From contig OY968764.1 of assembly GCA_963695335.1 (NCBI GenBank), forward strand, positions 1,302,685 through 1,366,684: 64,000 nt of DNA, given 5' to 3'. The notes beneath the pieces were generated by a model that worked only from the letters and a program-made list of their open reading frames with translations, was not told the origin of the DNA and made no database searches. Shown piece after piece: positions 1 through 64,000 of this stretch; the stretch's first letter is position 1; each line of letters starts with the position of its first letter. Made by a program: the position numbers and the translations under genes. This DNA is from an uncultured bacterium. GTDB taxonomy: Bacteria; Babelota; Babeliae; Babelales; Vermiphilaceae.

Positions 1-148
1 ATTGCACCAGAAGAGCAAATAGCCATTCTTGAAATTTCTCGCCAAGAAGCTATGGCAATGGTAATATCTGGAGGTATTATTCAACCCGATACTGATAAAA
101 TAAAATAAGATATGATAACTATTCATACAGCCTGATCAATATTATCCC

Positions 149-286
149 GCGCTCGCCCTGAACTTGTTGAAGGGTATCTTTCGAGCGCTCGAAGATATCC
201 TTTTTCCCCAGTTTTCGTTTCACTCCAAACCGGGGTCCCCGTCTGAAGGAACTGAAGATGGGGTTAAACAGGCTCAGGATGAGCGC
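149..286. repeat. Inverted pair of family-B palindromic (REP-like) repeats; the right copy is interrupted by a family-C element (206-263)
   Basis: gcgctcgccctgaacttgttgaagggtatctt at 149-180 is also at 51354. The right copy is split into gatatcctt and caggctcaggatgagcgc. Confidence 0.75.
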
Positions 287-288
287 AT

Positions 289-1119
289 ATGCGATATATA
301 ATTCTTCTCTTAAGTTTATATACAACACCGTTGTATGGTATGAAATCTTTAATTGAAAAAGAGCCACGCTATTGTTTTAAAAACTTAACGGTCTTCAGCT
401 ATGATGGCTGGGAAGGTAATGCTATTTTCATCGCAAAAAACGCCGCATTAGTTCATTCCAATACACCAATAATAAACAACACAACCAATGACGTTAAAAA
501 ACCAGTAAAACATCCTGAGATAAAAAACCTCTTTTTTAGAGAGCCGCAACAGAATACCTATGATCTTGTTACTGTATATAATCCCTACATGCTCAATAAA
601 AAAAACATACTCATTCATCTCAAAGCAATTCATAATTATCTTGCACCATCGGGCAAATTCTGTTTTTTAATAAGAACAAAAGCAAACACTCTCTCTGTTC
701 CTGAACAAGCATTTGCAACTATCTTCCCCCACGAGTATTTATCTACTCAACGCGCAAAAGAAGAACAAATAAAAGCAAACTATTTTACTGATGATGAACT
801 CAAGGAACTTATCTGGTCAAATGGATATAATATCAATGTCTACGAAAATAAAACCTATGAAACCATTTTACCCGATATACACGATTATCAAGAAGCACTT
901 GCAGCAACATTTATTCACAATATACGCCATACCAATGTATCAAAAACAATAACACAACAGCTCACTGAGCAATTTATACAACTTGTTATGCAACAAAGTA
1001 AAAGAAATCGTCGCAACCAAATAATAGAATCTTGGAATTTTACAAAAATAATCTTATGCAAAACAGATAAACTCAGGCCTCCTGTATTTTTGAACAATTC
1101 ACTATTATCAACGCACTAA
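289..1119 (+). CDS. Exported protein, degenerate class I SAM-methyltransferase-like fold
   Basis: Hydrophobic N-terminus; YDLV..., 'LKAIHNYLAPSGKF' post-motif; first of three tandem relatives. Confidence 0.55.
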   Translation: MRYIILLLSLYTTPLYGMKSLIEKEPRYCFKNLTVFSYDGWEGNAIFIAKNAALVHSNTPIINNTTNDVKKPVKHPEIKNLFFREPQQNTYDLVTVYNPYMLNKKNILIHLKAIHNYLAPSGKFCFLIRTKANTLSVPEQAFATIFPHEYLSTQRAKEEQIKANYFTDDELKELIWSNGYNINVYENKTYETILPDIHDYQEALAATFIHNIRHTNVSKTITQQLTEQFIQLVMQQSKRNRRNQIIESWNFTKIILCKTDKLRPPVFLNNSLLSTH

Positions 1120-1204
1120 ACTTAACAAGATTTCTCGACAATACACTGTAGCAATGGTAACATTTGGTGAAATTATTCAATCATATACAAAATAAAGGTT
1201 TCCC

Positions 1205-2077
1205 ATGAAAAAATATGTTTTACTTGCAGCATTCATAATCAGCGCACTTAATGGAATGGATAATCAACAACCTAAGAACTCATCTATTGTTTCACAACTT
1301 TTAGAACATTATAATATTCCCATTCAAAATCGTGCCATTTTTCATATTGGATGTACCACAGGAAAAAGATCTGTCGAACTTGCACAAAAAGCATCTCGCG
1401 TTCATGTATTCGATCAAAATAAAAATTTTATTGATACTGCGCAAAACACATACCAAGATATCAAAAACATTACGTTTGAACAATGTAATCCCATGAATTT
1501 TAATTTTCCAAGACAATGCGATGTGGCAATCATTGATTACACCACAATAAACGATTATGCGGAGATTAATGAACACAAACAAGAACTATTCCAATGTATG
1601 CATCAACATTTATTACAAAATGGTGAAATATTGCTTTCTATTACAACAACTGAAAACACACCACATCCAAATATTGATGCTGCCAAAGAAATGGCTTCAG
1701 TTCTACAAGCATACATACCTGGTACAACAGAAGAAGAAATTATCAATCTTATGACACCATCGTACCCTTCTTTGCAAGACCTACTCACTGCACTCGAAGA
1801 AACTGGCTTTGAGATTATTACTCATAAAGAACAAATTATTACTAAAGAAATGAACGAAAAAAAATTCTTGAACAGCTGTGAATATATCATTACCCAAAAC
1901 CCAATATCTGAAAAAATACAAGATCCTAATCTTAGAAATGACCTCACTCATCACTTTATACATTCTTATCTAAAACATTTAACCCAGTTTGTACATATAC
2001 ACAATTTGCAAAAAAGGCATGCAAATACTTACTTAGAACCACTAATTACTACGATCATTCATGCGCGTAAAAAATAA
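1205..2077 (+). CDS. Class I SAM-dependent methyltransferase-like protein with signal peptide
   Basis: IFHIGCTTG motif I variant, CDVAII, LLQNGEI, C-terminal IIHARK. Confidence 0.7.
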   Translation: MKKYVLLAAFIISALNGMDNQQPKNSSIVSQLLEHYNIPIQNRAIFHIGCTTGKRSVELAQKASRVHVFDQNKNFIDTAQNTYQDIKNITFEQCNPMNFNFPRQCDVAIIDYTTINDYAEINEHKQELFQCMHQHLLQNGEILLSITTTENTPHPNIDAAKEMASVLQAYIPGTTEEEIINLMTPSYPSLQDLLTALEETGFEIITHKEQIITKEMNEKKFLNSCEYIITQNPISEKIQDPNLRNDLTHHFIHSYLKHLTQFVHIHNLQKRHANTYLEPLITTIIHARKK

Positions 2078-2089
2078 AAAAGGAATTAC

Positions 2090-3022
2090 GTGAAAAAGTA
2101 TCTTATTGCTCTGTGCTTCATCAACAGCCTCAACTGCATGGAAAAGGAATCTTCTCTTAAAAAAACTGAAATATCCAAAAAAATAAGCAAACGTAAAGAT
2201 TATGATGCGTACGCTTATGACAACATCAAAATGAATATTGAAGTAGAAAATACTGTTTTACAATGGTTTCAAGATTGCAACATTGATACCACTGAAAAAA
2301 CGATTCTGAACATGGATTGCAACACAGGTAATATTAATGCAAGACTTGCAGAAACAGCAAAATATGTTCATGGAATTTCCGAAAGTAAAAATTTTATTAA
2401 TTTTGTACTCAACAAACACACAAATGCTATACAGGATGGAAAACTCTCTTTTGAATATGTCAAAACAAAAAATTTTGAATCAAACCCTCAGCAATATGAC
2501 ATAGCAATCACATGTTCTATGAATAACTGGAAAACTCATAGTGAAAATATCTTACGTAAAGTTAACAAAGGCCTCAAACCAAATGGAGATTTTTTCGCAG
2601 TTCTTTTAACAAGTGATAATCCTGAAATTTACAGCTATGTTGCTGCTCAAAAATTTATAAAAAAACATATTTCTTCTTATCTTAATTTAGCCAAATTAAC
2701 AGGCTGGTCGCCTTTATCTAAAGAAGCCCTCATAAGTCTCTTTACAACAACAGGCTTTGAAATTATTACCCTCGAAAATCAATCTTGTAAAAGAACAATG
2801 ACCAAAGATGATATACGTGAAAGCGCTAAATATGTGGGTAAAAGCACCCCATTGGCAAAATACATACCAGATAAAAAACTTGAATCAGGCTTAAATAAGT
2901 ATGCTGATCTGTGTATAGAAGAATTACAATGTGTTGATAAAGATAAAGATGAATATACATTTGAGGTATTACTCACTGTTGTTCATGCACGCAAAACTCA
3001 AGAAATTGATAATAAAAAATAA
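2090..3022 (+). CDS. Class I SAM-dependent methyltransferase-like protein with signal peptide
   Basis: ILNMDCNTG, YDIAI, LKPNGDF, C-terminal VVHARK; paralog of the preceding gene. Confidence 0.7.
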   Translation: MKKYLIALCFINSLNCMEKESSLKKTEISKKISKRKDYDAYAYDNIKMNIEVENTVLQWFQDCNIDTTEKTILNMDCNTGNINARLAETAKYVHGISESKNFINFVLNKHTNAIQDGKLSFEYVKTKNFESNPQQYDIAITCSMNNWKTHSENILRKVNKGLKPNGDFFAVLLTSDNPEIYSYVAAQKFIKKHISSYLNLAKLTGWSPLSKEALISLFTTTGFEIITLENQSCKRTMTKDDIRESAKYVGKSTPLAKYIPDKKLESGLNKYADLCIEELQCVDKDKDEYTFEVLLTVVHARKTQEIDNKK

Positions 3023-3031
3023 TAAAATCTC

Positions 3032-3463
3032 ATGAAAAACGATTTATTCATTAAAAACGGCATCACCATTCCAGAACATGAATTAGAAATAACCACCAGC
3101 AGATCAGGCGGCGCTGGTGGTCAACATGTCAATAAAACAGAAACACGCATAACTGTGCGGTGGAATATCAAAAACTCAACTACTCTTACTGAAGAACAGA
3201 AAAACTATCTTTTAGAAAAGCTGCATTCACAACTCACCAGCGAAGGCGATATTGTGGTGCACAACAGCGAATCCCGCAGTCAACAACAAAACAAAAAAAA
3301 TGCTCTTAATAATCTTGCTGCCATCATACGCAATGCTTTACACAAGCCTAAAAAGCGTATCGCAACAAAAATATCAAAAGCATTAAAAGAAGCACGGTTA
3401 AAAACCAAAGCGCATCGGGGGAAGATTAAAGAGATGCGCAGTAAAAAAATTAGTTTTGATTAA
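3032..3463 (+). CDS. arfB: Alternative ribosome rescue peptidyl-tRNA hydrolase ArfB
   Basis: SRSGGAGGQHVNKTET GGQ motif, RSQQQNK, basic C-terminal tail. Confidence 0.95.
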   Translation: MKNDLFIKNGITIPEHELEITTSRSGGAGGQHVNKTETRITVRWNIKNSTTLTEEQKNYLLEKLHSQLTSEGDIVVHNSESRSQQQNKKNALNNLAAIIRNALHKPKKRIATKISKALKEARLKTKAHRGKIKEMRSKKISFD

Positions 3464-3473
3464 TACATTACTT

Positions 3474-5252
3474 TTATTTATTGCGCTCTGTATTTATAAA
3501 TGCTTCTACCGCCTCCATAAATGTATCAAAAACTGACATTATCTTAGAAGAGGCATGCCTTTTTACAATATCTTCCGCATAGTCTTTATCAAATCCAGCT
3601 GTTAAACACACATTAGTAAACTCATTTTCCTCATGTGATGCATAACGTAATATGTACATTTCTACAGCGATAAATAACCCAACTTTTTTTGCTAAATCAG
3701 GGTGTAATCTTTTAAATCCTTCATAATCTTTTTTTACACGATCAAATTCATCCATTAATTCCTTAAGGGTATACCTATACATATACTCTCCCTTTCGGAT
3801 CTTTCCTACTCTTTCATTAAGAGCAAACATCATATCAATTACCCTCTTGGCAATCACTTTAATAACAAGTTGTGACGGGATTTTTAAATAATCAAAATAA
3901 TTTGCTAGGTCAATCATTGCATCAAATCCCCAATCCAATGACTTTTGTTTCATACCCCATTCAACATCCCATGTAGATTTTTCTTGAGCGTTCAAATGTT
4001 CAATTTTATTAATTTCAGAGATTACATAATGGATTCTTTCTATGACATGAAAAGGAAATCTCATGGAAATAGCAATCTGTCCATTCTCTTTGCCCAAATC
4101 TTCCACAAAGTTTTTAAGAACTTCACTTTGTTGTAGTATATCCCATGAAAAAACTACTCCATCAGCTATTCCTTCTTGATATATAAAAAACTCACCTGGT
4201 TTTAAAGTTTTTTCTATCGCAACCACTTTTGCAGCTGCTTCTTCTCTTGTCAGCTTTCTTGCAAAAAATCTCATTTTTCCTTGAGCTACTAGTTCTTGTT
4301 CTTGAGCTCGTTGCTTCTCTATAAAATCTTCCAAGGCGCCTATAAAATACTCTTCAAACCAAGCTGCTAAAGGAGATTTTTTTAATATCTCATCTGCATG
4401 TGCTATATACTCATCACTTAAATCTATTTCTTTAAATAAATCAGAAGTAGTTTTCAAAAAAACACGATAAGAATATGGTTTTATACATGGAACAAGCTTA
4501 TAAGCCTTTTTACTATACAGCTCTTTTTTTACCAGCTCAGCCACATCACTATTCAATAATTTTAATTGTGCAAAAAAGTTTTGTACCTCTTTACATACCA
4601 TCTCTAATTCATTAAAAGTTATTTTACGGCTAAAATTATCATGTATTACAAGAAAAACGGTATCAACCGTTTTCATTATCCTTGCCGCAATACATACAAC
4701 AAGCATAGAAATATCAAGATCTAAAAAGTTATACAAATCAGCAACCCCAACAAGCATTGGAAAGTCTAAAGAAGCAATATCAAATTCTTGTTTTTTACGC
4801 CAATCACGTATGTATTGCTGCTTTGCCTCTTCACTTTCTTTTGTCTTTAAGACATCTAAAAGATCAAATTCGTCTTGTAATATGGAAAAAACTTTTTTGA
4901 TTACATCATAATGAGCATACAAAGGAATAGCACCACTACCCATATCGCCTAAATCCTCAAGCATACTCTTTGTAGAAGGAGCCATTTGCAACAGTTCATG
5001 AGGCACAACAATCCCATTGTCTGTTCCTGCTTGGTATACAAAAAACTCTCCTGACTTTAAATTTTTTTCTATATCGACAATCTTTTTTGCCGCTTCCATT
5101 TCTGCAGTTTTTGCCGCAGTTGTGGCTCTTTCTCTTTCTATGAGCTTTTTAGTCGATGCTTGGCTCTTTGGCGTCATCTTCATAGAAAAAACATTACCCA
5201 TAAAAATTATCGTCAAGAAAGCAATCAATCGAGTTACTCCATTACTCTTCAT
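3474..5252 (-). CDS. Exported protein with two tandem Skp1/BTB-POZ-like domains
   Basis: Internal duplication; STKSMLEDLG..AIPL and SEVLKNFVEDLG..IAI, followed by ADLYNFLDL and LANYFDYLKI, resemble Skp1 TIKTMLEDLG...VPL...AANYLDI. Confidence 0.6.
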   Translation of the reverse strand: MKSNGVTRLIAFLTIIFMGNVFSMKMTPKSQASTKKLIERERATTAAKTAEMEAAKKIVDIEKNLKSGEFFVYQAGTDNGIVVPHELLQMAPSTKSMLEDLGDMGSGAIPLYAHYDVIKKVFSILQDEFDLLDVLKTKESEEAKQQYIRDWRKKQEFDIASLDFPMLVGVADLYNFLDLDISMLVVCIAARIMKTVDTVFLVIHDNFSRKITFNELEMVCKEVQNFFAQLKLLNSDVAELVKKELYSKKAYKLVPCIKPYSYRVFLKTTSDLFKEIDLSDEYIAHADEILKKSPLAAWFEEYFIGALEDFIEKQRAQEQELVAQGKMRFFARKLTREEAAAKVVAIEKTLKPGEFFIYQEGIADGVVFSWDILQQSEVLKNFVEDLGKENGQIAISMRFPFHVIERIHYVISEINKIEHLNAQEKSTWDVEWGMKQKSLDWGFDAMIDLANYFDYLKIPSQLVIKVIAKRVIDMMFALNERVGKIRKGEYMYRYTLKELMDEFDRVKKDYEGFKRLHPDLAKKVGLFIAVEMYILRYASHEENEFTNVCLTAGFDKDYAEDIVKRHASSKIMSVFDTFMEAVEAFINTERNK

Positions 5253-5284
5253 TTATGTCCCCATACATTATTAAGTTTTCAAAC

Positions 5285-6232
5285 TTATATAGCACCAGCT
5301 GATTCATTCATTTCAGCTATAGCCTGAGCTATAAACGGATCTTTTTTTAAACCTTCACTCATGTGGATTCCTGCAGCAATAAGCAATTTCATCATATCAA
5401 TTGCTGTTCTATGTGCTGCTTGCGCATTAGCACCCTTTATCACAGCCATTTGCTTATAAAAATATGCTGCTGTAAGTACATCCTTGGAAGTAGGGTAGTT
5501 TACATCAACGCCGTATTGAGTCAAAATTTTAACGGCATCGATATTACCCTCGCTTAAAGCTATCAGTAATGGTGTTTTAAGTGATGCAAGACGTTTCATC
5601 TCATAATTTAATTTTGCTCCATGTTCCAAAAGAGCACTCAGAGCCTGAAGATTATTCATACGTATCGCATCCGCTAATGGCGTAAAACCATAAATACTCG
5701 TAAATTCTAAATCAACGCCTTTGTTGATAAAATCTTTAAACCTATCAATCGAAAATTGTGCAGGGTTAGAAATAAAGCTTTCAAAAGCAATCTGTAGGTC
5801 AAAACGCTTTTCAGCACAATTCATTTCATCTATTCTCTGTGCTACCATGGCATCAGACCATATCTCAAACTTTTCTGACAGATGCTTTATGAATTTCAAA
5901 CAAAAATCAGGATCTTTAACCAATTCGTTTAATGTTTTATTTATTTGTGAAAGACGACTCACTGTTTGAGCACAAGTTTCAATAGTATCTCCAGTACCAT
6001 GTAACAACAGTAAGCCAGCTATCTTATTTTGAACATTTATAGGAAGATAATGGGCTAATAACGAAAATTCATCTGATTCAAACCCAACATTATCAAGTAA
6101 AATATTGCCAATATATTCAACATAATCTCGGAATTTTGGTTTTTCTAATGATGTTGATTGCTCAGGTTCCATGGTATGAATATTGCGAGCAAAAACAATA
6201 ACAACAAATAATAGAAAATATAACCTCTTCAT
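5285..6232 (-). CDS. Ankyrin repeat protein with signal peptide and possible F-box-like segment
   Basis: GFTPLADAI...LLEHGA and KTPLLIAL...LTQYGVDVN ankyrin repeats; LPINVQNKIAGLL. Confidence 0.8.
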   Translation of the reverse strand: MKRLYFLLFVVIVFARNIHTMEPEQSTSLEKPKFRDYVEYIGNILLDNVGFESDEFSLLAHYLPINVQNKIAGLLLLHGTGDTIETCAQTVSRLSQINKTLNELVKDPDFCLKFIKHLSEKFEIWSDAMVAQRIDEMNCAEKRFDLQIAFESFISNPAQFSIDRFKDFINKGVDLEFTSIYGFTPLADAIRMNNLQALSALLEHGAKLNYEMKRLASLKTPLLIALSEGNIDAVKILTQYGVDVNYPTSKDVLTAAYFYKQMAVIKGANAQAAHRTAIDMMKLLIAAGIHMSEGLKKDPFIAQAIAEMNESAGAI

Positions 6233-6499
6233 AAAACTCTCCTAGTTCTATTATACAAAACATATTTATTTTCAATTATAATAATAAAGGATGGGGGGGG
6301 TAAAAAACAATAGTTTTTCGAAAATCTATTGAAATTTATGAAAATGCCCTACTGGCCAATCTATAGAAATCTTCAGTGAGACGGACAAATCAGTAAGATA
6401 AGTAACATTATACCAGACGAGTTATATTCAATCACATTGTCTTAAAAAAGAAAAAAGGCCAAAACTTATAGTCTTGACCCATCAAAATCGTACCAATAA

Positions 6500-7174
6500 T
6501 CAGTAATACTCACTTCTTGCATGCCAAGAACGTCCACCAAAAGAAAGAATGCGTTCTGCCATTTCAACTTTTTTTCGCTCTTTTTCCTCTTGCTCATACG
6601 CCTTAAACAAATCAATAAATTTTTGTACCTCAGGATATTGCTCTTTAAGATTATTGGCATAATGATAACCGCTCAGATACTCACCATTGCATGTTACTGG
6701 CTTTCTAGTATCCAAAAGCCATTTGATAACTGGCACCATTTCATCTACCGTGGATGTTTCAACTGCCTCTCTAATATTAAGACAATACGCATTCCAAACA
6801 GCCACTGTATTTCTTTCAAGCAACCATAAAGCAAGCTTATCTTTTTTATTTTTTACTGCATAAGCAAATTCTTGATGCTGTTCGAGCGCACCCATACTTT
6901 TCCAATAAAACATTTGATGCATATCATTTTTAGCAAAAAAAGCTTCCTTATAATTTTTATTCAATTCATCTTGTGAATGAACAATTTTTAAATATTTTGT
7001 ACAGGTACATCGTAAAGTATCCCGTGCTGGCCGATCTAAGCGTGGACAAACAGAAGTAATGAATAAATCATCTGTAATACATATGCCACTGGAATGATTT
7101 GTTGTTGTAAGTTCCATTGCAGATATTGGAAAAAAAGATAGTAAAAAAATGATAGCAAGCCATTTGTATTGCAT
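6500..7174 (-). CDS. Exported protein with F-box-like N-terminal motif (paralog of 8936-9631)
   Basis: Signal peptide; ITDDLFITSVCPRLDRPARDTLRCTCTKY. Confidence 0.55.
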   Translation of the reverse strand: MQYKWLAIIFLLSFFPISAMELTTTNHSSGICITDDLFITSVCPRLDRPARDTLRCTCTKYLKIVHSQDELNKNYKEAFFAKNDMHQMFYWKSMGALEQHQEFAYAVKNKKDKLALWLLERNTVAVWNAYCLNIREAVETSTVDEMVPVIKWLLDTRKPVTCNGEYLSGYHYANNLKEQYPEVQKFIDLFKAYEQEEKERKKVEMAERILSFGGRSWHARSEYY

Positions 7175-7390
7175 ATTATGTCCCTAAAAAAATATAATTT
7201 CTTAAATATACAGTTTAAATTACATCATACAAATCAGTTTAACAATGCAAACTATTCATGAATAACCTCATAAACTCACCAATAGTTAAAAAAGCAATGT
7301 CTGAATTTCAGCTACAAAAATTTTGCAAAACCATTATAATAAAAAGAGATGAAATACATAATCACAAATGCAAAAAAACAGGTAACAACA

Positions 7391-7795
7391 ATGCGTACAT
7401 TTCTGCAAAAAAAATTATGGCGTGACAATGCCATTGACATGATGGAAAAAAATCATGGTTCAAAAATACATTGGCGCCAATTAAACGATCAAGAATTTGA
7501 TCAACAAATTCGTATTAAATTACTTGAAGAAGCAGAAGAGGTAGCTACAGCGCAATCACGTAATGAATTAATCAATGAACTTGCCGATTTGTATGAAGTA
7601 ATTGATTCTCTGATGGCTGCAAATGCTATAACCACAGAAGAAATTATCACTGAACAAATGAAAAAACGCGATGAACGCGGTGGATTTACCAAGCGTAGAT
7701 TTGTTGAAACAGCTCAACACCCTGTAGACAGTTTTGGTGAAAAATATTGCCTTGCTGATCCTGACAAATATCCTGAAATTGTATCATTACCATAA
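7391..7795 (+). CDS. MazG-like / phosphoribosyl-ATP pyrophosphohydrolase-family NTP pyrophosphatase
   Basis: KLWRD, KLLEEAEE, ELADLYEVI, KRDERGGF; ORF open from 7349. Confidence 0.85.
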   Translation: MRTFLQKKLWRDNAIDMMEKNHGSKIHWRQLNDQEFDQQIRIKLLEEAEEVATAQSRNELINELADLYEVIDSLMAANAITTEEIITEQMKKRDERGGFTKRRFVETAQHPVDSFGEKYCLADPDKYPEIVSLP

Positions 7796-7922
7796 ACATT
7801 GCTTCGGTAAAAAAAATACACTATCCTATTGCAAAAATAATAATTCAAAAGCCTGAACACACACTGATGCATGTTATGTGGCATTTATTGGCAGCATATG
7901 CCGCATATGTAGCATTAACAAT

Positions 7923-8939
7923 TTAATATGTGTTATATGCTCTCAAAGCAATATCCACAACTCCATTTGGTTCAAACATAGCAATAAAATGATTGTATCC
8001 AATATGTCTATTTTCATAATCTTGGTGCTGATTATGTGGCGCTAATAATAGTTCACTATATTCTGCAATATCTTCTACAATGCGCTCACATCTATAATAA
8101 GCAATGATTTCTGCATTAACCTCAGTTTTGCCATACCCAACATAAAAAAGCTTTTCTTCATCAGAATTGTTCCACACATTACCCACACCCCCGCCGATAA
8201 ACATTAAATCTCTTTCTTTGGGAGCCATAATAGGGTTATCCCAATCTACGATATACATCGCACCTTCTTTTGTGAGTAATACATTACCAGCGTGTATATC
8301 AGAATGGCATAGCACAAATTGTGAAGGTGTATTTTTAAGCTTATCTGCCAACTGCTCGGCACGATCTACTAAATGCTGTATTACAACTTTATGTTTTTTA
8401 AGAGAGTCTAAAAACTTCAAAGCTATTTCATCGTACGCTTGTGTATCTTTTATATAACTATCTAATGACCTAACAAGATTGCGCCATTGTGCAGAATATG
8501 TTTCTTGCCGTATCTGTGCTCTGATTGATACTGGAACTTCAAAACCATGAATTTTTCTTAATGTTTTACCCAACTCAATCCATTGATCTGGCGTTAGATT
8601 TTGCGTAAAACCATCACACCCTTCTATAAATGGGTACACCATGAGAGAATAATCATCGATATACTGAACAATCTGATTCTGCTTCGTTTTTACAGGAACA
8701 ATAATTTCTTGTATCCCTGCATCATGTAACATTTGTTGTAAAACAATTCCAGCACTATGGAAATGCCCATGTTTTATTTTTACAAAGTATACTACATTAT
8801 CATCTGTTTGAGCTTTATAGACTGATGCGTCTATATCTGCACCTAAAGGAAGTAAGATAAGTTTTGTAACGTTAATACCATAGTAGACATTAAGACAATC
8901 AATAATATATTGATCTGAAAAAGATTGTTTTTTGATCAC
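7923..8939 (-). CDS. Aminoglycoside phosphotransferase, APH(9)/spectinomycin kinase-like
   Basis: LGAD, CHSDIHAGN, IVDWD, APKERDLMFIGGG, ERIVEDIA motifs as recalled from Legionella APH(9)-Ia. Confidence 0.85.
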   Translation of the reverse strand: MIKKQSFSDQYIIDCLNVYYGINVTKLILLPLGADIDASVYKAQTDDNVVYFVKIKHGHFHSAGIVLQQMLHDAGIQEIIVPVKTKQNQIVQYIDDYSLMVYPFIEGCDGFTQNLTPDQWIELGKTLRKIHGFEVPVSIRAQIRQETYSAQWRNLVRSLDSYIKDTQAYDEIALKFLDSLKKHKVVIQHLVDRAEQLADKLKNTPSQFVLCHSDIHAGNVLLTKEGAMYIVDWDNPIMAPKERDLMFIGGGVGNVWNNSDEEKLFYVGYGKTEVNAEIIAYYRCERIVEDIAEYSELLLAPHNQHQDYENRHIGYNHFIAMFEPNGVVDIALRAYNTY

Positions 8940-9631
8940 AAATAATCACCTCTTGCATGCCAAGGGCTGCTAGAATATGCATTATTCCTACGTGATTCCG
9001 CAACTATTCTAGCTATTTCTCGCTTCTCTTCTTCTTTATATTTATCAAACAAATCAACAAATTTTTGCATATCAGGATATCGCTTTTTACGATCATTAGC
9101 ATAATTATAAGCACTCAAGAAGTCCCTGCTATCCGTTAGAGGCTTTGTAGCATCCAAAAGCCATTGTATTACCGGTACTATTTCATCTACTGTTGATGTT
9201 TCAACTGCATCTTGCATATTCCAATAATAACCATGGAAAATAATATTTACTCTCTTTGTTTCCAATAACCATACAGCAAGTTTCTCTTTTTTATTCTTTA
9301 CTGCACTAGCTAATTCCTGATGTGGAAACATACCTCCCAGGTTCTTCCAATAAACCAATTGATCTTGGATATTTTGGCCATACCCTATCTTGTCATATAC
9401 TTCTTGATGATGTTTATTTAGCTCCTCTTGTGAATGAACAAGTGCTAAATATTTTTTACACGTACATCGTAAAGCATCCCGTGCTGGCCGATCTAAGCGT
9501 GAGCAAATAGAAATAGTAAATAAGTCATTGGTAAGAGGTATGCCATTGGAATGATTTGGGGTTGTGAGTTTCATTGCATGCATTGAAAAAGAAGATAGTA
9601 AAAAAATGATGACAGATAACTTGTGTTGCAT
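8936..9631 (-). CDS. Exported protein with F-box-like motif (paralog of 6500-7174)
   Basis: LTNDLFTISICSRLDRPARDALRCTCKKY; shares cccgtgctggccgatctaagcgtg with the paralog. Confidence 0.55.
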   Translation of the reverse strand: MQHKLSVIIFLLSSFSMHAMKLTTPNHSNGIPLTNDLFTISICSRLDRPARDALRCTCKKYLALVHSQEELNKHHQEVYDKIGYGQNIQDQLVYWKNLGGMFPHQELASAVKNKKEKLAVWLLETKRVNIIFHGYYWNMQDAVETSTVDEIVPVIQWLLDATKPLTDSRDFLSAYNYANDRKKRYPDMQKFVDLFDKYKEEEKREIARIVAESRRNNAYSSSPWHARGDYL

Positions 9632-9658
9632 GTATATCCTTAAAAACAAAAAAAATTA

Positions 9659-10324
9659 TCAAAAATTCTTACTCTCACTCGTCGGTTCAGCATTCACTAA
9701 CCTTATTTCAATTCTTTCAATCGATTTACCAGGATGTTCCCTTTTAAGTGTCACATACCCAACTTGCCCCGTTGAATCCACATGCGTCCCACCGCAAGGG
9801 ACTTGAGCAAAATTTTCAATGCGCCAAAAACGCCGTTGCGTTGCCTCATCCAAGTAACCTTTTTCAATCGGCAAATCTTGATCAATAATTGCATTATACG
9901 CCGCCAATATTTCAGGCAATTTTGGTGATATACTTTCAGGTGATATAAAATCAATACGCGCCTTAGTTTCAGAAATATGTGCACCAATTTTTTCAAAACC
10001 AAATTTCTGTGTCACAATTTCCAAAATTAATTCTGCAGCAAAATGCAATCTCATAAGCCTGTTACGACGTGCCCAATCAATTTCCATAACAACTTGATCA
10101 CCTACTGAAAATCCATTATCTGCAGGCAACGTATAATAAATCAAATTCCCTTCCATTCTTGAGTTCAAAATGGGCATACCATTAACTGCTGCCTTATCAC
10201 TCTCTTGCCCACCTGCAAAGGAATAAGCTATTGTATCTTCAAATAAAATTTCATTACCATGTATCGCTGCAATTTTTGTAACCAATTTTGATTGATAGGG
10301 GTTTTCCCAAAAAACTTTTTTCAT
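9659..10324 (-). CDS. alaX: Alanyl-tRNA editing protein AlaX
   Basis: FWENPY, GGQESD, MRLHFAAE, PCGGTH. Confidence 0.85.
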   Translation of the reverse strand: MKKVFWENPYQSKLVTKIAAIHGNEILFEDTIAYSFAGGQESDKAAVNGMPILNSRMEGNLIYYTLPADNGFSVGDQVVMEIDWARRNRLMRLHFAAELILEIVTQKFGFEKIGAHISETKARIDFISPESISPKLPEILAAYNAIIDQDLPIEKGYLDEATQRRFWRIENFAQVPCGGTHVDSTGQVGYVTLKREHPGKSIERIEIRLVNAEPTSESKNF

Positions 10325-10382
10325 ACAATACACCATATAAAAAAAATTAACAAATCAAATAAACTAACATATATAAATGTAA

Positions 10383-11189
10383 TTAATTTTCAGACAATTT
10401 TTGAAAGAAATCAATAATCTCTTTAAATTCATGATAATCAAGGGAACGTTGAATTAAATAAGCACTTCGATTTAAAGCATTAAACATCTCTTGTCTATAA
10501 CCAAGAATACCTAATGCCAAACTATAATGAACATAACTATTATAATAACTATTTTTATAAGAAAAATGCTGAGCCCAAGCTATTACCGCTTTTTGGGCAT
10601 AATCCAAAGCTTCCACTTTATTACCCGCAATAAGCAGTTGTTTAGCGTAGTTAGCAGCTCCAACACCCTGACAATAATAACCACGACTACCATGCTGATG
10701 AAGAAGACCTTCTGTTCTTTCATAATCAGCGATCATTGCTAATCCATTTTCATATTGTTCTTTATATTTCCCAAAACGATAAAAATATTCATTTTTAAAA
10801 CTATATATTTCAGGTTTCGGCTTACCTTCTATCTCATTCATAAGTTTATTAAAAACTTCTGTAGATTTTATAACCATTCTACTTTGTAATTCACCATCAA
10901 AATTTTCTGAATGATCACCAAGCAATGCCGCAAAAAATGACTGGAGACTAAAATCATTTGGGAACTTTTCTATTCCTAAAAAAATAATTTCTAATGATTT
11001 TTCATAATCGGCAGCTTGCACTGCTTTAAATGCAGCATCAGTTATTGTTACAGCTTCTTCTGATACTATATTACTCGTTGGCGACAGTGAAACACTAAGA
11101 ACTCGTTCTATAGTTTCTGATGCTATGATAAATGAATTAAAAGAAAAAATTATTATAAAAACTCTTAAAGCATAAAAATAAAATCGCAT
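10383..11189 (-). CDS. Hypothetical exported helical (TPR-like) protein
   Basis: RBS-like GAGGA before ATG 11189; signal peptide; Tyr/Ala-rich helices. Confidence 0.5.
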   Translation of the reverse strand: MRFYFYALRVFIIIFSFNSFIIASETIERVLSVSLSPTSNIVSEEAVTITDAAFKAVQAADYEKSLEIIFLGIEKFPNDFSLQSFFAALLGDHSENFDGELQSRMVIKSTEVFNKLMNEIEGKPKPEIYSFKNEYFYRFGKYKEQYENGLAMIADYERTEGLLHQHGSRGYYCQGVGAANYAKQLLIAGNKVEALDYAQKAVIAWAQHFSYKNSYYNSYVHYSLALGILGYRQEMFNALNRSAYLIQRSLDYHEFKEIIDFFQKLSEN

Positions 11190-11250
11190 ATTACATTCCT
11201 CATAAACAAATAAAAAAACTGAAATACAGTAAAAGCAAAACATATAAAAC

Positions 11251-11326
11251 TTCATTACCATGTATTGCTGCAATTTTTGTAACCAATTTTGATTGATAAG
11301 GATTTTCCCAAAAAACTTTTTTCATA
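11251..11326 (-). pseudogene. Duplicated 5' 25 codons of alaX (direct repeat of 10250-10325)
   Basis: 76 bp with 3 mismatches, all synonymous. Confidence 0.85.
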
Positions 11327-11347
11327 TAATCATCTTAGCTTAAAAAA

Positions 11348-12658
11348 TCATTGAAGTTTGTTATCAAAAAGCTGTATCTCAAATTGCATAAGACGTTTAG
11401 CACCACGTGTTGCAGGATATTTTTCAATTAAATCATCCAATGTTTTACTAACAAACTGTCGTCGTTCATTTTCGTTCAGTATCACTTTTTTTAAAACTTC
11501 ATCTAATGCACAAGCTGTTTTTTCAATAGTTTCATCGCAATCAACATTGCAAAGTATAATTATTAATAAATCATTTTCTGGTATATAAAGCATATCTGAG
11601 GAATAAGAACCAATTTTACCATTGTGACATAATATTCCATTTTTATTGAGTATCCCATAACCGTAATCTTTTAAATTTGGCATTATCAATAATGCATACA
11701 ACTGTTTGGGCAATAAAATATCAGTTTTATGAAGAGCTCTATTCCATTTTATAAGATCTTCAATAGTAGAAACAATACCACCCGCACCACATGCATTACT
11801 AATATCATGACACATTGTTAACGCAGGTTCTGTTAGAAAACATTCAATGTTTGTAATGTTATAAACCTGTTCCGGTACCAAAGCATGACAATGTTCTTGT
11901 TTAATATGCTTCCAAGTTCCATACACAGGATGTCGTGTATCATACATTTCAACTGAATTACATAAATTTTCAATATATTGAGCAAATGATATGCCAGACA
12001 AAGTTGCAACCACTTCTGTAAGTAACAAATATCCCTCATTTGAGTACGAATAACTTGTTCCTGGTTTAAACATAAGAGGTTCCTGTGCAGATACAGCTAT
12101 AATCTCCGATACACTGTGTGGCACACTAAGCCTATTCCAAACTCCGTCAAATCCTTCCTTATCAAAAGTGATTTTTACTGATCCAGTAATTCCTGCCGTA
12201 TGAGTAAGTAAATGATGTAATGTTATTTCATTTGCCCATTCGGGCATCAGATTATTCCATACCACGTGATGAGCTGGAAGAAAATATGATAAAGACTTAT
12301 GGAGCTGATTTTTTACCATTTCACATTTTTCAAATTCTGTATCTCCGTTGCTTTTGGTATATAAAATACGGAGTAAAGCAACTGCAGTAAATTGTTTTGA
12401 AATTGACCCAATTAAAAATTGAGCTTTACCATTAGTAGCGCATAAACCAACATCTTTACTCCATTCATGCATAATAACATTATTGTTTTGAGCAATATAT
12501 ACCTCTCCATCAAGCACATTGCTTTGTTGTAATTCTTTAACTAATGCACAAAGAGAACTTACATTCGTAGATGAATCCATAAAAGTCAAACTACTAACCA
12601 CCATCATGGTACAAAAAAATAAACTCAGCACTACGAGGCGAATATAATAAATTAACAT
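11348..12658 (-). CDS. Serine hydrolase, beta-lactamase (class C/AmpC-like) family
   Basis: GSISKQF (SxxK), LLTHTAG, YSYSN, HNG. Confidence 0.9.
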   Translation of the reverse strand: MLIYYIRLVVLSLFFCTMMVVSSLTFMDSSTNVSSLCALVKELQQSNVLDGEVYIAQNNNVIMHEWSKDVGLCATNGKAQFLIGSISKQFTAVALLRILYTKSNGDTEFEKCEMVKNQLHKSLSYFLPAHHVVWNNLMPEWANEITLHHLLTHTAGITGSVKITFDKEGFDGVWNRLSVPHSVSEIIAVSAQEPLMFKPGTSYSYSNEGYLLLTEVVATLSGISFAQYIENLCNSVEMYDTRHPVYGTWKHIKQEHCHALVPEQVYNITNIECFLTEPALTMCHDISNACGAGGIVSTIEDLIKWNRALHKTDILLPKQLYALLIMPNLKDYGYGILNKNGILCHNGKIGSYSSDMLYIPENDLLIIILCNVDCDETIEKTACALDEVLKKVILNENERRQFVSKTLDDLIEKYPATRGAKRLMQFEIQLFDNKLQ

Positions 12659-12700
12659 ACATATCCTTTACAAGAAGATAAAAAATAACTGAATAGAATT

Positions 12701-13648
12701 TTATTGAAACTTGTTGTCAAAAAACTGTGTATAAAAATACTCAAGACCAATATCAGATGAGCCATTTTTGAGTTGAAAATCGATCGTAGCAAGACAATGA
12801 TGCGCATCGCGCAATTCATCCAAACTATACGCTGACCAATCACGGTTAATAAAAGAGAATGGTAATTTATATTGCGCTTTTTTTGCTTCTGCAATTTTTT
12901 TCTGTTGCATCAATTCAACATACATATATGCACGCCACAACTGATCTGCCCAAAAAGAAACCCAAAATGGTGGTAAATAGAGCTCGGACATATACGACCA
13001 TTGCCGGAAAAACAATCTATTTTTTTTACTAAAGAAATACTGACTTAACGTAAACAATGAACTTGTTGGTTCTGCCAAATGCTTCATCCACTCAGAAAAA
13101 AAATCTCCTGAATTTTTGCCAAGCAAAGCTTCATACTGCGCAAAAAAACAGGCTTTATCAAGCGACAATTGATCAGTGCGCATCACTAATTCTGATGCAA
13201 ATTCAGTTTTATCAGACAATGATGCACCATTCACCAAAAAACGAATTAAAAAATAGTCGCGTGGCGCCATCTCAGAAGGCAACTCTATAGATATTACTTG
13301 CGCTGCACTAACTGCAGTATCAGAAAAGAATACAACTCGATGCGGACCAGCATATGATCGCACATAATCCAACAATTCCTGTTGTTTTTTTGCTGGCAAA
13401 CTCACAAAATTTTCAAGGTAATAGGTAACTGCACCAGAAAATGACATCATTGAAAGCAATGATTTAATTGAGACTATATCAACATCAGTACAATTGATAG
13501 TTTCAAGGGAGCTACCATGTTTTTTCAAGAATGATGTGAGATAATAAAAGAAAAGAAGTGGATAATCACGCCCAGAAAAGCAAAACACGTCACCTTGCGG
13601 TAACTGTTTTGTTTTAGAAAGATGTTCTAAAAATTTTTGTACGATCAT
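12701..13648 (-). CDS. Probable DNA polymerase III delta subunit-like protein
   Basis: Size and C-terminal 'LATIDFQLKNG..LEYF' resemble HolA; the upstream ORF extension runs through a repeat. Confidence 0.45.
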   Translation of the reverse strand: MIVQKFLEHLSKTKQLPQGDVFCFSGRDYPLLFFYYLTSFLKKHGSSLETINCTDVDIVSIKSLLSMMSFSGAVTYYLENFVSLPAKKQQELLDYVRSYAGPHRVVFFSDTAVSAAQVISIELPSEMAPRDYFLIRFLVNGASLSDKTEFASELVMRTDQLSLDKACFFAQYEALLGKNSGDFFSEWMKHLAEPTSSLFTLSQYFFSKKNRLFFRQWSYMSELYLPPFWVSFWADQLWRAYMYVELMQQKKIAEAKKAQYKLPFSFINRDWSAYSLDELRDAHHCLATIDFQLKNGSSDIGLEYFYTQFFDNKFQ

Positions 13649-13672
13649 AATGTTTTTATTTACGCGCTTTAA

Positions 13673-13699
13673 TCCTTCAACAAGTTCAGGATGAGCGCG
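13673..13699 (-). repeat. Family-B palindromic repeat (empty, near-cognate IS110 target)
   Basis: Minus strand cgcgctcatcCTgaacttgttgaagga. Confidence 0.8.
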
Positions 13700-13730
13700 A
13701 TTAAAATTCACAATTTTTAGTTACGTTGTT

Positions 13731-14561
13731 TTACAGCGATGATTGCTGACGATTTTTTAAACTAAACATAGGAGCAGGTCGCTCAAACGTTTTATCGTGT
13801 GTCACGTCATGCGATGTATCTTTTTTAACTGAAGACTGACCATATGCCGCAAATAACTGTTGTGCTCCATGCTGTGCCATTGCACGTACACGCTCAAATG
13901 TTTCCCACTCAAGCGGAGCAGTTTCAGCACCACCTTGCATTTCAACAATCTTATCTGACTCTGTAATGACAAAATTAAAATCGGCGGTTGCAACACTATC
14001 TTCTTCGTAATTTAAATCAAGAAGAACATTGTCATCAACAACACCAACAGATACCGCTGCAATAGAATCTTTGATAATGGGATGCGTAATAATGCGTGAT
14101 TTTAACCACTGCTCTTGAGCCATTTTAAACGCAATAAATGCACCAGAAATTGCTGCTGTTCTTGTACCACCATCAGCTTGCAACACATCACAATCAATAG
14201 TAATCGTGCGTTCACCAATTGTTGAAACATCAACAATCGATCTAAAACATCTGCCAATAAAACGTGCAATTTCAACTGATCTGCCATTTTTGGCAGCTTG
14301 AGAACTTTCACGCTGTGTGCGTTGTGCAGTTGACGTTGGCAACAATGCATATTCTGCAGTCAACCAACCAGTGCCTTTACCACGCAAAAATGGAGGAACT
14401 CCATTTTGCAGTGTAACAGCACATAAAACTTTTGTTTTGCCCATCTCAAAAAGAACTGAACCTGCAGCAAATTCAGAAATACCGTGTGAAAAAGACACCG
14501 GTCGCAATTGATCCGGTGTCCGTTTATCATTTCTCATAACTTTCATGCCATCCATAACCAC
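13731..14561 (-). CDS. rph: Ribonuclease PH
   Basis: GWLTAEYALLP, DCDVLQADGGTRTA, LLDLNYEED. Confidence 0.97.
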   Translation of the reverse strand: MVMDGMKVMRNDKRTPDQLRPVSFSHGISEFAAGSVLFEMGKTKVLCAVTLQNGVPPFLRGKGTGWLTAEYALLPTSTAQRTQRESSQAAKNGRSVEIARFIGRCFRSIVDVSTIGERTITIDCDVLQADGGTRTAAISGAFIAFKMAQEQWLKSRIITHPIIKDSIAAVSVGVVDDNVLLDLNYEEDSVATADFNFVITESDKIVEMQGGAETAPLEWETFERVRAMAQHGAQQLFAAYGQSSVKKDTSHDVTHDKTFERPAPMFSLKNRQQSSL

Positions 14562-14570
14562 TCGCTCACT

Positions 14571-16655
14571 CTATGATAAAAGTTTAAGACTTGTGCGACC
14601 AGTTACTGGGTCATGATCTAATACTTCAACTTTAACTTCATCATCAACTTTGATAGTTTGCATGAAGTTTCTTTGCATATCTCTTGGTAAATTAGAAACA
14701 TGCGCAAGTCCATCAAGGCCCGGAACAAGCTCAACAAAAATACCAAAATCAACAATACGACTTACTTTACCGTTAAATATAGCACCTTTTTCTATTTGAC
14801 CTGCCAATGTTTTAACCCAACGAACAGCAAGATCAATCTGAGCTTCAGGGCCACCAAAAATTTTAACTAAACCATCTGGTTCAATATCAATTGATGTTCC
14901 AGTGGTTTCAGTGATTTCACGAATTGTTTTACCACCAGAACCAATAATAGCACCAATTTTATCAGGAATAATATTCAATGTAATAACTTTTGGAACTAAC
15001 GGAGAAAGTTCTGCATTAGGAGCTGTCATCACTTTACGCATTTCGCCAAGGATATGTAAACGTCCTACACGTGCTTGTTCAAGTGCTTGTTCAAACACAT
15101 TGCGTGGTAAGCCACCTTTATGTTTCACATCCATTTGAATTGCAGTAATACCGCTATCAGTACCAACAACTTTAAAATCCATTAAACCAAACGCATCTTC
15201 AAAACCAGAAATATCTGTCAATGGTGCGAAAACCCCTGGAGTATTTTCTAGAAGACCCATTGCAACACCAGCAACCATCTTTTTAAGAGGTACACCAGCA
15301 TCCATCATTGCCATTGTTGTTGAACATGCTGTTGCCATAGAAGAAGAACCATCAGATTCTAAAATATCTGCCACAACACGAATTGTGTACGGAAAATCTT
15401 TTGGTGCTGGACGTAAAAATTCAAACGCTGAACGCGCTAAGTATCCATGACCAGTTTCACGCCTGCTTGTACCACGCATTGGCTTAACTTCACCAGTTGC
15501 AAAAGGAGGGAAGTTATAATGCAACATGAATAACCCTTCATCAGGATTTTCATTCATCAATGTATCAAACTTTTGTTCATCTTCACCGCTACCAAGCGTT
15601 ACAGTTGCAAGCGCTTGTGTGTTGCCACGAGTGAATAGCGCATGATCCATGAGTGCCAGGTAAAAGACCAACTTCAACGGAAATTGGGCGAACTGTTGTC
15701 AAAGTCACGTCCATCAACACGTTTATTGGTCTTGAAAATCATTGCACTTAATTTTTCTTGTAATTCATCGCTAATAATATAATCAATTACAGAAACAGGA
15801 ACTTGAGACTCTTCAATGCGTTGCTTATATTCTTCAGCAAACTCTTTTTTGAGTTCTGAAACTGCATTGTAACGTTCATGCTTATCAATTGTATTAACAC
15901 GCTTTACACGATCATCAGTAAGAAAAGAACTTACTTCACTTTTCCAAGTACCAAATTGATAAATATCTTCAACTGGAGTCTCTTGATAGTTAAGAGCTTG
16001 CTGAATCTCTTTTTGCCATGCGATTTGTTTTTTAATTTTTTCATGCGCTTGGAACATAACATCAACAAATTCTTTTTCGCTCAACTCATTCGTTGAACCT
16101 TCAACCATGTTGATGCCTTCATCTGTTCCTGCAACAACAATACGCATATCAGATGCAAGTTGTTCTGGATGTGTTGGATTGAATATCCAATTACCATTAA
16201 CACGCCCAATTTCAATAACACCAATTGGCCCCAAAAAAGGGATCTTTGAAATTGATAATGCTATAGATGCAGCTAAAAGAGAATTAGTATTAGGTGCGTG
16301 TGTCTTTATCAACAGAATAGACAGTTGTAATAACTTGTAATTGATTGAAATAGTTATAAGGAAACAATGGACGAATCGCGCGATCAATGAGACGGCTTGT
16401 CAAAACTTCACGATCAGAAAGTTTACCTTCTCGTTTAAAATATCCACCAGGGATTTTTCCTGCAGCTGAATACATTTCACGATATTCAATTGTCAATGGT
16501 AAAAAACCAGGGAACTCTTTAGATGGAGCTGATGTTGCTGCTGCCAAAATAACCGTTCCACCTTGCTTAAACAATACTGCGCCATCTGCTTGACGAGCTA
16601 CTTTGCCAATCTCAACTTCAAAGCCAAATTCTTCATTTTTAAACGTTCGTACCAT
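14571..16655 (-). CDS. pnp: Polyribonucleotide nucleotidyltransferase (three +1 frameshifts, probably sequencing errors)
   Basis: ARQADGAV, TSRLIDRAIRPLF, FTRGNTQ, SDGSSSMA, KH and S1 domains spread over three ORFs; removing 3 nt gives 694 codons. Confidence 0.95.
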
Positions 16656-16704
16656 TTCTAAGGGACCTATTCATAATAATTTTAGGATAAACTTGTCTTA
16701 TATA

Positions 16705-16738
16705 TAAAAAAGTAGCTGCGATTGCAGCTACAATTTTT
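16705..16738 (-). terminator. Hairpin terminator downstream of rpsO
   Basis: gtagctgc-gatt-gcagctac flanked by A/T runs. Confidence 0.7.
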
Positions 16739-16744
16739 TATTTT

Positions 16745-17014
16745 TTACTTACGTAAGCCAAGCTTCGCTAGTAATTCTTTATACTTATTTTCGTCGTTTT
16801 TTTGTATATATTGCAAGAAACCACGACGAGCACATACCATTTTTAACAATCCACGACGAGTGCTAAAATCTTTTGGATTTTTTTGACAATGTTCAGTCAA
16901 TCTATTGATATTTTTAGTCAATAAAGCAACTTGAACTTGTGATGAACCTGTGTCTTGAGCATTTATGCCAAATTCATTAACAATCGCTTGTTTTTCTTCT
17001 CTTGTTACCGCCAT
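16745..17014 (-). CDS. rpsO: 30S ribosomal protein S15
   Basis: DTGSSQVQVALLT, KDFSTRRGLLKMV, LGLRK. Confidence 0.97.
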   Translation of the reverse strand: MAVTREEKQAIVNEFGINAQDTGSSQVQVALLTKNINRLTEHCQKNPKDFSTRRGLLKMVCARRGFLQYIQKNDENKYKELLAKLGLRK

Positions 17015-17187
17015 GGAATGACTCCTTAAGCCCCCAACTCCCATCACTTTTTTACTGGAAACCCTCCAATAAAAAGAAACAGGCTATACAATATTTGTTG
17101 GGTTGTGAATTAAATAATTTCTATTCTTTGTTCTTCTTAGTATACCAGAATATCAAATCTTTGAAAATTTGATTTTTTATCTTATCG

Positions 17188-17279
17188 CCCTACTTCGCCA
17201 AGGCTACGAAGGGCTAACCGCGCCATACTCCGCCCTTCTTTCTTACGGGCACCCGACCGCAGCGCTAGCGTAGGTTGGG
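17188..17279. repeat. Cluster of GC-rich palindromes including a family-A variant
   Basis: ccctacttcgccaaggctacgaaggg; cccgaccgcagcgctagcgtaggttggg. Confidence 0.55.
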
Positions 17280-17288
17280 TTAAAAGTA

Positions 17289-17363
17289 TGGTAGGCGCGA
17301 GCGGAATTGAACCGCTGACCCTTGCTACGTCAAAGCAATGCTCTGCCCCTGAGCTACGCGCCT
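17289..17363 (-). tRNA. tRNA-Val(GAC)
   Basis: Cloverleaf, anticodon loop TTGACGT, CCA end. Confidence 0.95.
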
Positions 17364-17411
17364 AAAACCCCAGTTACGCTCCGCTTCACTGGGGGCTCCG
17401 TTTAAAAGATT

Positions 17412-20400
17412 TTATATACCTGAAGCTGAGTTATCTCTCGCATCACGACGTTCTCCTTCTTGAGCTTGCCGCTCAAGATCAGAAAGATCGTCTCCTAGGT
17501 ATCGTTTTCTAAATGACTTAACACCAGTTCCTGCAGGAATTAACTTACCTACAATCACATTTTCTTTTAAGCCATAGAGATGATCAATTTGTCCACTAAT
17601 TGCTGCTTCAGTAAGGATTCGTGTTGTTTCTTGGAATGATGCAGCAGAAATAAAGCTTTCTGTACCCAATGAAGCCTGAGTAAGACCCATAAGTATAGGT
17701 TTTGCCACAGCAGGACGTTTACCTTGCGCACGCAATGCACTATTTACCGTTTGAAAGTGAACAGAATCCACACGATCTCCAATCAAGAAATCACTATCAC
17801 CATTGTCAATCAACACGAACTTTACGTAACATCTGACGAACAATCAACTCAATATGGCGATCATTAATATCAACATCTTGTAAGCGATAAATTTCTTGAA
17901 TTTGATCCACAAGATAACGTTGAACTTTTTCAGCACCCATGATACGCAACATATCATGAAGCACTGGAGCACCTGCTGTTAACGGATCACCTGCACTCAC
18001 GTGCTCACCATCAACAACGTTCAACTGTTTACCACGTGGTACCAAATATTCATGGCGATCTGCACCAGTTACAACACTCACTTTTCTAAAGCCGCGATGT
18101 AATCCACCAATTACAACTTCTCCATCAATATCAGATAAAATAGCTGCATCTTTTGGACTTCGTGCTTCAAAAAGTTCTGCAATACGAGGCAAACCACCCG
18201 TGGTAATATCTTTTGATTTTGCAACTTCACGAGGCATTTTAACCAAAACATCACCAATATTAACGCGTTGTTTTTCAAGAACGTTCACATAAGAACCTTC
18301 AGGAAGGAAGTACTGAGTTAACTCTTCACCTCTATCATCAACAATACTAATTGCTGGCTGATATTGTTCTCCACGAGTTCCCATAACGATTGTTCTTGAT
18401 TTACCCGTTGCTTCATCAGAACGTTCATGAATCGTTACGTTTTTGATAAGATCAAGATACACAACTGTTCCTGCTTTTTCAGTCATAAGAACTTTATTGT
18501 TAGCATCCCAATCAGCAAGTTTAGTACCCGCTTTAACTTCTTGTTTATCTTTAACATGAACAATTGAACCATATTCTAAAGCATGTTGTTGTAATTCGCG
18601 ACCATCTGGAGCAACAATAAGAAGTCGAGCTTTTCTACTCATAACCACCATTTGCCCTTGTGGATCAATAACTACACGAACTCCATGCCATTCAATTGTT
18701 CCATCATATTTTGCATTAATAAATGGTTGCTCACTCAGACCACTCGCCAAACCACCAATATGGAATGTTCTCATGGTAAGCTGAGTACCAGGTTCACCAA
18801 TTGATTGCGCTGCAATAATACCAACAGTTGTACCTTCATCAACCAATCTTCCTTTAGATAAGATCATAACCATAACAAAGTGCACATACACCACGTTTAG
18901 CCTGACAAGAAAGAACTGATCGAACAAGAATCTTAGAAACTGCAGTACCATCAAGCTTCATCATCATTTCACGCGTAACTATATCACCACGGCTCAAAAG
19001 AAACTCCCCGCTTACTGGATCTTTAAGATCCGCTGCAAGAACACGACCAAATACACGTTTACCCATTGGATATACCGTATCGCCCGCTTCTTTTAAATCT
19101 GAAATTTCTAAATAGCCAAGTGTATTACAATCATGCATTGTCACAACAACATCTTGAGCAACATCTACCAATCGACGAGTCAAGTAACCAGAATTTGCTG
19201 TTTTCAACGCTGTATCGGACTGACCTTTACGAGCACCGTTCGTTGAAATGAAGTATTCAAAAACACTCAAACCTTGTTTAAAGTTCGATTTAACTGGTAT
19301 TTCAATAATTTCACCAGTTGGTTTTGACATCAATCCACGCATACCAACAAGCTGTTTAATCTGATCTTTTGTACCACGAGCCCCTGATTCTAACATCATA
19401 AAGACAGGGTTAAATGGTTTATTCAAATGATCTTCATTCGCAAAGACTTTTTTGTCTGCTACATCAAGCTCATTATACATAGTTTGCGCAACAGCAGCTG
19501 TTGCATCTCGCCAAATACTAACAACTTTGTTGTAACGTTCACCGTTGGTAATAACACCATCCATATATAATGATTCAATTTTCTCAACTTCTTTTTCAGC
19601 TTTTTGTACAAGAGCATCTTTTTCTGCCGGAACAATAAGATCATTAAGAGAGAGAGACATGCCTGAAATAGTTGCGTAATAAAAACCAAGATGTTTAATT
19701 CTATCTAAGCATGAAACAGTTGCATCTTTACCAAATTGATAGTAAATCAATTCTATCAATTTACCTAAATCGCTCCGTTTCAATATTTTATTAATTGGTT
19801 GGAAAGTGAAATCCTTCAGGGAAAGATTCATACACCAACACACGTCCAACTGTTGTTTCAACAATTTCATTATTAAATAAACGTACTTTTATTTGCGCAT
19901 GAAGATCTACGCTGCCAGCATTGGAAAGCGGTAACAACTTCAGCAACACTTGAGAAACGTAATTCCTTCCCCTTTTGACCCTTTACGAATCTTGGTCATA
20001 TAGTGAAGACCAAGAACCATATCTTGAGAAGGAACAGTTACAGGACGTCCATTTGAAGGAGAAAGAATATTATTTGTTGATAAAATTAAACGTTCACCTT
20101 CTAATTGAGATTTTTTGCTCAATGGTAAATGCACTGCCATCTGGTCACCATCAAAATCCGCATTAAATGCAGAACAAACGAGAGGGTGAATTTTGATTGC
20201 TTTACCATCAACAAGAATCGGATAGAATCCTTGAATACCAAGTCGATGCAACGTTGGTGCACGGTTTAAAAGTACTGGTCTATTTTTTACGATATCTTCC
20301 AATACATCCCATACTTCTGGCTCCAATTCTTCAACCATACGACGTGCAACACGCATATTAGGCGCTAATTCACGCTCAATAAGCCCTGCATAAATATATG

Positions 20401-21544
20401 GTTTGAAAAGTTCTAACGCCATAACTTTTGGAATGCCGCATTGATCCATACGTAATTCTGGATCAACAACAATCACAGATCGTCCTGAATAGTCTACACG
20501 ACGACCAAGAAGGTTTTGTCTGAAACGTCCTTGCTTACCACGAAGCATTTCACTCAATGACTTTAACGGACGTTTATTAGATCCACGTACAGCTTGGCCT
20601 CTGCGACCATTATCAACAAGCGCATCAACCGCTTCTTGAAGCATACGTTTTTCGTTTTTAATAATGACACCAGGAGCATCAATTTCCATAAGTCGTTGTA
20701 AACGAATATTTCTATTCAATACACGACGATATAATTCATTCAAATCAGAGCTTGCAAAGCGTCCACCTTCAAGTGGTACTAATGGGCGTAAATCAGGCGG
20801 AAGAACTGGCAATACAGTTAAAATCATCCATTCAGGACTAATGTCACCATTCATAAGACCAGTGAGCACCTTCATACGGCGCATTATTTTGTGACGCACA
20901 GCAATAGAACTTGTATGACTATAATCAGATTGAAGTTTTTCTATTTCAATCTTTAAATCCATAAAACTTAAAATAAGACGAATCGCTTCTGCGCCTATTT
21001 CAGCTAAGAATTCAGTATCATCAGTCCGCTGCATGATGTAATTTTCATATTCTGTAGAACTTAATAACGTCTTAGCAGGATACGGAGATTTACCTTGTCG
21101 TACAACCATGTACATATCAAAATAAATAACTCGTTCTAAATCCTTCACCGGCATATCAAGAACTAAACCAAGATAACTTGGAATACCTTTGAGGTACCAA
21201 ATATGACACACAGGAGCAACAAGCTGAATGTGTCCCATTCTTTCACGACGGACACGTGACTGAATAACCTCAACGCCACATTTTTCACAGGTAATACCAC
21301 GATGTTTCATGCGTTTATATTTACCGCAATTACATTCCCAGTCTTTTACCGGACCAAAAATACGAGCGCAAAACAGTCCATCTCGCTCAGGCTTTAATGT
21401 TCTATAGTTGATTGTCTCAATTTTTTTCACTTCGCCATATGATAACGAGCGAATTTTTTTAGGAGATGCAAGACTAATTTTGATAACATTAAAACGTGTA
21501 ACGCTTATATATTCTTTAAACCGTTCTAACATTTGATTACTCAT
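17412..21544 (-). CDS. rpoC: RNA polymerase beta' subunit (five +1 frameshifts, probably sequencing errors)
   Basis: NADFDGD, N-terminal Zn finger, [24 protein letters not shown]; removing 5 nt gives 1376 codons. Confidence 0.97.
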
Positions 21545-24500
21545 TAACGTTCTCCTTACCCAGCTTGAGTAAATCCACCTGTAAATTTAAGCTTTGAAGC
21601 TCTTTAATAAGCACATTAAATGACTCTGGAACGCCCGGTTCTGGTAAATCATCACCAGCAATAATCGCTTGATATGCTTTATGTCGACCAGTCACATCAT
21701 CAGATTTGATAGTTAACATTTCTTGTAAAGCATACGCAGCACCATAAGCTTCCATTGCCCATACTTCCATCTCACCAAGACGCTGACCACCTTGCTGAGC
21801 TTTACCACCTAATGGTTGTTGCGTCACAAGAGAGTAAGGCCCGACTGAACGTGCGTGTAACTTATCATCAACCATATGGTTCAGTTTCATCATATACAGA
21901 TTACCAACAGTAACTGGCTGTTCAAAATATTCACCAGTTCTACCATTACGCAATCTAAATGATCCTGAACTTGGTAAGTTGAGATCTTTTAACATTGGTT
22001 CAATATCTTTTGTTAAATCGGCACCATCAAACACTGGTGTTTTAAAGCACACACCATTTTCAGCGGTTTTTCGCGCAAGGGCCATTAGCCCTTCTTTGCC
22101 ATAGTTAACTTCATAATCTTCAACCATTTCTTTATCAAAACATTTAATAAGATACTTTTTAATTGAATCATATCCATCTGTTTCTAAAAGAGATTGAATT
22201 CTGTTACCCAGTTCTCTACCTGCAAGACCAAGGATTGTTTCTAAAATTTGCCCAACGTTCATACGTGATGGAATACCTAATGGATTCAACACGATATCAA
22301 CCGGCGTACCATCATCAAGATACGGCATATCTTCACGAGGAACAATGTTAGAAACGATACCTTTGTTACCATGACGTCCCGCCACTTTATCCCCAACGGA
22401 AATGTGACGTTTCATCGCGATATACACTTTAACCATCTTAATAACGCCTGATGGGAGCACATCACCTTTTTTAAAGTGATTAATGCGATCTTCTTTGAGA
22501 CCTTCCAAGATGCGAAGCTGATTCTCATAAGAATCCTTGAGATGCTTCAGCTCTTCTTGTGCCGGTTTTTCTTTTATTTTTAATTTAAAGAGATCTTCAA
22601 GCGTAAAGTCTTTAAGTTCTTCTTTATTGAACTTACCACCACGAACACCTTTCTTTTCAGATGCTGTTGCTGGTGTATTACCATGAAGAACATCACAAGC
22701 TTTGCTCATAATCATCTTTTGCAAGAAAATAGTATGATGCTTGTTACTCATTTCTAATTTTTCAATCTGCTTAGCTACTTCTTGCTTATAACGAGCATCT
22801 TTTCGCACACCACTTCTTGAAAATATTTTCACGTCAATAACCGTGCCTTCAATCCCAGGTGGAACACGCAATGAAGTATCTCTTACTTCACGTGATTTTT
22901 CCCCGAAAATTGCACGTAACAGTTTTTCTTCAGGAGAATATTGAATATCACCTTTAAGAGTGACTTTTCCGACAAGAATATCACCAGGTTTAACACGAGT
23001 ACCCACACGAACAATACCATCTTCATCCAAGCATTCCAACGCTGATTCACTCACATTTGGAAGATCACGCGTCAGCTCTTCAGGCCCAAGTTTTGTATCA
23101 CGAGCATCAACGATATATTCATCAATATGTACAGAAGTCAGTTCGTTATCACTCACAAGACGCTTATTTAATACAATAGCATCTTCAAAGTTATAACCAT
23201 GCCATAACATAAATGCTACAGAAAAGTTCTTCCCTAAGGCTAATTCACCATCGGAAATAGAAGCACCATTAGTTAAAACGTCTCCACTTTTAACTTTTTC
23301 ACCAACGCGAACGATTGGAGCATGGTGAATCCATGTACTATAACTTGAACGTTGGAATTTCTTCAGATAATACGTGTCGATACCATGTGTTACCCAATCA
23401 TCTGTGTTGGCACATTCATCTTCATTAACACGAATAATAATTTTGTCTGAAGAAACATATTCAACAACACCACCGCGTTTAGCTAAAATTAACGCACCTG
23501 ATGATTTAACAATTTCACTTTCCATACCAGTACCAACAATTGGTGCTCTGGTTGAAATAAGTGGAACTGCTTGACGTTGCATGTTTGCACCCATAAGCGC
23601 ACGAACAGCATCATCATGATCAAGGAATGGTACTAATGCAGCAGAAACAGACACTAACTGTTTTGGAGATAGATCAATGTAAGTAATATTTTCTGCGTCA
23701 ACATATAACAAGTTGTCATCATGTCGGGCGAAAATTTTACCTTGTTTTAATTGATTTGTTTTAGGATCAATTGCATCTGCTTGTGCAATATAATTACCTG
23801 ATTCTTCAAACGCATCCAAGAAAACAACTTCATCTAAGATTTTACCATTTTTTACTGGCCTATATGCTGTTTCAATAAATCCTAAATCATTCACCATTGC
23901 ATATGTTGCAAGAGAAGAAATCAAACCAACCGTTTGACCTTCCGGCGTTTCAATAGGACAGATACGACCATAATGAGATGGATGAACGTCACGAATTTCG
24001 AATGTTGCACGATCTTTCAAGACACCACCAGGCCCGAGCGCGGATAAACGACGCTTATGCGCAAGCTCTGCCATTGGGTTTGTTTGATCCATAAATTGAG
24101 ACAATTGACCAAGACCAAAAAATTCTCTAATAACGGCGCTCAATGGCTTAACGTTAAGAAAATCTTGTGGCATCAATGCACCATGCGCTTCTTGCATTCT
24201 GAAACGTTCACGAACAATACGTTCTATACGAGTAAAACCAAGATACATTTGATTGTTTAACAATTCACCAACCAATCTTACACGACGATTACCCAAATGA
24301 TCAATGTCATCCAGTTCGCCTTCTCCTCTTTCGCGAAGATTAACAAGGTAACGAATTGTTTGAACAATATCATCACGTGTTAAAGCTAACTGTTCTTCGG
24401 ACGTTGATAAGCCTAATTTACGATTCATACGAACACGACCAACGCGTGTTAAATCATAAAAACGATTATTGAAGAGCATATTAGTTAAACGCTCAGCAAC

Positions 24501-25864
24501 CTCTTTAAGAGATGAAGTATCTCCAGGCCATATTTTTGCATGAAGATCTTTTAATGCAGCGTCCTGCGATTGACATTTATCTTGAGCAAGAGTTAAGGCA
24601 ATAGTCGGCTGTAACGCATAACCATTTGATCTAATTAACTCAAATTGTAGTGAATCGAATTTTTTAATAATTTTAAGATGGTTTTCAGAGAACAGTTCGC
24701 CTTGCTCAATAAGAATTTCTCCTGTTTCTGAATCAACAACATCTTTTGCAAAAACACGCCCTACCAGACTTTCTGATTTGAGCGTTATTAATTCAACATG
24801 AGCTTTTTTAAGTTTAGCTAATAACTCTTTTGTATACTCTACGACCAACAAAGCCTTCTTCTTGCTCAGCAGGAACCATGCCTTTTTCAATACGTTGACC
24901 TATAAGATGTTCATCAACATCACTAAAAAATTGATCTTTTTTAAAAGAAACAGTGTCAAATGTATAAAATAAGAGGAATAATTTCATCACGAGAAAAGCC
25001 AAGCGCTTGTAAGAACGTAGTAACGTATAATTTTTTCTTTTTATCTATACGTACATATAAAATATCATTGCTGTCAGATTCAAAATCAATCCATGAACCA
25101 CGCATTGGTATAATACGCGCAAGATAGTATGGTCGCCCACGAAAATCTTTTACTTTTTTGCTTTGGGAAAATACCACACCAGGAGATCTATGCAACTGAC
25201 TCACAACAACACGATCAACGCCATTAATTAAGAAAGAACCCAAGTTGCCGAGTTTAAATCTTCCTTGCTCTTCATAAAGATCTGCCATAACTGGCAAATC
25301 TGCAAAGAAAATATCTTGCTCTTTAATATCGCGAACTATTTTGTTGCCTTCAGCATTAGTTGTCCAACTAATCAGCTGCACTTTAATTTTGAGGGACATA
25401 GAAAAAGTTTGGCCACTTGTACGACATTCATCCAACAAAAGCGGAGTATGAACTGTTGTACGTACCAAACAGTTAGAACACGTCACATAACGTGCTGTTT
25501 TTTCTTTACAGAAAGTACATGCTTGATCTTTAGATAAACGTGAACAATCAGATTTTTTACATGATGTACAGCTCCACTGATAACGACTTTCGATACCAGT
25601 TAACTTCCCACATGTACAAGCCCAACGCCCTAACTCATAGCTAACATACTCGAGCGAAAGCTTATCCTCATACTCAATAGGAAAAATATCCCGCAACACT
25701 TTTTCAAGCCCAATAAGCTTTCTTTCTTGCGGTAAATAATCAAGCTGAACAAAATCATTAAATGATGTTGATTGTATTTCGATCAAATTTGGTACCGGAA
25801 CAACGTCCCTTATTTTACCATATTGTTTACGAAGGGTACTCTTGCTTATAAGTACATTAGACAT
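21537..25864 (-). CDS. rpoB: RNA polymerase beta subunit (two +1 frameshifts) with Cys-rich N-terminal insertion
   Basis: [40 protein letters not shown]; removing 2 nt gives 1442 codons. Confidence 0.97.
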
Positions 25865-25948
25865 TAAGACCACTCCTCACTAACGCCAAACATGTGGCCA
25901 ACAGATTCAATCCCCCACTACACCAAAAAACTGTGCCCCAACATTATT

Positions 25949-26064
25949 CCCAATTTATATCACTCCAATTGGAATTTCCATTGGAATAAAACAAAAATTG
26001 AGTATTAAATTGGGGTCCCCATCAAAAGAGATATCCTCATATAAGAGGAAAACTGAAGATGGGG
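25949..26064. repeat. Expanded family-C repeat in the rplL-rpoB spacer
   Basis: cccaattt..cactccaa..ggggtcccc...aactgaagatgggg, shared with 206-263 and 47727-47783. Confidence 0.65.
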
Positions 26065-26088
26065 CTAAAAAGGCCTGCATAACAAAGG

Positions 26089-26475
26089 TTATGCAAGCTC
26101 TACTTTTGCGCCAACTTCTTCAAGTTTCTTTTTCATTTTTTCTGCATCAGCTTTTGATACTGATTCAGCAATGACTGCTGGCGTTTCTTCTGTTAATTTT
26201 TTAGCATCAGAAAGTGCCAAGTTAGGAATAACTTCACGCAATGCTTTAATTACTTTGATTTTTTCAGCGCCAGCATCAGTTAATGATACTTTGTATTCGC
26301 TTTTTTCTGCTACCGCTGGAGCCGCATCAGCTGACGCTGCTGGAGCTGCAGATGCCATTGGCATAGCTGCTGAAATACCAAATTTTGATTCAAGAGCTTT
26401 AACTAAATCTGCTAGCTCAAGAACCGTCATATTACTGATTTCATCAATAAATTTTTCATGAGATTTTGCTGCCAT
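26089..26475 (-). CDS. rplL: 50S ribosomal protein L7/L12
   Basis: MTVLELADLVKALESKFGISAA, KIKVIKALRE. Confidence 0.97.
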   Translation of the reverse strand: MAAKSHEKFIDEISNMTVLELADLVKALESKFGISAAMPMASAAPAASADAAPAVAEKSEYKVSLTDAGAEKIKVIKALREVIPNLALSDAKKLTEETPAVIAESVSKADAEKMKKKLEEVGAKVELA

Positions 26476-26543
26476 TGCAATCCCTAAACGTTAAAAAGTG
26501 ACTATAAAACAACTACTATCATCTATACACAAACACATTTATT

Positions 26544-27071
26544 CTACGATTGTTTTTGTTTTTCAACTTCTTTCAAAGCAACTAAAAACTTAACCATCAC
26601 AGAATTAAGACCAAATACAAATGAGGTTAATGGAGCATTAAGCGTACCGCATAGCTGAGCCAACAATACTTCTTTTGATGGAAGCGTTGCAATACGAGTG
26701 ATTGCTGCTTTATCCAAAAGCTGTGCATCTACACAACCAATAACAAGACCAAGCGCTTCATTCTGTTTTGCAAAATCATTAAGTGTTTTTGCTACGCCGG
26801 AAACTTCGGCTGCATCAAACGCAAAAACAACGCCAACCTGATTTTTACAATGAGAAAGAAGCCCTTCAGCGCCTTCAACATCTGCAAGCGCTCGTCTAAC
26901 AAGCCGCATCTTTGCGATTTTGAGCGCGCCGCCTTTTTGGCGCAATTGCCTTCTTAAATGTTGCATTTCAACAACAGTTAATCCGGAGTAATTAACAAAA
27001 AAGGTGCCCTTATTTGCCAAAAAATCTTTATGAAATACTTCAACAACCGATTCTTTTTGTTGTCGATTCAT
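26544..27071 (-). CDS. rplJ: 50S ribosomal protein L10
   Basis: YSGLTV, LPSKEVLLAQL; operon position. Confidence 0.95.
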   Translation of the reverse strand: MNRQQKESVVEVFHKDFLANKGTFFVNYSGLTVVEMQHLRRQLRQKGGALKIAKMRLVRRALADVEGAEGLLSHCKNQVGVVFAFDAAEVSGVAKTLNDFAKQNEALGLVIGCVDAQLLDKAAITRIATLPSKEVLLAQLCGTLNAPLTSFVFGLNSVMVKFLVALKEVEKQKQS

Positions 27072-27085
27072 TGAAACCTCTTTAC

Positions 27086-27784
27086 CTATAAGGAACGCAC
27101 AAATTCATCAGGATTAATAGAGATGCCAATGCCCATCGTTGAAGACACGGTCATCTTTTTTAAATACTTACCTTTAGCAGTTGCAGGCTTTACCGCCACA
27201 ACAGCTTTTACTAAAGCATCCAAGTTTTCATGAAGCTTTTTAACATCAAATGAGACTTTACCAATTGAAAAATGAACGATGCCCTGCTTATCATTTCTGA
27301 AGAAAGCACGGCCTCTTTTTAGATCAGTAACAATTGCGTCTACATCAAACGTAACTGTACCTACTTTTTTGTTCGGTAACAATCCACGTGGTCCCAAAAC
27401 TTTTGCCAACACACCAACTGCACCCATAACATCTGGGGTTGCCACTGCATAGTCAAAATCAAGCCAGCCGCCTTGCACTTTTTCAATCAGGTCTTCCATG
27501 CCCACAAAATCAGCGCCTGCTTTTTTTGCTGCATCTGCATATTCACCTTTTGCAAATACAATAACAACTTTCTCTTTACCCTTACTATACGGTAACACAA
27601 CAGAGCCACGAACAGTTTGTTCACCTTTTGATGCATCGATGCCTAAGTTAATAGATACATCTACTGATTCATCAAATTTAACAAAAGAAAGATCTTTAAC
27701 CTGTTGAAAAGCTACATCCACACCAAGATCATTACTAGGTTTTTTTGATACCGCCGCTCGATATTTTTTTCCGTGTTTAGCCAT
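27086..27784 (-). CDS. rplA: 50S ribosomal protein L1
   Basis: KFDESVD, LGPRGLLPN, SSTMG. Confidence 0.97.
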   Translation of the reverse strand: MAKHGKKYRAAVSKKPSNDLGVDVAFQQVKDLSFVKFDESVDVSINLGIDASKGEQTVRGSVVLPYSKGKEKVVIVFAKGEYADAAKKAGADFVGMEDLIEKVQGGWLDFDYAVATPDVMGAVGVLAKVLGPRGLLPNKKVGTVTFDVDAIVTDLKRGRAFFRNDKQGIVHFSIGKVSFDVKKLHENLDALVKAVVAVKPATAKGKYLKKMTVSSTMGIGISINPDEFVRSL

Positions 27785-27798
27785 TATCTTTTCCTAGC

Positions 27799-28225
27799 TC
27801 AGTCAACAACATCAATTCCAATACTTCGCGCACTACCAGCAACAATTTTTTTAGCTTGATCTATATCAATTGCATTTAAATCTGGCATTTTGATTTTTGC
27901 GATTTCTTCAATATCTCTCCATGAAATTTTTGCCAACTTTGATTTCATGAGGACGAGAAGAACCTTTTGTAAGGTTAATTCGCTTTTTAATGAGCTCAGT
28001 AGTTGGTGAAGTTTTCACCTTAAATTCAAATGTGCGATCTGTGTATACAGTAATTTCTACTGGCACAGTCTCGCCTTTACGACCAGATGTCTGAGCATTA
28101 AATGCTTTGCAGAACTCCATAATATTAACTTGATGTTGACCAAGTGATGATCCTACTGGAGGAGCTGGAGTAGCGCTGCCGCCTGGAATCTGAAGCTTAA
28201 TTTTTGCTTTAACTATTTTTGCCAT
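27799..28225 (-). CDS. rplK: 50S ribosomal protein L11 (one +1 frameshift in an A-run near 27930)
   Basis: [26 protein letters not shown]...AGSARSIG continues in the shifted frame. Confidence 0.95.
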
Positions 28226-28246
28226 GTAGACAATTACCTCACTAAA

Positions 28247-28765
28247 TTATCGCTTAATTTGATGGAAACCAAGTTCCACCGGGGTCATTCTGCCAAAAAT
28301 ACTAACCATAACTGTTAACTTATCGTTATTATAATCTACGCTATCAATAATACCGACAAATCCAGCAAACGGCCCCTCAACTATATCTACTTCACTGCCA
28401 AGCGAAAACTCTTCGCGCGTAGTTTCAACCGCAACTTCTCCCTTAACTTGGGAAACGATACGATCAATTTCTCTTTGGGATATTGGTTCAGGATTTTTGC
28501 CCCCCAAAAATCTCAAAACCCGAATGCTTGCCGTTACAACACGGAGCGATTCAGGAGTCATTTCCATTTCGGCTAAAATGTAGCCAGGAAAAAGTTGTTG
28601 ATCAGCACTGTCATCTGTTGCAAACATCGGTTTTGATTTAGCGGATGGCACAAGAATTTCACCAAAAAAATCTTGCATCTCTTCCGCTTGAATTCGTTTT
28701 TCGATGTCTAGCTTAGCTGCCTGCTCATAACCTGCATACACTTGTACAACATACCAGCGCTTCAT
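28247..28765 (-). CDS. nusG: Transcription termination/antitermination factor NusG
   Basis: WYVVQVYAGYE, FPGYIL, GPFAGF, SIFGRMTPVEL. Confidence 0.97.
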   Translation of the reverse strand: MKRWYVVQVYAGYEQAAKLDIEKRIQAEEMQDFFGEILVPSAKSKPMFATDDSADQQLFPGYILAEMEMTPESLRVVTASIRVLRFLGGKNPEPISQREIDRIVSQVKGEVAVETTREEFSLGSEVDIVEGPFAGFVGIIDSVDYNNDKLTVMVSIFGRMTPVELGFHQIKR

Positions 28766-28786
28766 ATGATCTTTGTCCTGTAAATA

Positions 28787-28987
28787 CTAGTAACCACTAT
28801 ATAATCTAACTACAAATCGCCAGAGCTCGGTAAGCCCTTTATCAACTAGACCTAAATAAATTGAAAAAAAAGACATGAGAAGTAAAGCAACAATCGTTGA
28901 CCCTACAAACTCATCAAATTTAGGCCAGGTAACTTTTGAAAGTTCAAGCTGCACATCTTTCACAAACTGCGTTACATCTTTTATCAT
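28787..28987 (-). CDS. secE: Preprotein translocase subunit SecE
   Basis: ELSKVTWP followed by a TM helix. Confidence 0.93.
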   Translation of the reverse strand: MIKDVTQFVKDVQLELSKVTWPKFDEFVGSTIVALLLMSFFSIYLGLVDKGLTELWRFVVRLYSGY

Positions 28988-29010
28988 TATCTCTCTTTTC
29001 TTTGTGAAGT

Positions 29011-29087
29011 TGGCAGGCCAGGAGGGACTCGAACCCCCAACCGGCAGATTTGGAGTCTGCTGCTCTACCAAATTGAGCTACTGACCT
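29011..29087 (-). tRNA. tRNA-Trp(CCA)
   Basis: Cloverleaf, anticodon CCA. Confidence 0.95.
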
Positions 29088-29096
29088 ACAGCTGGT

Positions 29097-29255
29097 CTAT
29101 TTTGTTTCTTTATGATCGTTGTGTTTACGGCAACGTGCACAATATTTGTTCAACTTCAAAGAACCTATAGTTCTTTTTTTTGAAACAACTTGAGTATAGT
29201 TGCGTTCTTTACACACTTCACACACTAAATGGGTAGTTTTTCTATTTTTTGCCAT
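29097..29255 (-). CDS. rpmG: 50S ribosomal protein L33 (Zn-binding type)
   Basis: CEVCKERNY...LNKYCARCRKH. Confidence 0.95.
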   Translation of the reverse strand: MAKNRKTTHLVCEVCKERNYTQVVSKKRTIGSLKLNKYCARCRKHNDHKETK

Positions 29256-29298
29256 GATTATCAAAACAATTGAAGACCTAGATTCCAACAATTCTATC

Positions 29299-29373
29299 TG
29301 GAGCCCGCGACCGGGATTGAACCGGTGGCCTCTTCCTTACCAAGGAAGTGCTCTGCCTCTGAGCTACGTGGGC
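29299..29373 (-). tRNA. tRNA-Thr(GGT)
   Basis: Cloverleaf, anticodon GGT. Confidence 0.95.
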
Positions 29374-29528
29374 GAAGACCGTAATCCTTACGATTTATTA
29401 TAGATTAATTAAAAAAACAGAAAAAGACAAATTTTTAAACACCAATTGTGTATTAGAAATCAGAAAAATAACGCTTTTTTATAAAATATACAAAAAAAGA
29501 AGGCTCAAAAGCCTTCTTAAATGTATTC

Positions 29529-29604
29529 TGGAGCCGGCGACAGGATTCGAACCAGTGACCTGCTGATTACAAATCAGCTGCTCTACCAACTGAGCTACGC
29601 CGGC
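29529..29604 (-). tRNA. tRNA-Thr(TGT)
   Basis: Cloverleaf, anticodon TGT. Confidence 0.95.
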
Positions 29605-29617
29605 ATATACTTTTTTC

Positions 29618-29693
29618 TGGAGCGGGAAACGAGGGTCGAACTCGCAACCTACAGCTTGGAAGGCTGTCGCTCTGCCAATTGAGCTATTCCCGC
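29618..29693 (-). tRNA. tRNA-Gly(TCC)
   Basis: Cloverleaf, anticodon TCC. Confidence 0.95.
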
Positions 29694-29790
29694 ATATTTC
29701 AAAACAATCTCTTTCAAAAACTTTGCTTTTCGTCTTCTCCCATCCTTTTTTGAAGCTCCAGTTGCAGCATCGCGAAAACTGGAAAAAGTA

Positions 29791-29875
29791 TGGTGGCGAG
29801 GGCTGGATTCGAACCAGCGAAGACATAGTCAACAGATTTACAGTCTGCCCCTTTTGGCCGCTCAGGAACCTCGCC
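29791..29875 (-). tRNA. tRNA-Tyr(GTA)
   Basis: Cloverleaf with long variable arm, anticodon GTA. Confidence 0.95.
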
Positions 29876-30114
29876 GCGCCCAAGCACATCTACAAGCTTG
29901 TTCAAATATGATATTGTTTTTTTCAATAGATTTCAACTGAAATTTAACGAAAAACCTCATTTTTTTAAAAAAACTTCAAAATTTGCCACATTTTCTGCTA
30001 AACAAGCTCTATAAACAACATATATCCAAATACCCTATCTGCTTTACATTCAAACCAAAATTTTCTAATGTATAGCTCAAAATGGTCTCACAACAACAAA
30101 AAAAGGATCTGTTT

Positions 30115-30900
30115 ATGAAAATACATGCATTGGTCGTATTACTTTTATCTGCTTCTCTTGCCAGCAATTGCATGGAAAAAGAAAACTCAACTGCCACGGT
30201 TATTAGATATGATGATTCCGGCATATCAATAACACGGCATAGAAAAGAAAATGTAATAGGCTTGATGCCAGCCTTTCAAGATACAAAGTTGACCGCCAAA
30301 GCCCAAGAAAGAGCATCTCTAGTACCACAAGTTCCATTTTCTATCAATGAAAAAACAATGGAAGAATTACAGACTATCAACCGTAAAATTACAGAATTAG
30401 ACCTAAGACTTAACGCTGCAAAAGCAAACTCAAGTAATGATCCATTTACGCCAATGGAAATCCAAGCAAAACTTAAAAAACGATACGAAAAGCTGGGTAA
30501 TACTTTAAATCTTTTAAACAACGAAATAATGCAAAACTCAACAGATGTACTAGATAATGTGACAAAAGAGATAACATCTCAAGAATCAGTTCTAGTAAAC
30601 AAATTACGAGATAACCAAATAACAAAAGATGAATATAATTCACAGTTAAAACAAATTAAAGATTCCTTCCGCAAATCACAAGTAAATACTACAATAATCA
30701 ATGAATTCATATTGGCGCATAAAAAAGTACAAGCGATCCAACAATTTGCAGAAATTGGATTAACAAAAAATAAATCTGACAAATTATTTATAGCTATGGA
30801 GACAAAATATCGAATACAAGCTGGTCATTTAGCAGCTTTAATTAATAAGTTTGTAGAAACATTAGAAGAGTTACCACAAGAACAAACATCAGACAAATAA
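30115..30900 (+). CDS. Hypothetical exported coiled-coil protein
   Basis: Signal peptide ending ASNC|ME; heptad-rich. Confidence 0.55.
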   Translation: MKIHALVVLLLSASLASNCMEKENSTATVIRYDDSGISITRHRKENVIGLMPAFQDTKLTAKAQERASLVPQVPFSINEKTMEELQTINRKITELDLRLNAAKANSSNDPFTPMEIQAKLKKRYEKLGNTLNLLNNEIMQNSTDVLDNVTKEITSQESVLVNKLRDNQITKDEYNSQLKQIKDSFRKSQVNTTIINEFILAHKKVQAIQQFAEIGLTKNKSDKLFIAMETKYRIQAGHLAALINKFVETLEELPQEQTSDK

Positions 30901-30922
30901 GATCAATTTTATTTCGTACACA

Positions 30923-30960
30923 AAGAAAGCTTCATGCGTACAAACATGAAGCTTTTCTTT
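30923..30960. terminator. Bidirectional hairpin terminator
   Basis: aaagcttcatg-loop-catgaagcttt between convergent genes. Confidence 0.7.
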
Positions 30961-31391
30961 TATTCACACTCAATTTTGACCACCCGTTTATCAGGCTCAT
31001 CGCCATAATCAAATGTCACCCAACAAACGTTATGCGTTAACAGTGGTTTAATTACTTCTGGCCACTCAATAAAAACCCAACTATTAGGTTCATACAAATA
31101 TTCATCAAATCCTTGTGCCTGGAACTCTTCCACACTACCAACTCTGTACAAATCAAAATGATAAAAATGTTCATCTTTATCATTGGTATATTCATTCACA
31201 TACGTAAATGTTGGGCTTGTGATAACGCCAGTAACGCCACCACTGCGCAATAATGCTTTGATTGTTGTTGTTTTACCTGCACCTAATGGGCCAACGCAAG
31301 CAAATATGTGCACATGCGACATTAAATTCTTAAGCTCTTTTATGACCACTTCGTGGTCGTCCAAAGAATATGTAATTTCTTTTTTAAACAT
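30960..31391 (-). CDS. tsaE: tRNA threonylcarbamoyladenosine biosynthesis ATPase TsaE
   Basis: GPLGAGKTT, TSPTF, HFDLYR, IEWPE. Confidence 0.96.
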   Translation of the reverse strand: MFKKEITYSLDDHEVVIKELKNLMSHVHIFACVGPLGAGKTTTIKALLRSGGVTGVITSPTFTYVNEYTNDKDEHFYHFDLYRVGSVEEFQAQGFDEYLYEPNSWVFIEWPEVIKPLLTHNVCWVTFDYGDEPDKRVVKIECE

Positions 31392-31393
31392 AC

Positions 31394-31984
31394 TTATAAC
31401 TTCTTTAATTTCTTCAACAACTCACGCTCGCGCTTATTTATCTCATTCTTTTTAACATGATGCCGTTTTGGACCACTCACCACATCTTCACTTTTTTGTG
31501 GGACAATTTTACTCGCTTGCAGCATCAATTCATCAATATCGAATGCATCATTCTCATGATGCAACTTTGTCACAATAGAATCTTTTTCAGCAACTACCTC
31601 TTTTGTTGATAACTCTTGATGCAATAAGTGCGAAAATGTTGATGAATCAATAGAAGGAATGTTTAAACGTTCTGCCCAGCGGTTAAGTTCACTATCTGAT
31701 GATACTAACAAAAGATCTTGGGTATGATGCGCCTCAACATACTCTTTGATATAATCATCGGCAGTTTCATGAATACCAGAATAAACCACCGTTACCCTTT
31801 TCATCTGTTCTTTGAACGGCCATTCATGAGGACCCCCATCAAAAACAATCACTACTTTATGACCTTTACGGCGCCCATACGCACTCAATTGCGCAATAAA
31901 CTGCGCACGCTCTTTATCCGTAATTGTTTTTTTATACGGAGGCACGGATCGCAAAAGATTGTAAGCATCAACCACAATAATCAT
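31394..31984 (-). CDS. NYN-domain (YacP/Rae1-like) ribonuclease
   Basis: IVVDAYNL, IVFDG, TADDYI, VSSD. Confidence 0.85.
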   Translation of the reverse strand: MIIVVDAYNLLRSVPPYKKTITDKERAQFIAQLSAYGRRKGHKVVIVFDGGPHEWPFKEQMKRVTVVYSGIHETADDYIKEYVEAHHTQDLLLVSSDSELNRWAERLNIPSIDSSTFSHLLHQELSTKEVVAEKDSIVTKLHHENDAFDIDELMLQASKIVPQKSEDVVSGPKRHHVKKNEINKRERELLKKLKKL

Positions 31985-32162
31985 ATGTCCCTTTAACCCA
32001 AAGCTTTAAACTATCCCCTAGCTCCATAAGTATAACAAGCACCTATTCAAAACAATAGTCACCTATATATTTCATTGAAAAACATTTCAACTAAAGGTAG
32101 ATTAAACTATAATTGCTTTAAAATCATAAAAAAAGCTCGGCAACGAGCGCGAGTAAGATTTC

Positions 32163-33014
32163 ATGTCAAAACTCATTCAAATGCGCAACCGCATTAAAAC
32201 AATCGAAACAATCAGAAAAATCACTGATGTGATGCGTATTATTTCTATGTCAGCTCATTCACGGCTTAAAACAAAACAAGAACCACTCAGCGATTATCTT
32301 ACTGAACTAAAATCATTATTCGCTAAAGTACAATTAGCAACACCTTCATGGACAAATGAACGCTTGATGCCAACTGGAGCAGATACCAATCCACTCATTG
32401 TTATCATTGGATCACAAAAAGGTTTGTGCGGCGGCTTTAATACACAACTATCAAAGCTATTACAGCATTACATAGCCCAAAACCCATCAGCTCACTATCA
32501 TTTTACTGCCATCGGTAAAAAACCAATTGATTACTTAATTAATAATTATCCTGATAAATTACTCTCTTCTTTCCCTATACTCACTGCACGTAATTTTTTA
32601 ACCATTTCACAAGAACTGACTGATATGATTATGACAACAACTCCTGCGTATACATCAGTCACTATTATCAGCAATCTGTTTAAAAACTTTTTTACCCAAA
32701 AAGCAACCATCACTCACCTTGTTCCATTTAATGCTACAGATATATCAATGCAGATCCCCGCACCGACGGAAGAATATATTTGGGATGAAGCGCCACACAC
32801 CATTCTGGATGCGCTTGCTGTGCAATATGTTGAAGCACAATTTCAGCACCTTATTTTTCAGTCGCTGCTTGCTGAGCATGCAGCGCGTTTTATTTCTATG
32901 GATAGCTCAACGCGCAATGCGTATAATTTATTAAGTACAACAAAATTGGAATACAACAAAGTGCGTCAAGCGAAAATTACCACTGAAATTACTGAATTAA
33001 CGGGGAATTTTTAG
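32163..33014 (+). CDS. atpG: ATP synthase F1 gamma subunit
   Basis: KITDVM, KGLCGGFN, AEHAARFISMD, YNKVRQAKITTEITE. Confidence 0.93.
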   Translation: MSKLIQMRNRIKTIETIRKITDVMRIISMSAHSRLKTKQEPLSDYLTELKSLFAKVQLATPSWTNERLMPTGADTNPLIVIIGSQKGLCGGFNTQLSKLLQHYIAQNPSAHYHFTAIGKKPIDYLINNYPDKLLSSFPILTARNFLTISQELTDMIMTTTPAYTSVTIISNLFKNFFTQKATITHLVPFNATDISMQIPAPTEEYIWDEAPHTILDALAVQYVEAQFQHLIFQSLLAEHAARFISMDSSTRNAYNLLSTTKLEYNKVRQAKITTEITELTGNF

Positions 33015-34794
33015 TAGCCAACTCTTTTTGTTTTTCACGTTGCTTGATAAGCACGTTTTCTATTTTTTTGATTTGTTCAGAACTAATTTCTTGTCGTACT
33101 TCTTTTGCAGCTGCCGACAATTGTTGATACTGATCACGTATCATATTCATTTTTTCTTGATAAAACTTTTCAAGCTCAGAATCTTTCTCAACTTTCTCTA
33201 TTTTTATCTTTTTTAAACCAAAAAAATGAAAAATCCGCGTGAGCAAGCTTCTCTTTTTTTGTTTACTTTTTTCTCCAACAAATAAAACATCATTTTTGTC
33301 TTTGTAAAAAACTATCATATCATTATGCACACTAAAAATATGCTTTTGTTCTTGATAATTATATGGTGAACCAACAATGAGAATATCTTTATAATCACCA
33401 ATTTCATCGATAAAAAATATAATTCTTCCTCTCGATGAAATCACTAATTCAAACCAATCTAATATATCATAAAAACTCTGTGTTGATGATATATTTTTTA
33501 TCCTCGTAACAACAACCAAATCTTCATCAATTTCTTTTGGTGATACCATAGGGATTATTGCTTTTACACGAGACGAATTAACCACCAACTCAAATGGAAT
33601 TTCATCTGCATATAACAAAATTAATTCCGGATCTTTCTTAAAAAAGTTCACGATATGTAACGGTTTTTGAGGGTCTCTGGTTTTAGCTAAAATTGAACCT
33701 ATGGAAACAGTTTTTTTATCCGCATCTAATACTGAAAACCATTCAATACCAGGTAATTTAATTTGCGGTGTATTTTCTATATAATTTTGAGAAATAGGTT
33801 TTATTATATCACTATAATGCCCTTCTAACTCTTTTGCTTTTTTGAAAAAATCAGCAAAATCAGAATCTGTTAATTCTGTTAAAATAAAAGCTCGAATATA
33901 TGTGGCAACATTATTAAGCGCTTGGACTATGATAGGAAATGAATAATACTGTTGCGTTTCTAACTTTATTTCTCCGTATACCTTGTCAACATTCATTCCT
34001 GCTGCATAACAAGAATCAATCACAAATAATCGTGTATGTATTTTATTGTCTAAAAAATGTAATAATTTTTTAAACCCATCAAAACTCAGATGAGCAATTG
34101 AATAATCAATACCCCCATGACCCTCTATAAACAAAATCCATTCAGGAATACTCATATTTTTATTTTTATAATCAGATTTTTTACAAAAAATCTCATCTAA
34201 TGAATCACTAAAATAATCAGCAAATTCTGGCCGTGATGACGATTGAGTTAGATCTATATCATTAATAGTTTTCATGTGATTGACTTTAAGACCAAGTTGT
34301 AACTCTATATCAGATATCACATCTGCAGAACCACCACTCTCTTTTACTTTATCTTTATCAATCTTCAAAGCCTCCAAATAGACATCAGGTAGCAACAAAT
34401 TCAATGATTCGTTAATTTGTTTTATAACCCATCGTCTTGGTTGAAAAGCCATTCTACTTTGCAAATTACTCCAAGCTATTTCTTTTCTTTTTTTAAACAC
34501 ATTATGGAGCAATGAAGTAGAAACAATGATTGGTCCTACTTGTTGGTATAAAGCAGTTAATAAACTCACACTGACTGCATCAAATTTTCTTTCTGAATCA
34601 TCAAGAAATATTAACAATCCTTTTTTATTATCTAAATCATCTTTAACCGTTGATACTATTGGCTCTTGCGCTGGTACTTTTGTTATCTTCTTGGGTATAT
34701 ACAATGGTTTAGATTTTTTATTTATGTGCATCTGTTTAGCAATAATACCTGCAAAAAAGACTACAAAAAAAATACCTACCTTTATATTTTTCAT
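32989..34794 (-). CDS. Exported hypothetical protein with caspase-fold (clan CD)-like His-Cys motifs
   Basis: ILFIEGHG ... LFVIDSCYAAG; N-terminal TM/signal. Confidence 0.55.
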   Translation of the reverse strand: MKNIKVGIFFVVFFAGIIAKQMHINKKSKPLYIPKKITKVPAQEPIVSTVKDDLDNKKGLLIFLDDSERKFDAVSVSLLTALYQQVGPIIVSTSLLHNVFKKRKEIAWSNLQSRMAFQPRRWVIKQINESLNLLLPDVYLEALKIDKDKVKESGGSADVISDIELQLGLKVNHMKTINDIDLTQSSSRPEFADYFSDSLDEIFCKKSDYKNKNMSIPEWILFIEGHGGIDYSIAHLSFDGFKKLLHFLDNKIHTRLFVIDSCYAAGMNVDKVYGEIKLETQQYYSFPIIVQALNNVATYIRAFILTELTDSDFADFFKKAKELEGHYSDIIKPISQNYIENTPQIKLPGIEWFSVLDADKKTVSIGSILAKTRDPQKPLHIVNFFKKDPELILLYADEIPFELVVNSSRVKAIIPMVSPKEIDEDLVVVTRIKNISSTQSFYDILDWFELVISSRGRIIFFIDEIGDYKDILIVGSPYNYQEQKHIFSVHNDMIVFYKDKNDVLFVGEKSKQKKRSLLTRIFHFFGLKKIKIEKVEKDSELEKFYQEKMNMIRDQYQQLSAAAKEVRQEISSEQIKKIENVLIKQREKQKELATKNSPLIQ

Positions 34795-34877
34795 AATGAG
34801 AAATCCTGTATTAATGAATTATTCATTCACCCGTACAATAGCGGATTTCCAATTTGAAAAACAACCCTTTAATATAT

Positions 34878-34906
34878 CCTCCTTCGCATAAAGCTATGGA
34901 GGCAGG
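34878..34906. repeat. Family-A-related palindrome
   Basis: cctccttcgcataaagctatggaggcagg. Confidence 0.5.
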
Positions 34907-34985
34907 TCAGAAGAGAAACATAAAAAAAGAGGCTGTTTAAAAGCCTCTTTGTAGAAATTACTGAATTTACGGGTAATTTTTAAAT

Positions 34986-36872
34986 TTATTTTTGAACTTC
35001 CTGCAATTGTTTTACACGTTGCCGAGCAAGCACTTCTTCTACCAATTGCTGTTTTTCTTCTTTACTTTTTTGTCTTTCTTTTTGTTTTTCATATTTCTGT
35101 GCAATTACATTTTCCATTTTCTTAATCTGTTCAGAAGAAATTTCTCTTCTTATTTCTCTCGACCGCATCTCTAAAATTCTGTCATTATAATCTTTTTCCT
35201 CATCAGAATCATGTTTAACCAATACCAATGCCTTTTCTATTGGATTTGAGTACACCCTTTCTATCTCTGCCATAAATAGTGTATTACCTTTAAAAATTGG
35301 TTTATCATTATTGTCTTTAAAATAAACTTTTGTACCATAATCTTTAGTGCCAAAAATCAGAATATCCTTATAACCATCAATTTCATCAATAAAAAAGCAT
35401 TTGGATCCTCCCGATGTTCCCGTTAACATAAACCATTGCAATATTCCAACAAAACTATGCGTTGCTGATGATATTTTTTTTATCTTATGAAAAATACGTT
35501 CTGGTTCATTTGGAACAGACCCTGATGACATCATAGAAAATATACCTTGTAAGTTTTTAGAATTAATTGTCAACTCAAATGGTATTTCATCGGTATATAA
35601 TAAAATTATTTCTGGATCCTTTTTAAAAAATGAAACTATGTTGAGTGGTTTCTGAGGATCCTGAGTTTGAGCTAAGATAGAACCTATTGAAACAACTTTT
35701 TTATCAACTATATCAACGGAAAGCCATTCAATTCCAGGTAATTTAATTTGTGGTATCTGAAATAACTTACTTACATAAGAGAAAAGATGTTTAAAATTAC
35801 CTTCTTTTATTTTTTGCGCTATTTCAAAGGGAGAATCAAAATGAAGGATGTATGTAAGTTCTTCCCGTTCATGCCATTTATGCATATCAATATCAGGCGC
35901 TTGATCTGTTCTAACAACATCATTAATTCCATTCACTATAATGGGAAATGAATACTGAGCTTTAACTTGTGATTTCATATTTCCAAAAATTTTATCTGTA
36001 TTCGCTCCTACGGCAAAACAAGATACGTACATCAATAATTGTGTTTTTATTTTATGTTCTAAAAAATGTAAAAACTGCTGAAACCCATTTAAGCTGAGAC
36101 CTACAACTCTAGTGCCAATACGCCCATGTCCTTCTATATACATAACCCATTCAGGACTCTGTTGCTTTGCGATTCTATAGTCCGAGTTTGTACAAAAAAT
36201 AGAATCCATTGCTTCAACAAAATAATCAGCAAACTTAAAATCTTTGGGTCTTTCAATCTGATCAATGGTAATAGTTTCCATATGATTAACTTTAAAACCT
36301 AATTTTAATTCAGTCTCAGATGGCAACTCTACATTTTTATTATAGTCAACTTGTTTACCATTAATGTGTAATGTTTCTAAATAAACCTTAGGGATTAAAA
36401 GAACCAATGAATCATTAATCTTTTTTATAATCCATGGTTCTTGTTCAAAACATATTCTCGATAGAATAATACTTTCTTTTTCTGCAAATTCCTTAAATTT
36501 ACCAGAAGAATAATCCGACCAGCTATCATTTAATAAATCCTTAATTGGTCTTATATCCTTCTTTGCTGCCTCATGTACATTATACAATAATGATGTAGAT
36601 AGAATTATTGGATAATTTTTTAGACAAAGTCCTGTCAAAACCATCCCTCCTATACCACCGAGCTCTTTTTCCGAATCATCTAAAAATATGAGTACGTTCC
36701 TTGTTTCAGCTTCTTTTGTTTCTATTAAATCTTGCTTTTCAAAAAATTGAATCTGCAATTTTTCTGTTTCAGATGTATGCATAGAAAAAAGATTTGTTGC
36801 AAAAAAAGTCCCTAACAAACCACTCAAATAAAACAATTGAGTTATTCTTAAACTATTTTTTAAGTTTTTCAT
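34986..36872 (-). CDS. Tandem paralog of 32989-34794, caspase-fold-like
   Basis: VMYIEGHG ... LMYVSCFAVG; shares LIFLDDSE, PQIKLPGIEW, SIGSILA, FFKKDPE. Confidence 0.55.
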   Translation of the reverse strand: MKNLKNSLRITQLFYLSGLLGTFFATNLFSMHTSETEKLQIQFFEKQDLIETKEAETRNVLIFLDDSEKELGGIGGMVLTGLCLKNYPIILSTSLLYNVHEAAKKDIRPIKDLLNDSWSDYSSGKFKEFAEKESIILSRICFEQEPWIIKKINDSLVLLIPKVYLETLHINGKQVDYNKNVELPSETELKLGFKVNHMETITIDQIERPKDFKFADYFVEAMDSIFCTNSDYRIAKQQSPEWVMYIEGHGRIGTRVVGLSLNGFQQFLHFLEHKIKTQLLMYVSCFAVGANTDKIFGNMKSQVKAQYSFPIIVNGINDVVRTDQAPDIDMHKWHEREELTYILHFDSPFEIAQKIKEGNFKHLFSYVSKLFQIPQIKLPGIEWLSVDIVDKKVVSIGSILAQTQDPQKPLNIVSFFKKDPEIILLYTDEIPFELTINSKNLQGIFSMMSSGSVPNEPERIFHKIKKISSATHSFVGILQWFMLTGTSGGSKCFFIDEIDGYKDILIFGTKDYGTKVYFKDNNDKPIFKGNTLFMAEIERVYSNPIEKALVLVKHDSDEEKDYNDRILEMRSREIRREISSEQIKKMENVIAQKYEKQKERQKSKEEKQQLVEEVLARQRVKQLQEVQK

Positions 36873-37021
36873 AATTGAAAATCCTTTATTAAAAACTTTG
36901 TTAAATACAATCATCGTTATTATAATATCAAATTTTCAAATTGAAACACAAGAATTGCTTTTTAAACAAAAAAAGAGGCTGTTTTACAGCCCCTTTTACT
37001 TCTTCTATTTTTATCTTATGA

Positions 37022-38689
37022 CTATGCCTGTTGTTGTATTAAGCGTGCAATATTTGCAGCAATCAAATAAGCTGACGCCATTGGTGCACCATCCATACAT
37101 AATGGAACTATAGAATCATCTGCTACAATCAGGTCACATACACCATATACATTTCCTGAACTATCAACAACACCGCCTTGTCCGAATGGAGCCATGCGGC
37201 AATGGCTTTGAAAAGATTCACTTGAAATAATATTATTCTGTATAAAATCTGTAACTGCTGCAAGGTCATTGAGTATTGCAGGATCTGGATATACCAATTG
37301 ATAACGAGAATTAATACTCTGCAATGCATTGTTTGTATTTTTAATAGTGATCATAAGAAGCTTTTGAAGCATGTTTAAATCTGCCGGATTAGATAATACA
37401 CCTAAATCAATTACTGGTGGCTGTAATGGATCTGCACCATTAATCGTGATGCTTCCGCGACTTTGTGTTGGCTCAAGCGTAAGTACTCCCACAGCTATTC
37501 CTGGTATTGGATTAATAGTAAAAAAACTAGCTGCCCGTATAGATTGATCTCCCAATGGATCTGGCAACCATGCAATGTTATTCAAATAATTACTTGGATC
37601 AACAGCAGGAACTGGCGTATCACTTGGATCAGTACTAAAGAATAATGGTACAATATAATGATCAGCCAATCCTTGACCTACATTTGGATTATCAAATACC
37701 ACTGGTATATTAAGTGATTTCAATACTTTTCTAGGACCTACACCAGAATGCATTAACAATGAACTACTAAAAAGTCCGGCACTTATAATAACTTTTTTAT
37801 TTGCAAAAACTTGTTCAACTTTACCGTTGTGCATATATTCTACACCAATTGCCCTATTGCCTTTCCACAATATTCGCAATGCAGGTGATTCAAATAACAC
37901 CCTCAATTTTCTTCCATCAACACCAAAGCCCTCAGGAGTCATCACTTGATCATTCAAAAATGCAACTGCACTACTCACTCGTAATGTTCCATCAGGTGCG
38001 CTTTGCGTATACTGCAATTGTGTTGAAGCGCCAGTGGGAGTTTGAGGATCATTATAATCACGCACAAAAGGAAGACCCGTTGCATCCATAATTGCTTGAG
38101 TAAATGTCTGCGACACAGCTGTTGGATTTTGTGGTTGACGCACAGAAATAGGACCATGATATCCACGCGCTTTTGGATTAGTTGTCTTTCCTGAATACGT
38201 TTCAAGTTGTTTGTAAATATCTAATATTTGATTAACGGACCAATTTTTGCCAGCGATAGCTTCCCATTGTGAATAAACAGCGCTTGTTCCCCTCACATAA
38301 GCACCTGCATTAATTTGCGATGCGCCACTTTCTGGCAAAGCGAGCACCCACAATAATTCTCGATCATCTGCATTGGGTTGTGGAACAGTGGATCCTGTTT
38401 GATAATAAGGCGCATTAAATAATGCCGACACAACAACCAAGGGTGCAAATGCAGAAAATGCAAGTAATGGATCTTGCGTAAGGTTTTTTCCATTATGCAA
38501 TGCAACAACTGAGCTTGTTTTATCATCACTCAATAATTTAGCAAGTGTTGCACCGGCTGTACCAACACCAACAACAATATAATCTGCACGTTTTACTTTA
38601 TCTTTTTTATTCTTGTGTTCTGCATGTAGCGGCACTATGGTGATATATGAAAAGAAAAAAAATAAAAGAAAATGGATGATATTTTTCAT
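37022..38689 (-). CDS. GMC oxidoreductase (choline dehydrogenase-like) with signal peptide
   Basis: DYIVVGVGTAG, SQINAG, LMHSGVGP, VGQGLADH, GGVVD. Confidence 0.9.
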   Translation of the reverse strand: MKNIIHFLLFFFFSYITIVPLHAEHKNKKDKVKRADYIVVGVGTAGATLAKLLSDDKTSSVVALHNGKNLTQDPLLAFSAFAPLVVVSALFNAPYYQTGSTVPQPNADDRELLWVLALPESGASQINAGAYVRGTSAVYSQWEAIAGKNWSVNQILDIYKQLETYSGKTTNPKARGYHGPISVRQPQNPTAVSQTFTQAIMDATGLPFVRDYNDPQTPTGASTQLQYTQSAPDGTLRVSSAVAFLNDQVMTPEGFGVDGRKLRVLFESPALRILWKGNRAIGVEYMHNGKVEQVFANKKVIISAGLFSSSLLMHSGVGPRKVLKSLNIPVVFDNPNVGQGLADHYIVPLFFSTDPSDTPVPAVDPSNYLNNIAWLPDPLGDQSIRAASFFTINPIPGIAVGVLTLEPTQSRGSITINGADPLQPPVIDLGVLSNPADLNMLQKLLMITIKNTNNALQSINSRYQLVYPDPAILNDLAAVTDFIQNNIISSESFQSHCRMAPFGQGGVVDSSGNVYGVCDLIVADDSIVPLCMDGAPMASAYLIAANIARLIQQQA

Positions 38690-38745
38690 AAGACTCTCCT
38701 TTTTAACTGTTTTCAGCGAATCGTAGAAAAACAATCATATTAAAA

Positions 38746-40068
38746 TCAAGGATGTTTTTCATCATACTTATTTTCAGGCACAATAATACTCTCATCATCT
38801 TCATGCACCGTTACACGTGCGCCTAATTGCTGCAATTTATTTTCAAGCGCATCATAGCCACGCTTAAAATGATGTAAGCCGGCAATTGTAGTGGTTCCTT
38901 GTGCATTTAAACCTGCAACAATCAATGCCATCACAGCTCTAATATCATTGCCAACAACTGCAGCACCGTATAATTTTTTACTGCCAGTTATGATAACTTT
39001 ATTATGCTCAATCTTAATTTCCGCACCCATTTTGACCAGTTCATGTGCATGATGAAAACGATTTTCAAACACTGTTTCTTCAATAACACTTGTGCCCTGA
39101 GCTAAACATTGTAATGCCATCATCGGTGGTTGCAAATCTGTGGGGAATTGTGGATAGGGGCCAGTTTTTAGAGACACAGCCCGAGGGGACTGTGTCGATT
39201 TTAAATGAATACCTTTATTATTAGAACCAACGGTAATTGTGTGTCCCATTTCTTCTAATTTTAATAAAACAACATCTAAGACATCAGCACATGCATCAGG
39301 CAAATAAATCTCTCCACCCGTTGCAGCTGTAGCAATTAATAATGACCCTGCTTCGAGCCGATCAAACATAATAGTGTGATCTACTGGATACAAAACATCA
39401 ACACCTTCAACGGTGATTGTTGCGGGAGCATCAACTTTTATTTTTGCCCCCATTTTTGTCAGGCATTCAATCAAATTAAAAACTTCAGGCTCACACGCGG
39501 CATTAATAATTTTCGTTGTTCTTTGAGCACGTGTTGCTGCCATAATGATATTTTCTGTTGCCCCCACACTGGGATATTCAAGAACAATTTTTGCAGCAAT
39601 TAAATTTTCAACCTCTGCACACAGATAATCACCTTCATGATGTATCACCACACCCATCTTTGCAAAATTTTTTAAATGATAATCAATTGGTCTTTTGCCA
39701 ATTGCATCACCACCGGGTTGTCCGCCAATACGCGCTTTGCCAAAGCGTGCCAACAGTGGTCCCATCACCAAAATTGATGTGCGTGTTTTTTTCATCATCG
39801 CACCACTCACATCCCATGCATGCAACAACGTTGTATCAACAAACAGTTGATGATGCTCTGTATCAAAAAAAATAACTGCACCAAAATGGCGCAGCAATTC
39901 TATCATCTCAAAAACATCCGCTGATGCAGGAACATTGTGTAATACAGATTTTCCACTCGTTAAAATTAACGATGCAATCGTCACTAAAACAGCATTTTTT
40001 GCTCCAGAAAGTGCTACCTCGCCTTGTAATGCTGACGATTGTTCAACTTTTAAATATCCATTGTGCAT
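38746..40068 (-). CDS. murA: UDP-N-acetylglucosamine 1-carboxyvinyltransferase
   Basis: SGAKNA, PSVGATEN, FPTDLQ, ETVFENRF. Confidence 0.96.
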   Translation of the reverse strand: MHNGYLKVEQSSALQGEVALSGAKNAVLVTIASLILTSGKSVLHNVPASADVFEMIELLRHFGAVIFFDTEHHQLFVDTTLLHAWDVSGAMMKKTRTSILVMGPLLARFGKARIGGQPGGDAIGKRPIDYHLKNFAKMGVVIHHEGDYLCAEVENLIAAKIVLEYPSVGATENIIMAATRAQRTTKIINAACEPEVFNLIECLTKMGAKIKVDAPATITVEGVDVLYPVDHTIMFDRLEAGSLLIATAATGGEIYLPDACADVLDVVLLKLEEMGHTITVGSNNKGIHLKSTQSPRAVSLKTGPYPQFPTDLQPPMMALQCLAQGTSVIEETVFENRFHHAHELVKMGAEIKIEHNKVIITGSKKLYGAAVVGNDIRAVMALIVAGLNAQGTTTIAGLHHFKRGYDALENKLQQLGARVTVHEDDESIIVPENKYDEKHP

Positions 40069-40142
40069 ATAAAAAAACTCCTGCTCATATCGTGTTAAAT
40101 ATGAGCAGTGTACTGGAAGTCAGCAAAAATTAAAAAGTTTAT

Positions 40143-40865
40143 TTACTGTTTTAATTGAGAAATTTCATTTTTAGTCAGATGGCGCCACTGGCCAACTTCA
40201 AGACGAGTTTTGGTTAACCCTGCATAACCTGCACGGTCAAGTTTTCTGACATCATACCCCAAATGCTCAAAAATACGACGAATTATAAGATTTTTACCAC
40301 TATGCAATGTCACCGTTAGATTTTGTTTTGATCTATCAGGAAAAAAACTTGCTGAATCGACCTGAATAAAGCCGTCTTCAAGTTGAACGCCTGCTCTTAT
40401 TTTCTGCATATGTGTCCGTGTTAATACTTTATCAAGCTGCACATTATATATTTTTTCAATTTCAAAACGTGGGTGGGATAATTTTAGGGCAAGTTCACCA
40501 TCGTTGGTCAGTACCAATAAACCGGTGGTATTGCGGTCTAATCGCCCTACTGGATACACACGCTGTTTTATTTCTTGTTCAATCAGATTAAGGACATTAT
40601 GACGCCCAAGATCATCAGACACCGTTGTAATGCAATTTTTAGGCTTATTGAGTAAGATATAGACCTTCTCTTCTGAACGGACTAAGGTTTCATTAATCCG
40701 TACACAATCATTGGGATTAACCTTAAATCCTGGCTCATTGATCATGACACCATTAACGGTGACCACCTTGGATTTAATGATATCCACGACCTTACGGCGT
40801 GAGGCAATGCCCGCTTGGGCAAGGTATTTACTTAAAGAATCGGACTGGCTTTTTTGTGTATTCAT
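40143..40865 (-). CDS. rRNA pseudouridine synthase (RluB/RsuA family)
   Basis: S4 domain; PVGRLDRNTTGLL. Confidence 0.93.
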   Translation of the reverse strand: MNTQKSQSDSLSKYLAQAGIASRRKVVDIIKSKVVTVNGVMINEPGFKVNPNDCVRINETLVRSEEKVYILLNKPKNCITTVSDDLGRHNVLNLIEQEIKQRVYPVGRLDRNTTGLLVLTNDGELALKLSHPRFEIEKIYNVQLDKVLTRTHMQKIRAGVQLEDGFIQVDSASFFPDRSKQNLTVTLHSGKNLIIRRIFEHLGYDVRKLDRAGYAGLTKTRLEVGQWRHLTKNEISQLKQ

Positions 40866-40894
40866 ACTATAAGTATAGCAGAATAAGCAGATTT

Positions 40895-41800
40895 TTATAG
40901 GCCTTTCTGCTTTGCAATAAACTGATCCACAATTTCAACCAATTTCCGAGCATCCTCATAACTTTGCTTAATCATTGCCTTATTACTTGCAAGCTCCCCA
41001 ATTACTGCCGAATACAAAGGCAAGCCAGGTGCAAAACCTGCTTTAACCGCAAAATAATCATACATCTGCATAATATCTTCCGGTCGGAAGGTGTGCATTA
41101 AACATTCTACATATTTTTTATATTCAATAAGAGCATGCAGTTCTTTACTATTCAACTTTACCTTTTTGTCATTTATCATCTTTATAAAATTCTGACAAGC
41201 CATTGCACATAGGTTATGTCTATATGAAGAGTCCATATCAATTGCACAAAAAATATTTCTCACGGAATCATAAAAAAGATTACCTCGATGGCGATCATGA
41301 TTACATACAAACGTGTCCAAAGCCACAATTTTTCTTAATGTTATATGTTTGCTCATCCACGCGAGCATATCCCGCCGAAACCCAGTTATCTCTTGCTTGA
41401 TATTCATTCTTCTATACGCACTCCATTGCGCATTCATCATTTTACCTGGTGCAACAGTATGAATTGTTGCTGGCCAATCATCATAAGGTTTTCCGGGAAA
41501 ATGTTTCCCTGCAGGAATAATATCCACGTGATGAGCAATGTTGGGATCAAATATTTCTGCAATATGTGCCGTGATAGCATCAAGAACTACACTCACAATT
41601 TTATCAAAATGATGTTTTCTCTTTTGTTTAATGACATATACTTTTCCGTAGATTTTAACAAAACTAATATGAGAATATTCCACCTCATAACTACGGATCA
41701 GTTCTACATTACGCGGTTCAACATCAAGAATATGTAATCGCGCATAACATAATTGGCTCAGTACCAATGTAACAGATAGTATCACACGATATAGTTTCAT
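40895..41800 (-). CDS. Exported atypical kinase (HipA/PI3-PI4K/Fam20-like catalytic motifs)
   Basis: YVIKQK, DTFVCNHDRHRGN, AIDMD; signal peptide. Confidence 0.7.
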   Translation of the reverse strand: MKLYRVILSVTLVLSQLCYARLHILDVEPRNVELIRSYEVEYSHISFVKIYGKVYVIKQKRKHHFDKIVSVVLDAITAHIAEIFDPNIAHHVDIIPAGKHFPGKPYDDWPATIHTVAPGKMMNAQWSAYRRMNIKQEITGFRRDMLAWMSKHITLRKIVALDTFVCNHDRHRGNLFYDSVRNIFCAIDMDSSYRHNLCAMACQNFIKMINDKKVKLNSKELHALIEYKKYVECLMHTFRPEDIMQMYDYFAVKAGFAPGLPLYSAVIGELASNKAMIKQSYEDARKLVEIVDQFIAKQKGL

Positions 41801-41807
41801 ACCATTA

Positions 41808-42713
41808 TCAATTCTTCTTAAACTTCTCTATCAATTTTCCCAGAATCTTCACCAACTCCTGAACATCCTGATAACTCTGCATAATCACTTGCCTATTGCT
41901 TGCAAGCTCCAAAGCAAGGCGCTCTGTATACAGTTCCGATCCCTCAACAAAACCTGCTTTTTGAGTGAAATAATCATACATTTCCAAAGTCTCTTGCGGG
42001 TTATGCCGATCAATCAGCATTTCTAAATATTTTTTATACTGAACAAGAATAATGATCTCTTTGCTGCTTAATTGCAATTTTCTATCATTCAACATTGCCG
42101 TAAAATTCTGACATGCAAGTGCACATAAATTATATTTAAATGCAGAATCCATATCAATAGCAGTCAATAAATCTGACTTTTTATGATAAAAAAGATTCCC
42201 TCTGTGCCGATCATGATTAGAGAAAAACGTATCATAAGCAACCATTTTTACCAATCTTGGATCTTTAGCCATCCATGGTAACATATCACGTCTAAATCCA
42301 ATACCAGCCTGTTTTATATTCATACTATTAAAACGACTGTCTTGCGCTTTAATCATCTTACCTTTAGCAACAGTATGAATTGTTGCTGGCCAATCTACAC
42401 GTGGTTTTCCAACAAAACTCTGCCCTGCAGGAATAATATCAACCATATGCGCATTAATAAAATCTTCCGCATAGTGTGCCATTATCGCATCACGTACCAC
42501 ACTCCCAATTTTACGTATGCAATCTGATTTTTTTTGTTTAACAATATATTCTTGACAATCAATTTCTACAAAACTAATGTAACAAAAACGCATTTCTAAT
42601 GTTTCAATTAATCTTACATTTTGAGGATTGGTATCAAGAATTGTTAAACGTGCGACATTACTTTGAACACATAAAAACAAAAAGATCATACTTAAAATTT
42701 TATTTACTTTCAT
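41808..42713 (-). CDS. Exported atypical kinase, tandem paralog
   Basis: YIVKQK, NHDRHRGN, AIDMD. Confidence 0.7.
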   Translation of the reverse strand: MKVNKILSMIFLFLCVQSNVARLTILDTNPQNVRLIETLEMRFCYISFVEIDCQEYIVKQKKSDCIRKIGSVVRDAIMAHYAEDFINAHMVDIIPAGQSFVGKPRVDWPATIHTVAKGKMIKAQDSRFNSMNIKQAGIGFRRDMLPWMAKDPRLVKMVAYDTFFSNHDRHRGNLFYHKKSDLLTAIDMDSAFKYNLCALACQNFTAMLNDRKLQLSSKEIIILVQYKKYLEMLIDRHNPQETLEMYDYFTQKAGFVEGSELYTERLALELASNRQVIMQSYQDVQELVKILGKLIEKFKKN

Positions 42714-42754
42714 CTCTACTCCTATAAACTCACCCATTTCAATGACTCACTCCA

Positions 42755-42792
42755 CCGCTCGTCCTGAGCCTGTCGAAGGATATCTTCGAGCG
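42755..42792 (+). repeat. Family-B palindromic repeat (empty IS110 target with a perfect left-target match)
   Basis: ccgctcgtcCTgagcctgtcgaaggatatcttcgagcg. Confidence 0.8.
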
Positions 42793-42876
42793 TCTTAAAA
42801 CGAGGTCTCCAATAGAATGCTATGATTATTGGCGTTTAATCAATACTTTATTTTGCAAAAATAGTCGCACTCATTT

Positions 42877-44238
42877 ATGATAAATTATATGAATAAAACA
42901 AAAACATCGTTCAAATGCTCAAGTTGCAGTTACATAACAATCAAATGGATGGGATGCTGCCCCGAATGTAAAGAATGGGATTCTTTAGTTGAAAATGCAA
43001 TCGCTTCAACGCACAGCGGTACAAAAATATATTCCCAATCGCAATCTCTTGAATTAGTATCCTTAGATTCAATCGATACACAAAATTTACCTCGAGTTCT
43101 TTCTGGTATTGGCGAATGGGACCGCGTTGTTGGCGAAGGCCTTGTTCCTGGATCACTCATTGTTATTACCGGAGACCCTGGCATTGGTAAATCAACTTTA
43201 TTGTTGCAAGTTGCGTATGAAATAGCAAAAACAAAACGCGTGTTTTATTTTTCTACAGAAGAGTCATTGCAACAACTTAAAGGGCGTGCATTACGCTTAA
43301 AAACAAGCACATCTAATCTTCTTTTTTCCGATGCAGCAGAACTCACTGGAATCATCGCAACAGCTAAAGAGCATAAACCTGATATGATCATCATCGATTC
43401 CATACAAAACTGTTACATCAATGATGCAACCACTTTACCGGGCAGTGTTGGACAACTGCGTGAAGCAGCATTCCAACTGATGCGATTAAGTAAAGAGCAT
43501 AATATCACCGTTATTATCACCGGACATATCACCAAAGAAGGAATTATTGCAGGACCAAAAACATTAGAACACATGGTTGATGCAGTATTTTATTTGCAAG
43601 GTGAAGACCGTTGGCAAACGCGCATACTTAGAGCAGTAAAAAACAGATTTGGCGCAATTAATGAACTTGGTTTTTTTTCTATGGAACAACATGGGCTGCA
43701 AGAAGTGCCTAATATTAACGCACATTTATTAAGCGAAATGTCACATGCTCCCGGATCGGCTATTATCAGCATTATGGAAGGCTCACGTCCCATTTTACTT
43801 GAACTGCAAGCGCTTACTAATGCTTCAAAACTGACAATGCCACAACGAGTTGTTTCTGGCTTGGATCACAAACAAGTGGTACTCATTGCAGCAATTTTAG
43901 AAAAGTACGTCAAAATCAAATTAAGTATGCAAGATATCTTTTTTAAAGTAAGTGGTGGATTTAAAATCAGCGGAGCAGAAAGTGATCTTGGAATAGCGTT
44001 TGCATTGCTTTCGAGCTATTTCCAGGAACCGTTACCAGAAAAATCAATCGCTTTAGGTGAAATCAGCCTCACCGGACAAATAAAACCAATTAATAATATT
44101 GGTCATCTTGTCAAAGAGGCTGAAAAATTTGGCATTACAACGCTTTTGGTTGCTAAAAATCAAGTGATTGAAAAAACATCATGTACCGTCAAGCGTTTTC
44201 ATAATGTCTATGAACTATTATCACTTTTCGGACAATAA
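42877..44238 (+). CDS. radA: DNA repair protein RadA/Sms
   Basis: C4 Zn finger, GDPGIGKST, KNRFG, Lon-like C-terminus. Confidence 0.97.
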   Translation: MINYMNKTKTSFKCSSCSYITIKWMGCCPECKEWDSLVENAIASTHSGTKIYSQSQSLELVSLDSIDTQNLPRVLSGIGEWDRVVGEGLVPGSLIVITGDPGIGKSTLLLQVAYEIAKTKRVFYFSTEESLQQLKGRALRLKTSTSNLLFSDAAELTGIIATAKEHKPDMIIIDSIQNCYINDATTLPGSVGQLREAAFQLMRLSKEHNITVIITGHITKEGIIAGPKTLEHMVDAVFYLQGEDRWQTRILRAVKNRFGAINELGFFSMEQHGLQEVPNINAHLLSEMSHAPGSAIISIMEGSRPILLELQALTNASKLTMPQRVVSGLDHKQVVLIAAILEKYVKIKLSMQDIFFKVSGGFKISGAESDLGIAFALLSSYFQEPLPEKSIALGEISLTGQIKPINNIGHLVKEAEKFGITTLLVAKNQVIEKTSCTVKRFHNVYELLSLFGQ

Positions 44239-44288
44239 AAAAATCTCTCTTTACAACAAATATTACTTTGCTTAAAGAGAGATTTTTA
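44237..44288. terminator. Bidirectional hairpin terminator
   Basis: aaaaatctctcttta ... taaagagagattttt. Confidence 0.65.
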
Positions 44289-44306
44289 AATTTTATTGAA
44301 CTTTAA

Positions 44307-45431
44307 TTATTGCGTGTATCCTAACTTTGCTTTTGCAGCAAGATACATACCATATCCAGCCCCAAGAAGAACGCCACCTCTATAAAATATTTTTTCTTTA
44401 TTCTTATAAAAATAATTTGCAGTATCCCAAGCTTTTTTTGCAGTATCAGAAATCATTTCCAAATAACTTTTAGTTGCTTGTACATTCATTAAACGAGCTC
44501 CCGCTTGTTTTGCGCTAGTACCAGCTTCTAAATCAGCAAGCTGAGCAATATCTCGTTGTTCCTGTAACTTTTCTTGTCTCTCTTTACGTTCTTGTTCTTG
44601 CCTATATTGTGACTCATTTTTCTTTTGTTGAACTTCTCGTGACCATTCATAAAGTTGTCTATTCTGAGATAAAGCTTTAACATAAATGCCAATATCATTA
44701 TGTTTTTGTTTAATTTCAGAATCATTCACACCAATTTGACCTAATAATAACAGCGCACATTTACCCTGTTGCTCCAAATTAGACAAGGCATTGTATACAA
44801 TCATGTCATCAGCAGATTTCCATGATGCTGGAAGATAAGAATTTTTTAATTGATAAAAATCACTAAATGGATAATTCACAACCGTAAATTTTTCAGTATC
44901 ATTTGGGTTTCTAGGAGTATCTCTATATATAGCCTCGCACACATTAATAAATTTTTGAACTTTACTAAGCACACCAGCTTTCATACGCGGATATAACGTT
45001 TGATAACTCACGTACCCTACACCAAGAGATCCAAGCCCCGCCAATACTATAGGATTTGTCATCCAACTTGGCACACTCTCTGGTATTATGTTTTGTACCA
45101 TTCCCGATTTTTGAGACATTCCTGTCACAAATCCACTTGTAGCCTTTGGGGTTATATCTTGTGCCATGCCAACTTTTTGATATATTCCTACGCCAGCTCC
45201 AATTGTTGAAGCTGCTCCTGCAAGAAATGCACCAACAGTACCAAGTTGACCAAGCCACAACAATTTCCATTGAGTAACATCAGCTTCAGTCAAATTAGAA
45301 TACTGTTTAATACTATTCACAATTGCATCATCACCTGATGTTGTAGGTGCTATGTTCATTGCATAAAGAACATTCGATAGCCCACATTGCACAATAAGCG
45401 CAATTAATGCGATATGTATATAACGTTTCAT
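44307..45431 (-). CDS. Hypothetical membrane/exported protein with coiled coil
   Basis: Signal peptide, Gly-rich hydrophobic segments, QERKERQE coiled coil. Confidence 0.55.
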   Translation of the reverse strand: MKRYIHIALIALIVQCGLSNVLYAMNIAPTTSGDDAIVNSIKQYSNLTEADVTQWKLLWLGQLGTVGAFLAGAASTIGAGVGIYQKVGMAQDITPKATSGFVTGMSQKSGMVQNIIPESVPSWMTNPIVLAGLGSLGVGYVSYQTLYPRMKAGVLSKVQKFINVCEAIYRDTPRNPNDTEKFTVVNYPFSDFYQLKNSYLPASWKSADDMIVYNALSNLEQQGKCALLLLGQIGVNDSEIKQKHNDIGIYVKALSQNRQLYEWSREVQQKKNESQYRQEQERKERQEKLQEQRDIAQLADLEAGTSAKQAGARLMNVQATKSYLEMISDTAKKAWDTANYFYKNKEKIFYRGGVLLGAGYGMYLAAKAKLGYTQ

Positions 45432-45700
45432 GAAATCCCCCTTAAAAAGGTTAATTATTTTTTACCTAACTGTATTATGTATCTTAAAACTATCACATAA
45501 AAATCAATAATAGCAAGAATCATGATGTTATTATAAGTATAGTCTTATATTAACTTTTTTTCAAAAGGCCCCATTAACACAGCATAATTCAATAATTTTT
45601 AACTTTTTTACCACAATATCTCTTTTTTTATAAAAATATTGCTTCAAAGAGATAAATTTGCATAGCATCACGATATATAAAATCTATACAAAGGATCATA

Positions 45701-47212
45701 ATGAAACAGTTCCTATCTCATTTTAAATGTATTATTGTTGCAAGTTTATTCATCATTCAAAATGCTATGTTAGGCATGTATCCCTGCACATATACCTGCA
45801 CTGACGTTCCGCTCCAAGAAATTTATCCCAATCAAAATATGTGCATGTTACTGCAAAGTATACCGCCAGCATTGCAAAATCTTCCGTATGTGATGTATCC
45901 CTGTTCTGATATTTATAACACCAACCGTTTTGGATTTAATAAACGTTTTAATTTTTTTCCTGTAGCAATTATCGTACCAACAACTGAAAGTGAATTAATC
46001 TACGCGTTTTGCGCATTAACAGAAAACAATTTACCATTCTCTGTACGCTCAGGAGGTCATTGTTTTGGACCGGGATCGTTATCGAATGGATACATTATTG
46101 ATCTGCGTAATTTTGATTCTATTATACCTAACACACAAAACAACACTGCATACATTGGTGTTGGATCACATTTAGGGGATGTCATCACCACACTGGGTAA
46201 TCTTAATTACGCTATTCCCACAGGAACATGTCCTGCGGTTTGTACTGGTGGTTTGGCATTAGGTGGTGGCACCGGTTACCTTGCGCGTGCTTATGGTCTA
46301 ACGTGTGATTCTATTCTGAGTATTCGCATGCTCAACGCACAAGGAATAATTATGGATATTACTCCAGATAATTATCCCGATTTATTTTGGGCATTATGCG
46401 GTGCAGGAGCAAATGCATTTGGAATAGTATTAGGATTTACTTTTAAAATACATTACATTCCCACCGTCAGTCTTGTTTCATTGCAATGGGATTGGAATCC
46501 AAAACAAGCGAAAAAGATTTTCAAGACATGGCAAACATGGATCACCACTTTACCAGAAAGCATTACAACTGAATGCATATTTTCATATAGAACAGGAACA
46601 TCACGCGTAACAATTAATGCATTAAAAGTAGGGCCTGCTGCTTTAACTGAATGGCAATGCGCTTTTGGACAATTCAATCCTACCGTTACTAATAATTACA
46701 AAGGCAATTATGTAGGAGCAGCAACTAAAATTGCCTCAACACCAACACCACCATTTTCAAAAGTAAAAAGTAAATTTCTTTTTGAACCATTATCAAAGAA
46801 AGGCATAGAAATAATAACGGAATTTTATAGTGCATTACAAAAAAATGGTGAAAACATTCGCGTCAATCTCTTCTTTGGATCAGCTCTGAATGGTGCAATT
46901 TCTGAACACAATCCAAACAGTTCATATTTCCCCCGTGATGCATTTGCATGGCTTTATGAATTTGCTTATTGGTTCCATGAAGATCAATCATCTTCAACCA
47001 TTCATTTACTCAATAAACTATATCATAAGCTTGAGCCGTATACTTCTCCTTATAGTTACTCCAACTTAGTTGATTATGAACTTGGTAATGATTATCTAGA
47101 TGCCTATTACGGAAACCATGTTAAACGTCTTATTAAAACAAAACGGAAATATGATCCGACTAATATTTTTAGATGGAAACAAGGCATACCACTTAAACAT
47201 CCCAAGCATTAA
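45701..47212 (+). CDS. FAD-linked oxidase (berberine bridge enzyme-like)
   Basis: RSGGH, GTCPAVCTGG, DLFWAL, YSNLVD, KYDPTNIF. Confidence 0.92.
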   Translation: MKQFLSHFKCIIVASLFIIQNAMLGMYPCTYTCTDVPLQEIYPNQNMCMLLQSIPPALQNLPYVMYPCSDIYNTNRFGFNKRFNFFPVAIIVPTTESELIYAFCALTENNLPFSVRSGGHCFGPGSLSNGYIIDLRNFDSIIPNTQNNTAYIGVGSHLGDVITTLGNLNYAIPTGTCPAVCTGGLALGGGTGYLARAYGLTCDSILSIRMLNAQGIIMDITPDNYPDLFWALCGAGANAFGIVLGFTFKIHYIPTVSLVSLQWDWNPKQAKKIFKTWQTWITTLPESITTECIFSYRTGTSRVTINALKVGPAALTEWQCAFGQFNPTVTNNYKGNYVGAATKIASTPTPPFSKVKSKFLFEPLSKKGIEIITEFYSALQKNGENIRVNLFFGSALNGAISEHNPNSSYFPRDAFAWLYEFAYWFHEDQSSSTIHLLNKLYHKLEPYTSPYSYSNLVDYELGNDYLDAYYGNHVKRLIKTKRKYDPTNIFRWKQGIPLKHPKH

Positions 47213-47302
47213 AATATAACACATTGTCTTAGTTCAAAAGATTGGTACTATTAATATTAATCATGCAATATTGTAGTACCTTTTTTCTTTTAGGGGATTT
47301 TC

Positions 47303-47704
47303 ATGTCAACAAAATTAAGTCATTTTTCACTTTTAGTACACAATCAGGATGAAGCTTTAACCTTTTATACTGAAAAGCTCGGCTTTGTCATAACAGAAGC
47401 TCATAAAGCTGATGATAATACATGGTATTGGCTGACAATTGCTCCTACGAAAGATTCAAACATTTCATTATCGCTCCTTTCACCACAAACAGAAGAAGAT
47501 CGCGCAATTGTTGGCAAACAAAGTGGTACCATTCCTCTTTTTGTTTTATTAACAGATGATTGCCACAAAACAATTGCTGAATTTGCAGCAAAAAATGTCA
47601 CCATCATCAAACAGCCTACCAATGAATTTTGGGGTGTTGATGCGTTGATAAAAGATCTTTATGGTAATATTATTGATGTGTGCCAACCATCGGAACACGA
47701 ATAA
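47303..47704 (+). CDS. VOC/glyoxalase family protein
   Basis: ALTFYTEKLGF, EFWG, DLYGN. Confidence 0.9.
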   Translation: MSTKLSHFSLLVHNQDEALTFYTEKLGFVITEAHKADDNTWYWLTIAPTKDSNISLSLLSPQTEEDRAIVGKQSGTIPLFVLLTDDCHKTIAEFAAKNVTIIKQPTNEFWGVDALIKDLYGNIIDVCQPSEHE

Positions 47705-47726
47705 TTAAACGTTCGCACATTTTAAT

Positions 47727-47783
47727 CCCCAATTTCCATTTCATTCCAATCGGGGTCCTCATTGAAGGGAACTGAAAATGGGA
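47727..47783. repeat. Family-C palindromic repeat
   Basis: ccccaatttccatttcattccaatcggggtcctcattgaagggaactgaaaatggga aligns to 206-263. Confidence 0.7.
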
Positions 47784-47809
47784 TTAAACAAACGATTGAA
47801 AGAAAAATA

Positions 47810-50800
47810 ATGAAACTCACTCTCCGTTCACCATTTTTATGGATCATCGCAACAGTGCTCTCAGGATTAATGTATTTTTTTGCATTTCATCTTTTTCCTC
47901 AAACATTTCCCATCATCAATCTTTCTATCACCATGGATCTTGAACAAGCATTGGATAAAGCTGATGATATTGCTCAAGAATACAATTTCGGCCCCGCCTT
48001 CGCCGAGGCTTCAGCGGACAGGCCCTATCAATCGGCAGCAATGTTCCATACAGATAACACGGTAAAAACATTTGTTGAACTGGAAGGTGGTGGAAGAGAT
48101 GCATTTGTTGCAATGATGGATAAACAACTGTATATGCCATACACATGGAGAGTGCGTCATTTTAAAGAACATGAAAAAAATGAAACAACGTTTATATTTA
48201 CTCCTGATGGCACATTATACGGTTTTGTGGAAACATTATCAGAAAATATTTCTGGTGCACAGCTGACTGAAAATGAGGCACGTCAAATAGCAGAAAACGA
48301 TGCTGCAACATATTGGGATATTGATTTCTCTCCATACACATTAGTTGAAACATCACAAAAATTAGAAATTGGTGGACGCCTTGATCACACATTTATTTAC
48401 GAACGAAATGATGCAAAAATCCAAGAAGGTCTTTACCGTTTAAAAATAGTCGTCAGTGGTGATAAAACAACTACACTGAATCATTTTGTTAAAATCCCCG
48501 AAGCATTCACCCGCCGCTATGCAGAAATGCGATCAGCAAATAATACTATTTCATGGGCTGCAACAATTTTCATGATTTTATTATACTTTATTGGTGGTTG
48601 TTGTTTTGGCCTTTTTTATCTGAGTAAACATCGCTGGAATATCATCAAACAACCAATGAAATGGGCTGTCTTTCTTTCTACTCTTTCTGTTCTGACATCA
48701 ATCAACCAATTACCATTTTTATGGATGCATTATCACACCGCATTATCATCATATGGTTTTTTGATGCAAATATTGCTCAATCTTCTTATCAGCTTCCTTG
48801 GATATGTCGTTATTCTAACACTCATCATTATGGCAGCTGAAGGGCTTACACGCCGTGCCTTTGGCAACCATCCACAACTCTGGTTATTAACACAACCTGA
48901 TATAAAAACATCTTATGCAATTTTTGGCAGAACATACGCTGGATATCTTCTTGTTGGTTTTAATTGCGCATTTGTTATCGGATTTTATTTCTTTTCTACT
49001 CGTTATTGGGGTTGGTGGTCACCATCAGAAATGTTGTTTGATCCCAATATATTAGCAACCTATGCTCCATGGTTTTCACCCATTGCGAAATCGCTTAATG
49101 CTGGTTTTATGGAAGAGTGTCTTTTCCGTGCAATTCCACTCGCGGGAGCTGCACTATTAGGTAACCGTTTTGGAAAAAGAAATTGGTGGATAGGCGCTGC
49201 ATTTATTTTGCAAGCAATTATCTTTGGCGCAGCTCATGCAAACTATCCAATGCAACCATCATACGCACGTCTTATTGAATTACTTGTGCCATCATTTATT
49301 TGGGGTGCAATCTATTTACGATTTGGTTTAGTTACAAATATTATCGCTCATTTTGTGTATGACGTTGTGTGGTTTTCTATACCTATTTTTGTATCGCAAA
49401 CACAATACGCTTACGCATATAAAATAACAATTATTTTTGTTACTCTGTTGCCACTTCTTTACGTGCTATATGCACGTATCAGAAAAGGTACATGGACAGA
49501 AATTTCTACTGATGCACTCAATGCAGCATGGTCACCAACCACAACTATCAAAGAAAAAATAGAACCTATCATAAGAAAAACAGAATCATATAATCTTACA
49601 AACACACTAAAAAAAATAATCATTGGACTTGGTGCTGCAGGACTCATTGCATGGATATACAACACACCATTCACGCATGATGGTGTTACTATTACATTGA
49701 ATAGAGATGATGCAATTGCAACGGCGAATGCATATTTAGAAGAAAAAAACTTTACGCCTGACACGTCCGACTCCGCCAAGGCTTCCGACTTTGCCAAGGC
49801 TTCGTCGGACAGGTCGTCGGACAGGCATTGGAAAACATTACCACTCATATTTGCAGACTATAAACTCATACCGCAGATTGCTTTGCAACACAAATTTATC
49901 TGGCAAGAAGGCACAAAAGAATTGTATCACCAACTATTAGGTAACTATTTGCATCCAGCACATTGGACAATCCGTTATGCTCAATTTGATACTGATATTA
50001 TTCAACGAGCAGAAGAATACAAAGTATTGCTCTACAATAATAAAATATGGCAATATTATCATCAACTGCCTGAATCTACTGCAGGAGCAGAACTCTCACA
50101 AGAGACAGCACGCACAATTGCTTTTGCAGCCATCCAAGAAGAACTCAATATCAATCCAAAAGAGTTAACGGAAATTTCTGCAAGAGCATCACAACTGCCT
50201 CATCGCAAAGATTGGTTATTTGTTTTTTCAGATCCAAATATTTATCCATTACCGATTGGCCAAGCACGCATTTCTGTTACTATCAGTGGTGATCAAATAA
50301 CCAATGTTCTTCGTGCAATTCATGTACCAGAAGAATGGGAACGTGCTGAACAACATAAACAAAACATGCTCAGTATTGTTCTTATTGTACTAGCACTATT
50401 ATTTATGTTTCTTATTGTGTTTGCATTCTATAAAGCATCCAAACATAACAAAACGTTTATATTTTCAAAACGATTGTTCTTTATTTTATGCGGTGTTGTA
50501 TCTGTAATATGCGTTATTGATTTGATTAACTCTTGGCAAACTGTTGTAGGTGGATTTAACACAAGCTTACCACTCACCAATCAGCTCTTTCAGACAATCA
50601 CAGGCCTCATCATCAGCTCTCTTATGAAAATAGTTGGTTATGCAGCAGTAATAAGCTATGTCATGTCACACAAAAGATCTCATCAATTACCACATACATG
50701 GCTTACCGCAATACTTGGGATATCTTCTGGACTTTTTGTATCAGGAATATATGCAACAGTACAACTGCTTGTGCCATCTCACATGCCACTTTGGCCACAT

Positions 50801-51298
50801 TATGAATCACTGAGTTATACAATGCCATTACTTGCTAGCTTAACTCATGCTATTTCATACTATACACAACTAACTATTGCATGTTCATTACTCTTTATGC
50901 TCATTGATACAGCAACCCGTCCTTCGATAGCTTCCGACTTCGCCAAGGCTTCGTCGGACACGGCAGGACGAGCGGAAGAGAAAAATTGGTTACTTTTGAC
51001 AGGATTAATGACAGTGTATGGCATGCTCGCCATTCATTTGCCATCTCTAGATATGATTGGAATATGGATTATTGCTGGCGCACTGTTTGGTTGGACATTA
51101 CTTGCAATGTATCGTTATGTCATACGATATGATTATGCACTTATTTCTGTAGCAACCAGCGGCCCTACACTATTATATATTGCACAACAAGGAATCTTTA
51201 ATGCATATCCAGGTGCGTGTATCTATGCATGTATAAATAGTATTGCTGTTATATGTGTTGCTTCTGTGTGGTATTGGTACGTTAGTAAACAAAATTAA
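47810..51298 (+). CDS. Large CPBP (Abi/CAAX) family intramembrane metalloprotease with duplicated extracytoplasmic domain
   Basis: EECLFR, FGAAH, IIAHFVYD motifs; many TM helices; contains in-frame repeat insertions. Confidence 0.88.
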   Translation: MKLTLRSPFLWIIATVLSGLMYFFAFHLFPQTFPIINLSITMDLEQALDKADDIAQEYNFGPAFAEASADRPYQSAAMFHTDNTVKTFVELEGGGRDAFVAMMDKQLYMPYTWRVRHFKEHEKNETTFIFTPDGTLYGFVETLSENISGAQLTENEARQIAENDAATYWDIDFSPYTLVETSQKLEIGGRLDHTFIYERNDAKIQEGLYRLKIVVSGDKTTTLNHFVKIPEAFTRRYAEMRSANNTISWAATIFMILLYFIGGCCFGLFYLSKHRWNIIKQPMKWAVFLSTLSVLTSINQLPFLWMHYHTALSSYGFLMQILLNLLISFLGYVVILTLIIMAAEGLTRRAFGNHPQLWLLTQPDIKTSYAIFGRTYAGYLLVGFNCAFVIGFYFFSTRYWGWWSPSEMLFDPNILATYAPWFSPIAKSLNAGFMEECLFRAIPLAGAALLGNRFGKRNWWIGAAFILQAIIFGAAHANYPMQPSYARLIELLVPSFIWGAIYLRFGLVTNIIAHFVYDVVWFSIPIFVSQTQYAYAYKITIIFVTLLPLLYVLYARIRKGTWTEISTDALNAAWSPTTTIKEKIEPIIRKTESYNLTNTLKKIIIGLGAAGLIAWIYNTPFTHDGVTITLNRDDAIATANAYLEEKNFTPDTSDSAKASDFAKASSDRSSDRHWKTLPLIFADYKLIPQIALQHKFIWQEGTKELYHQLLGNYLHPAHWTIRYAQFDTDIIQRAEEYKVLLYNNKIWQYYHQLPESTAGAELSQETARTIAFAAIQEELNINPKELTEISARASQLPHRKDWLFVFSDPNIYPLPIGQARISVTISGDQITNVLRAIHVPEEWERAEQHKQNMLSIVLIVLALLFMFLIVFAFYKASKHNKTFIFSKRLFFILCGVVSVICVIDLINSWQTVVGGFNTSLPLTNQLFQTITGLIISSLMKIVGYAAVISYVMSHKRSHQLPHTWLTAILGISSGLFVSGIYATVQLLVPSHMPLWPHYESLSYTMPLLASLTHAISYYTQLTIACSLLFMLIDTATRPSIASDFAKASSDTAGRAEEKNWLLLTGLMTVYGMLAIHLPSLDMIGIWIIAGALFGWTLLAMYRYVIRYDYALISVATSGPTLLYIAQQGIFNAYPGACIYACINSIAVICVASVWYWYVSKQN
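47993..48022 (+). repeat. Family-A 30-bp in-frame palindromic element (PAFAEASADR)
   Basis: cccgccttcgccgaggcttcagcggacagg; GC-rich island in an AT-rich gene. Confidence 0.8.
49766..49825 (+). repeat. Two nested family-A 30-bp elements, in frame
   Basis: tccgactccgccaaggct[tccgactttgccaaggcttcgtcggacagg]tcgtcggacagg. Confidence 0.9.
50920..50975 (+). repeat. Family-A 30-bp element (50933-50962) nested in a family-B repeat, in frame
   Basis: tccttcgatagct[tccgacttcgccaaggcttcgtcggacacg]gcaggacgagcgg. Confidence 0.85.
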
Positions 51299-51522
51299 TT
51301 AACGTGAGTTCGATTTAAGCACAATACTATACTTCTTAATGAATTATTCCTCTGCGCTCGCCCTGAACTTGTTGAAGGGTATCTTTGAGCGCACTCTTAA
51401 TAACAATAAAAAAACAACAAAGTTTCTATTCTTTAGTAATGATTAAAAAGAAAAATATTTTTTAATAAAAAAAGAAACCGCGCTCAAAGATATCCTTCAA
51501 CAAGTTCAGCGATTATGATCAA

Positions 51523-51528
51523 AGTCAA
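51523..51528 (-). promoter_or_regulatory. -35 box (TTGACT) of the circle-junction promoter; pairs with -10 TATGAT at 52674-52679
   Basis: Junction reads TTGACT-17 nt-TATGAT. Confidence 0.8.
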
Positions 51529-52490
51529 GTAGAATAGGCATTTTTATTAGGTGCCCACTTTCTATTTTCAGTAAGAAGAACATTAGCAAGTATAATAAAC
51601 TTGCGCATTACAGCAATTAGGGCAATCTTAGATGGTTTTCCTTCTTCACGTAATCGCTCATAAAATTTCTTAAAATCTGGATTATGTTGAACAGCTGAAA
51701 GTGTAGGCATATACAGCATTTTTCGTGGTAAGGATCTACCTTCTCTAATGATAGATTTTTTCTTATAATTACCACTTTCATTGGTGTATGGAGCTACGCC
51801 TAATAAGGCTGCAACTTGCTTATTTCCAATACTTCCTAATTCAGAAAAAAAAGCAATTAACGTTGCTGATGTTCCTTTTCCAGCACCAGGAATTGATGTG
51901 ATAATATTTTGCTTATGTTTCCAGTCATCATCATTATCAATTAATTGTTCTATTTCTTTTTCCAATTCCTTAACTTGTTCATCCATAAAATCAATATGTT
52001 GTTGAATTTTGTCTTTACAAAATTCAACTTGTGGATGAGCCAATCGTGTTTTTTCTCGACTGATCATTCCCGTCAAATCACTTTTCCTTCTTATTAAAGC
52101 TTTCAATAATTCTTCATTCTCTTTTGGCACTTTAATGCGTGTTTCCTCTGATAATTCTTTTTGTTGTGCAAACAAAGCAATCATAGATGCATCAATCTTG
52201 TCTGTTTTTGCTTTTGCTCCATCTGATGCGATAAACGACTTAATTCGTTTCGGCTCAATTAGCCATACAAAATATCCAGCATTACTTAATGTACGAATCA
52301 ATAATTTTTCGTATCCACCAGATGATTCACATACAACGCGAACAACATTGTACTCAGAAAATACATTAAGTATTTTATTGAGACCAGCGGCGCTATTTGG
52401 CGTTTTAAAATATTGATTCAATGGACGTAAAAAAACATCCAAATTATCTTTTGAAATATCGACACCAACAAATATTTCTGTTAGCTTCAT
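51525..52490 (-). CDS. IS110-family recombinase/transposase (DEDD RuvC-like plus Tnp domain)
   Basis: VGVDISKD, CESSGGY, KTDKIDA, SIPGAG, GVAPYTNESG. Confidence 0.95.
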   Translation of the reverse strand: MKLTEIFVGVDISKDNLDVFLRPLNQYFKTPNSAAGLNKILNVFSEYNVVRVVCESSGGYEKLLIRTLSNAGYFVWLIEPKRIKSFIASDGAKAKTDKIDASMIALFAQQKELSEETRIKVPKENEELLKALIRRKSDLTGMISREKTRLAHPQVEFCKDKIQQHIDFMDEQVKELEKEIEQLIDNDDDWKHKQNIITSIPGAGKGTSATLIAFFSELGSIGNKQVAALLGVAPYTNESGNYKKKSIIREGRSLPRKMLYMPTLSAVQHNPDFKKFYERLREEGKPSKIALIAVMRKFIILANVLLTENRKWAPNKNAYST

Positions 52491-52668
52491 AGTAATTCTT
52501 CCTCATAATACGAGCCTTGCGCTCAAGCGATTATTCGAATCTTCTACAAATCTGGTTGATAGCTCTTTAGCTGAAAACGGTTCTTGTAACCTAGGACGAG
52601 CACAAGACGCTATCAACCTTTTTTTATAGCCTAGTTTCCTAAACCTAAAAAACTCAATAATCTACATG
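52491..52668 (-). ncRNA. Predicted bridge RNA (5' stem-loop, target-binding loop, donor-binding loop)
   Basis: Left target guide 52593-52601, right target guide 52571-52575, left donor guide 52526-52534 and right donor guide 52502-52507 match target and donor; ends approximate. Confidence 0.85.
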
Positions 52669-52736
52669 CTTTTATCATATGAGGACGAGCGCGTAAGATT
52701 AAATGATTTTTTAATTTTTCTTAGATCGAACTCACG

Positions 52737-53903
52737 TTAATTATTAAGCAATCTATTAAAAATATTTTCTAATTCTTTAGTCGATTGCTTAATTTCAAAC
52801 TCATCTTCAACTTTTTTTCTTCCCGCCAACTCTACAGATTTCCATATTTCTGGATGACTGATAATATAATCAATTGTATGTGTTAATTCCGTTACGCTTT
52901 CTTCTGCCACTAAAAATCCAGATATTCCATCATCAATCAACTCAGATGTCCCAGCATGCCACGTGCTCACAGCAATAAGTCCCATGGCCATTGCTTCTTT
53001 TAACGCATTGGCAATACCTTCTTCATTTCCATCACTCGATTTTTTTGACGGCAACATAAAAATATGAGATTTATCTAAAATAGAAGCAACTTCTTCATGG
53101 CTTTTCCACCCACAAAATGTAACATTATCCTGAAGATGTAATTGATATACTAATAACTCCAAATACGTTCGTTCTTCACCATCACCAACAATAAAGTAAT
53201 GCACTTTAGGATATTTTCTTACAATTTCAGCAAAAGCTTTTATTGCGTCATCTATACCTTTTTTCTGGACAAGTCTACAAGTAGAAACAAAATTTATGTA
53301 ATCATCGCTTGGTTTATGACGTAATCTAAATGGAAATTGTGAACTATCGATAGCAGAATGATGTACTTCTATTTTTGATTTTTTACAACCAAGCGCAATA
53401 AGTTTTTTTTTAAAATAATCACACACAGGTAAAAAAAGATCTGCTTGTTTTAATACTTTCTTATATCTTGCTGGATTCTGCTGAAGATGTGCTGTAATAT
53501 CAGATCCTCTAATGCAAACAGCGACTTTTCTTTGCTTAAGCCATTCTGATAGACGTGGCATTTCAAAAATTTTTTGACCTAAATACCCAAATTGACAAAA
53601 AACAATATCGCATTGAGGTAATTTTGCAGGAAGATTTTTATACATAATACATTTCAATAAACCGTATTTTTCAATATTAGGATGCATACCAACTAATGAA
53701 TCTTTATGAAATGAAAAAATGGAAACATCATGTCCCCGCTCTATAAGTTCTGTCATTATATTTAAAATAAAAATTTGTGAAGGAGAAGGAAAATGCCCTA
53801 ATATAAAAAGTATGCGCAATGGTTTTTCAGCACAACTTATCGAATGGAATAAACAGATACATAATACAACACTAACTTTATATAGCAACATTCTTTTTTT
53901 CAT
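52737..53903 (-). CDS. GT4 glycosyltransferase (WcaL/AmsK-like) with signal peptide
   Basis: RGSDIT, RLVQKKG, EEGIANALKEAMAMG. Confidence 0.9.
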   Translation of the reverse strand: MKKRMLLYKVSVVLCICLFHSISCAEKPLRILFILGHFPSPSQIFILNIMTELIERGHDVSIFSFHKDSLVGMHPNIEKYGLLKCIMYKNLPAKLPQCDIVFCQFGYLGQKIFEMPRLSEWLKQRKVAVCIRGSDITAHLQQNPARYKKVLKQADLFLPVCDYFKKKLIALGCKKSKIEVHHSAIDSSQFPFRLRHKPSDDYINFVSTCRLVQKKGIDDAIKAFAEIVRKYPKVHYFIVGDGEERTYLELLVYQLHLQDNVTFCGWKSHEEVASILDKSHIFMLPSKKSSDGNEEGIANALKEAMAMGLIAVSTWHAGTSELIDDGISGFLVAEESVTELTHTIDYIISHPEIWKSVELAGRKKVEDEFEIKQSTKELENIFNRLLNN

Positions 53904-53919
53904 AAACAAATAACCATAT

Positions 53920-54843
53920 TTAAAATTGATAATCAACAATTGAATCTAATAACGCAATCAATTCATAGGCACTTTTATAACTTTTTACAATCATTAATTC
54001 ATAGTTTAATAATTTTTTTTCTATTCTTGCATCATACAAAAAACTACCCATACTAAATCCCGCTTGTTTTGCAAAATAACGTAATTGCTGTATTAATGCA
54101 TTTGGCTTATGCTTACGTAATAAAAATTTTAAAGTGTTTCTCATATGTCTTAATGCGTTAACTTCATCTTGGTTAAAAACAATCTTTTCTTCTTGAATCA
54201 TATACAAAAGTTTTTTGCATGCTAACTTGCATAAATCCTTATCAAAAGTATCATCCATATCAATTGCACAGAATCTATCTGTAATAGGATCATAACAAAG
54301 ATTTCCACAATGCCGATCTGAATTTCCTATAAACAGATCTAAAGCTACAATTTCAGGCAGTTGCGGATGCCACGTCATGTGTTCAATAATTGCTTTTGTT
54401 AATCCCTTTTCTTTAAATGTCTGTGCTTGCGCCCAAAACTGTCTAAGTCTTAATGCATTATATCTACATTTAGGTTGCTTTCTTACGGTGTCTCCTTTTG
54501 CAATCGTATGTAATGTTGCTGGCCAAAACTGCTGTATTTTCCCAGAAAACTGTTGTTTTGCTCCAATAATTTCAATCTCATGAGCAATGCCGCGCAATGT
54601 CTTTGCAACATATGCCGCTAAAGCATCACGTACAACCGACAACTGTTTTTTATAATCTTTTTTTTGTTTTATTAAATAAATTCTTCCATCAATCAATATA
54701 TAACTAATAAAACAGTTCTTGGTTTCAATTGTATTAACAATAGAAATATCTTCTCTTGCTTGATCAATTGATCTTGAAAATTTAGAAAATATAGGAAAAA
54801 TTATTATAAACGACAAAGCAACCAGCACATGTATCACGCGCAT
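53920..54843 (-). CDS. Exported atypical kinase (same family as 40895-42713)
   Basis: YLIKQK, DLFIGNSDRHCGN, AIDMD. Confidence 0.7.
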   Translation of the reverse strand: MRVIHVLVALSFIIIFPIFSKFSRSIDQAREDISIVNTIETKNCFISYILIDGRIYLIKQKKDYKKQLSVVRDALAAYVAKTLRGIAHEIEIIGAKQQFSGKIQQFWPATLHTIAKGDTVRKQPKCRYNALRLRQFWAQAQTFKEKGLTKAIIEHMTWHPQLPEIVALDLFIGNSDRHCGNLCYDPITDRFCAIDMDDTFDKDLCKLACKKLLYMIQEEKIVFNQDEVNALRHMRNTLKFLLRKHKPNALIQQLRYFAKQAGFSMGSFLYDARIEKKLLNYELMIVKSYKSAYELIALLDSIVDYQF

Positions 54844-54887
54844 TGCTACTACCTTTTTTCATTTTTTTACATTAATAAATAACAATA

Positions 54888-55814
54888 CTACTTCTTTTTT
54901 GGTCTTTTAATAATATCATTCAAAATTGATATCAATTTATATGTACTATGATAACTTTGAACAATAATATCTTTGTGTAATTCTATTTTTTTTGTAACAC
55001 CATGATTCACTTTTGAATCATCATCAACATATCCCGCTTGTTGAGCACATTGATAAAGGTGAGCTATAATCTGATCTGGATTATAATTTTGCAATAATAA
55101 TTCGAGAGTTTTTTTCATTTTTTTAAGAGCTTTTCTCTCTTTTTTACTGAATTTTTTATGATCTGATCTCATTTTTTTTAAATTTTGATATGCAAATTCA
55201 GGTAAATTACGTCTATAAATATTATCCATATCAATTGCGCAGAACTTATCTGTTTGTTCATCATAAAAAAGATTTCCACGATGACGATCACTGTTACAAA
55301 TAAACAGATCCAAAGCTATAATAATAGGGAGCTGTTTATGCCATGTCATTTGAGAAATAATATTTTCATCCAACCATCTATTAAGAACTTTTTCATCAAG
55401 ATTATTAAGATTTCTCTGTTGCAAAGATAATTGAAAATATTTATGCCCTTCCCCCAAGCTCCGGACTGTTTTCCCTGGAGCAATTGACAGTAGAGTTGCA
55501 GGACAATGATTATATATCTTTCCAGGAACATCATCATCTGGAGCAATAATCTCAACAGAATGAGCTACTCCGAGTTCTTTTGCAACATATGCCGCCAATG
55601 CATCTCGAATAACTGATATTACTGTTTTTTGACACTCTTTTTTTTGTTTAACAATATATCTCACTGCATCCATAACTATATAACTAATAAAAGCATTGGG
55701 TGATTCAAAACCACCTTCTAAAAATACTGTCCGATTCTCTGAAATATGAGGAGATGAAAACATTGCTGCATTACTTAATAAAACAATCACATAGAACATT
55801 ACTCGTGTTACCAT
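54888..55814 (-). CDS. Exported atypical kinase (same family)
   Basis: YIVKQK, DLFICNSDRHRGN, AIDMD. Confidence 0.7.
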   Translation of the reverse strand: MVTRVMFYVIVLLSNAAMFSSPHISENRTVFLEGGFESPNAFISYIVMDAVRYIVKQKKECQKTVISVIRDALAAYVAKELGVAHSVEIIAPDDDVPGKIYNHCPATLLSIAPGKTVRSLGEGHKYFQLSLQQRNLNNLDEKVLNRWLDENIISQMTWHKQLPIIIALDLFICNSDRHRGNLFYDEQTDKFCAIDMDNIYRRNLPEFAYQNLKKMRSDHKKFSKKERKALKKMKKTLELLLQNYNPDQIIAHLYQCAQQAGYVDDDSKVNHGVTKKIELHKDIIVQSYHSTYKLISILNDIIKRPKKK

Positions 55815-55840
55815 AATCTTCTTTCCTTTTTTTTCTTTTA

Positions 55841-57031
55841 TTATTTTCTTTCTAGAAGATTATAAAAAATAGCTTCTAATTTATCATTTTCCTTTTCATT
55901 ATCAAACTCTTTATGCACTTTGTATGCAGCAGCTAACTGCATTACAGACCATTGCAAACTGTTTTGTAATAAATATTCAATTTTTTGTACAATAGCTTTG
56001 CTATCACGTTCAGGAACAAGATAACCAGATACACCATCCTCAACCAATTCACCATTACCTGAATGATGAGTAGCAACAACAAGAAGTCCCATAGCCATTG
56101 CTTCTTTTAAAACATTGGCAATGCCTTCTTGATCATTATTCTGAGCTGTTACGCTTGGTAAAATAAAAAAATGTGCTTTATTTAAAATATCGATATACTC
56201 TTCATGGGTATGCCAAGAATCAAGACGTATATTATATTCTGCATGCAACTTTTTAATAAGTTTTTTATACTTTTGTTTTAATACACCATCACCAATAATA
56301 GTATATTTTATGTACGGATATTTTTTGATTAATTGAGCTACAGCCTGAATGGCGTATTCAAATCCTTTTTTTTCTACAAATCTACCAGCACTTACAATAT
56401 TGATGGCTCCGTGCAAAGGTAATTTTCTTAACTTAAATGTAAATTTTGAACAATCAATTGAAGAATGATGAACAACAATTTTATCTGCGGGACAACCAAG
56501 TGATTGAAGTATCTTTTTAAATGCTCCACACACAGGCATAAAAAGATCACAACTATCGAAATATTCTCGATATGCATAAGGGTTTTCTTGTAAAAATCCA
56601 GTAATGTCATAACCACGTAAGCAAACAGCAACTTTTCCCTTATAATTATGCGTTTTTTTAATATCAAAAAGCTTATGTCCAAGCTGAAAAACAACAATAT
56701 CATATTCATCTAAAGAATCGGGTAATTCAAAAAAAGTTTTATTAAGAAGGTCGTATGTAATAACATCTTGCTGCATTTGAGAATGATCACCTTTTTTTAA
56801 AGCATAAATATGAACATCATGCCCTCTATCAATCAATCCTGTCATCTGATTCAACATACAAATGTCATGAATTTTAGGAAAAGAAGGCACAACCATCAGA
56901 ATTTTCATAGGAGATTGTATCTCTTGTGCTATAACTGCTGATATTGAAAAAATAAAAGATAATAAAAAAAAGACTCGAACACATACTTCTTTATTTTTCA
57001 TCATCAAGTCTTTCATATTTTTATTCTTCAC
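55841..57031 (-). CDS. GT4 glycosyltransferase (WcaL/AmsK-like) with signal peptide
   Basis: RGYDIT, GRFVEKKG, QEGIANVLKEAMAMG. Confidence 0.9.
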   Translation of the reverse strand: MKNKNMKDLMMKNKEVCVRVFFLLSFIFSISAVIAQEIQSPMKILMVVPSFPKIHDICMLNQMTGLIDRGHDVHIYALKKGDHSQMQQDVITYDLLNKTFFELPDSLDEYDIVVFQLGHKLFDIKKTHNYKGKVAVCLRGYDITGFLQENPYAYREYFDSCDLFMPVCGAFKKILQSLGCPADKIVVHHSSIDCSKFTFKLRKLPLHGAINIVSAGRFVEKKGFEYAIQAVAQLIKKYPYIKYTIIGDGVLKQKYKKLIKKLHAEYNIRLDSWHTHEEYIDILNKAHFFILPSVTAQNNDQEGIANVLKEAMAMGLLVVATHHSGNGELVEDGVSGYLVPERDSKAIVQKIEYLLQNSLQWSVMQLAAAYKVHKEFDNEKENDKLEAIFYNLLERK

Positions 57032-57038
57032 CTATTTT

Positions 57039-58133
57039 TTATTCTTCACATGCATAAATTTCAACCGATGACATATTCTTACATCTATCCCCAACAATAA
57101 ATAAATATTCATTAACATACCACTCATACATTTTTTCTAAGCCATAACGCAAAGATGTTTGTGGTGCATAATTAAATATTGTCTGTATTTTTTCTATGGA
57201 TGCATGTGTTTTTGGAACGTCACCAGAAAAAGTTGATGTATATTCAATATTGGCCTTTTTTTGTACAACATTCTCTATTATTGCAATAAAATCGCGTAGA
57301 ACAATAGGTTCACCGCGACCAATATTGACAATTTGATAGCCAAGTGGCGTATCAATGGCATTTATAATACCCTGCACAATATCATCAACATATGTAAAAT
57401 CTCGAATAGCGCTTCCATCTCCATAAACTGTAATTGGTCTATCACTATAAATAGCATCCATAAAAATAAATGGTGCCATATCAGTTCGACCTCGAGGACC
57501 ATATACAGTAAAAAAACGCAAATTAGTTATAGACATACCAAAAAGGTGATGATAAACATATGCTAATAATTCTCCTGCTCGCTTTGTCATACCGTAAGGA
57601 CTTGATTGTTTATCAACTGCATCAGATTCAGTAAATGGACCATCTTCACGAACTCCATACACACTACTACTTGATGCACATACAATATGTTGCACATCAG
57701 ATTTACGTGCAGCTTCAAAAATCGTTAACGTACCATCGTTATTAGTTCTAAAATATTCATGTGGATGAGTAATACTTTGACGAACTCCAGCACGTGCTGC
57801 AAGATGACACATGACGTCCGGTTTTTCAACTAAGCACAATGCTTCAACGGCATCTTTATCACAAATATCAATTTTATGCATTGAAAAATGATTATTATCA
57901 TCTGCTGCTTTAACCAACGAAATATTATATTCTTTAATTCTGTAATCATATGCATCATTGATATTATCAATGATCACAACATAATCGCCACGTTCTAATA
58001 GCTTTTGGGCAACATGACTACCAATAAAACCTGCACCACCTGTTAAAAGAATTTTTTTTGCGTATATTTTCGATGAAAAAATACAAAAAACAACAACTAA
58101 AATAAGACAAAATATATTGTCCTTTGTTATCAT
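57039..58133 (-). CDS. NAD-dependent nucleotide-sugar epimerase (UDP-glucuronate 4-epimerase-like) with N-terminal hydrophobic leader
   Basis: TGGAGFIG, HLAARAGVR, ASSSSVYG, YGMTK, LRFFTVYGPRGR. Confidence 0.9.
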   Translation of the reverse strand: MITKDNIFCLILVVVFCIFSSKIYAKKILLTGGAGFIGSHVAQKLLERGDYVVIIDNINDAYDYRIKEYNISLVKAADDNNHFSMHKIDICDKDAVEALCLVEKPDVMCHLAARAGVRQSITHPHEYFRTNNDGTLTIFEAARKSDVQHIVCASSSSVYGVREDGPFTESDAVDKQSSPYGMTKRAGELLAYVYHHLFGMSITNLRFFTVYGPRGRTDMAPFIFMDAIYSDRPITVYGDGSAIRDFTYVDDIVQGIINAIDTPLGYQIVNIGRGEPIVLRDFIAIIENVVQKKANIEYTSTFSGDVPKTHASIEKIQTIFNYAPQTSLRYGLEKMYEWYVNEYLFIVGDRCKNMSSVEIYACEE

Positions 58134-58262
58134 TTTACTCTTCTTTCTTTTTTTTCAATAAACTTTTATATCAAAAAAGTAAAATATAGACTGGTATCAA
58201 GTCAAGAACAACAATAAAAAAGAAGGGGATTTATATAAAGAATAGTAAGAAATAAACAAACA

Positions 58263-58294
58263 AAAAGCCTCATCAAAAAATGATGAGGCTTTTT
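58263..58294 (-). terminator. rRNA operon terminator hairpin
   Basis: aaaagcctcatca-loop-tgatgaggctttt. Confidence 0.75.
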
Positions 58295-58301
58295 AAATTA
58301 A

Positions 58302-58417
58302 TTCTGGCACTACCTAACTTCCCAGGCCGTTACCAACCAAGTATGCTCAGCGCTGTGGACTTTACTACCGTATTCGGAATGGTGACGGGTGTTTCCCCAC
58401 AGCTATATGCACCAGAA
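58302..58417 (-). rRNA. rrf: 5S rRNA
   Basis: tctgg...ccaga terminal helix; conserved CCGAA loop; downstream of 23S; ends approximate. Confidence 0.9.
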
Positions 58418-58567
58418 ATTTTTTATTCCATTAATTATAATTATAACAAATTTAATTAATGTTGAAAAATTTTTATCAAAATTATATCAAAGTATTAACT
58501 TTAATGCAATCCTGAAATATATGTATTAATGAATGCTGAATGAGTAACCTAAATTTTTTATAAATGC

Positions 58568-61630
<3,063 letters not shown>

Positions 61631-61758
61631 ACAAATTTTGTTGGTTACTCAAACATTGAGCACTCATTAATACATATATTTCAAAGATCGCAAATTTTTT
61701 ATATCACTACTCTTTTTTTACATACCATACACAAGAAAAAAAATAAGAAGATAACTTT

Positions 61759-61834
61759 TGGTGGAGATGAGCGGATTCGAACCGCTGACCTACCGCGTGC
61801 AAAACGGTCGCTCTGCCAACTGAGCTACACCCCC
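61759..61834 (-). tRNA. tRNA-Ala(TGC)
   Basis: ITS tRNA, anticodon TGC, G3:U70 pair. Confidence 0.95.
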
Positions 61835-61997
61835 GAGCTTTCACGCTGGGCATCGCCAATAATGTAGAACAAAAGCAAATCATTGATGTGCTTATGACTT
61901 GGAACAATACCCTTAAACAATATTGCCTATAGCCCACGCATGGTAGAATTTTAACCACCAAACTTTCGTTTGGAAAATTTTTAAAATTAAAACCTTA

Positions 61998-62074
61998 TGG
62001 TGGGCCTAAGTCGACTCGAACGACTGACCTCTCCGTTATCAGCGGAGTGCTCTAACCAGCTGAGCTATAGGCCC
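61998..62074 (-). tRNA. tRNA-Ile(GAT)
   Basis: ITS tRNA, anticodon GAT. Confidence 0.95.
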
Positions 62075-62171
62075 ATAAGCCGTATCTATCAATTTTCTCA
62101 ACAGGACCCAGTATTTAATAACACCTTATATAGAACAAACATTAAAAAATATTTGTCCAGAATCTCCCTCG

Positions 62172-63718
<1,547 letters not shown>

Positions 63719-63870
63719 CTGATTTGAATTAACTGGGATCCTATCGAAAAAATCGATAGATACGAAACTTTTCTTGTGTATTTCAAAGAACTTATAATTT
63801 TTTTAATTTTCTTAAATATAACGACTGATTCGCGGTTTGTTAAAAACGTTTTAATCAATTGTTATTGAAA

Positions 63871-63898
63871 ATTATAAACCTATTTCACACTAAGTCAA
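63871..63898 (-). promoter_or_regulatory. sigma70 promoter of the rRNA operon
   Basis: TTGACT-16 nt-TATAAT on the minus strand with an AT-rich upstream region. Confidence 0.75.
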
Positions 63899-64000
63899 CA
63901 CTTTTTTACAACTTTTTTAAAAAAAAATTTATAAGCCCTAAAGTCTATCTTCATATTTAATGAATAATACGAAACTTTTACGCAACACAATATCAATGAA

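Follow-up and report, generated by a model that had tools for sequence, protein, structure and literature searches.

Among the described systems of short bacterial palindromes, three are among the closest to the element reported here. The Rickettsia palindromic elements (RPEs) have entered, in frame, unrelated genes of a bacterium that lives inside cells, and their translation is predicted; in the accessible text of these reports, elements of the RPE-1 type are about 105-150 nt long (PMC10969869), and the short types RPE-4 and RPE-6 are counted among the CGTC-family repeats (PMC10969869, PMC3733652). The GTAG/CGTC REPs and REPIN/RAYT repeats (Di Nocera et al. 2013, PMC3733652), as far as the available sections describe them, are tagged hairpins of 20-40 nt that show compensatory stem changes, form inverted dimers, occur within genes and insert into other palindromes; according to the same sections, no dedicated transposase was found for the CGTC repeats. 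The Ssn nucleases, in turn, are products of single-domain GIY-YIG genes of fewer than 100 aa that are associated with NTS/SRM hairpins, which are oriented, roughly 30 nt long and carry an unpaired tag (PMC11893778, in its accessible part). SsnA, a GIY-YIG protein of 94 aa, binds one strand of its hairpin, provided that it is single-stranded, and cleaves it a few bases upstream, a reaction that requires Y6, Y17 and E64. In the portions available, Chenal et al. 2025 showed this cutting and an effect on transformation, not mobility, and raised NTS-ssnA-NTS domestication only as a hypothesis (PMC11893778).

The element described here, family A, works like the coding palindromes of Rickettsia and is built like the NTS hairpins of the Ssn nucleases, without the SRM pattern or the GTAG tag. 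In-frame insertion of palindromes is already known; what is new is the link of the A hairpin to one small GIY-YIG clade (clade A) and to the CCA ends of tRNA/tmRNA genes. From RPEs, as these are characterized in the accessible descriptions, family A is set apart by its length of 30-31 nt, its apparently different sequence, its self-nesting and its presence at tRNA 3' ends, and it is not of the CGTC type found in RPE-4/6. Unlike the GTAG/CGTC REPs of the same partial account, it has neither of those tags, its stem of 5-6 bp contains an internal loop and an inner hairpin, and no RAYT partner was seen. It also differs from the Ssn system in that the hairpins of clade-A genes lie almost only upstream and start at tRNA ends, and in that 36 of 75 family-A copies lie within ORFs, whereas 2% is the figure in the available text for NTSs inside genes (PMC11893778). 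A degenerate SRM pattern of the CGTC type, for which the positive control is weak (1/12 clade-C flanks), had no match in the genome, in 118 A hairpins or in 50 clade-A flanks. A search of the literature outside subscription journals and supplements returned no description of the family-A element or the clade-A nuclease; an Rfam search with four family-A loci returned no family, and an NCBIfam search returned nothing useful.

The window analysed here, a stretch of 64,000 nucleotides, belongs to a genome of one contig (1,366,684 bases, 35.7% G+C; 94% complete). Its source probably belongs to the Babeliales, since the best homologs of one gene are mostly Babeliales/Dependentiae records. The plus-strand ORF at 47762-51298 (1178 aa; orthologs begin at the ATG at 47810) is predicted to encode a membrane protein with a CPBP/Rce1-like domain. 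A domain scan of the whole product missed the CPBP domain; a search with the segment 49040-49420 alone recovered PF02517 (E 9.4e-13), which supports the CPBP label proposed for this gene. An IS110 gene adjoins it.

Four family-A copies are present in this ORF, all on the plus strand and in one frame, as the original prediction had it. Copy 1 (47993-48022; site 1) encodes the peptide PAFAEASADR. At site 2 an outer copy (49766-49825) is split by an inner one (49784-49813) into two parts, 49766-49783 and 49814-49825. At site 3, copy 4 (50933-50963) interrupts a hairpin repeat of another family, family B (50918-50975; parts 50918-50932 and 50964-50975). Both kinds of nesting had been noted, and each inner copy does follow GCT. 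The length of exactly 30 bp that had been given holds for three copies; copy 4 is a 31-nt form, beside a host repeat that is 1 base shorter than that of a relative. Two intergenic relatives, expected near 17188 and 34878, were likewise found. The first (17188-17217, plus strand) is the distal hairpin behind a tRNA-Val gene (17289-17363, minus strand) and is absent in the nearest relative, G005; the second (34877-34906, plus strand), read directly from the sequence, is slightly degenerate.

The ORF is unbroken and the CPBP motifs are retained. When mapped, as had been suggested, on an AlphaFold model whose quality is modest (mean pLDDT 61), all three insert sites fall in coil with pLDDT <50; a fold search with this model gave no match at E values up to 0.001. 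The added peptides are most likely tolerated passengers of the host protein.

The family-A unit consists of a variable stem of 5-6 bp, a 3x3 internal loop, a small inner hairpin and an unpaired tail of 4-5 nt. Read along the coding strand, a 5-nt arm starting with YCC is followed by a 16-nt core that contains the inner hairpin, by the complementary arm and by the tail, which is mostly CAGG or CAAG. Among 215 distinct metagenome and viral loci, the outer stem pair is T-A in 114, C-G in 82 and another combination in 19, a covariation in which pairing was not imposed by the search pattern; for the inner pair the counts are 136 (C-G), 70 (T-A) and 9 (other). The tail on the folded strand is CTTG or CCTG at 164 of the 215 loci, with two of the four bases fixed by the pattern. 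Since G-T wobbles number 56 on the strand opposite the coding strand versus 13 on the latter, folding probably takes place in the opposite strand. Folding energies are no better than those of shuffled sequences (z +0.1 to -1.6). Classification as a MITE can be rejected, because the 30-nt unit has an asymmetric tail and shows neither the terminal inverted repeats (15-30 bp) nor the fixed target-site duplication of such elements.

Nested copies use the same two positions in A and B hosts, after GCT and before CAAG. Nesting after GCT recurs elsewhere in the genome and in metagenome loci, and composite B::A units recur with identical junctions. Hairpins had been named as the target of the element; although nesting positions within them are indeed recurrent, nested copies are a minority (30/111 in three genomes, by a rough rule), and insertion in ordinary sequence is commoner. 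No fixed target-site duplication was found at the junctions, which show at most a bias of 1-2 nt. The tail is usually followed by C, and the base at this position covaries with the outer pair, being T in 26/64 copies after T-A and in 3/53 after C-G, a relation that is significant in 132 non-nested metagenome and viral loci. The covariation was not reproduced among 37 Babeliales copies (4/13 vs 5/21), and taxon structure could be its cause. Self-nesting is reportedly shared by the small dispersed repeats (SDRs) of cyanobacteria, said to have been described by Elhai et al. in 2008 as mobile units of 21-27 nt. Their sequences are reportedly unlike family A and confined to cyanobacteria, and an RNA intermediate is said to have been proposed for them with no enzyme named.

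The motif is repeated throughout the genome and its peptides are not conserved in orthologs, the two points on which the original prediction could have failed. About 75-120 copies were counted, against 0-1 in controls. The 16-nt core alone has 53 matches at <=2 mismatches (none in one Markov control), structure-aware filters yield 75-77 copies, and a looser, generalised hairpin pattern yields 118, compared with 1 and 0 in two controls; the repetition is not due to chance. Exact matches to a degenerate core are present in 27 of 41 related genomes (one match for the reversed control), and a longer pattern recovers at least 118 metagenome loci and 100 loci in a viral collection.

ORFs of at least 150 aa cover 82% of the genome but hold 36 of the 75 copies, which are distributed over 31 genes. 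There, family A is a dispersed palindrome that lies in frame in unrelated genes with empty orthologs, as in the case of RPEs. Within genes, the only copies that persist are in frame, and most of these share a single sense frame that yields small hydrophilic coil peptides. This frame, reading xxFAKASxxR, is used by 25 of the 36 coding copies, compared with 8.4 expected by stop-free chance and 11.5 under the best target model. Thus, of the frame and target bias that had been suggested, the frame bias is present and target preference does not account for it: six models predict between 8.4 and 11.5 of 36, and the idea of a CC target failed. The bias is more likely to stem mainly from selection that acts on the host protein in favour of small hydrophilic peptides. 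The element also steadily adds peptides to protein loops, in at least 31 proteins of this genome of 1.37 Mb.

Related genomes differ by gains and losses of copies. The host gene could be matched in 25 of the 41 genomes, and 20 loci were aligned, that of the source genome (G000) and 19 orthologs. Insert-free alleles, which had been anticipated, do exist: site 1 is empty in 19/19 orthologs. The predicted gain of 10 aa is right in that the inserts encode about 10 residues in predicted coils; however, the net gain at 47993 is 8 codons (24 nt), not 30 nt, and 6 nt must therefore have been lost at or after insertion. Site 2 measures +20 codons relative to G005 and +10 in G008, where one copy with the same stem occupies this position; the residues SDK found here in G002 may be what is left of a copy. 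According to the quick tree that was used, (G008,(G002,(G000,G005))), the outer copy was either old and then lost again or inserted twice. At site 3, the family-B repeat of G005 lacks the inner copy, and neither of the two is present in the other 18 orthologs; thus, family B came first and copy 4 followed. Further independent inserts lie elsewhere in the host gene of G008 (in reverse orientation), G002 and G011.

When the 36 coding sites (31 genes) are compared with G005, seven single copies face clean gaps of 8-12 codons, three sites are shared with G005 or decayed there, and one insert replaces 10 codons with no change in length. The remaining sites are composites or too variable to align; five genes have no G005 ortholog, and one has a remote match only. 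Some "empty" sites may be secondary losses, as the SDK of G002 at site 2 and the three shared or decayed sites in G005 illustrate. Four sequencing runs, with a low share of this organism and sparse coverage, contained no excision joint and no informative joint, and no RNA run was listed as carrying the organism.

The 3' ends of tRNA genes are a main family-A site, and most copies lie in ordinary sequence. A hairpin unit follows the CCA end of 18/35 tRNA/tmRNA genes in G000 and of 7/32 in G005, and such copies appear and vanish between relatives. The complete unit has two hairpins and is often located directly upstream of a clade-A gene. In the usual layout, the CCA end of a tRNA or tmRNA serves as an arm of the first hairpin, which is followed by an AT-rich spacer, an inverted second hairpin and the gene. 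The hairpins of this native unit have a longer inner loop than the family-A inserts. In 25/25 matched units (50 flanks; five different pairs), two bases of the first hairpin are complementary to a dinucleotide next to the second.

The genome of origin has three stand-alone GIY-YIG genes, each beside these repeats; two of the genes belong to clade A and one to clade B. The original prediction, which could name no mobilising enzyme, had proposed a search for linked genes of RAYT or GIY-YIG type; GIY-YIG genes were indeed found adjoining the repeats, no RAYT-like arrangement was seen, and one small GIY-YIG clade is now a specific candidate by association. Excluding five weak or fragmentary matches and those of UvrC length, 91 small GIY-YIG domains were collected from 90 loci in 41 genomes and assigned, with profiles built from a tree of 56 proteins, to clades A (50), B (29) and C (12). 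Clade-A genes encode single-domain proteins of about 80 aa (PF01541, E 4.6e-16) that form a branch separate from clade C. Among proteins of solved structure, a UPF0213 protein (E 3e-5) and an SLX1 homolog (E 7e-4) come nearest to them, and Tyr5, Tyr17 and Glu63 of the source genome's own clade-A protein match by position Y6, Y17 and E64 of SsnA. By their motifs, clades A, B and C may correspond to the CDD groups SLX1-like, UPF0213 and Ssn (cd10448), respectively; clade C is called Ssn-like on this tentative ground.

The linkage between hairpin and nuclease is clade-specific. Using the generalised pattern, which was written after the clade-A flanks had been viewed, an A hairpin is present within 300 nt upstream of 33/49 clade-A genes, 0/29 clade-B genes and 1/12 clade-C genes, against a background of 39/1194 ORFs of the same genome; only 4/49 clade-A genes have one downstream. 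The untuned core pattern, within 500 nt, is found at 17/34 clade-A, 4/18 clade-B and 0/4 clade-C genes. Among homolog loci from several phyla (including PVC, Alphaproteobacteria and CPR records), 47/79 have the hairpin upstream. Family-B repeats lie on both sides of 20/28 clade-B genes and of 0/48 clade-A genes. At least four exact copies are present in 18/23 genomes with clade A and in 1/18 without, in a set whose members are kin and in part incomplete; outside the family of the source genome the figures are 4/7 and 0/9. Kinship inflates this co-occurrence. Exceptions are G007, with 13 copies and no clade-A gene found, and G012 and G040, with the gene and 0 exact copies.

Clade A is thus, by association, the specific candidate enzyme for the spread of family A. 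Insertion, nesting, imprecise ends and the clade-specific linkage are shown by the data. The reading that we favour, and consider probable, is that family A is a non-autonomous element of the REP/RPE type, the single-stranded hairpin of which is cut by the clade-A nuclease, with host repair placing the piece elsewhere. The nuclease would act on single-stranded DNA, recognizing the hairpin formed by the complement of the FAKAS-coding strand, and, by analogy with SsnA at its own hairpin, may cut it 5' of the stem at a distance of a few bases. Host repair, by switching templates or by joining at short homologies, would then copy or join the piece elsewhere, and the ends would be left imprecise by a few bases. 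A candidate enzyme class can in this way be named for the entry of very short palindromes into genes. In one bacterial order, two additional GIY-YIG clades are paired with two additional repeat families, providing defined candidate enzyme-substrate pairs and possibly new single-strand specificities. Against nuclease-driven spread, a nuclease alone does not insert DNA, and the enzyme link is an association.

The main rival account, which we regard as doubtful, attributes the spread of the family to a different enzyme or to recombination or replication slippage in the host, with template switching and gene conversion between hairpins. In that case the GIY-YIG genes would be passengers that share tRNA-end sites, or the tRNA-linked hairpins would be RNA signals such as a terminator, a processing site or a regulator of the nuclease gene. 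The one-sided placement of the hairpins (4/49 downstream) is unlike a two-ended cassette, and hairpin and gene could therefore just accumulate at tRNA ends; a nuclease gene is missing from many units at such ends, G000 having 18 occupied ends and two clade-A genes. Imprecise net gains, including the 10-codon replacement, fit this account as well, and B::A composites with identical junctions may spread whole. It does not fit the clade-specific pairing, in which A hairpins go with clade A and family B brackets clade-B but not clade-A genes, nor the rarity of the element in genomes without clade A. In addition, the wobble asymmetry of solo copies favours the strand opposite the tRNA transcript, and copies at tRNA ends come and go between relatives.

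Nuclease cutting followed by host repair, the favoured reading, can also be extended, more speculatively, to small GIY-YIG clades in general. Besides Ssn, these clades would be site-specific single-strand nucleases that each drive their own minimal hairpin, and the 30-nt piece of clade A would travel as a closed dumbbell. The clade-A unit would home to tRNA CCA ends and shed the 30-nt piece, the stem of which would be capped on one side by the inner hairpin and on the opposite side by the tail of 4-5 nt; the folded strand has loops of CTTG/TTTA type at both ends. Integration would occur at a YC junction of 1-2 nt chosen by base pairing, as the covariation between the outer stem pair and the base behind the tail may suggest, although it was not reproduced in the Babeliales copies. 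If true, the element would be among the smallest mobile elements, and an enzyme would be named for protein insertions of the RPE type.

Mobilisation in trans by a Y1/HUH transposase (RAYT or IS200 type), or by the IS110 transposase encoded beside the host gene, as proposed for GTAG REPs, is improbable. A hairpin with a short unpaired tag does resemble REP anatomy, and the genome has three Y1 genes; however, the scores of the three Y1 matches are identical, as in IS200 copies of recent origin, and the GTAG tag is missing. The one Y1 flank examined is not bracketed by A hairpins and holds only a coding insert, which lies in the next gene at a distance of about 300 nt. A search for a reverse transcriptase (PF00078) in this 94% complete genome found none. 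Least probable is an origin of the nested pair at 49766-49825, which does parse as left-left-right-right, from one copy through local tandem duplication in two steps (18 and 12 nt), because nesting after GCT recurs with different inner and outer stems and in family-B hosts, where duplication cannot create it, and because G005 holds an empty family-B host; such heterologous pairs largely refute tandem duplication as a general explanation. Contigs from other organisms match copy 4 and end at 50933 and 50963.

The clade-B gene, which encodes a small single-domain GIY-YIG nuclease, and its flanking family-B hairpin repeats form a clean two-ended cassette. In 20 of 28 clade-B genes, family-B hairpins are present on both sides as inverted ends (the clade-B loci comprise L021, at C1:565584-565799 of the window's own genome, G000, and 28 others). 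Hairpins resembling those of family A, the 30-31 nt element, are nested within these family-B ends.

Other nuclease genes lie downstream of a two-hairpin unit. At four such loci (L158, L164, L172, and L185) the unit starts with a CCA that follows a conserved stretch, for which ARAGORN makes no tRNA or tmRNA call; this stretch is possibly another structured RNA. Tandem duplication of the unit is found 5' of the nuclease gene in L023 (1150-1470), L129, L160, L162, L167, and L175; in L185 the entire unit, including its nuclease gene, occurs twice. Separately, a metagenome contig (L294, positions 151-243) carries three family-A copies arranged head-to-tail with a period of 33 nt.

Within the window, 30-nt inverted repeats (51296-51325 and 52714-52743) bound a segment, 51296-52743, that encloses both an IS110-family transposase gene (51525-52490, minus strand) and a family-B inverted pair (51363-51509). 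G000 also contains three IS200-type Y1 transposase genes with equal scores (C1:369218, 574578, and 1166633), which are probably recent copies.

The protein encoded at window positions 47762-51298, whose gene hosts four family-A copies, is conserved in Babeliales and is about 1120 aa long. It combines a CPBP/Rce1 domain with two soluble alpha/beta regions that weakly resemble YcdB/YcdC and YpeB domains. Elsewhere in the window are two tandem pairs of paralogous genes of about 300 aa each (41032-42565 and 53920-55814), and the two pairs are related to each other.

Follow-up and report, generated by a model that had tools for sequence, protein, structure and literature searches.

The window, a 64,000-nucleotide stretch of genomic DNA, carries a 1,176-bp element of the IS110 family on its minus strand (positions 52683-51508; 1,174 bp and a single CT core). 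The host is a protist-associated Babeliales bacterium with a reduced genome of 1.37 Mb and a G+C content of ~35%, in whose assembly apparent indel errors were seen in rpoB and rpoC. The genome contains three copies of the element, which are 100% identical (1,176/1,176 each), with zero substitutions across 3 x 1,176 bp. All three copies have a CT core at both junctions, and terminal inverted repeats and target-site duplications are absent from the ends and junctions.

The recombinase gene of the element (51525..52490, minus strand) encodes a DEDD/Ser-type protein of 321 amino acids, with a RuvC-like DEDD domain in its N-terminal part and the catalytic serine in a C-terminal Tnp domain. The predicted catalytic residues are D11, E55, D97, D100 and S239-G240, and the motifs GVD, CES, KTDKID and ESG align with the DEDD and S-G motifs of IS621 (residue numbering from PMC11208158). 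Residues 8-151 match Pfam PF01548 (DEDD_Tnp_IS110; 6e-22) and residues 195-278 match PF02371 (Transposase_20; 1e-16), while the NCBIfam model NF033542, 'IS110 family RNA-guided transposase', scores 199.5 bits at a cutoff of 140; the NCBI annotation pipeline already names the family by HMM. A phmmer search of the PDB aligned residues 7-303 with ISCro4 (9t56; E 1e-41) and IS621 (8wt6; E 7.5e-40). The reading frame is full length, and the ten nearest full-length homologues likewise have 321 residues. The initial annotation had called the protein compact; this size is ordinary for the family, as IS621 has 326 residues (PMC11208158).

The recombinase gene is preceded by a non-coding left end (LE) of 191 nt (52491..52681, minus strand), and the right end (RE) extends only 17 nt beyond the stop codon. 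Long left and short right ends are typical of the IS110 group, and the reverse holds for the IS1111 group (PMC11208160). IS1111 elements, which use a seekRNA, share the recombinase family and the principle of RNA guidance, and the element could in theory belong to them and carry its guide RNA in the right end. However, the RNA of that group is located in a long right end and accompanied by subterminal inverted repeats of 7-17 bp, neither of which was seen here, and the structured RNA of the present element lies upstream of the gene. The probability of an IS1111-type element is therefore negligible. The element is very probably an intact insertion sequence of the IS110 group with an IS621-type bridge RNA, and the sequence-level features that define such a system, all of which were found, support this assignment.

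The left end as a predicted bridge-RNA gene

The LE has a predicted folding energy of -54.9 kcal/mol (z = -4.46), and none of 200 shuffled sequences was equally stable. It folds into a 5' hairpin followed by two stem-loops with internal loops and is recognized by the covariance model R1 with 119 bits. The 5' hairpin (52628..52645) is capped by a GAAA loop at 52638-52635; in 20 relatives, 78.8% of its cells are paired, compared with 26-55% in slid controls. The target-binding loop module (52554..52618) is closed by an outer stem in which GGTTGATAGC (52618-52609) pairs 10/10 with GCTATCAACC (52563-52554). This stem is extended by CTT (52606-52604) and AAG (52567-52565), and an inner hairpin is formed by GGTT (52591-52588) and AACC (52582-52579). 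The donor-binding loop module (52495..52540) has an outer stem of 4 bp, ATTC (52540-52537) with GAAT (52498-52495), and an inner hairpin of GAGC (52524-52521) and GCTC (52515-52512). The initial annotation had described the GAAA-loop hairpin, the 10-bp stem and the two inner hairpins, and every string for which it gave positions was recovered there on the minus strand. Its second loop is present with guides and inner hairpin; the closing stem ATTC/GAAT had been left unnamed.

The fold is conserved in relatives of the element. In a MAFFT alignment of 19 relatives, 93.5% of the structure is paired and 17 of 25 pairs show compensatory changes (slid controls, 31-47%). The values rise to 95.8% and 24 of 25 pairs in alignment A4 of 29 distinct relatives (slid controls, 32-46%), which was itself fitted to the structure of the covariance model. 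In this alignment, compensatory changes affect 10/10 pairs of the outer target-loop stem; in the donor loop, they affect 4/4 pairs of the outer stem and 3/4 pairs of the inner hairpin. In relatives with as little as ~30% protein identity, model R1 still places the RNA directly upstream of the reading frame and in coding orientation; 12 of its 72 matches fell on the minus strand and were left out of the guide and flank counts as artefacts of the palindromic stem. The model also scores 30.8 bits upstream of the reading frame of L164, an IS110 element other than IS621 (E 5e-25 to IS621) that was retrieved from E. coli genomes by blastn with a relative from Pseudomonas as the query. A scan of positions 50500-53500 against Rfam 15 with E values up to 1 gave no match to a bridge-RNA family, and the RNA assignment therefore rests on our own model and the published description. 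The sole Rfam matches, plant miRNA models on an inverted pair of repeat copies at 51364-51506, were rejected as chance hits to a long hairpin.

Guides and their covariation with the flanking DNA

All four guides of an IS621-type bridge RNA can be read from the LE. The left target guide (LTG; GCUCGUCCU, 52593..52601, minus strand) is located in the target-binding loop; as DNA, GCTCGTCCT (52601-52593) is identical to the left flank plus core (52690-52682) at 9/9 positions and has top-strand sense, and this match is seen in 3/3 copies. In the same loop, the right target guide (RTG) UUCAG (52575-52571) is followed by the handshake dinucleotide CU (52570-52569; together 52569..52575). At the right junction the DNA reads CTGAA, whose reverse complement is TTCAG, with 5/5 matches in the window. 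CTGAA is complete in 2/3 copies, CTGA is present in 3/3 copies, and the four known insertion sites of this guide set have the right flanks CTgaa (twice), CTgat and CTgag. Since the fifth base (T) fits only 2/4 of these sites, the RTG securely used comprises 4 nt (TCAG), as in IS621; the five-base guide of the initial annotation holds for these four positions and becomes doubtful at the fifth. The left donor guide (LDG; AUAAUCGCU, 52526..52534) corresponds to ATAATCGCT (52534-52526), which is identical to the final 9 nt of the element (51516-51508) at 9/9 positions. These 9 nt comprise the left donor ATAATCG and the core CT at the right element end (51508..51516, minus strand). The right donor guide (RDG) UAUGAG (52507-52502), followed by the handshake dinucleotide GA (52501-52500; together 52500..52507), is the reverse complement of CTCATA, the core plus the first 4 nt of the LE (6/6). 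A CT core is thus present in all four guides, and the strand logic is that published for IS621 (PMC11208160).

Given its base composition, a 191-nt LE is expected to contain the two 9-mers 1e-4 and 8e-4 times by chance, and the 5-mer and 6-mer 0.18 and 0.09 times, respectively. The short guide matches alone therefore mean little; their positions, however, are homologous to loops that covary with the flanking DNA in relatives. The LTG agrees with its own left flank at an identity of 0.715, compared with 0.312 for non-cognate flanks (n = 26 distinct guide sets), and the RTG agrees with its own right flank at 0.690 compared with 0.283 (n = 29). None of 10,000 label permutations reached either observed value; these permutations ignore relatedness, and the significance is inflated by the many close relatives whose targets are variants of a single repeat family. 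Guide sets unrelated to each other match their own flanks too. When a register slack of +/-1 was allowed and eight Babeliales guide sets were added, the LTG matched 5.48 of 7 positions compared with 3.05 (n = 33) and the RTG 3.69 of 5 compared with 2.03 (n = 36), again with 0/10,000 permutations for each. The covariation check proposed in the initial annotation, like the fold check, thus favoured its reading, with 33-36 distinct guide sets. Examples of sequences that match their own flank are GCTCGCC (L085), GGTCTCC (L093), TATGAGA (L098), CTTCAAC (L007) and ACGCCGG (Pseudomonas), and in relatives with an AT, TT or GT core, guide and flank both contain the corresponding core. Poor fits were seen for L022, L107, L091 (2-nt register offset) and L004 (left side). 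The counts omit the left junction of L011, at which the contig begins, and loci whose junction could not be uniquely placed from their own RDG or LDG (left: L087, L006, L086, L008, L115, L020 and L023; right: L089, L019, L112 and L126; both sides: L129, L131, L132, L133 and L134). By eye, the uncounted L087 fits, with the flank gctcgttCT and the LTG TCGTTCT.

The donor side behaves in the same way. In the tabulated relatives, the 7-nt part of each LDG fits its own right end at 7/7 positions, and in L085 the LE begins with CTTATA, including the core, and the RDG reads TATAAG. The first base of the target-loop handshake is complementary to donor position 7 in 28/30 relatives, and the donor-loop handshake base complements target position 7 in 22/26.

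These data bear on the idea that the LE structure is a mere regulator in the 5'-UTR of the transposase gene, that the protein alone selects the target and that the matches between loops and flanks are incidental. The RDG and the 3' strand of the donor-binding-loop stem overlap GAGGA, the likely ribosome-binding site, at a distance of 4 nt from the ATG, and folding of the RNA could therefore affect translation. Against this idea, the loops change together with flanks and element ends across 33-36 distinct guide sets, whereas covariation of the stems is confined to the stems themselves, and the handshake of each loop covaries with the DNA partner of the other loop. In addition, guide-dependent recombination has been demonstrated experimentally for IS621 (PMC11208160). 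A purely regulatory role of the LE is thus very improbable, and a bridge RNA is the preferred reading.

Target repeat, insertion sites and a proposed cycle

All three copies of the element have the left flank gcgctcgtc-CT. In the window, this left target half and the core (52682..52692, minus strand) form the head of a 39-nt repeat, whose right half gaacttgttgaaggatatctttgagcgc lies at 51480..51507, and the interrupted target reads GCGCTCGTC-CT-GAACTTG. Joining the flanks restores the 39-nt repeat, of which eight uninterrupted paralogous copies with at most 2 mismatches exist in the genome. The empty target proposed by the initial annotation proved to be real: the genome contains 14 uninterrupted occurrences of GCTCGTCCTGAA, each of them within the 39-nt repeat. 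This repeat is a REP-like palindrome with the target at its head, and the core sits at the stem-loop boundary of the hairpin-forming sequence. The genome contains 72 uninterrupted copies of the 11-bp site (GCTCGTCCTGA), and 3 of ~75 potential sites are occupied. A genome search revealed neither another IS110 homologue nor an orphan bridge RNA. The recombinase might also have mobilized the REP-like repeats as non-autonomous elements; this possibility was rejected, as the donor junction ATAATCGCTCATA occurs 0 times in the genome, which also lacks orphan bridge RNAs.

The flanking glycosyltransferase gene is present in 10/10 genomes of the same genus (best identity, 81%). An orthologous empty site could not be read in these ten genomes, in which the downstream neighbourhood differs and tandem paralogues occur; for this reason, the paralogous empty sites of the same genome were used. 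The distribution of the element is patchy: of 120 other genomes sampled from the order, eight contain a homologue of the recombinase, with 45% identity at best, and none was found in nine sampled genomes of the same family.

The two ends of the element carry the halves of a putative promoter. The right end contains the -35 box TTGACT (51523..51528, minus strand), which overlaps the stop codon TGA (51527-51525), and the left end contains the -10 box TATGAT (52674..52679, minus strand), which is predicted to be used only after circularisation. Joining of the ends would yield TTGACT-17-TATGAT, a sigma-70-like promoter at the sequence level. Among the 25 relatives in which both ends were mapped, 16 have the same split arrangement, and in the present element no sigma-70-like site was found at the integrated left junction.

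By analogy with IS621, the element would leave its site as a circle, with the CT core linking the right end to the left end. The circle junction would assemble the sigma-70 promoter from TTGACT of the right end, a 17-nt spacer and TATGAT of the left end, which would drive transcription of an LE RNA of ~175-180 nt, probably running on into the recombinase gene. This RNA is predicted to fold into the 5' hairpin, the target-binding loop and the donor-binding loop, the latter of which would read the circle junction with AUAAUCGCU and UAUGAG. A tetramer of the 321-amino-acid recombinase would then cleave after the CT core via a phosphoserine intermediate, using an active site composed of the RuvC-like residues D11, E55, D97 and D100 and S239 of the Tnp domain. 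Strand exchange and resolution of the Holliday junction by the recombinase would place the element at GCTCGTC-CT-GA, in the head of the REP-like 39-nt palindrome, and leave the target unduplicated. Transcription, RNA binding, chemistry and programmability of this cycle are inferred from the work on IS621. Activity and reprogrammability of the element, which the initial annotation had put too strongly, are suggested by its three identical copies and by homology; the anatomy, the homology, the complementarities, the covariation, the identical copies and the many empty sites can be seen directly.

The element could alternatively be a genuine bridge-RNA element that is now silent or inactive, its identical copies stemming from a single past burst or from homogenisation during assembly. 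No RNA run is listed among the sequencing runs with the element. The contigs of four DNA runs of one study contain identical pieces of it, and one contig continues into the flank of copy L003; they include no circle junction, no alternative joint and no contig of an empty site. The integrated state is without a promoter, few of the potential 11-bp sites are filled, and the assembly has frameshifts in essential genes; the identity of the three copies could partly be an effect of assembly or polishing. However, the reading frame is intact with every catalytic residue, the guides match perfectly and the copies are free of substitutions, and low excision and weak expression in the integrated state are normal for IS621 (PMC13626964). 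An inactive element is thus rather unlikely, and the intact bridge-RNA element remains the favoured interpretation.

Comparison with known systems

Bridge recombinases were published as a class in 2024 and are under active development as genome-writing tools. In a screen of 72 orthologues in human cells, 18 gave a product detectable by PCR and one was clearly active (bioRxiv 10.1101/2025.05.14.653916), which makes divergent orthologues with readable target, donor and RNA useful candidates. The present element offers four guides, both handshake dinucleotides, a natural target and donor and three natural insertion sites, and its relatives reveal positions that tolerate change. The sequence further suggests that, in the reduced genome of a protist-associated Babeliales bacterium, a genome-wide REP-like repeat serves as the landing pad of such a system.

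Among plasmids, 1,933 records matched the recombinase by tblastn, none with more than 38% identity. The IS110-like ISMno7 family, named in the annotation of Methylobacterium nodulans plasmids, is the only ISfinder-style name among the 40 matches listed, and its identity is low (35.6% over 96% of the query). REP sequences are also the insertion targets of ISPpu9 and ISPpu10, IS110 elements of Pseudomonas putida (PMC12288879; bioRxiv 10.64898/2026.03.19.712850). Like the present element, they occur in several copies, inserted in a single conserved palindromic repeat between genes; however, both the host phylum and the repeat family differ. The best PDB match, ISCro4 (IS622) of Citrobacter rodentium, shares the architecture; it has 88% identity with IS621 and works in human cells (bioRxiv 10.1101/2025.05.14.653916). 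Both ISCro4 and IS621 are distant relatives of the element described here.

The element and its metagenomic relatives may form an uncharacterised sub-clade of IS110 in which the target guides track repeat variants and the donor has been naturally recoded, a reading whose chances we consider balanced. Its members would be 321-amino-acid proteins, 40-86% identical, mainly from Dependentiae and candidate-phyla-type genomes, with no member more than 38% identical to plasmid homologues. The single-base repeat variants tracked would be GCTCGTC, GCTCGCC, GCTCGTT, GTTCGCC and GTTCGTC. On the donor side, the right half reads CATA here and TGTA in relatives, and the RDG would have changed to match. On this reading, the element, if active, would provide a ready recombinase and RNA that work orthogonally to IS621/IS622, and it would document how bridge guides are reprogrammed in nature. 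The full donor is ATAATCG-CT-CATATG here, with the target GCTCGTC-CT-GA, in contrast to ACAATCG-CT-TGTATG in most relatives. The latter is presumably closer to the donor of IS621.

The closest parallel in design is IS621 of E. coli (Durrant et al. 2024, PMC11208160; Hiraizumi et al. 2024, PMC11208158; PDB 8wt6), although the homology is distant, as the phmmer E value shows. Both elements have the same domain order with catalytic DEDD and Ser-Gly residues and an LE of 191 nt, in which a 5' hairpin is followed by target- and donor-binding loops. In both, LTG and LDG comprise 9 nt of top-strand sense, RTG and RDG are complementary to the top strand, and all four guides contain a CT core and are accompanied by handshake dinucleotides. 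The promoter split across the circle junction and the insertion into a REP-type palindrome are likewise shared. With the three-part LE fold, the four guides and the homologous recombinase, the IS621-type bridge-RNA architecture recognized by the initial annotation was borne out. The mechanism class is already well described; the element is a further member of it and leaves the knowledge of the mechanism unchanged.

Recombinase, host and genomic copies

The element lies on the minus strand, from a CT at 52683-52682 to a CT at 51509-51508, and its sequence indicates an intact bridge recombinase system of the IS110 group, all guides of which can be read. This interpretation, already put forward in the initial annotation, is supported, and all of the sequence strings named there were found in their places. 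The recombinase ORF (51525-52490, minus strand) encodes 321 amino acids with the Pfam domains DEDD_Tnp_IS110 and Transposase_20 and scores 199.5 bits against NCBIfam NF033542 ('IS110 family RNA-guided transposase'; cutoff 140). Solved structures of ISCro4 (1e-41) and IS621 (7.5e-40), the characterised E. coli bridge recombinase, were matched over residues 7-303, and D11, E55, D97, D100 and S239-G240 align with the IS621 motifs of D11, E60, D102, D105 and S241-G242. Mutation of D11, E60, D102, D105 or S241 abolishes recombination by IS621, which consists of 326 amino acids (PMC11208158). The recombinase had been described as compact; given the length of IS621, however, 321 amino acids is an ordinary size. 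In a large protein collection, 665 homologues were found, the ten closest full-length ones of which all have 321 amino acids.

The genome, a single contig of 1,366,684 bp, contains three copies of the element, which are identical at 1,176 of 1,176 bases; in this assembly, breaks in rpoB and rpoC call for caution with any argument based on intact ORFs or identical copies. rpoB (24890-24956, minus strand) is divided between two ORFs, of 305 and 1,117 amino acids, its relatives having 1,441, and rpoC (19800-20020, minus strand) contains two frame changes inside about 60 nt; these breaks look like single-base indels and are most likely due to assembly error. The element has probably been mobile recently. 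No further IS110 homologue besides the three copies, and no orphan bridge RNA, was found in the genome. A neighbouring 307-amino-acid ORF (53920-54843, minus strand) matches HipA-like and PI3/PI4 kinase families in Pfam, but only weakly (E ~1e-3, below cutoffs).

Proteins named Candidatus Babeliales share 88-91% identity with the host rpoB. Of 120 other genomes sampled from the order, 8 have a recombinase homologue (best identity 45%), and of nine sampled from the same family, none; the closest relatives (86% and 68% identity) are both located on metagenome contigs, and 1,933 plasmid records match the recombinase, none above 38% identity. Among the matches listed in a literature search, no paper joined IS110 with Dependentiae, Babeliales, Babela or TM6.

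Structure of the left-end RNA

IS110-group bridge RNAs are described as a 5' stem-loop and, after it, a pair of internal-loop stem-loops, of which the first varies and the second is conserved (PMC11208160), and the RNA of the left end has this layout. The 10-bp stem reported in the initial annotation (52618-52609/52563-52554, minus strand), both inner hairpins and the GAAA-loop hairpin (52645-52628) are present, and folding of the left end, proposed there as a check, gave -54.9 kcal/mol (z = -4.46). When the sequences upstream of the ORF in 19-20 relatives (proteins 39-86% identical) were aligned, RNAalifold recovered, for the first module, the outer stem with its 3-bp extension and, for the second, both outer stem and inner hairpin. 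A five-helix structure on the MAFFT alignment was 93.5% paired, compared to 31-47% in controls in which the same structure was displaced along the alignment, and had compensatory changes at 17 of 25 pairs. The covariance model R1, built from this structure and run on 91 sources, yielded 72 matches. Of these, 60 are on the coding strand and located directly upstream of the ORF; the other 12, on the non-coding strand, arise artefactually from the palindromic stem. In a model-fitted alignment of 29 distinct relatives, which is biased towards the structure of R1, 95.8% of cells are paired (displaced controls 32-46%), and compensatory changes occur at 24 of 25 pairs. The 5' hairpin, with 78.8% pairing versus 26-55% in such controls, appears moderately supported. 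An R1 match of 30.8 bits is also located directly upstream of the ORF of an E. coli IS110 'RNA-guided transposase' (NZ_CM137833.1, 344046-344999), which is distant from IS621 (E 5e-25) and adjoined by a replication endonuclease gene.

Guides and their covariation with flanking DNA

In the published guide logic, the left target guide (LTG) and left donor guide (LDG) pair with the bottom strand and are read as the top strand, the right target (RTG) and right donor (RDG) guides pair with the top strand, and all four contain the core (PMC11208160); the window element fits this exactly. GCTCGTCCT (52601-52593), TTCAG (52575-52571), ATAATCGCT (52534-52526) and TATGAG (52507-52502, all minus strand) were confirmed. 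From base composition, the chance expectation in the 191-nt end is 1e-4 and 8e-4 for the two 9-mers, but 0.18 for the 5-mer and 0.09 for the 6-mer, so that the short guides are meaningful only by position and covariation.

In relatives, each element's RDG was used to place the left junction and its LDG to place the right one, and LTG and RTG were compared with the left and right flank, respectively. Identity to the own flank was 0.715 for LTG, versus 0.312 for non-cognate flanks (26 distinct guide sets), and 0.690 versus 0.283 for RTG (29 sets); 0 of 10,000 permutations were as high in either case, the relatives being non-independent and many targets variants of one repeat. With a register shift of +/-1 allowed and eight guide sets from other Babeliales genomes added, LTG matched at 5.48 of 7 positions versus 3.05 (n = 33) and RTG at 3.69 of 5 versus 2.03 (n = 36), again reached by 0 of 10,000 permutations. 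The covariation across homologues that had been suggested as a check is therefore observed.

Individual relatives follow the same pattern. In L085, flank and LTG share a T-to-C change, and a C-to-T change in the left end is paired with G-to-A in RDG. The LTGs of L093 (GGTCTCC), L098 (TATGAGA) and L007 (CTTCAAC) match their own flanks, and in a Pseudomonas element ACGCCGG fits its own flank and the right flank CTCCCACA agrees at 8/8. Guide and DNA hold the same core in relatives with AT (L110, L119, L120, L029, L030, L180), TT (L004-L006) or GT (L112, L115). All of these have T as the second base of the core. In 28 of 30 sets, donor position 7 is complemented by the base 3' of RTG, and in 22 of 26, target position 7 is complemented by that 3' of RDG, which fits the handshake guides of IS621 (PMC11208158). 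Poor fits were seen for L022, L107, L091, where the offset is 2 nt, and L004 on its left side, and the fifth RTG base of the window guide set agrees with only two of the four known sites. In L091 (~130-200), LTG CCAAAAT and the handshake base of the donor-binding loop fit a target 2 nt left of the observed junction (ccaaaat-ac-CT), which could reflect a register slip or small indel.

Target repeat and split promoter

All three copies have the left flank gcgctcgtc-CT, followed on the right by CT-gaacttgttgaagg in two and CT-gatagttcgacagg in one. A 39-nt imperfect palindrome is restored when the two flanks of the window copy are joined; it occurs uninterrupted eight times in the genome at <=2 mismatches and folds as DNA at -7.0 kcal/mol with the CT core atop the 5' arm. 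GCTCGTCCTGAA occurs 14 times, always within the 39-nt repeat; the counts are 72 for GCTCGTCCTGA and 87 for GCTCGTCCT. The REP-like family comprises imperfect palindromes of ~39 nt (GCGCTCGTCCTGA...GAGCGC), several sub-families of which share the head GCTCGTCCT; copies lie at 52682-52692 plus 51480-51507, with an inverted partner at 51354-51392, at other places such as near 42770, and genome-wide. Beside the element, two inverted copies surround an AT-rich spacer of ~87 nt, as also at the copy L002 in the same genome. Because they form a long hairpin, 51364-51506 (minus strand) matches plant miRNA precursors in Rfam (MIR4245, 36.3 bits, under the gathering score of 74), which is not a real miRNA. 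One sub-family is in frame within a 1,178-amino-acid membrane-protein ORF (47762-51298), at ~49787 and ~50917-50990 (plus strand), where it encodes ...ASDFAKASSD... peptides; one copy has GCTCGTCCT followed by GC. These repeats recall the Rickettsia palindromic elements, which are inserted in genes. Ten metagenome relatives (L084, L085, L087, L088, L090, L092, L094, L096, L099, L100) are inserted in variants of the same head (GCTCG[TC][CT]CT / GTTCG[TC]CCT, then GA[AG]CTTGT[CT]GAAGG), and the repeat family and the insertion sequence clade thus co-occur across organisms.

TTGACT in the right end (51528-51523, minus strand), overlapping the stop codon, and TATGAT in the left end (52679-52674, minus strand) are spaced by 17 nt across the predicted circle junction, an arrangement shared by 16 of the 25 relatives in which both ends were mapped; no sigma-70-like site was found at the integrated left junction. 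This split promoter agrees with the published model, in which a promoter is reconstituted on excision (PMC11208160). The kind of system is already known, and the element adds another member to it.

Follow-up and report, generated by a model that had tools for sequence, protein, structure and literature searches.

An IS110 element with a predicted bridge RNA in an abundant hairpin repeat of a Babelales genome

The window, a stretch of 64,000 nucleotides, is part of the genome of an uncultured bacterium of the order Babelales, which consists of one contig of 1.37 Mb with 35.7% GC, a small and AT-rich make-up reminiscent of Dependentiae. Near the end of the window an IS110 element interrupts a short repeat, and an empty, inverted copy of that repeat lies close by. 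This raises the question of whether the element is programmed against the repeat, as the first-pass annotation of the window proposed, and, if so, what separates occupied copies from empty ones and how the repeat itself came to be so widespread.

The element and its predicted bridge RNA

The element is flanked at each end by a CT core with no further duplication, and its subterminal inverted repeats are short (the top match is 9 of 10 nt). Its parts are as follows.

51510 to 52681, minus strand: IS110 element of 1172 bp, between two CT cores
51525 to 52490, minus strand: open reading frame of the IS110 recombinase, 321 amino acids
51510 to 51528, minus strand: short right end, reaching 15 nt past the stop codon and containing the -35 half of the predicted junction promoter
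52491 to 52681, minus strand: left end, 191 nt, predicted bridge RNA region
52554 to 52618, minus strand: predicted target-binding loop and its closing stem
52593 to 52601, minus strand: predicted left target guide, 9 of 9 nt identical to the left target and core at all three genomic copies
52571 to 52575, minus strand: predicted right target guide, complementary to the core and three further nt, 5 of 5 at two copies and 4 of 5 at the third
52526 to 52534, minus strand: predicted left donor guide, 9 of 9 nt identical to the right-end terminus and core
52502 to 52507, minus strand: predicted right donor guide, complementary to the core and the first four nt of the left end

The recombinase has both the DEDD RuvC-like domain and the C-terminal serine domain (PF01548, 78.5 bits; PF02371, 61.1 bits) and scores 199.5 bits against NCBIfam NF033542, which has a cut-off of 140. 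Residues D11, E55, D97, D100 and S239 align to motifs of IS621 that we take to be catalytic. Only two solved relatives were found in the PDB at an E-value of 0.001, ISCro4 (1e-41) and IS621 (7.5e-40). The left end folds with a z-score of -5.0, none of 200 shuffles being equally stable, and compensatory change is seen in 13 of the 16 consensus pairs of the bridge RNA when 16 sequences are aligned. An Rfam scan of 51200-52800 rendered 13 matches, all below the gathering score and mostly miRNA models on the repeat dimer, which are attributed to chance.

All four predicted guides include the core and match the target and the circle junction at the expected places, a layout known from IS621 (PMC11208160). 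A junction promoter is predicted in the computed circle, where the -35 half from the right end would lie 17 nt from a -10 half at 52674-52679. At the level of sequence, the element is confirmed as an IS621-like IS110 with a predicted bridge RNA in its left end.

The genome has three copies of the element with identical bodies, here called the window copy, copy B and copy C. No circle junction was found in the assembly or in the contigs of four of seven sequencing runs, and the single flank that looked new in those contigs was the flank of copy C, so the identical copies are the sole sign of activity.

The interrupted repeat, its copies and the nested locus

The repeat is split by the element into two parts and faces its empty twin across a spacer.

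52682 to 52692, minus strand: 5' portion of the split repeat, made up of left target and CT core
51480 to 51509, minus strand: 3' part of the interrupted repeat with the second CT core
51354 to 51392, plus strand: inverted and unoccupied twin of the repeat, in which a compensatory C-G pair stands where the target has T-A
51393 to 51479, no strand: AT-rich spacer of 87 nt between the repeat arms, common to five repeat dimers of the genome

When the element is excised in silico together with one CT core, the rejoined unit of 39 nt matches 51354-51392 except at two positions, 8 and 26; two mismatches were also what the first-pass annotation had claimed. These two positions pair with each other in the stem of the hairpin. 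The unit is an imperfect hairpin of -7.0 kcal/mol when folded as DNA. The earlier description of a palindrome with a twin 90 bp away is thus right about the twin, which is inverted with the arms 87 nt apart, but the repeat is not a perfect palindrome.

All six related copies that had been listed for the window (149, about 270-286, 13673, 42755, 50964 and 51354) are present. Besides the twin they are:

149 to 286, no strand: two repeat copies facing inward, each with one mismatch to the left guide
13660 to 13698, minus strand: repeat copy with a single mismatch to the left guide, its ends approximate
42755 to 42793, plus strand: empty repeat copy with the full 11-nt target, outside open reading frames of at least 100 amino acids, end approximate
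50918 to 50975, minus strand: copy of the repeat in which a second hairpin is nested, lying in frame within an open reading frame of 1162 amino acids, ends approximate

The guide matches assigned to these copies were also correct: the 9-nt left target starts without mismatch at 42757 (+) and 50973 (-), and with one mismatch at 151 (+), 284 (-), 13696 (-) and 51356 (+). The copy at 50973 fails the right guide because GCC follows its core. The idea of empty targets in the window therefore holds for 42757, the only empty window site that matches both guides over 11 nt, but no empty window site does so over 12 nt. Five window sites contain the 12-nt target with at most one mismatch, compared with a mean of 0.13 in 100 shuffles, and one of them, 20478, has flanks that are not those of a repeat copy.

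The membrane protein of 1178 amino acids encoded at 47762-51298 (+) contains three short in-frame pieces derived from hairpin repeats, around 47999, 49775 and 50933, and repeat heads occur in other open reading frames of the genome. Palindromic elements inside Rickettsia genes are comparable. Elsewhere in the window, at 53920-55814 (-), glycosyltransferase genes flank two adjacent and related open reading frames of 307-308 amino acids, of which the first shows weak matches, below the cut-off, to HipA-like and PI3/PI4 kinase models and the second shows none.

All three copies of the element are inserted at the same base of this one repeat family, and the ends of the element occur at only these three places in the genome. 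The first-pass annotation had asked whether other copies sit in unrelated sequence, and neither of the other two does. The left 11 nt are alike at the three copies, the right flanks start with GAA, GAA and GAT, and the insertions are all intergenic by open reading frame calls (gaps of 56-236 nt). The supply of sites is large, with 72 empty copies of the 11-nt target in the genome compared with 0-1 in ten block shuffles. This places the target second among 77,164 11-mers with CT at the core position, behind the variant of the twin with 76 copies. The 12-nt form ending in GAA has 14 perfect copies, which are empty. Only six of the 72 perfect targets are deep in long open reading frames, compared with 67% of random positions, and half of them (36) are paired with an inward-facing copy no more than 250 nt away. 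The safe-harbour reading of the first-pass annotation would fit these insertion positions.

The degenerate head motif of the repeat has 236 sites in the genome, 116 of them with a short loop, and four purine/pyrimidine variants of the head account for 72, 76, 34 and 14 sites. The base that distinguishes target from twin is a stem position, which in 108 short copies is T-A in 78, C-G in 29 and unpaired in one. It is very probable that the element is a bridge-recombinase IS110, with a target loop adapted to the T-A variant of the hairpin repeat that is most abundant in the genome. The support in hand, which is computational, consists of the anatomy of the element, the guide-target and guide-donor matches, the common use of one site, the abundance of the target and the covariation among homologs described below.

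By analogy with IS621, the element would be excised as a circle, the joined ends of which would form a promoter driving both bridge RNA and recombinase. The donor loop would read the circle junction, and the target loop would read seven nucleotides, the CT and two or three more nucleotides at the top of the 5' stem of the repeat. Recombination would insert the element there in one orientation. Because the top of the 5' stem is what the target loop would read, the element would land between genes and split the hairpin.

The repeat dimer of the window is in turn enclosed by the ends of another element.

51296 to 51325, plus strand: IS982-type terminal inverted repeat, one end of the shell
52707 to 52743, minus strand: second shell end, 37 nt with 92% identity to the left end of a full IS982-type element (inverted-repeat match 52714-52743)

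The full element encodes a DDE protein of 292 amino acids (PF13612), which we presume to be of IS982 type, and is found in four near-identical copies of 970 bp at 209365, 512804, 773373 and 1275960 of the host contig (C1). Ends of the DDE element also bound short shells at C1:737777-738102 and C1:319420-319574. Since the inverted repeats match the ends of the DDE element, the empty window locus is a short non-autonomous shell containing a repeat dimer, and the IS110 is an insertion into this dimer. At C1:737976-738044, in the empty locus most similar to that of the window (93% over 200 nt), the repeat head breaks off immediately ahead of the CT core and gives way to another hairpin. This arrangement might be a nested insertion with a deletion, or a scar.

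The window copy and copy B are both in dimers of the five-member spacer sub-family, and it could be argued that the copies are not independent but represent one insertion carried in the IS982-derived shell or by gene conversion, as these two have shell and spacer type in common. However, their spacers are only 82% alike while the bodies of the elements are identical, which favours separate insertions. Their upstream flanks diverge from 12 nt outside the left core, and the flanks of copy C are unrelated beyond the repeat head. A single origin is largely refuted by this divergence of the flanks and must be considered highly improbable.

Guides and targets among the homologs

A search of 261 genomes of the order (E 1e-30) showed homologs of the element in 19, the host genome included, and a scan of metagenomes rendered nearer homologs, up to 86% identical. 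The set analysed comprises 46 loci, all with at least 39% identity, after three duplicates of L020-L022, one locus at a contig end, fragments and distant matches had been left out. Fifteen of the 46 loci, corresponding to 13 distinct elements that are 39-100% identical, are inserted in the repeat family described above, at the position seen in the window.

Base 6 of the guide equals base 6 of the target in all 15 of these loci (T/T in eight, C/C in seven, none discordant), an agreement that is inflated by shared ancestry because kin among the loci are not independent. As guide, the stretch that best matched the target was taken, a procedure biased towards agreement, and guide placement was checked against the alignment and the sequences. 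The automatic choice of guides was wrong for several loci outside the repeat family (for example in L010, L134, L141, L157, L159 and L165), and these loci were not counted. The third base after the core differs from the guide in five of the 15 loci; for L160-L162 the right guide was misplaced, although its third base equals that of the true guide. The left guide thus appears to discriminate while the right guide tolerates mismatch at its end, much as is reported for ISPpu10. One homolog with 68% identity, L153, is changed in guide and target alike, with C in each. In L134 (G156) the first 20-odd bases of the element are duplicated in tandem at the left end.

The agreement at base 6 argues in favour of the earlier claim that the twin is spared because of its C at position 6. 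The rule that occupied copies are those with GAA was less successful. It applies to two of the three genomic copies, but the third has GAT, the homolog that is 86% identical (L152) has guides as in the window element and is located in a GAG copy, and the 14 perfect 12-mers remain empty.

A wider reading is that the guides accept the whole degenerate family of about 196 sites by wobble, so that the twin would also be a target and is empty by chance. Such pairing is conceivable for all purine/pyrimidine variants, given G and U at positions 5-6 of the left guide and a U on the right, since each difference between the four variants is a potential G-T or U-G pair. ISPpu10 is reported to accept wobble at a single position on each side, left and right (bioRxiv 2026.03.19.712850), and the looseness of the third base is in line with this. 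The agreement at base 6 speaks against it, as does the observation that no guide with U is located in a C variant among the 15 loci. A limit on the case for discrimination is that the genome has only three insertions: if there were no discrimination among 199 variant sites, their all being at perfect matches would have p = 0.05. Reading of the whole family is unlikely in comparison with tuning to the T-A variant.

Another possibility, tentative but less so than wobble, is that pairing with the guides is needed but not sufficient, and that the recombinase also prefers long inverted dimers or one sub-family. Two of the three copies are in the same arm of a five-member sub-family that holds only four of 75 perfect sites. 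The excess in this sub-family has p = 0.006, or 0.025 among GAA sites, values that are post hoc with n = 3 and a test chosen after the data had been seen. For ISPpu10 a stem-loop at the target is reported to raise integration (bioRxiv 2026.03.19.712850). On the other hand, copy C falls in a repeat of another type, a nested one, and restored 80-nt targets of the homologs fold no better than controls (z < -2 in 8 of 34 compared with 12 of 60; ten of 44 loci were left out because of missing ends or short flanks). The folding therefore gives no support for a general hairpin rule.

Targeting of repeats, as judged from insertion sites, is common but not universal in this IS110 clade. The homolog in genome G091 targets the opposite strand of the window repeat, those in G068 and G034 are in or adjoining CGTC-like hairpins, and the homolog in G172 is with others in a third GC-rich hairpin, these assignments being made by eye. 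Empty predicted targets number 8 in G210, 8 in G091, 15 in G068, 9 in G034 and 8 in G172. They are few in four of the nine hosts checked (G098, 2; G249, 1; G187, 2; G197, 0). In a tree of 36 recombinases the label of same repeat and same position needs five changes, and of 200 bootstrap trees 0% recover it as a single clade, but strongly supported branches force just one change. A distant IS110 with 30% identity, L016 (G018:C14:3276-7175), is apparently inside an NTS-like hairpin, as judged by eye.

Origin of the repeat and comparison with known systems

The repeat of the window is not a REP of RAYT type. The three Y1_Tnp matches of the genome, considered as possible RAYT partners, are near-identical IS200-type elements with tnpA only (C1:369218, 574578 and 1166633) and no repeat in their flanks, and the GTAG tag is absent from the repeat head. 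The repeat is instead tied to a GIY-YIG gene. One of four GIY-YIG matches in the genome, a gene for 95 amino acids at C1:565524-565808, is bracketed by copies of the repeat. The nearest solved relatives of this protein are UPF0213 proteins, which presumably points away from cd10448. Two further small GIY-YIG genes (C1:205106-205318 and 895128-895328) are each directly downstream of a different GC-rich hairpin family, and the former is also preceded by a tRNA-like sequence.

The association extends beyond the host genome. Homologs of the GIY-YIG gene were found in 41 of 151 genomes of the order, and in the best 30 loci by score the hairpin is within 250 nt of the gene in 27 and brackets it, facing inward, in 14. 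Near the genes there are 53 hairpin motifs in 14.4 kb compared with 10 in 68.0 kb farther out, about a 25-fold difference in density for a motif that was set after the flanks had been inspected. Of the 39 genomes that carry the exact short repeat, 27 have the gene, compared with 14 of the 112 that lack the repeat, counts in which kin are not independent. Both GIY-YIG matches in a plasmid collection, from the alphaproteobacteria Sphingomonas and Methylobacterium, have a like hairpin on each side as seen by eye. These distributions suggest that a UPF0213-type GIY-YIG nuclease spreads or processes the repeat, which we regard as the probable explanation, at lower confidence than the tuning of the target loop. 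If the nuclease spreads the repeat, the IS110 would use a mostly intergenic supply of sites made by another element.

The opposite relation, that the IS110 itself made or spreads the repeats, has only the 9-12 nt common to repeat and guides in its favour. The repeat pattern is found in 39 of 151 genomes of the order whereas IS homologs are found in 19 of 261, and none of ten genomes of the same genus matches the window element as query, although the four that were sampled carry 18-86 repeat copies. The repeat is thus independent of the IS110, the ends of which occur only three times in the genome, and the hairpin brackets GIY-YIG genes. Repeat-rich genomes without the element refute this relation as far as draft assemblies allow, and we attach next to no probability to it.

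In the main texts searched, no description was found of this repeat family or of an IS targeting it, no account linking UPF0213 GIY-YIG genes with repeats, and none on Babeliae. CGTC-tagged repeats without a dedicated transposase have been described by Di Nocera et al. (PMC3733652), and the sequence of the window repeat is not among them in the parts covered.

Insertion of IS110 elements into extragenic palindromes is already published for IS621, ISPpu10 and ISPa11, and for the Nf1 prophage at dRS3, so the surprise for a specialist is low. The claim that IS621 targets REP sequences is borne out by its description (PMC11208160). According to the same text, IS621 and ISCro4 resemble the window element in having DEDD and serine domains, a long left and a short right end, a CT core, two guide loops and insertion into a repetitive extragenic palindrome. 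They differ in that the protein sequences are distant, the guides are not the same, and the target of IS621 is the enterobacterial REP and not a GIY-YIG-associated hairpin.

ISPpu10, ISPpu9 and ISPa11 are REP-targeting IS110/IS1111 elements of Pseudomonas (bioRxiv 2026.03.19.712850; PMC11187229), with another repeat family and another host group than the window element. The former source gives 97.1% of ISPpu10 targets as non-coding and 40.8% as paired, compared with 66 of 72 not deep in open reading frames and 36 of 72 paired for the window element. The third position of the right guide is loose in both. In ISPpu10 the stem-loop is 5' of the core, whereas the core of the window element is on top of the 5' stem with the hairpin 3' of it. 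ISPa11 is of IS1111 type with a downstream RNA (PMC11187229), unlike the window element.

The closest parallel with regard to the nuclease is in Neisseria, where the filamentous prophage Nf1/MDA with an IS110 transposase integrates at the CT of dRS3 (PMC7058167), and dRS3 overlaps NTS, the motif of SsnA (PMC11893778). In both systems the hairpin repeat used by an IS110-bearing element is linked with a small GIY-YIG nuclease. Nf1 differs in being a phage and not a bare IS, in its hairpin and in its nuclease, which is of cd10448 and not UPF0213-like. Ssn nucleases are characterised by site-specific cutting of single-stranded DNA. The Ssn gene (PMC11893778) is, like the gene in the window genome, a single-domain GIY-YIG gene of about 95 amino acids, bracketed by inverted hairpins that are also found genome-wide. 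The published degenerate SRM pattern has no matches in the genome studied here, and the nearest relatives of the gene here are UPF0213.

The locus is a clean natural case of bridge-RNA targeting, in which a single hairpin position serves 13 distinct homologs whose guides have changed to match, while related homologs are retuned to other sites, some of them in other repeat families. The homolog set provides test pairs for the wobble tolerance of the guides and for gating by target structure, and it points to a little-described repeat family linked with UPF0213-type GIY-YIG genes. A broader proposal, which is speculative and probably not correct in full, is that these bridge recombinases belong to a lineage that has followed one hairpin family over a long time. 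That family would occur across phyla and owe its spread to a GIY-YIG nuclease of UPF0213 type, different from Ssn. The guides of the lineage would follow compensatory changes in the stem base for base, insertion at the stem-loop junction would destroy the substrate of the nuclease, and long inverted dimers would be preferred through a structural gate. If this is true, one mobile element would be farming the target supply of another, and the lineage would offer natural guide-target pairs for retuning tests.
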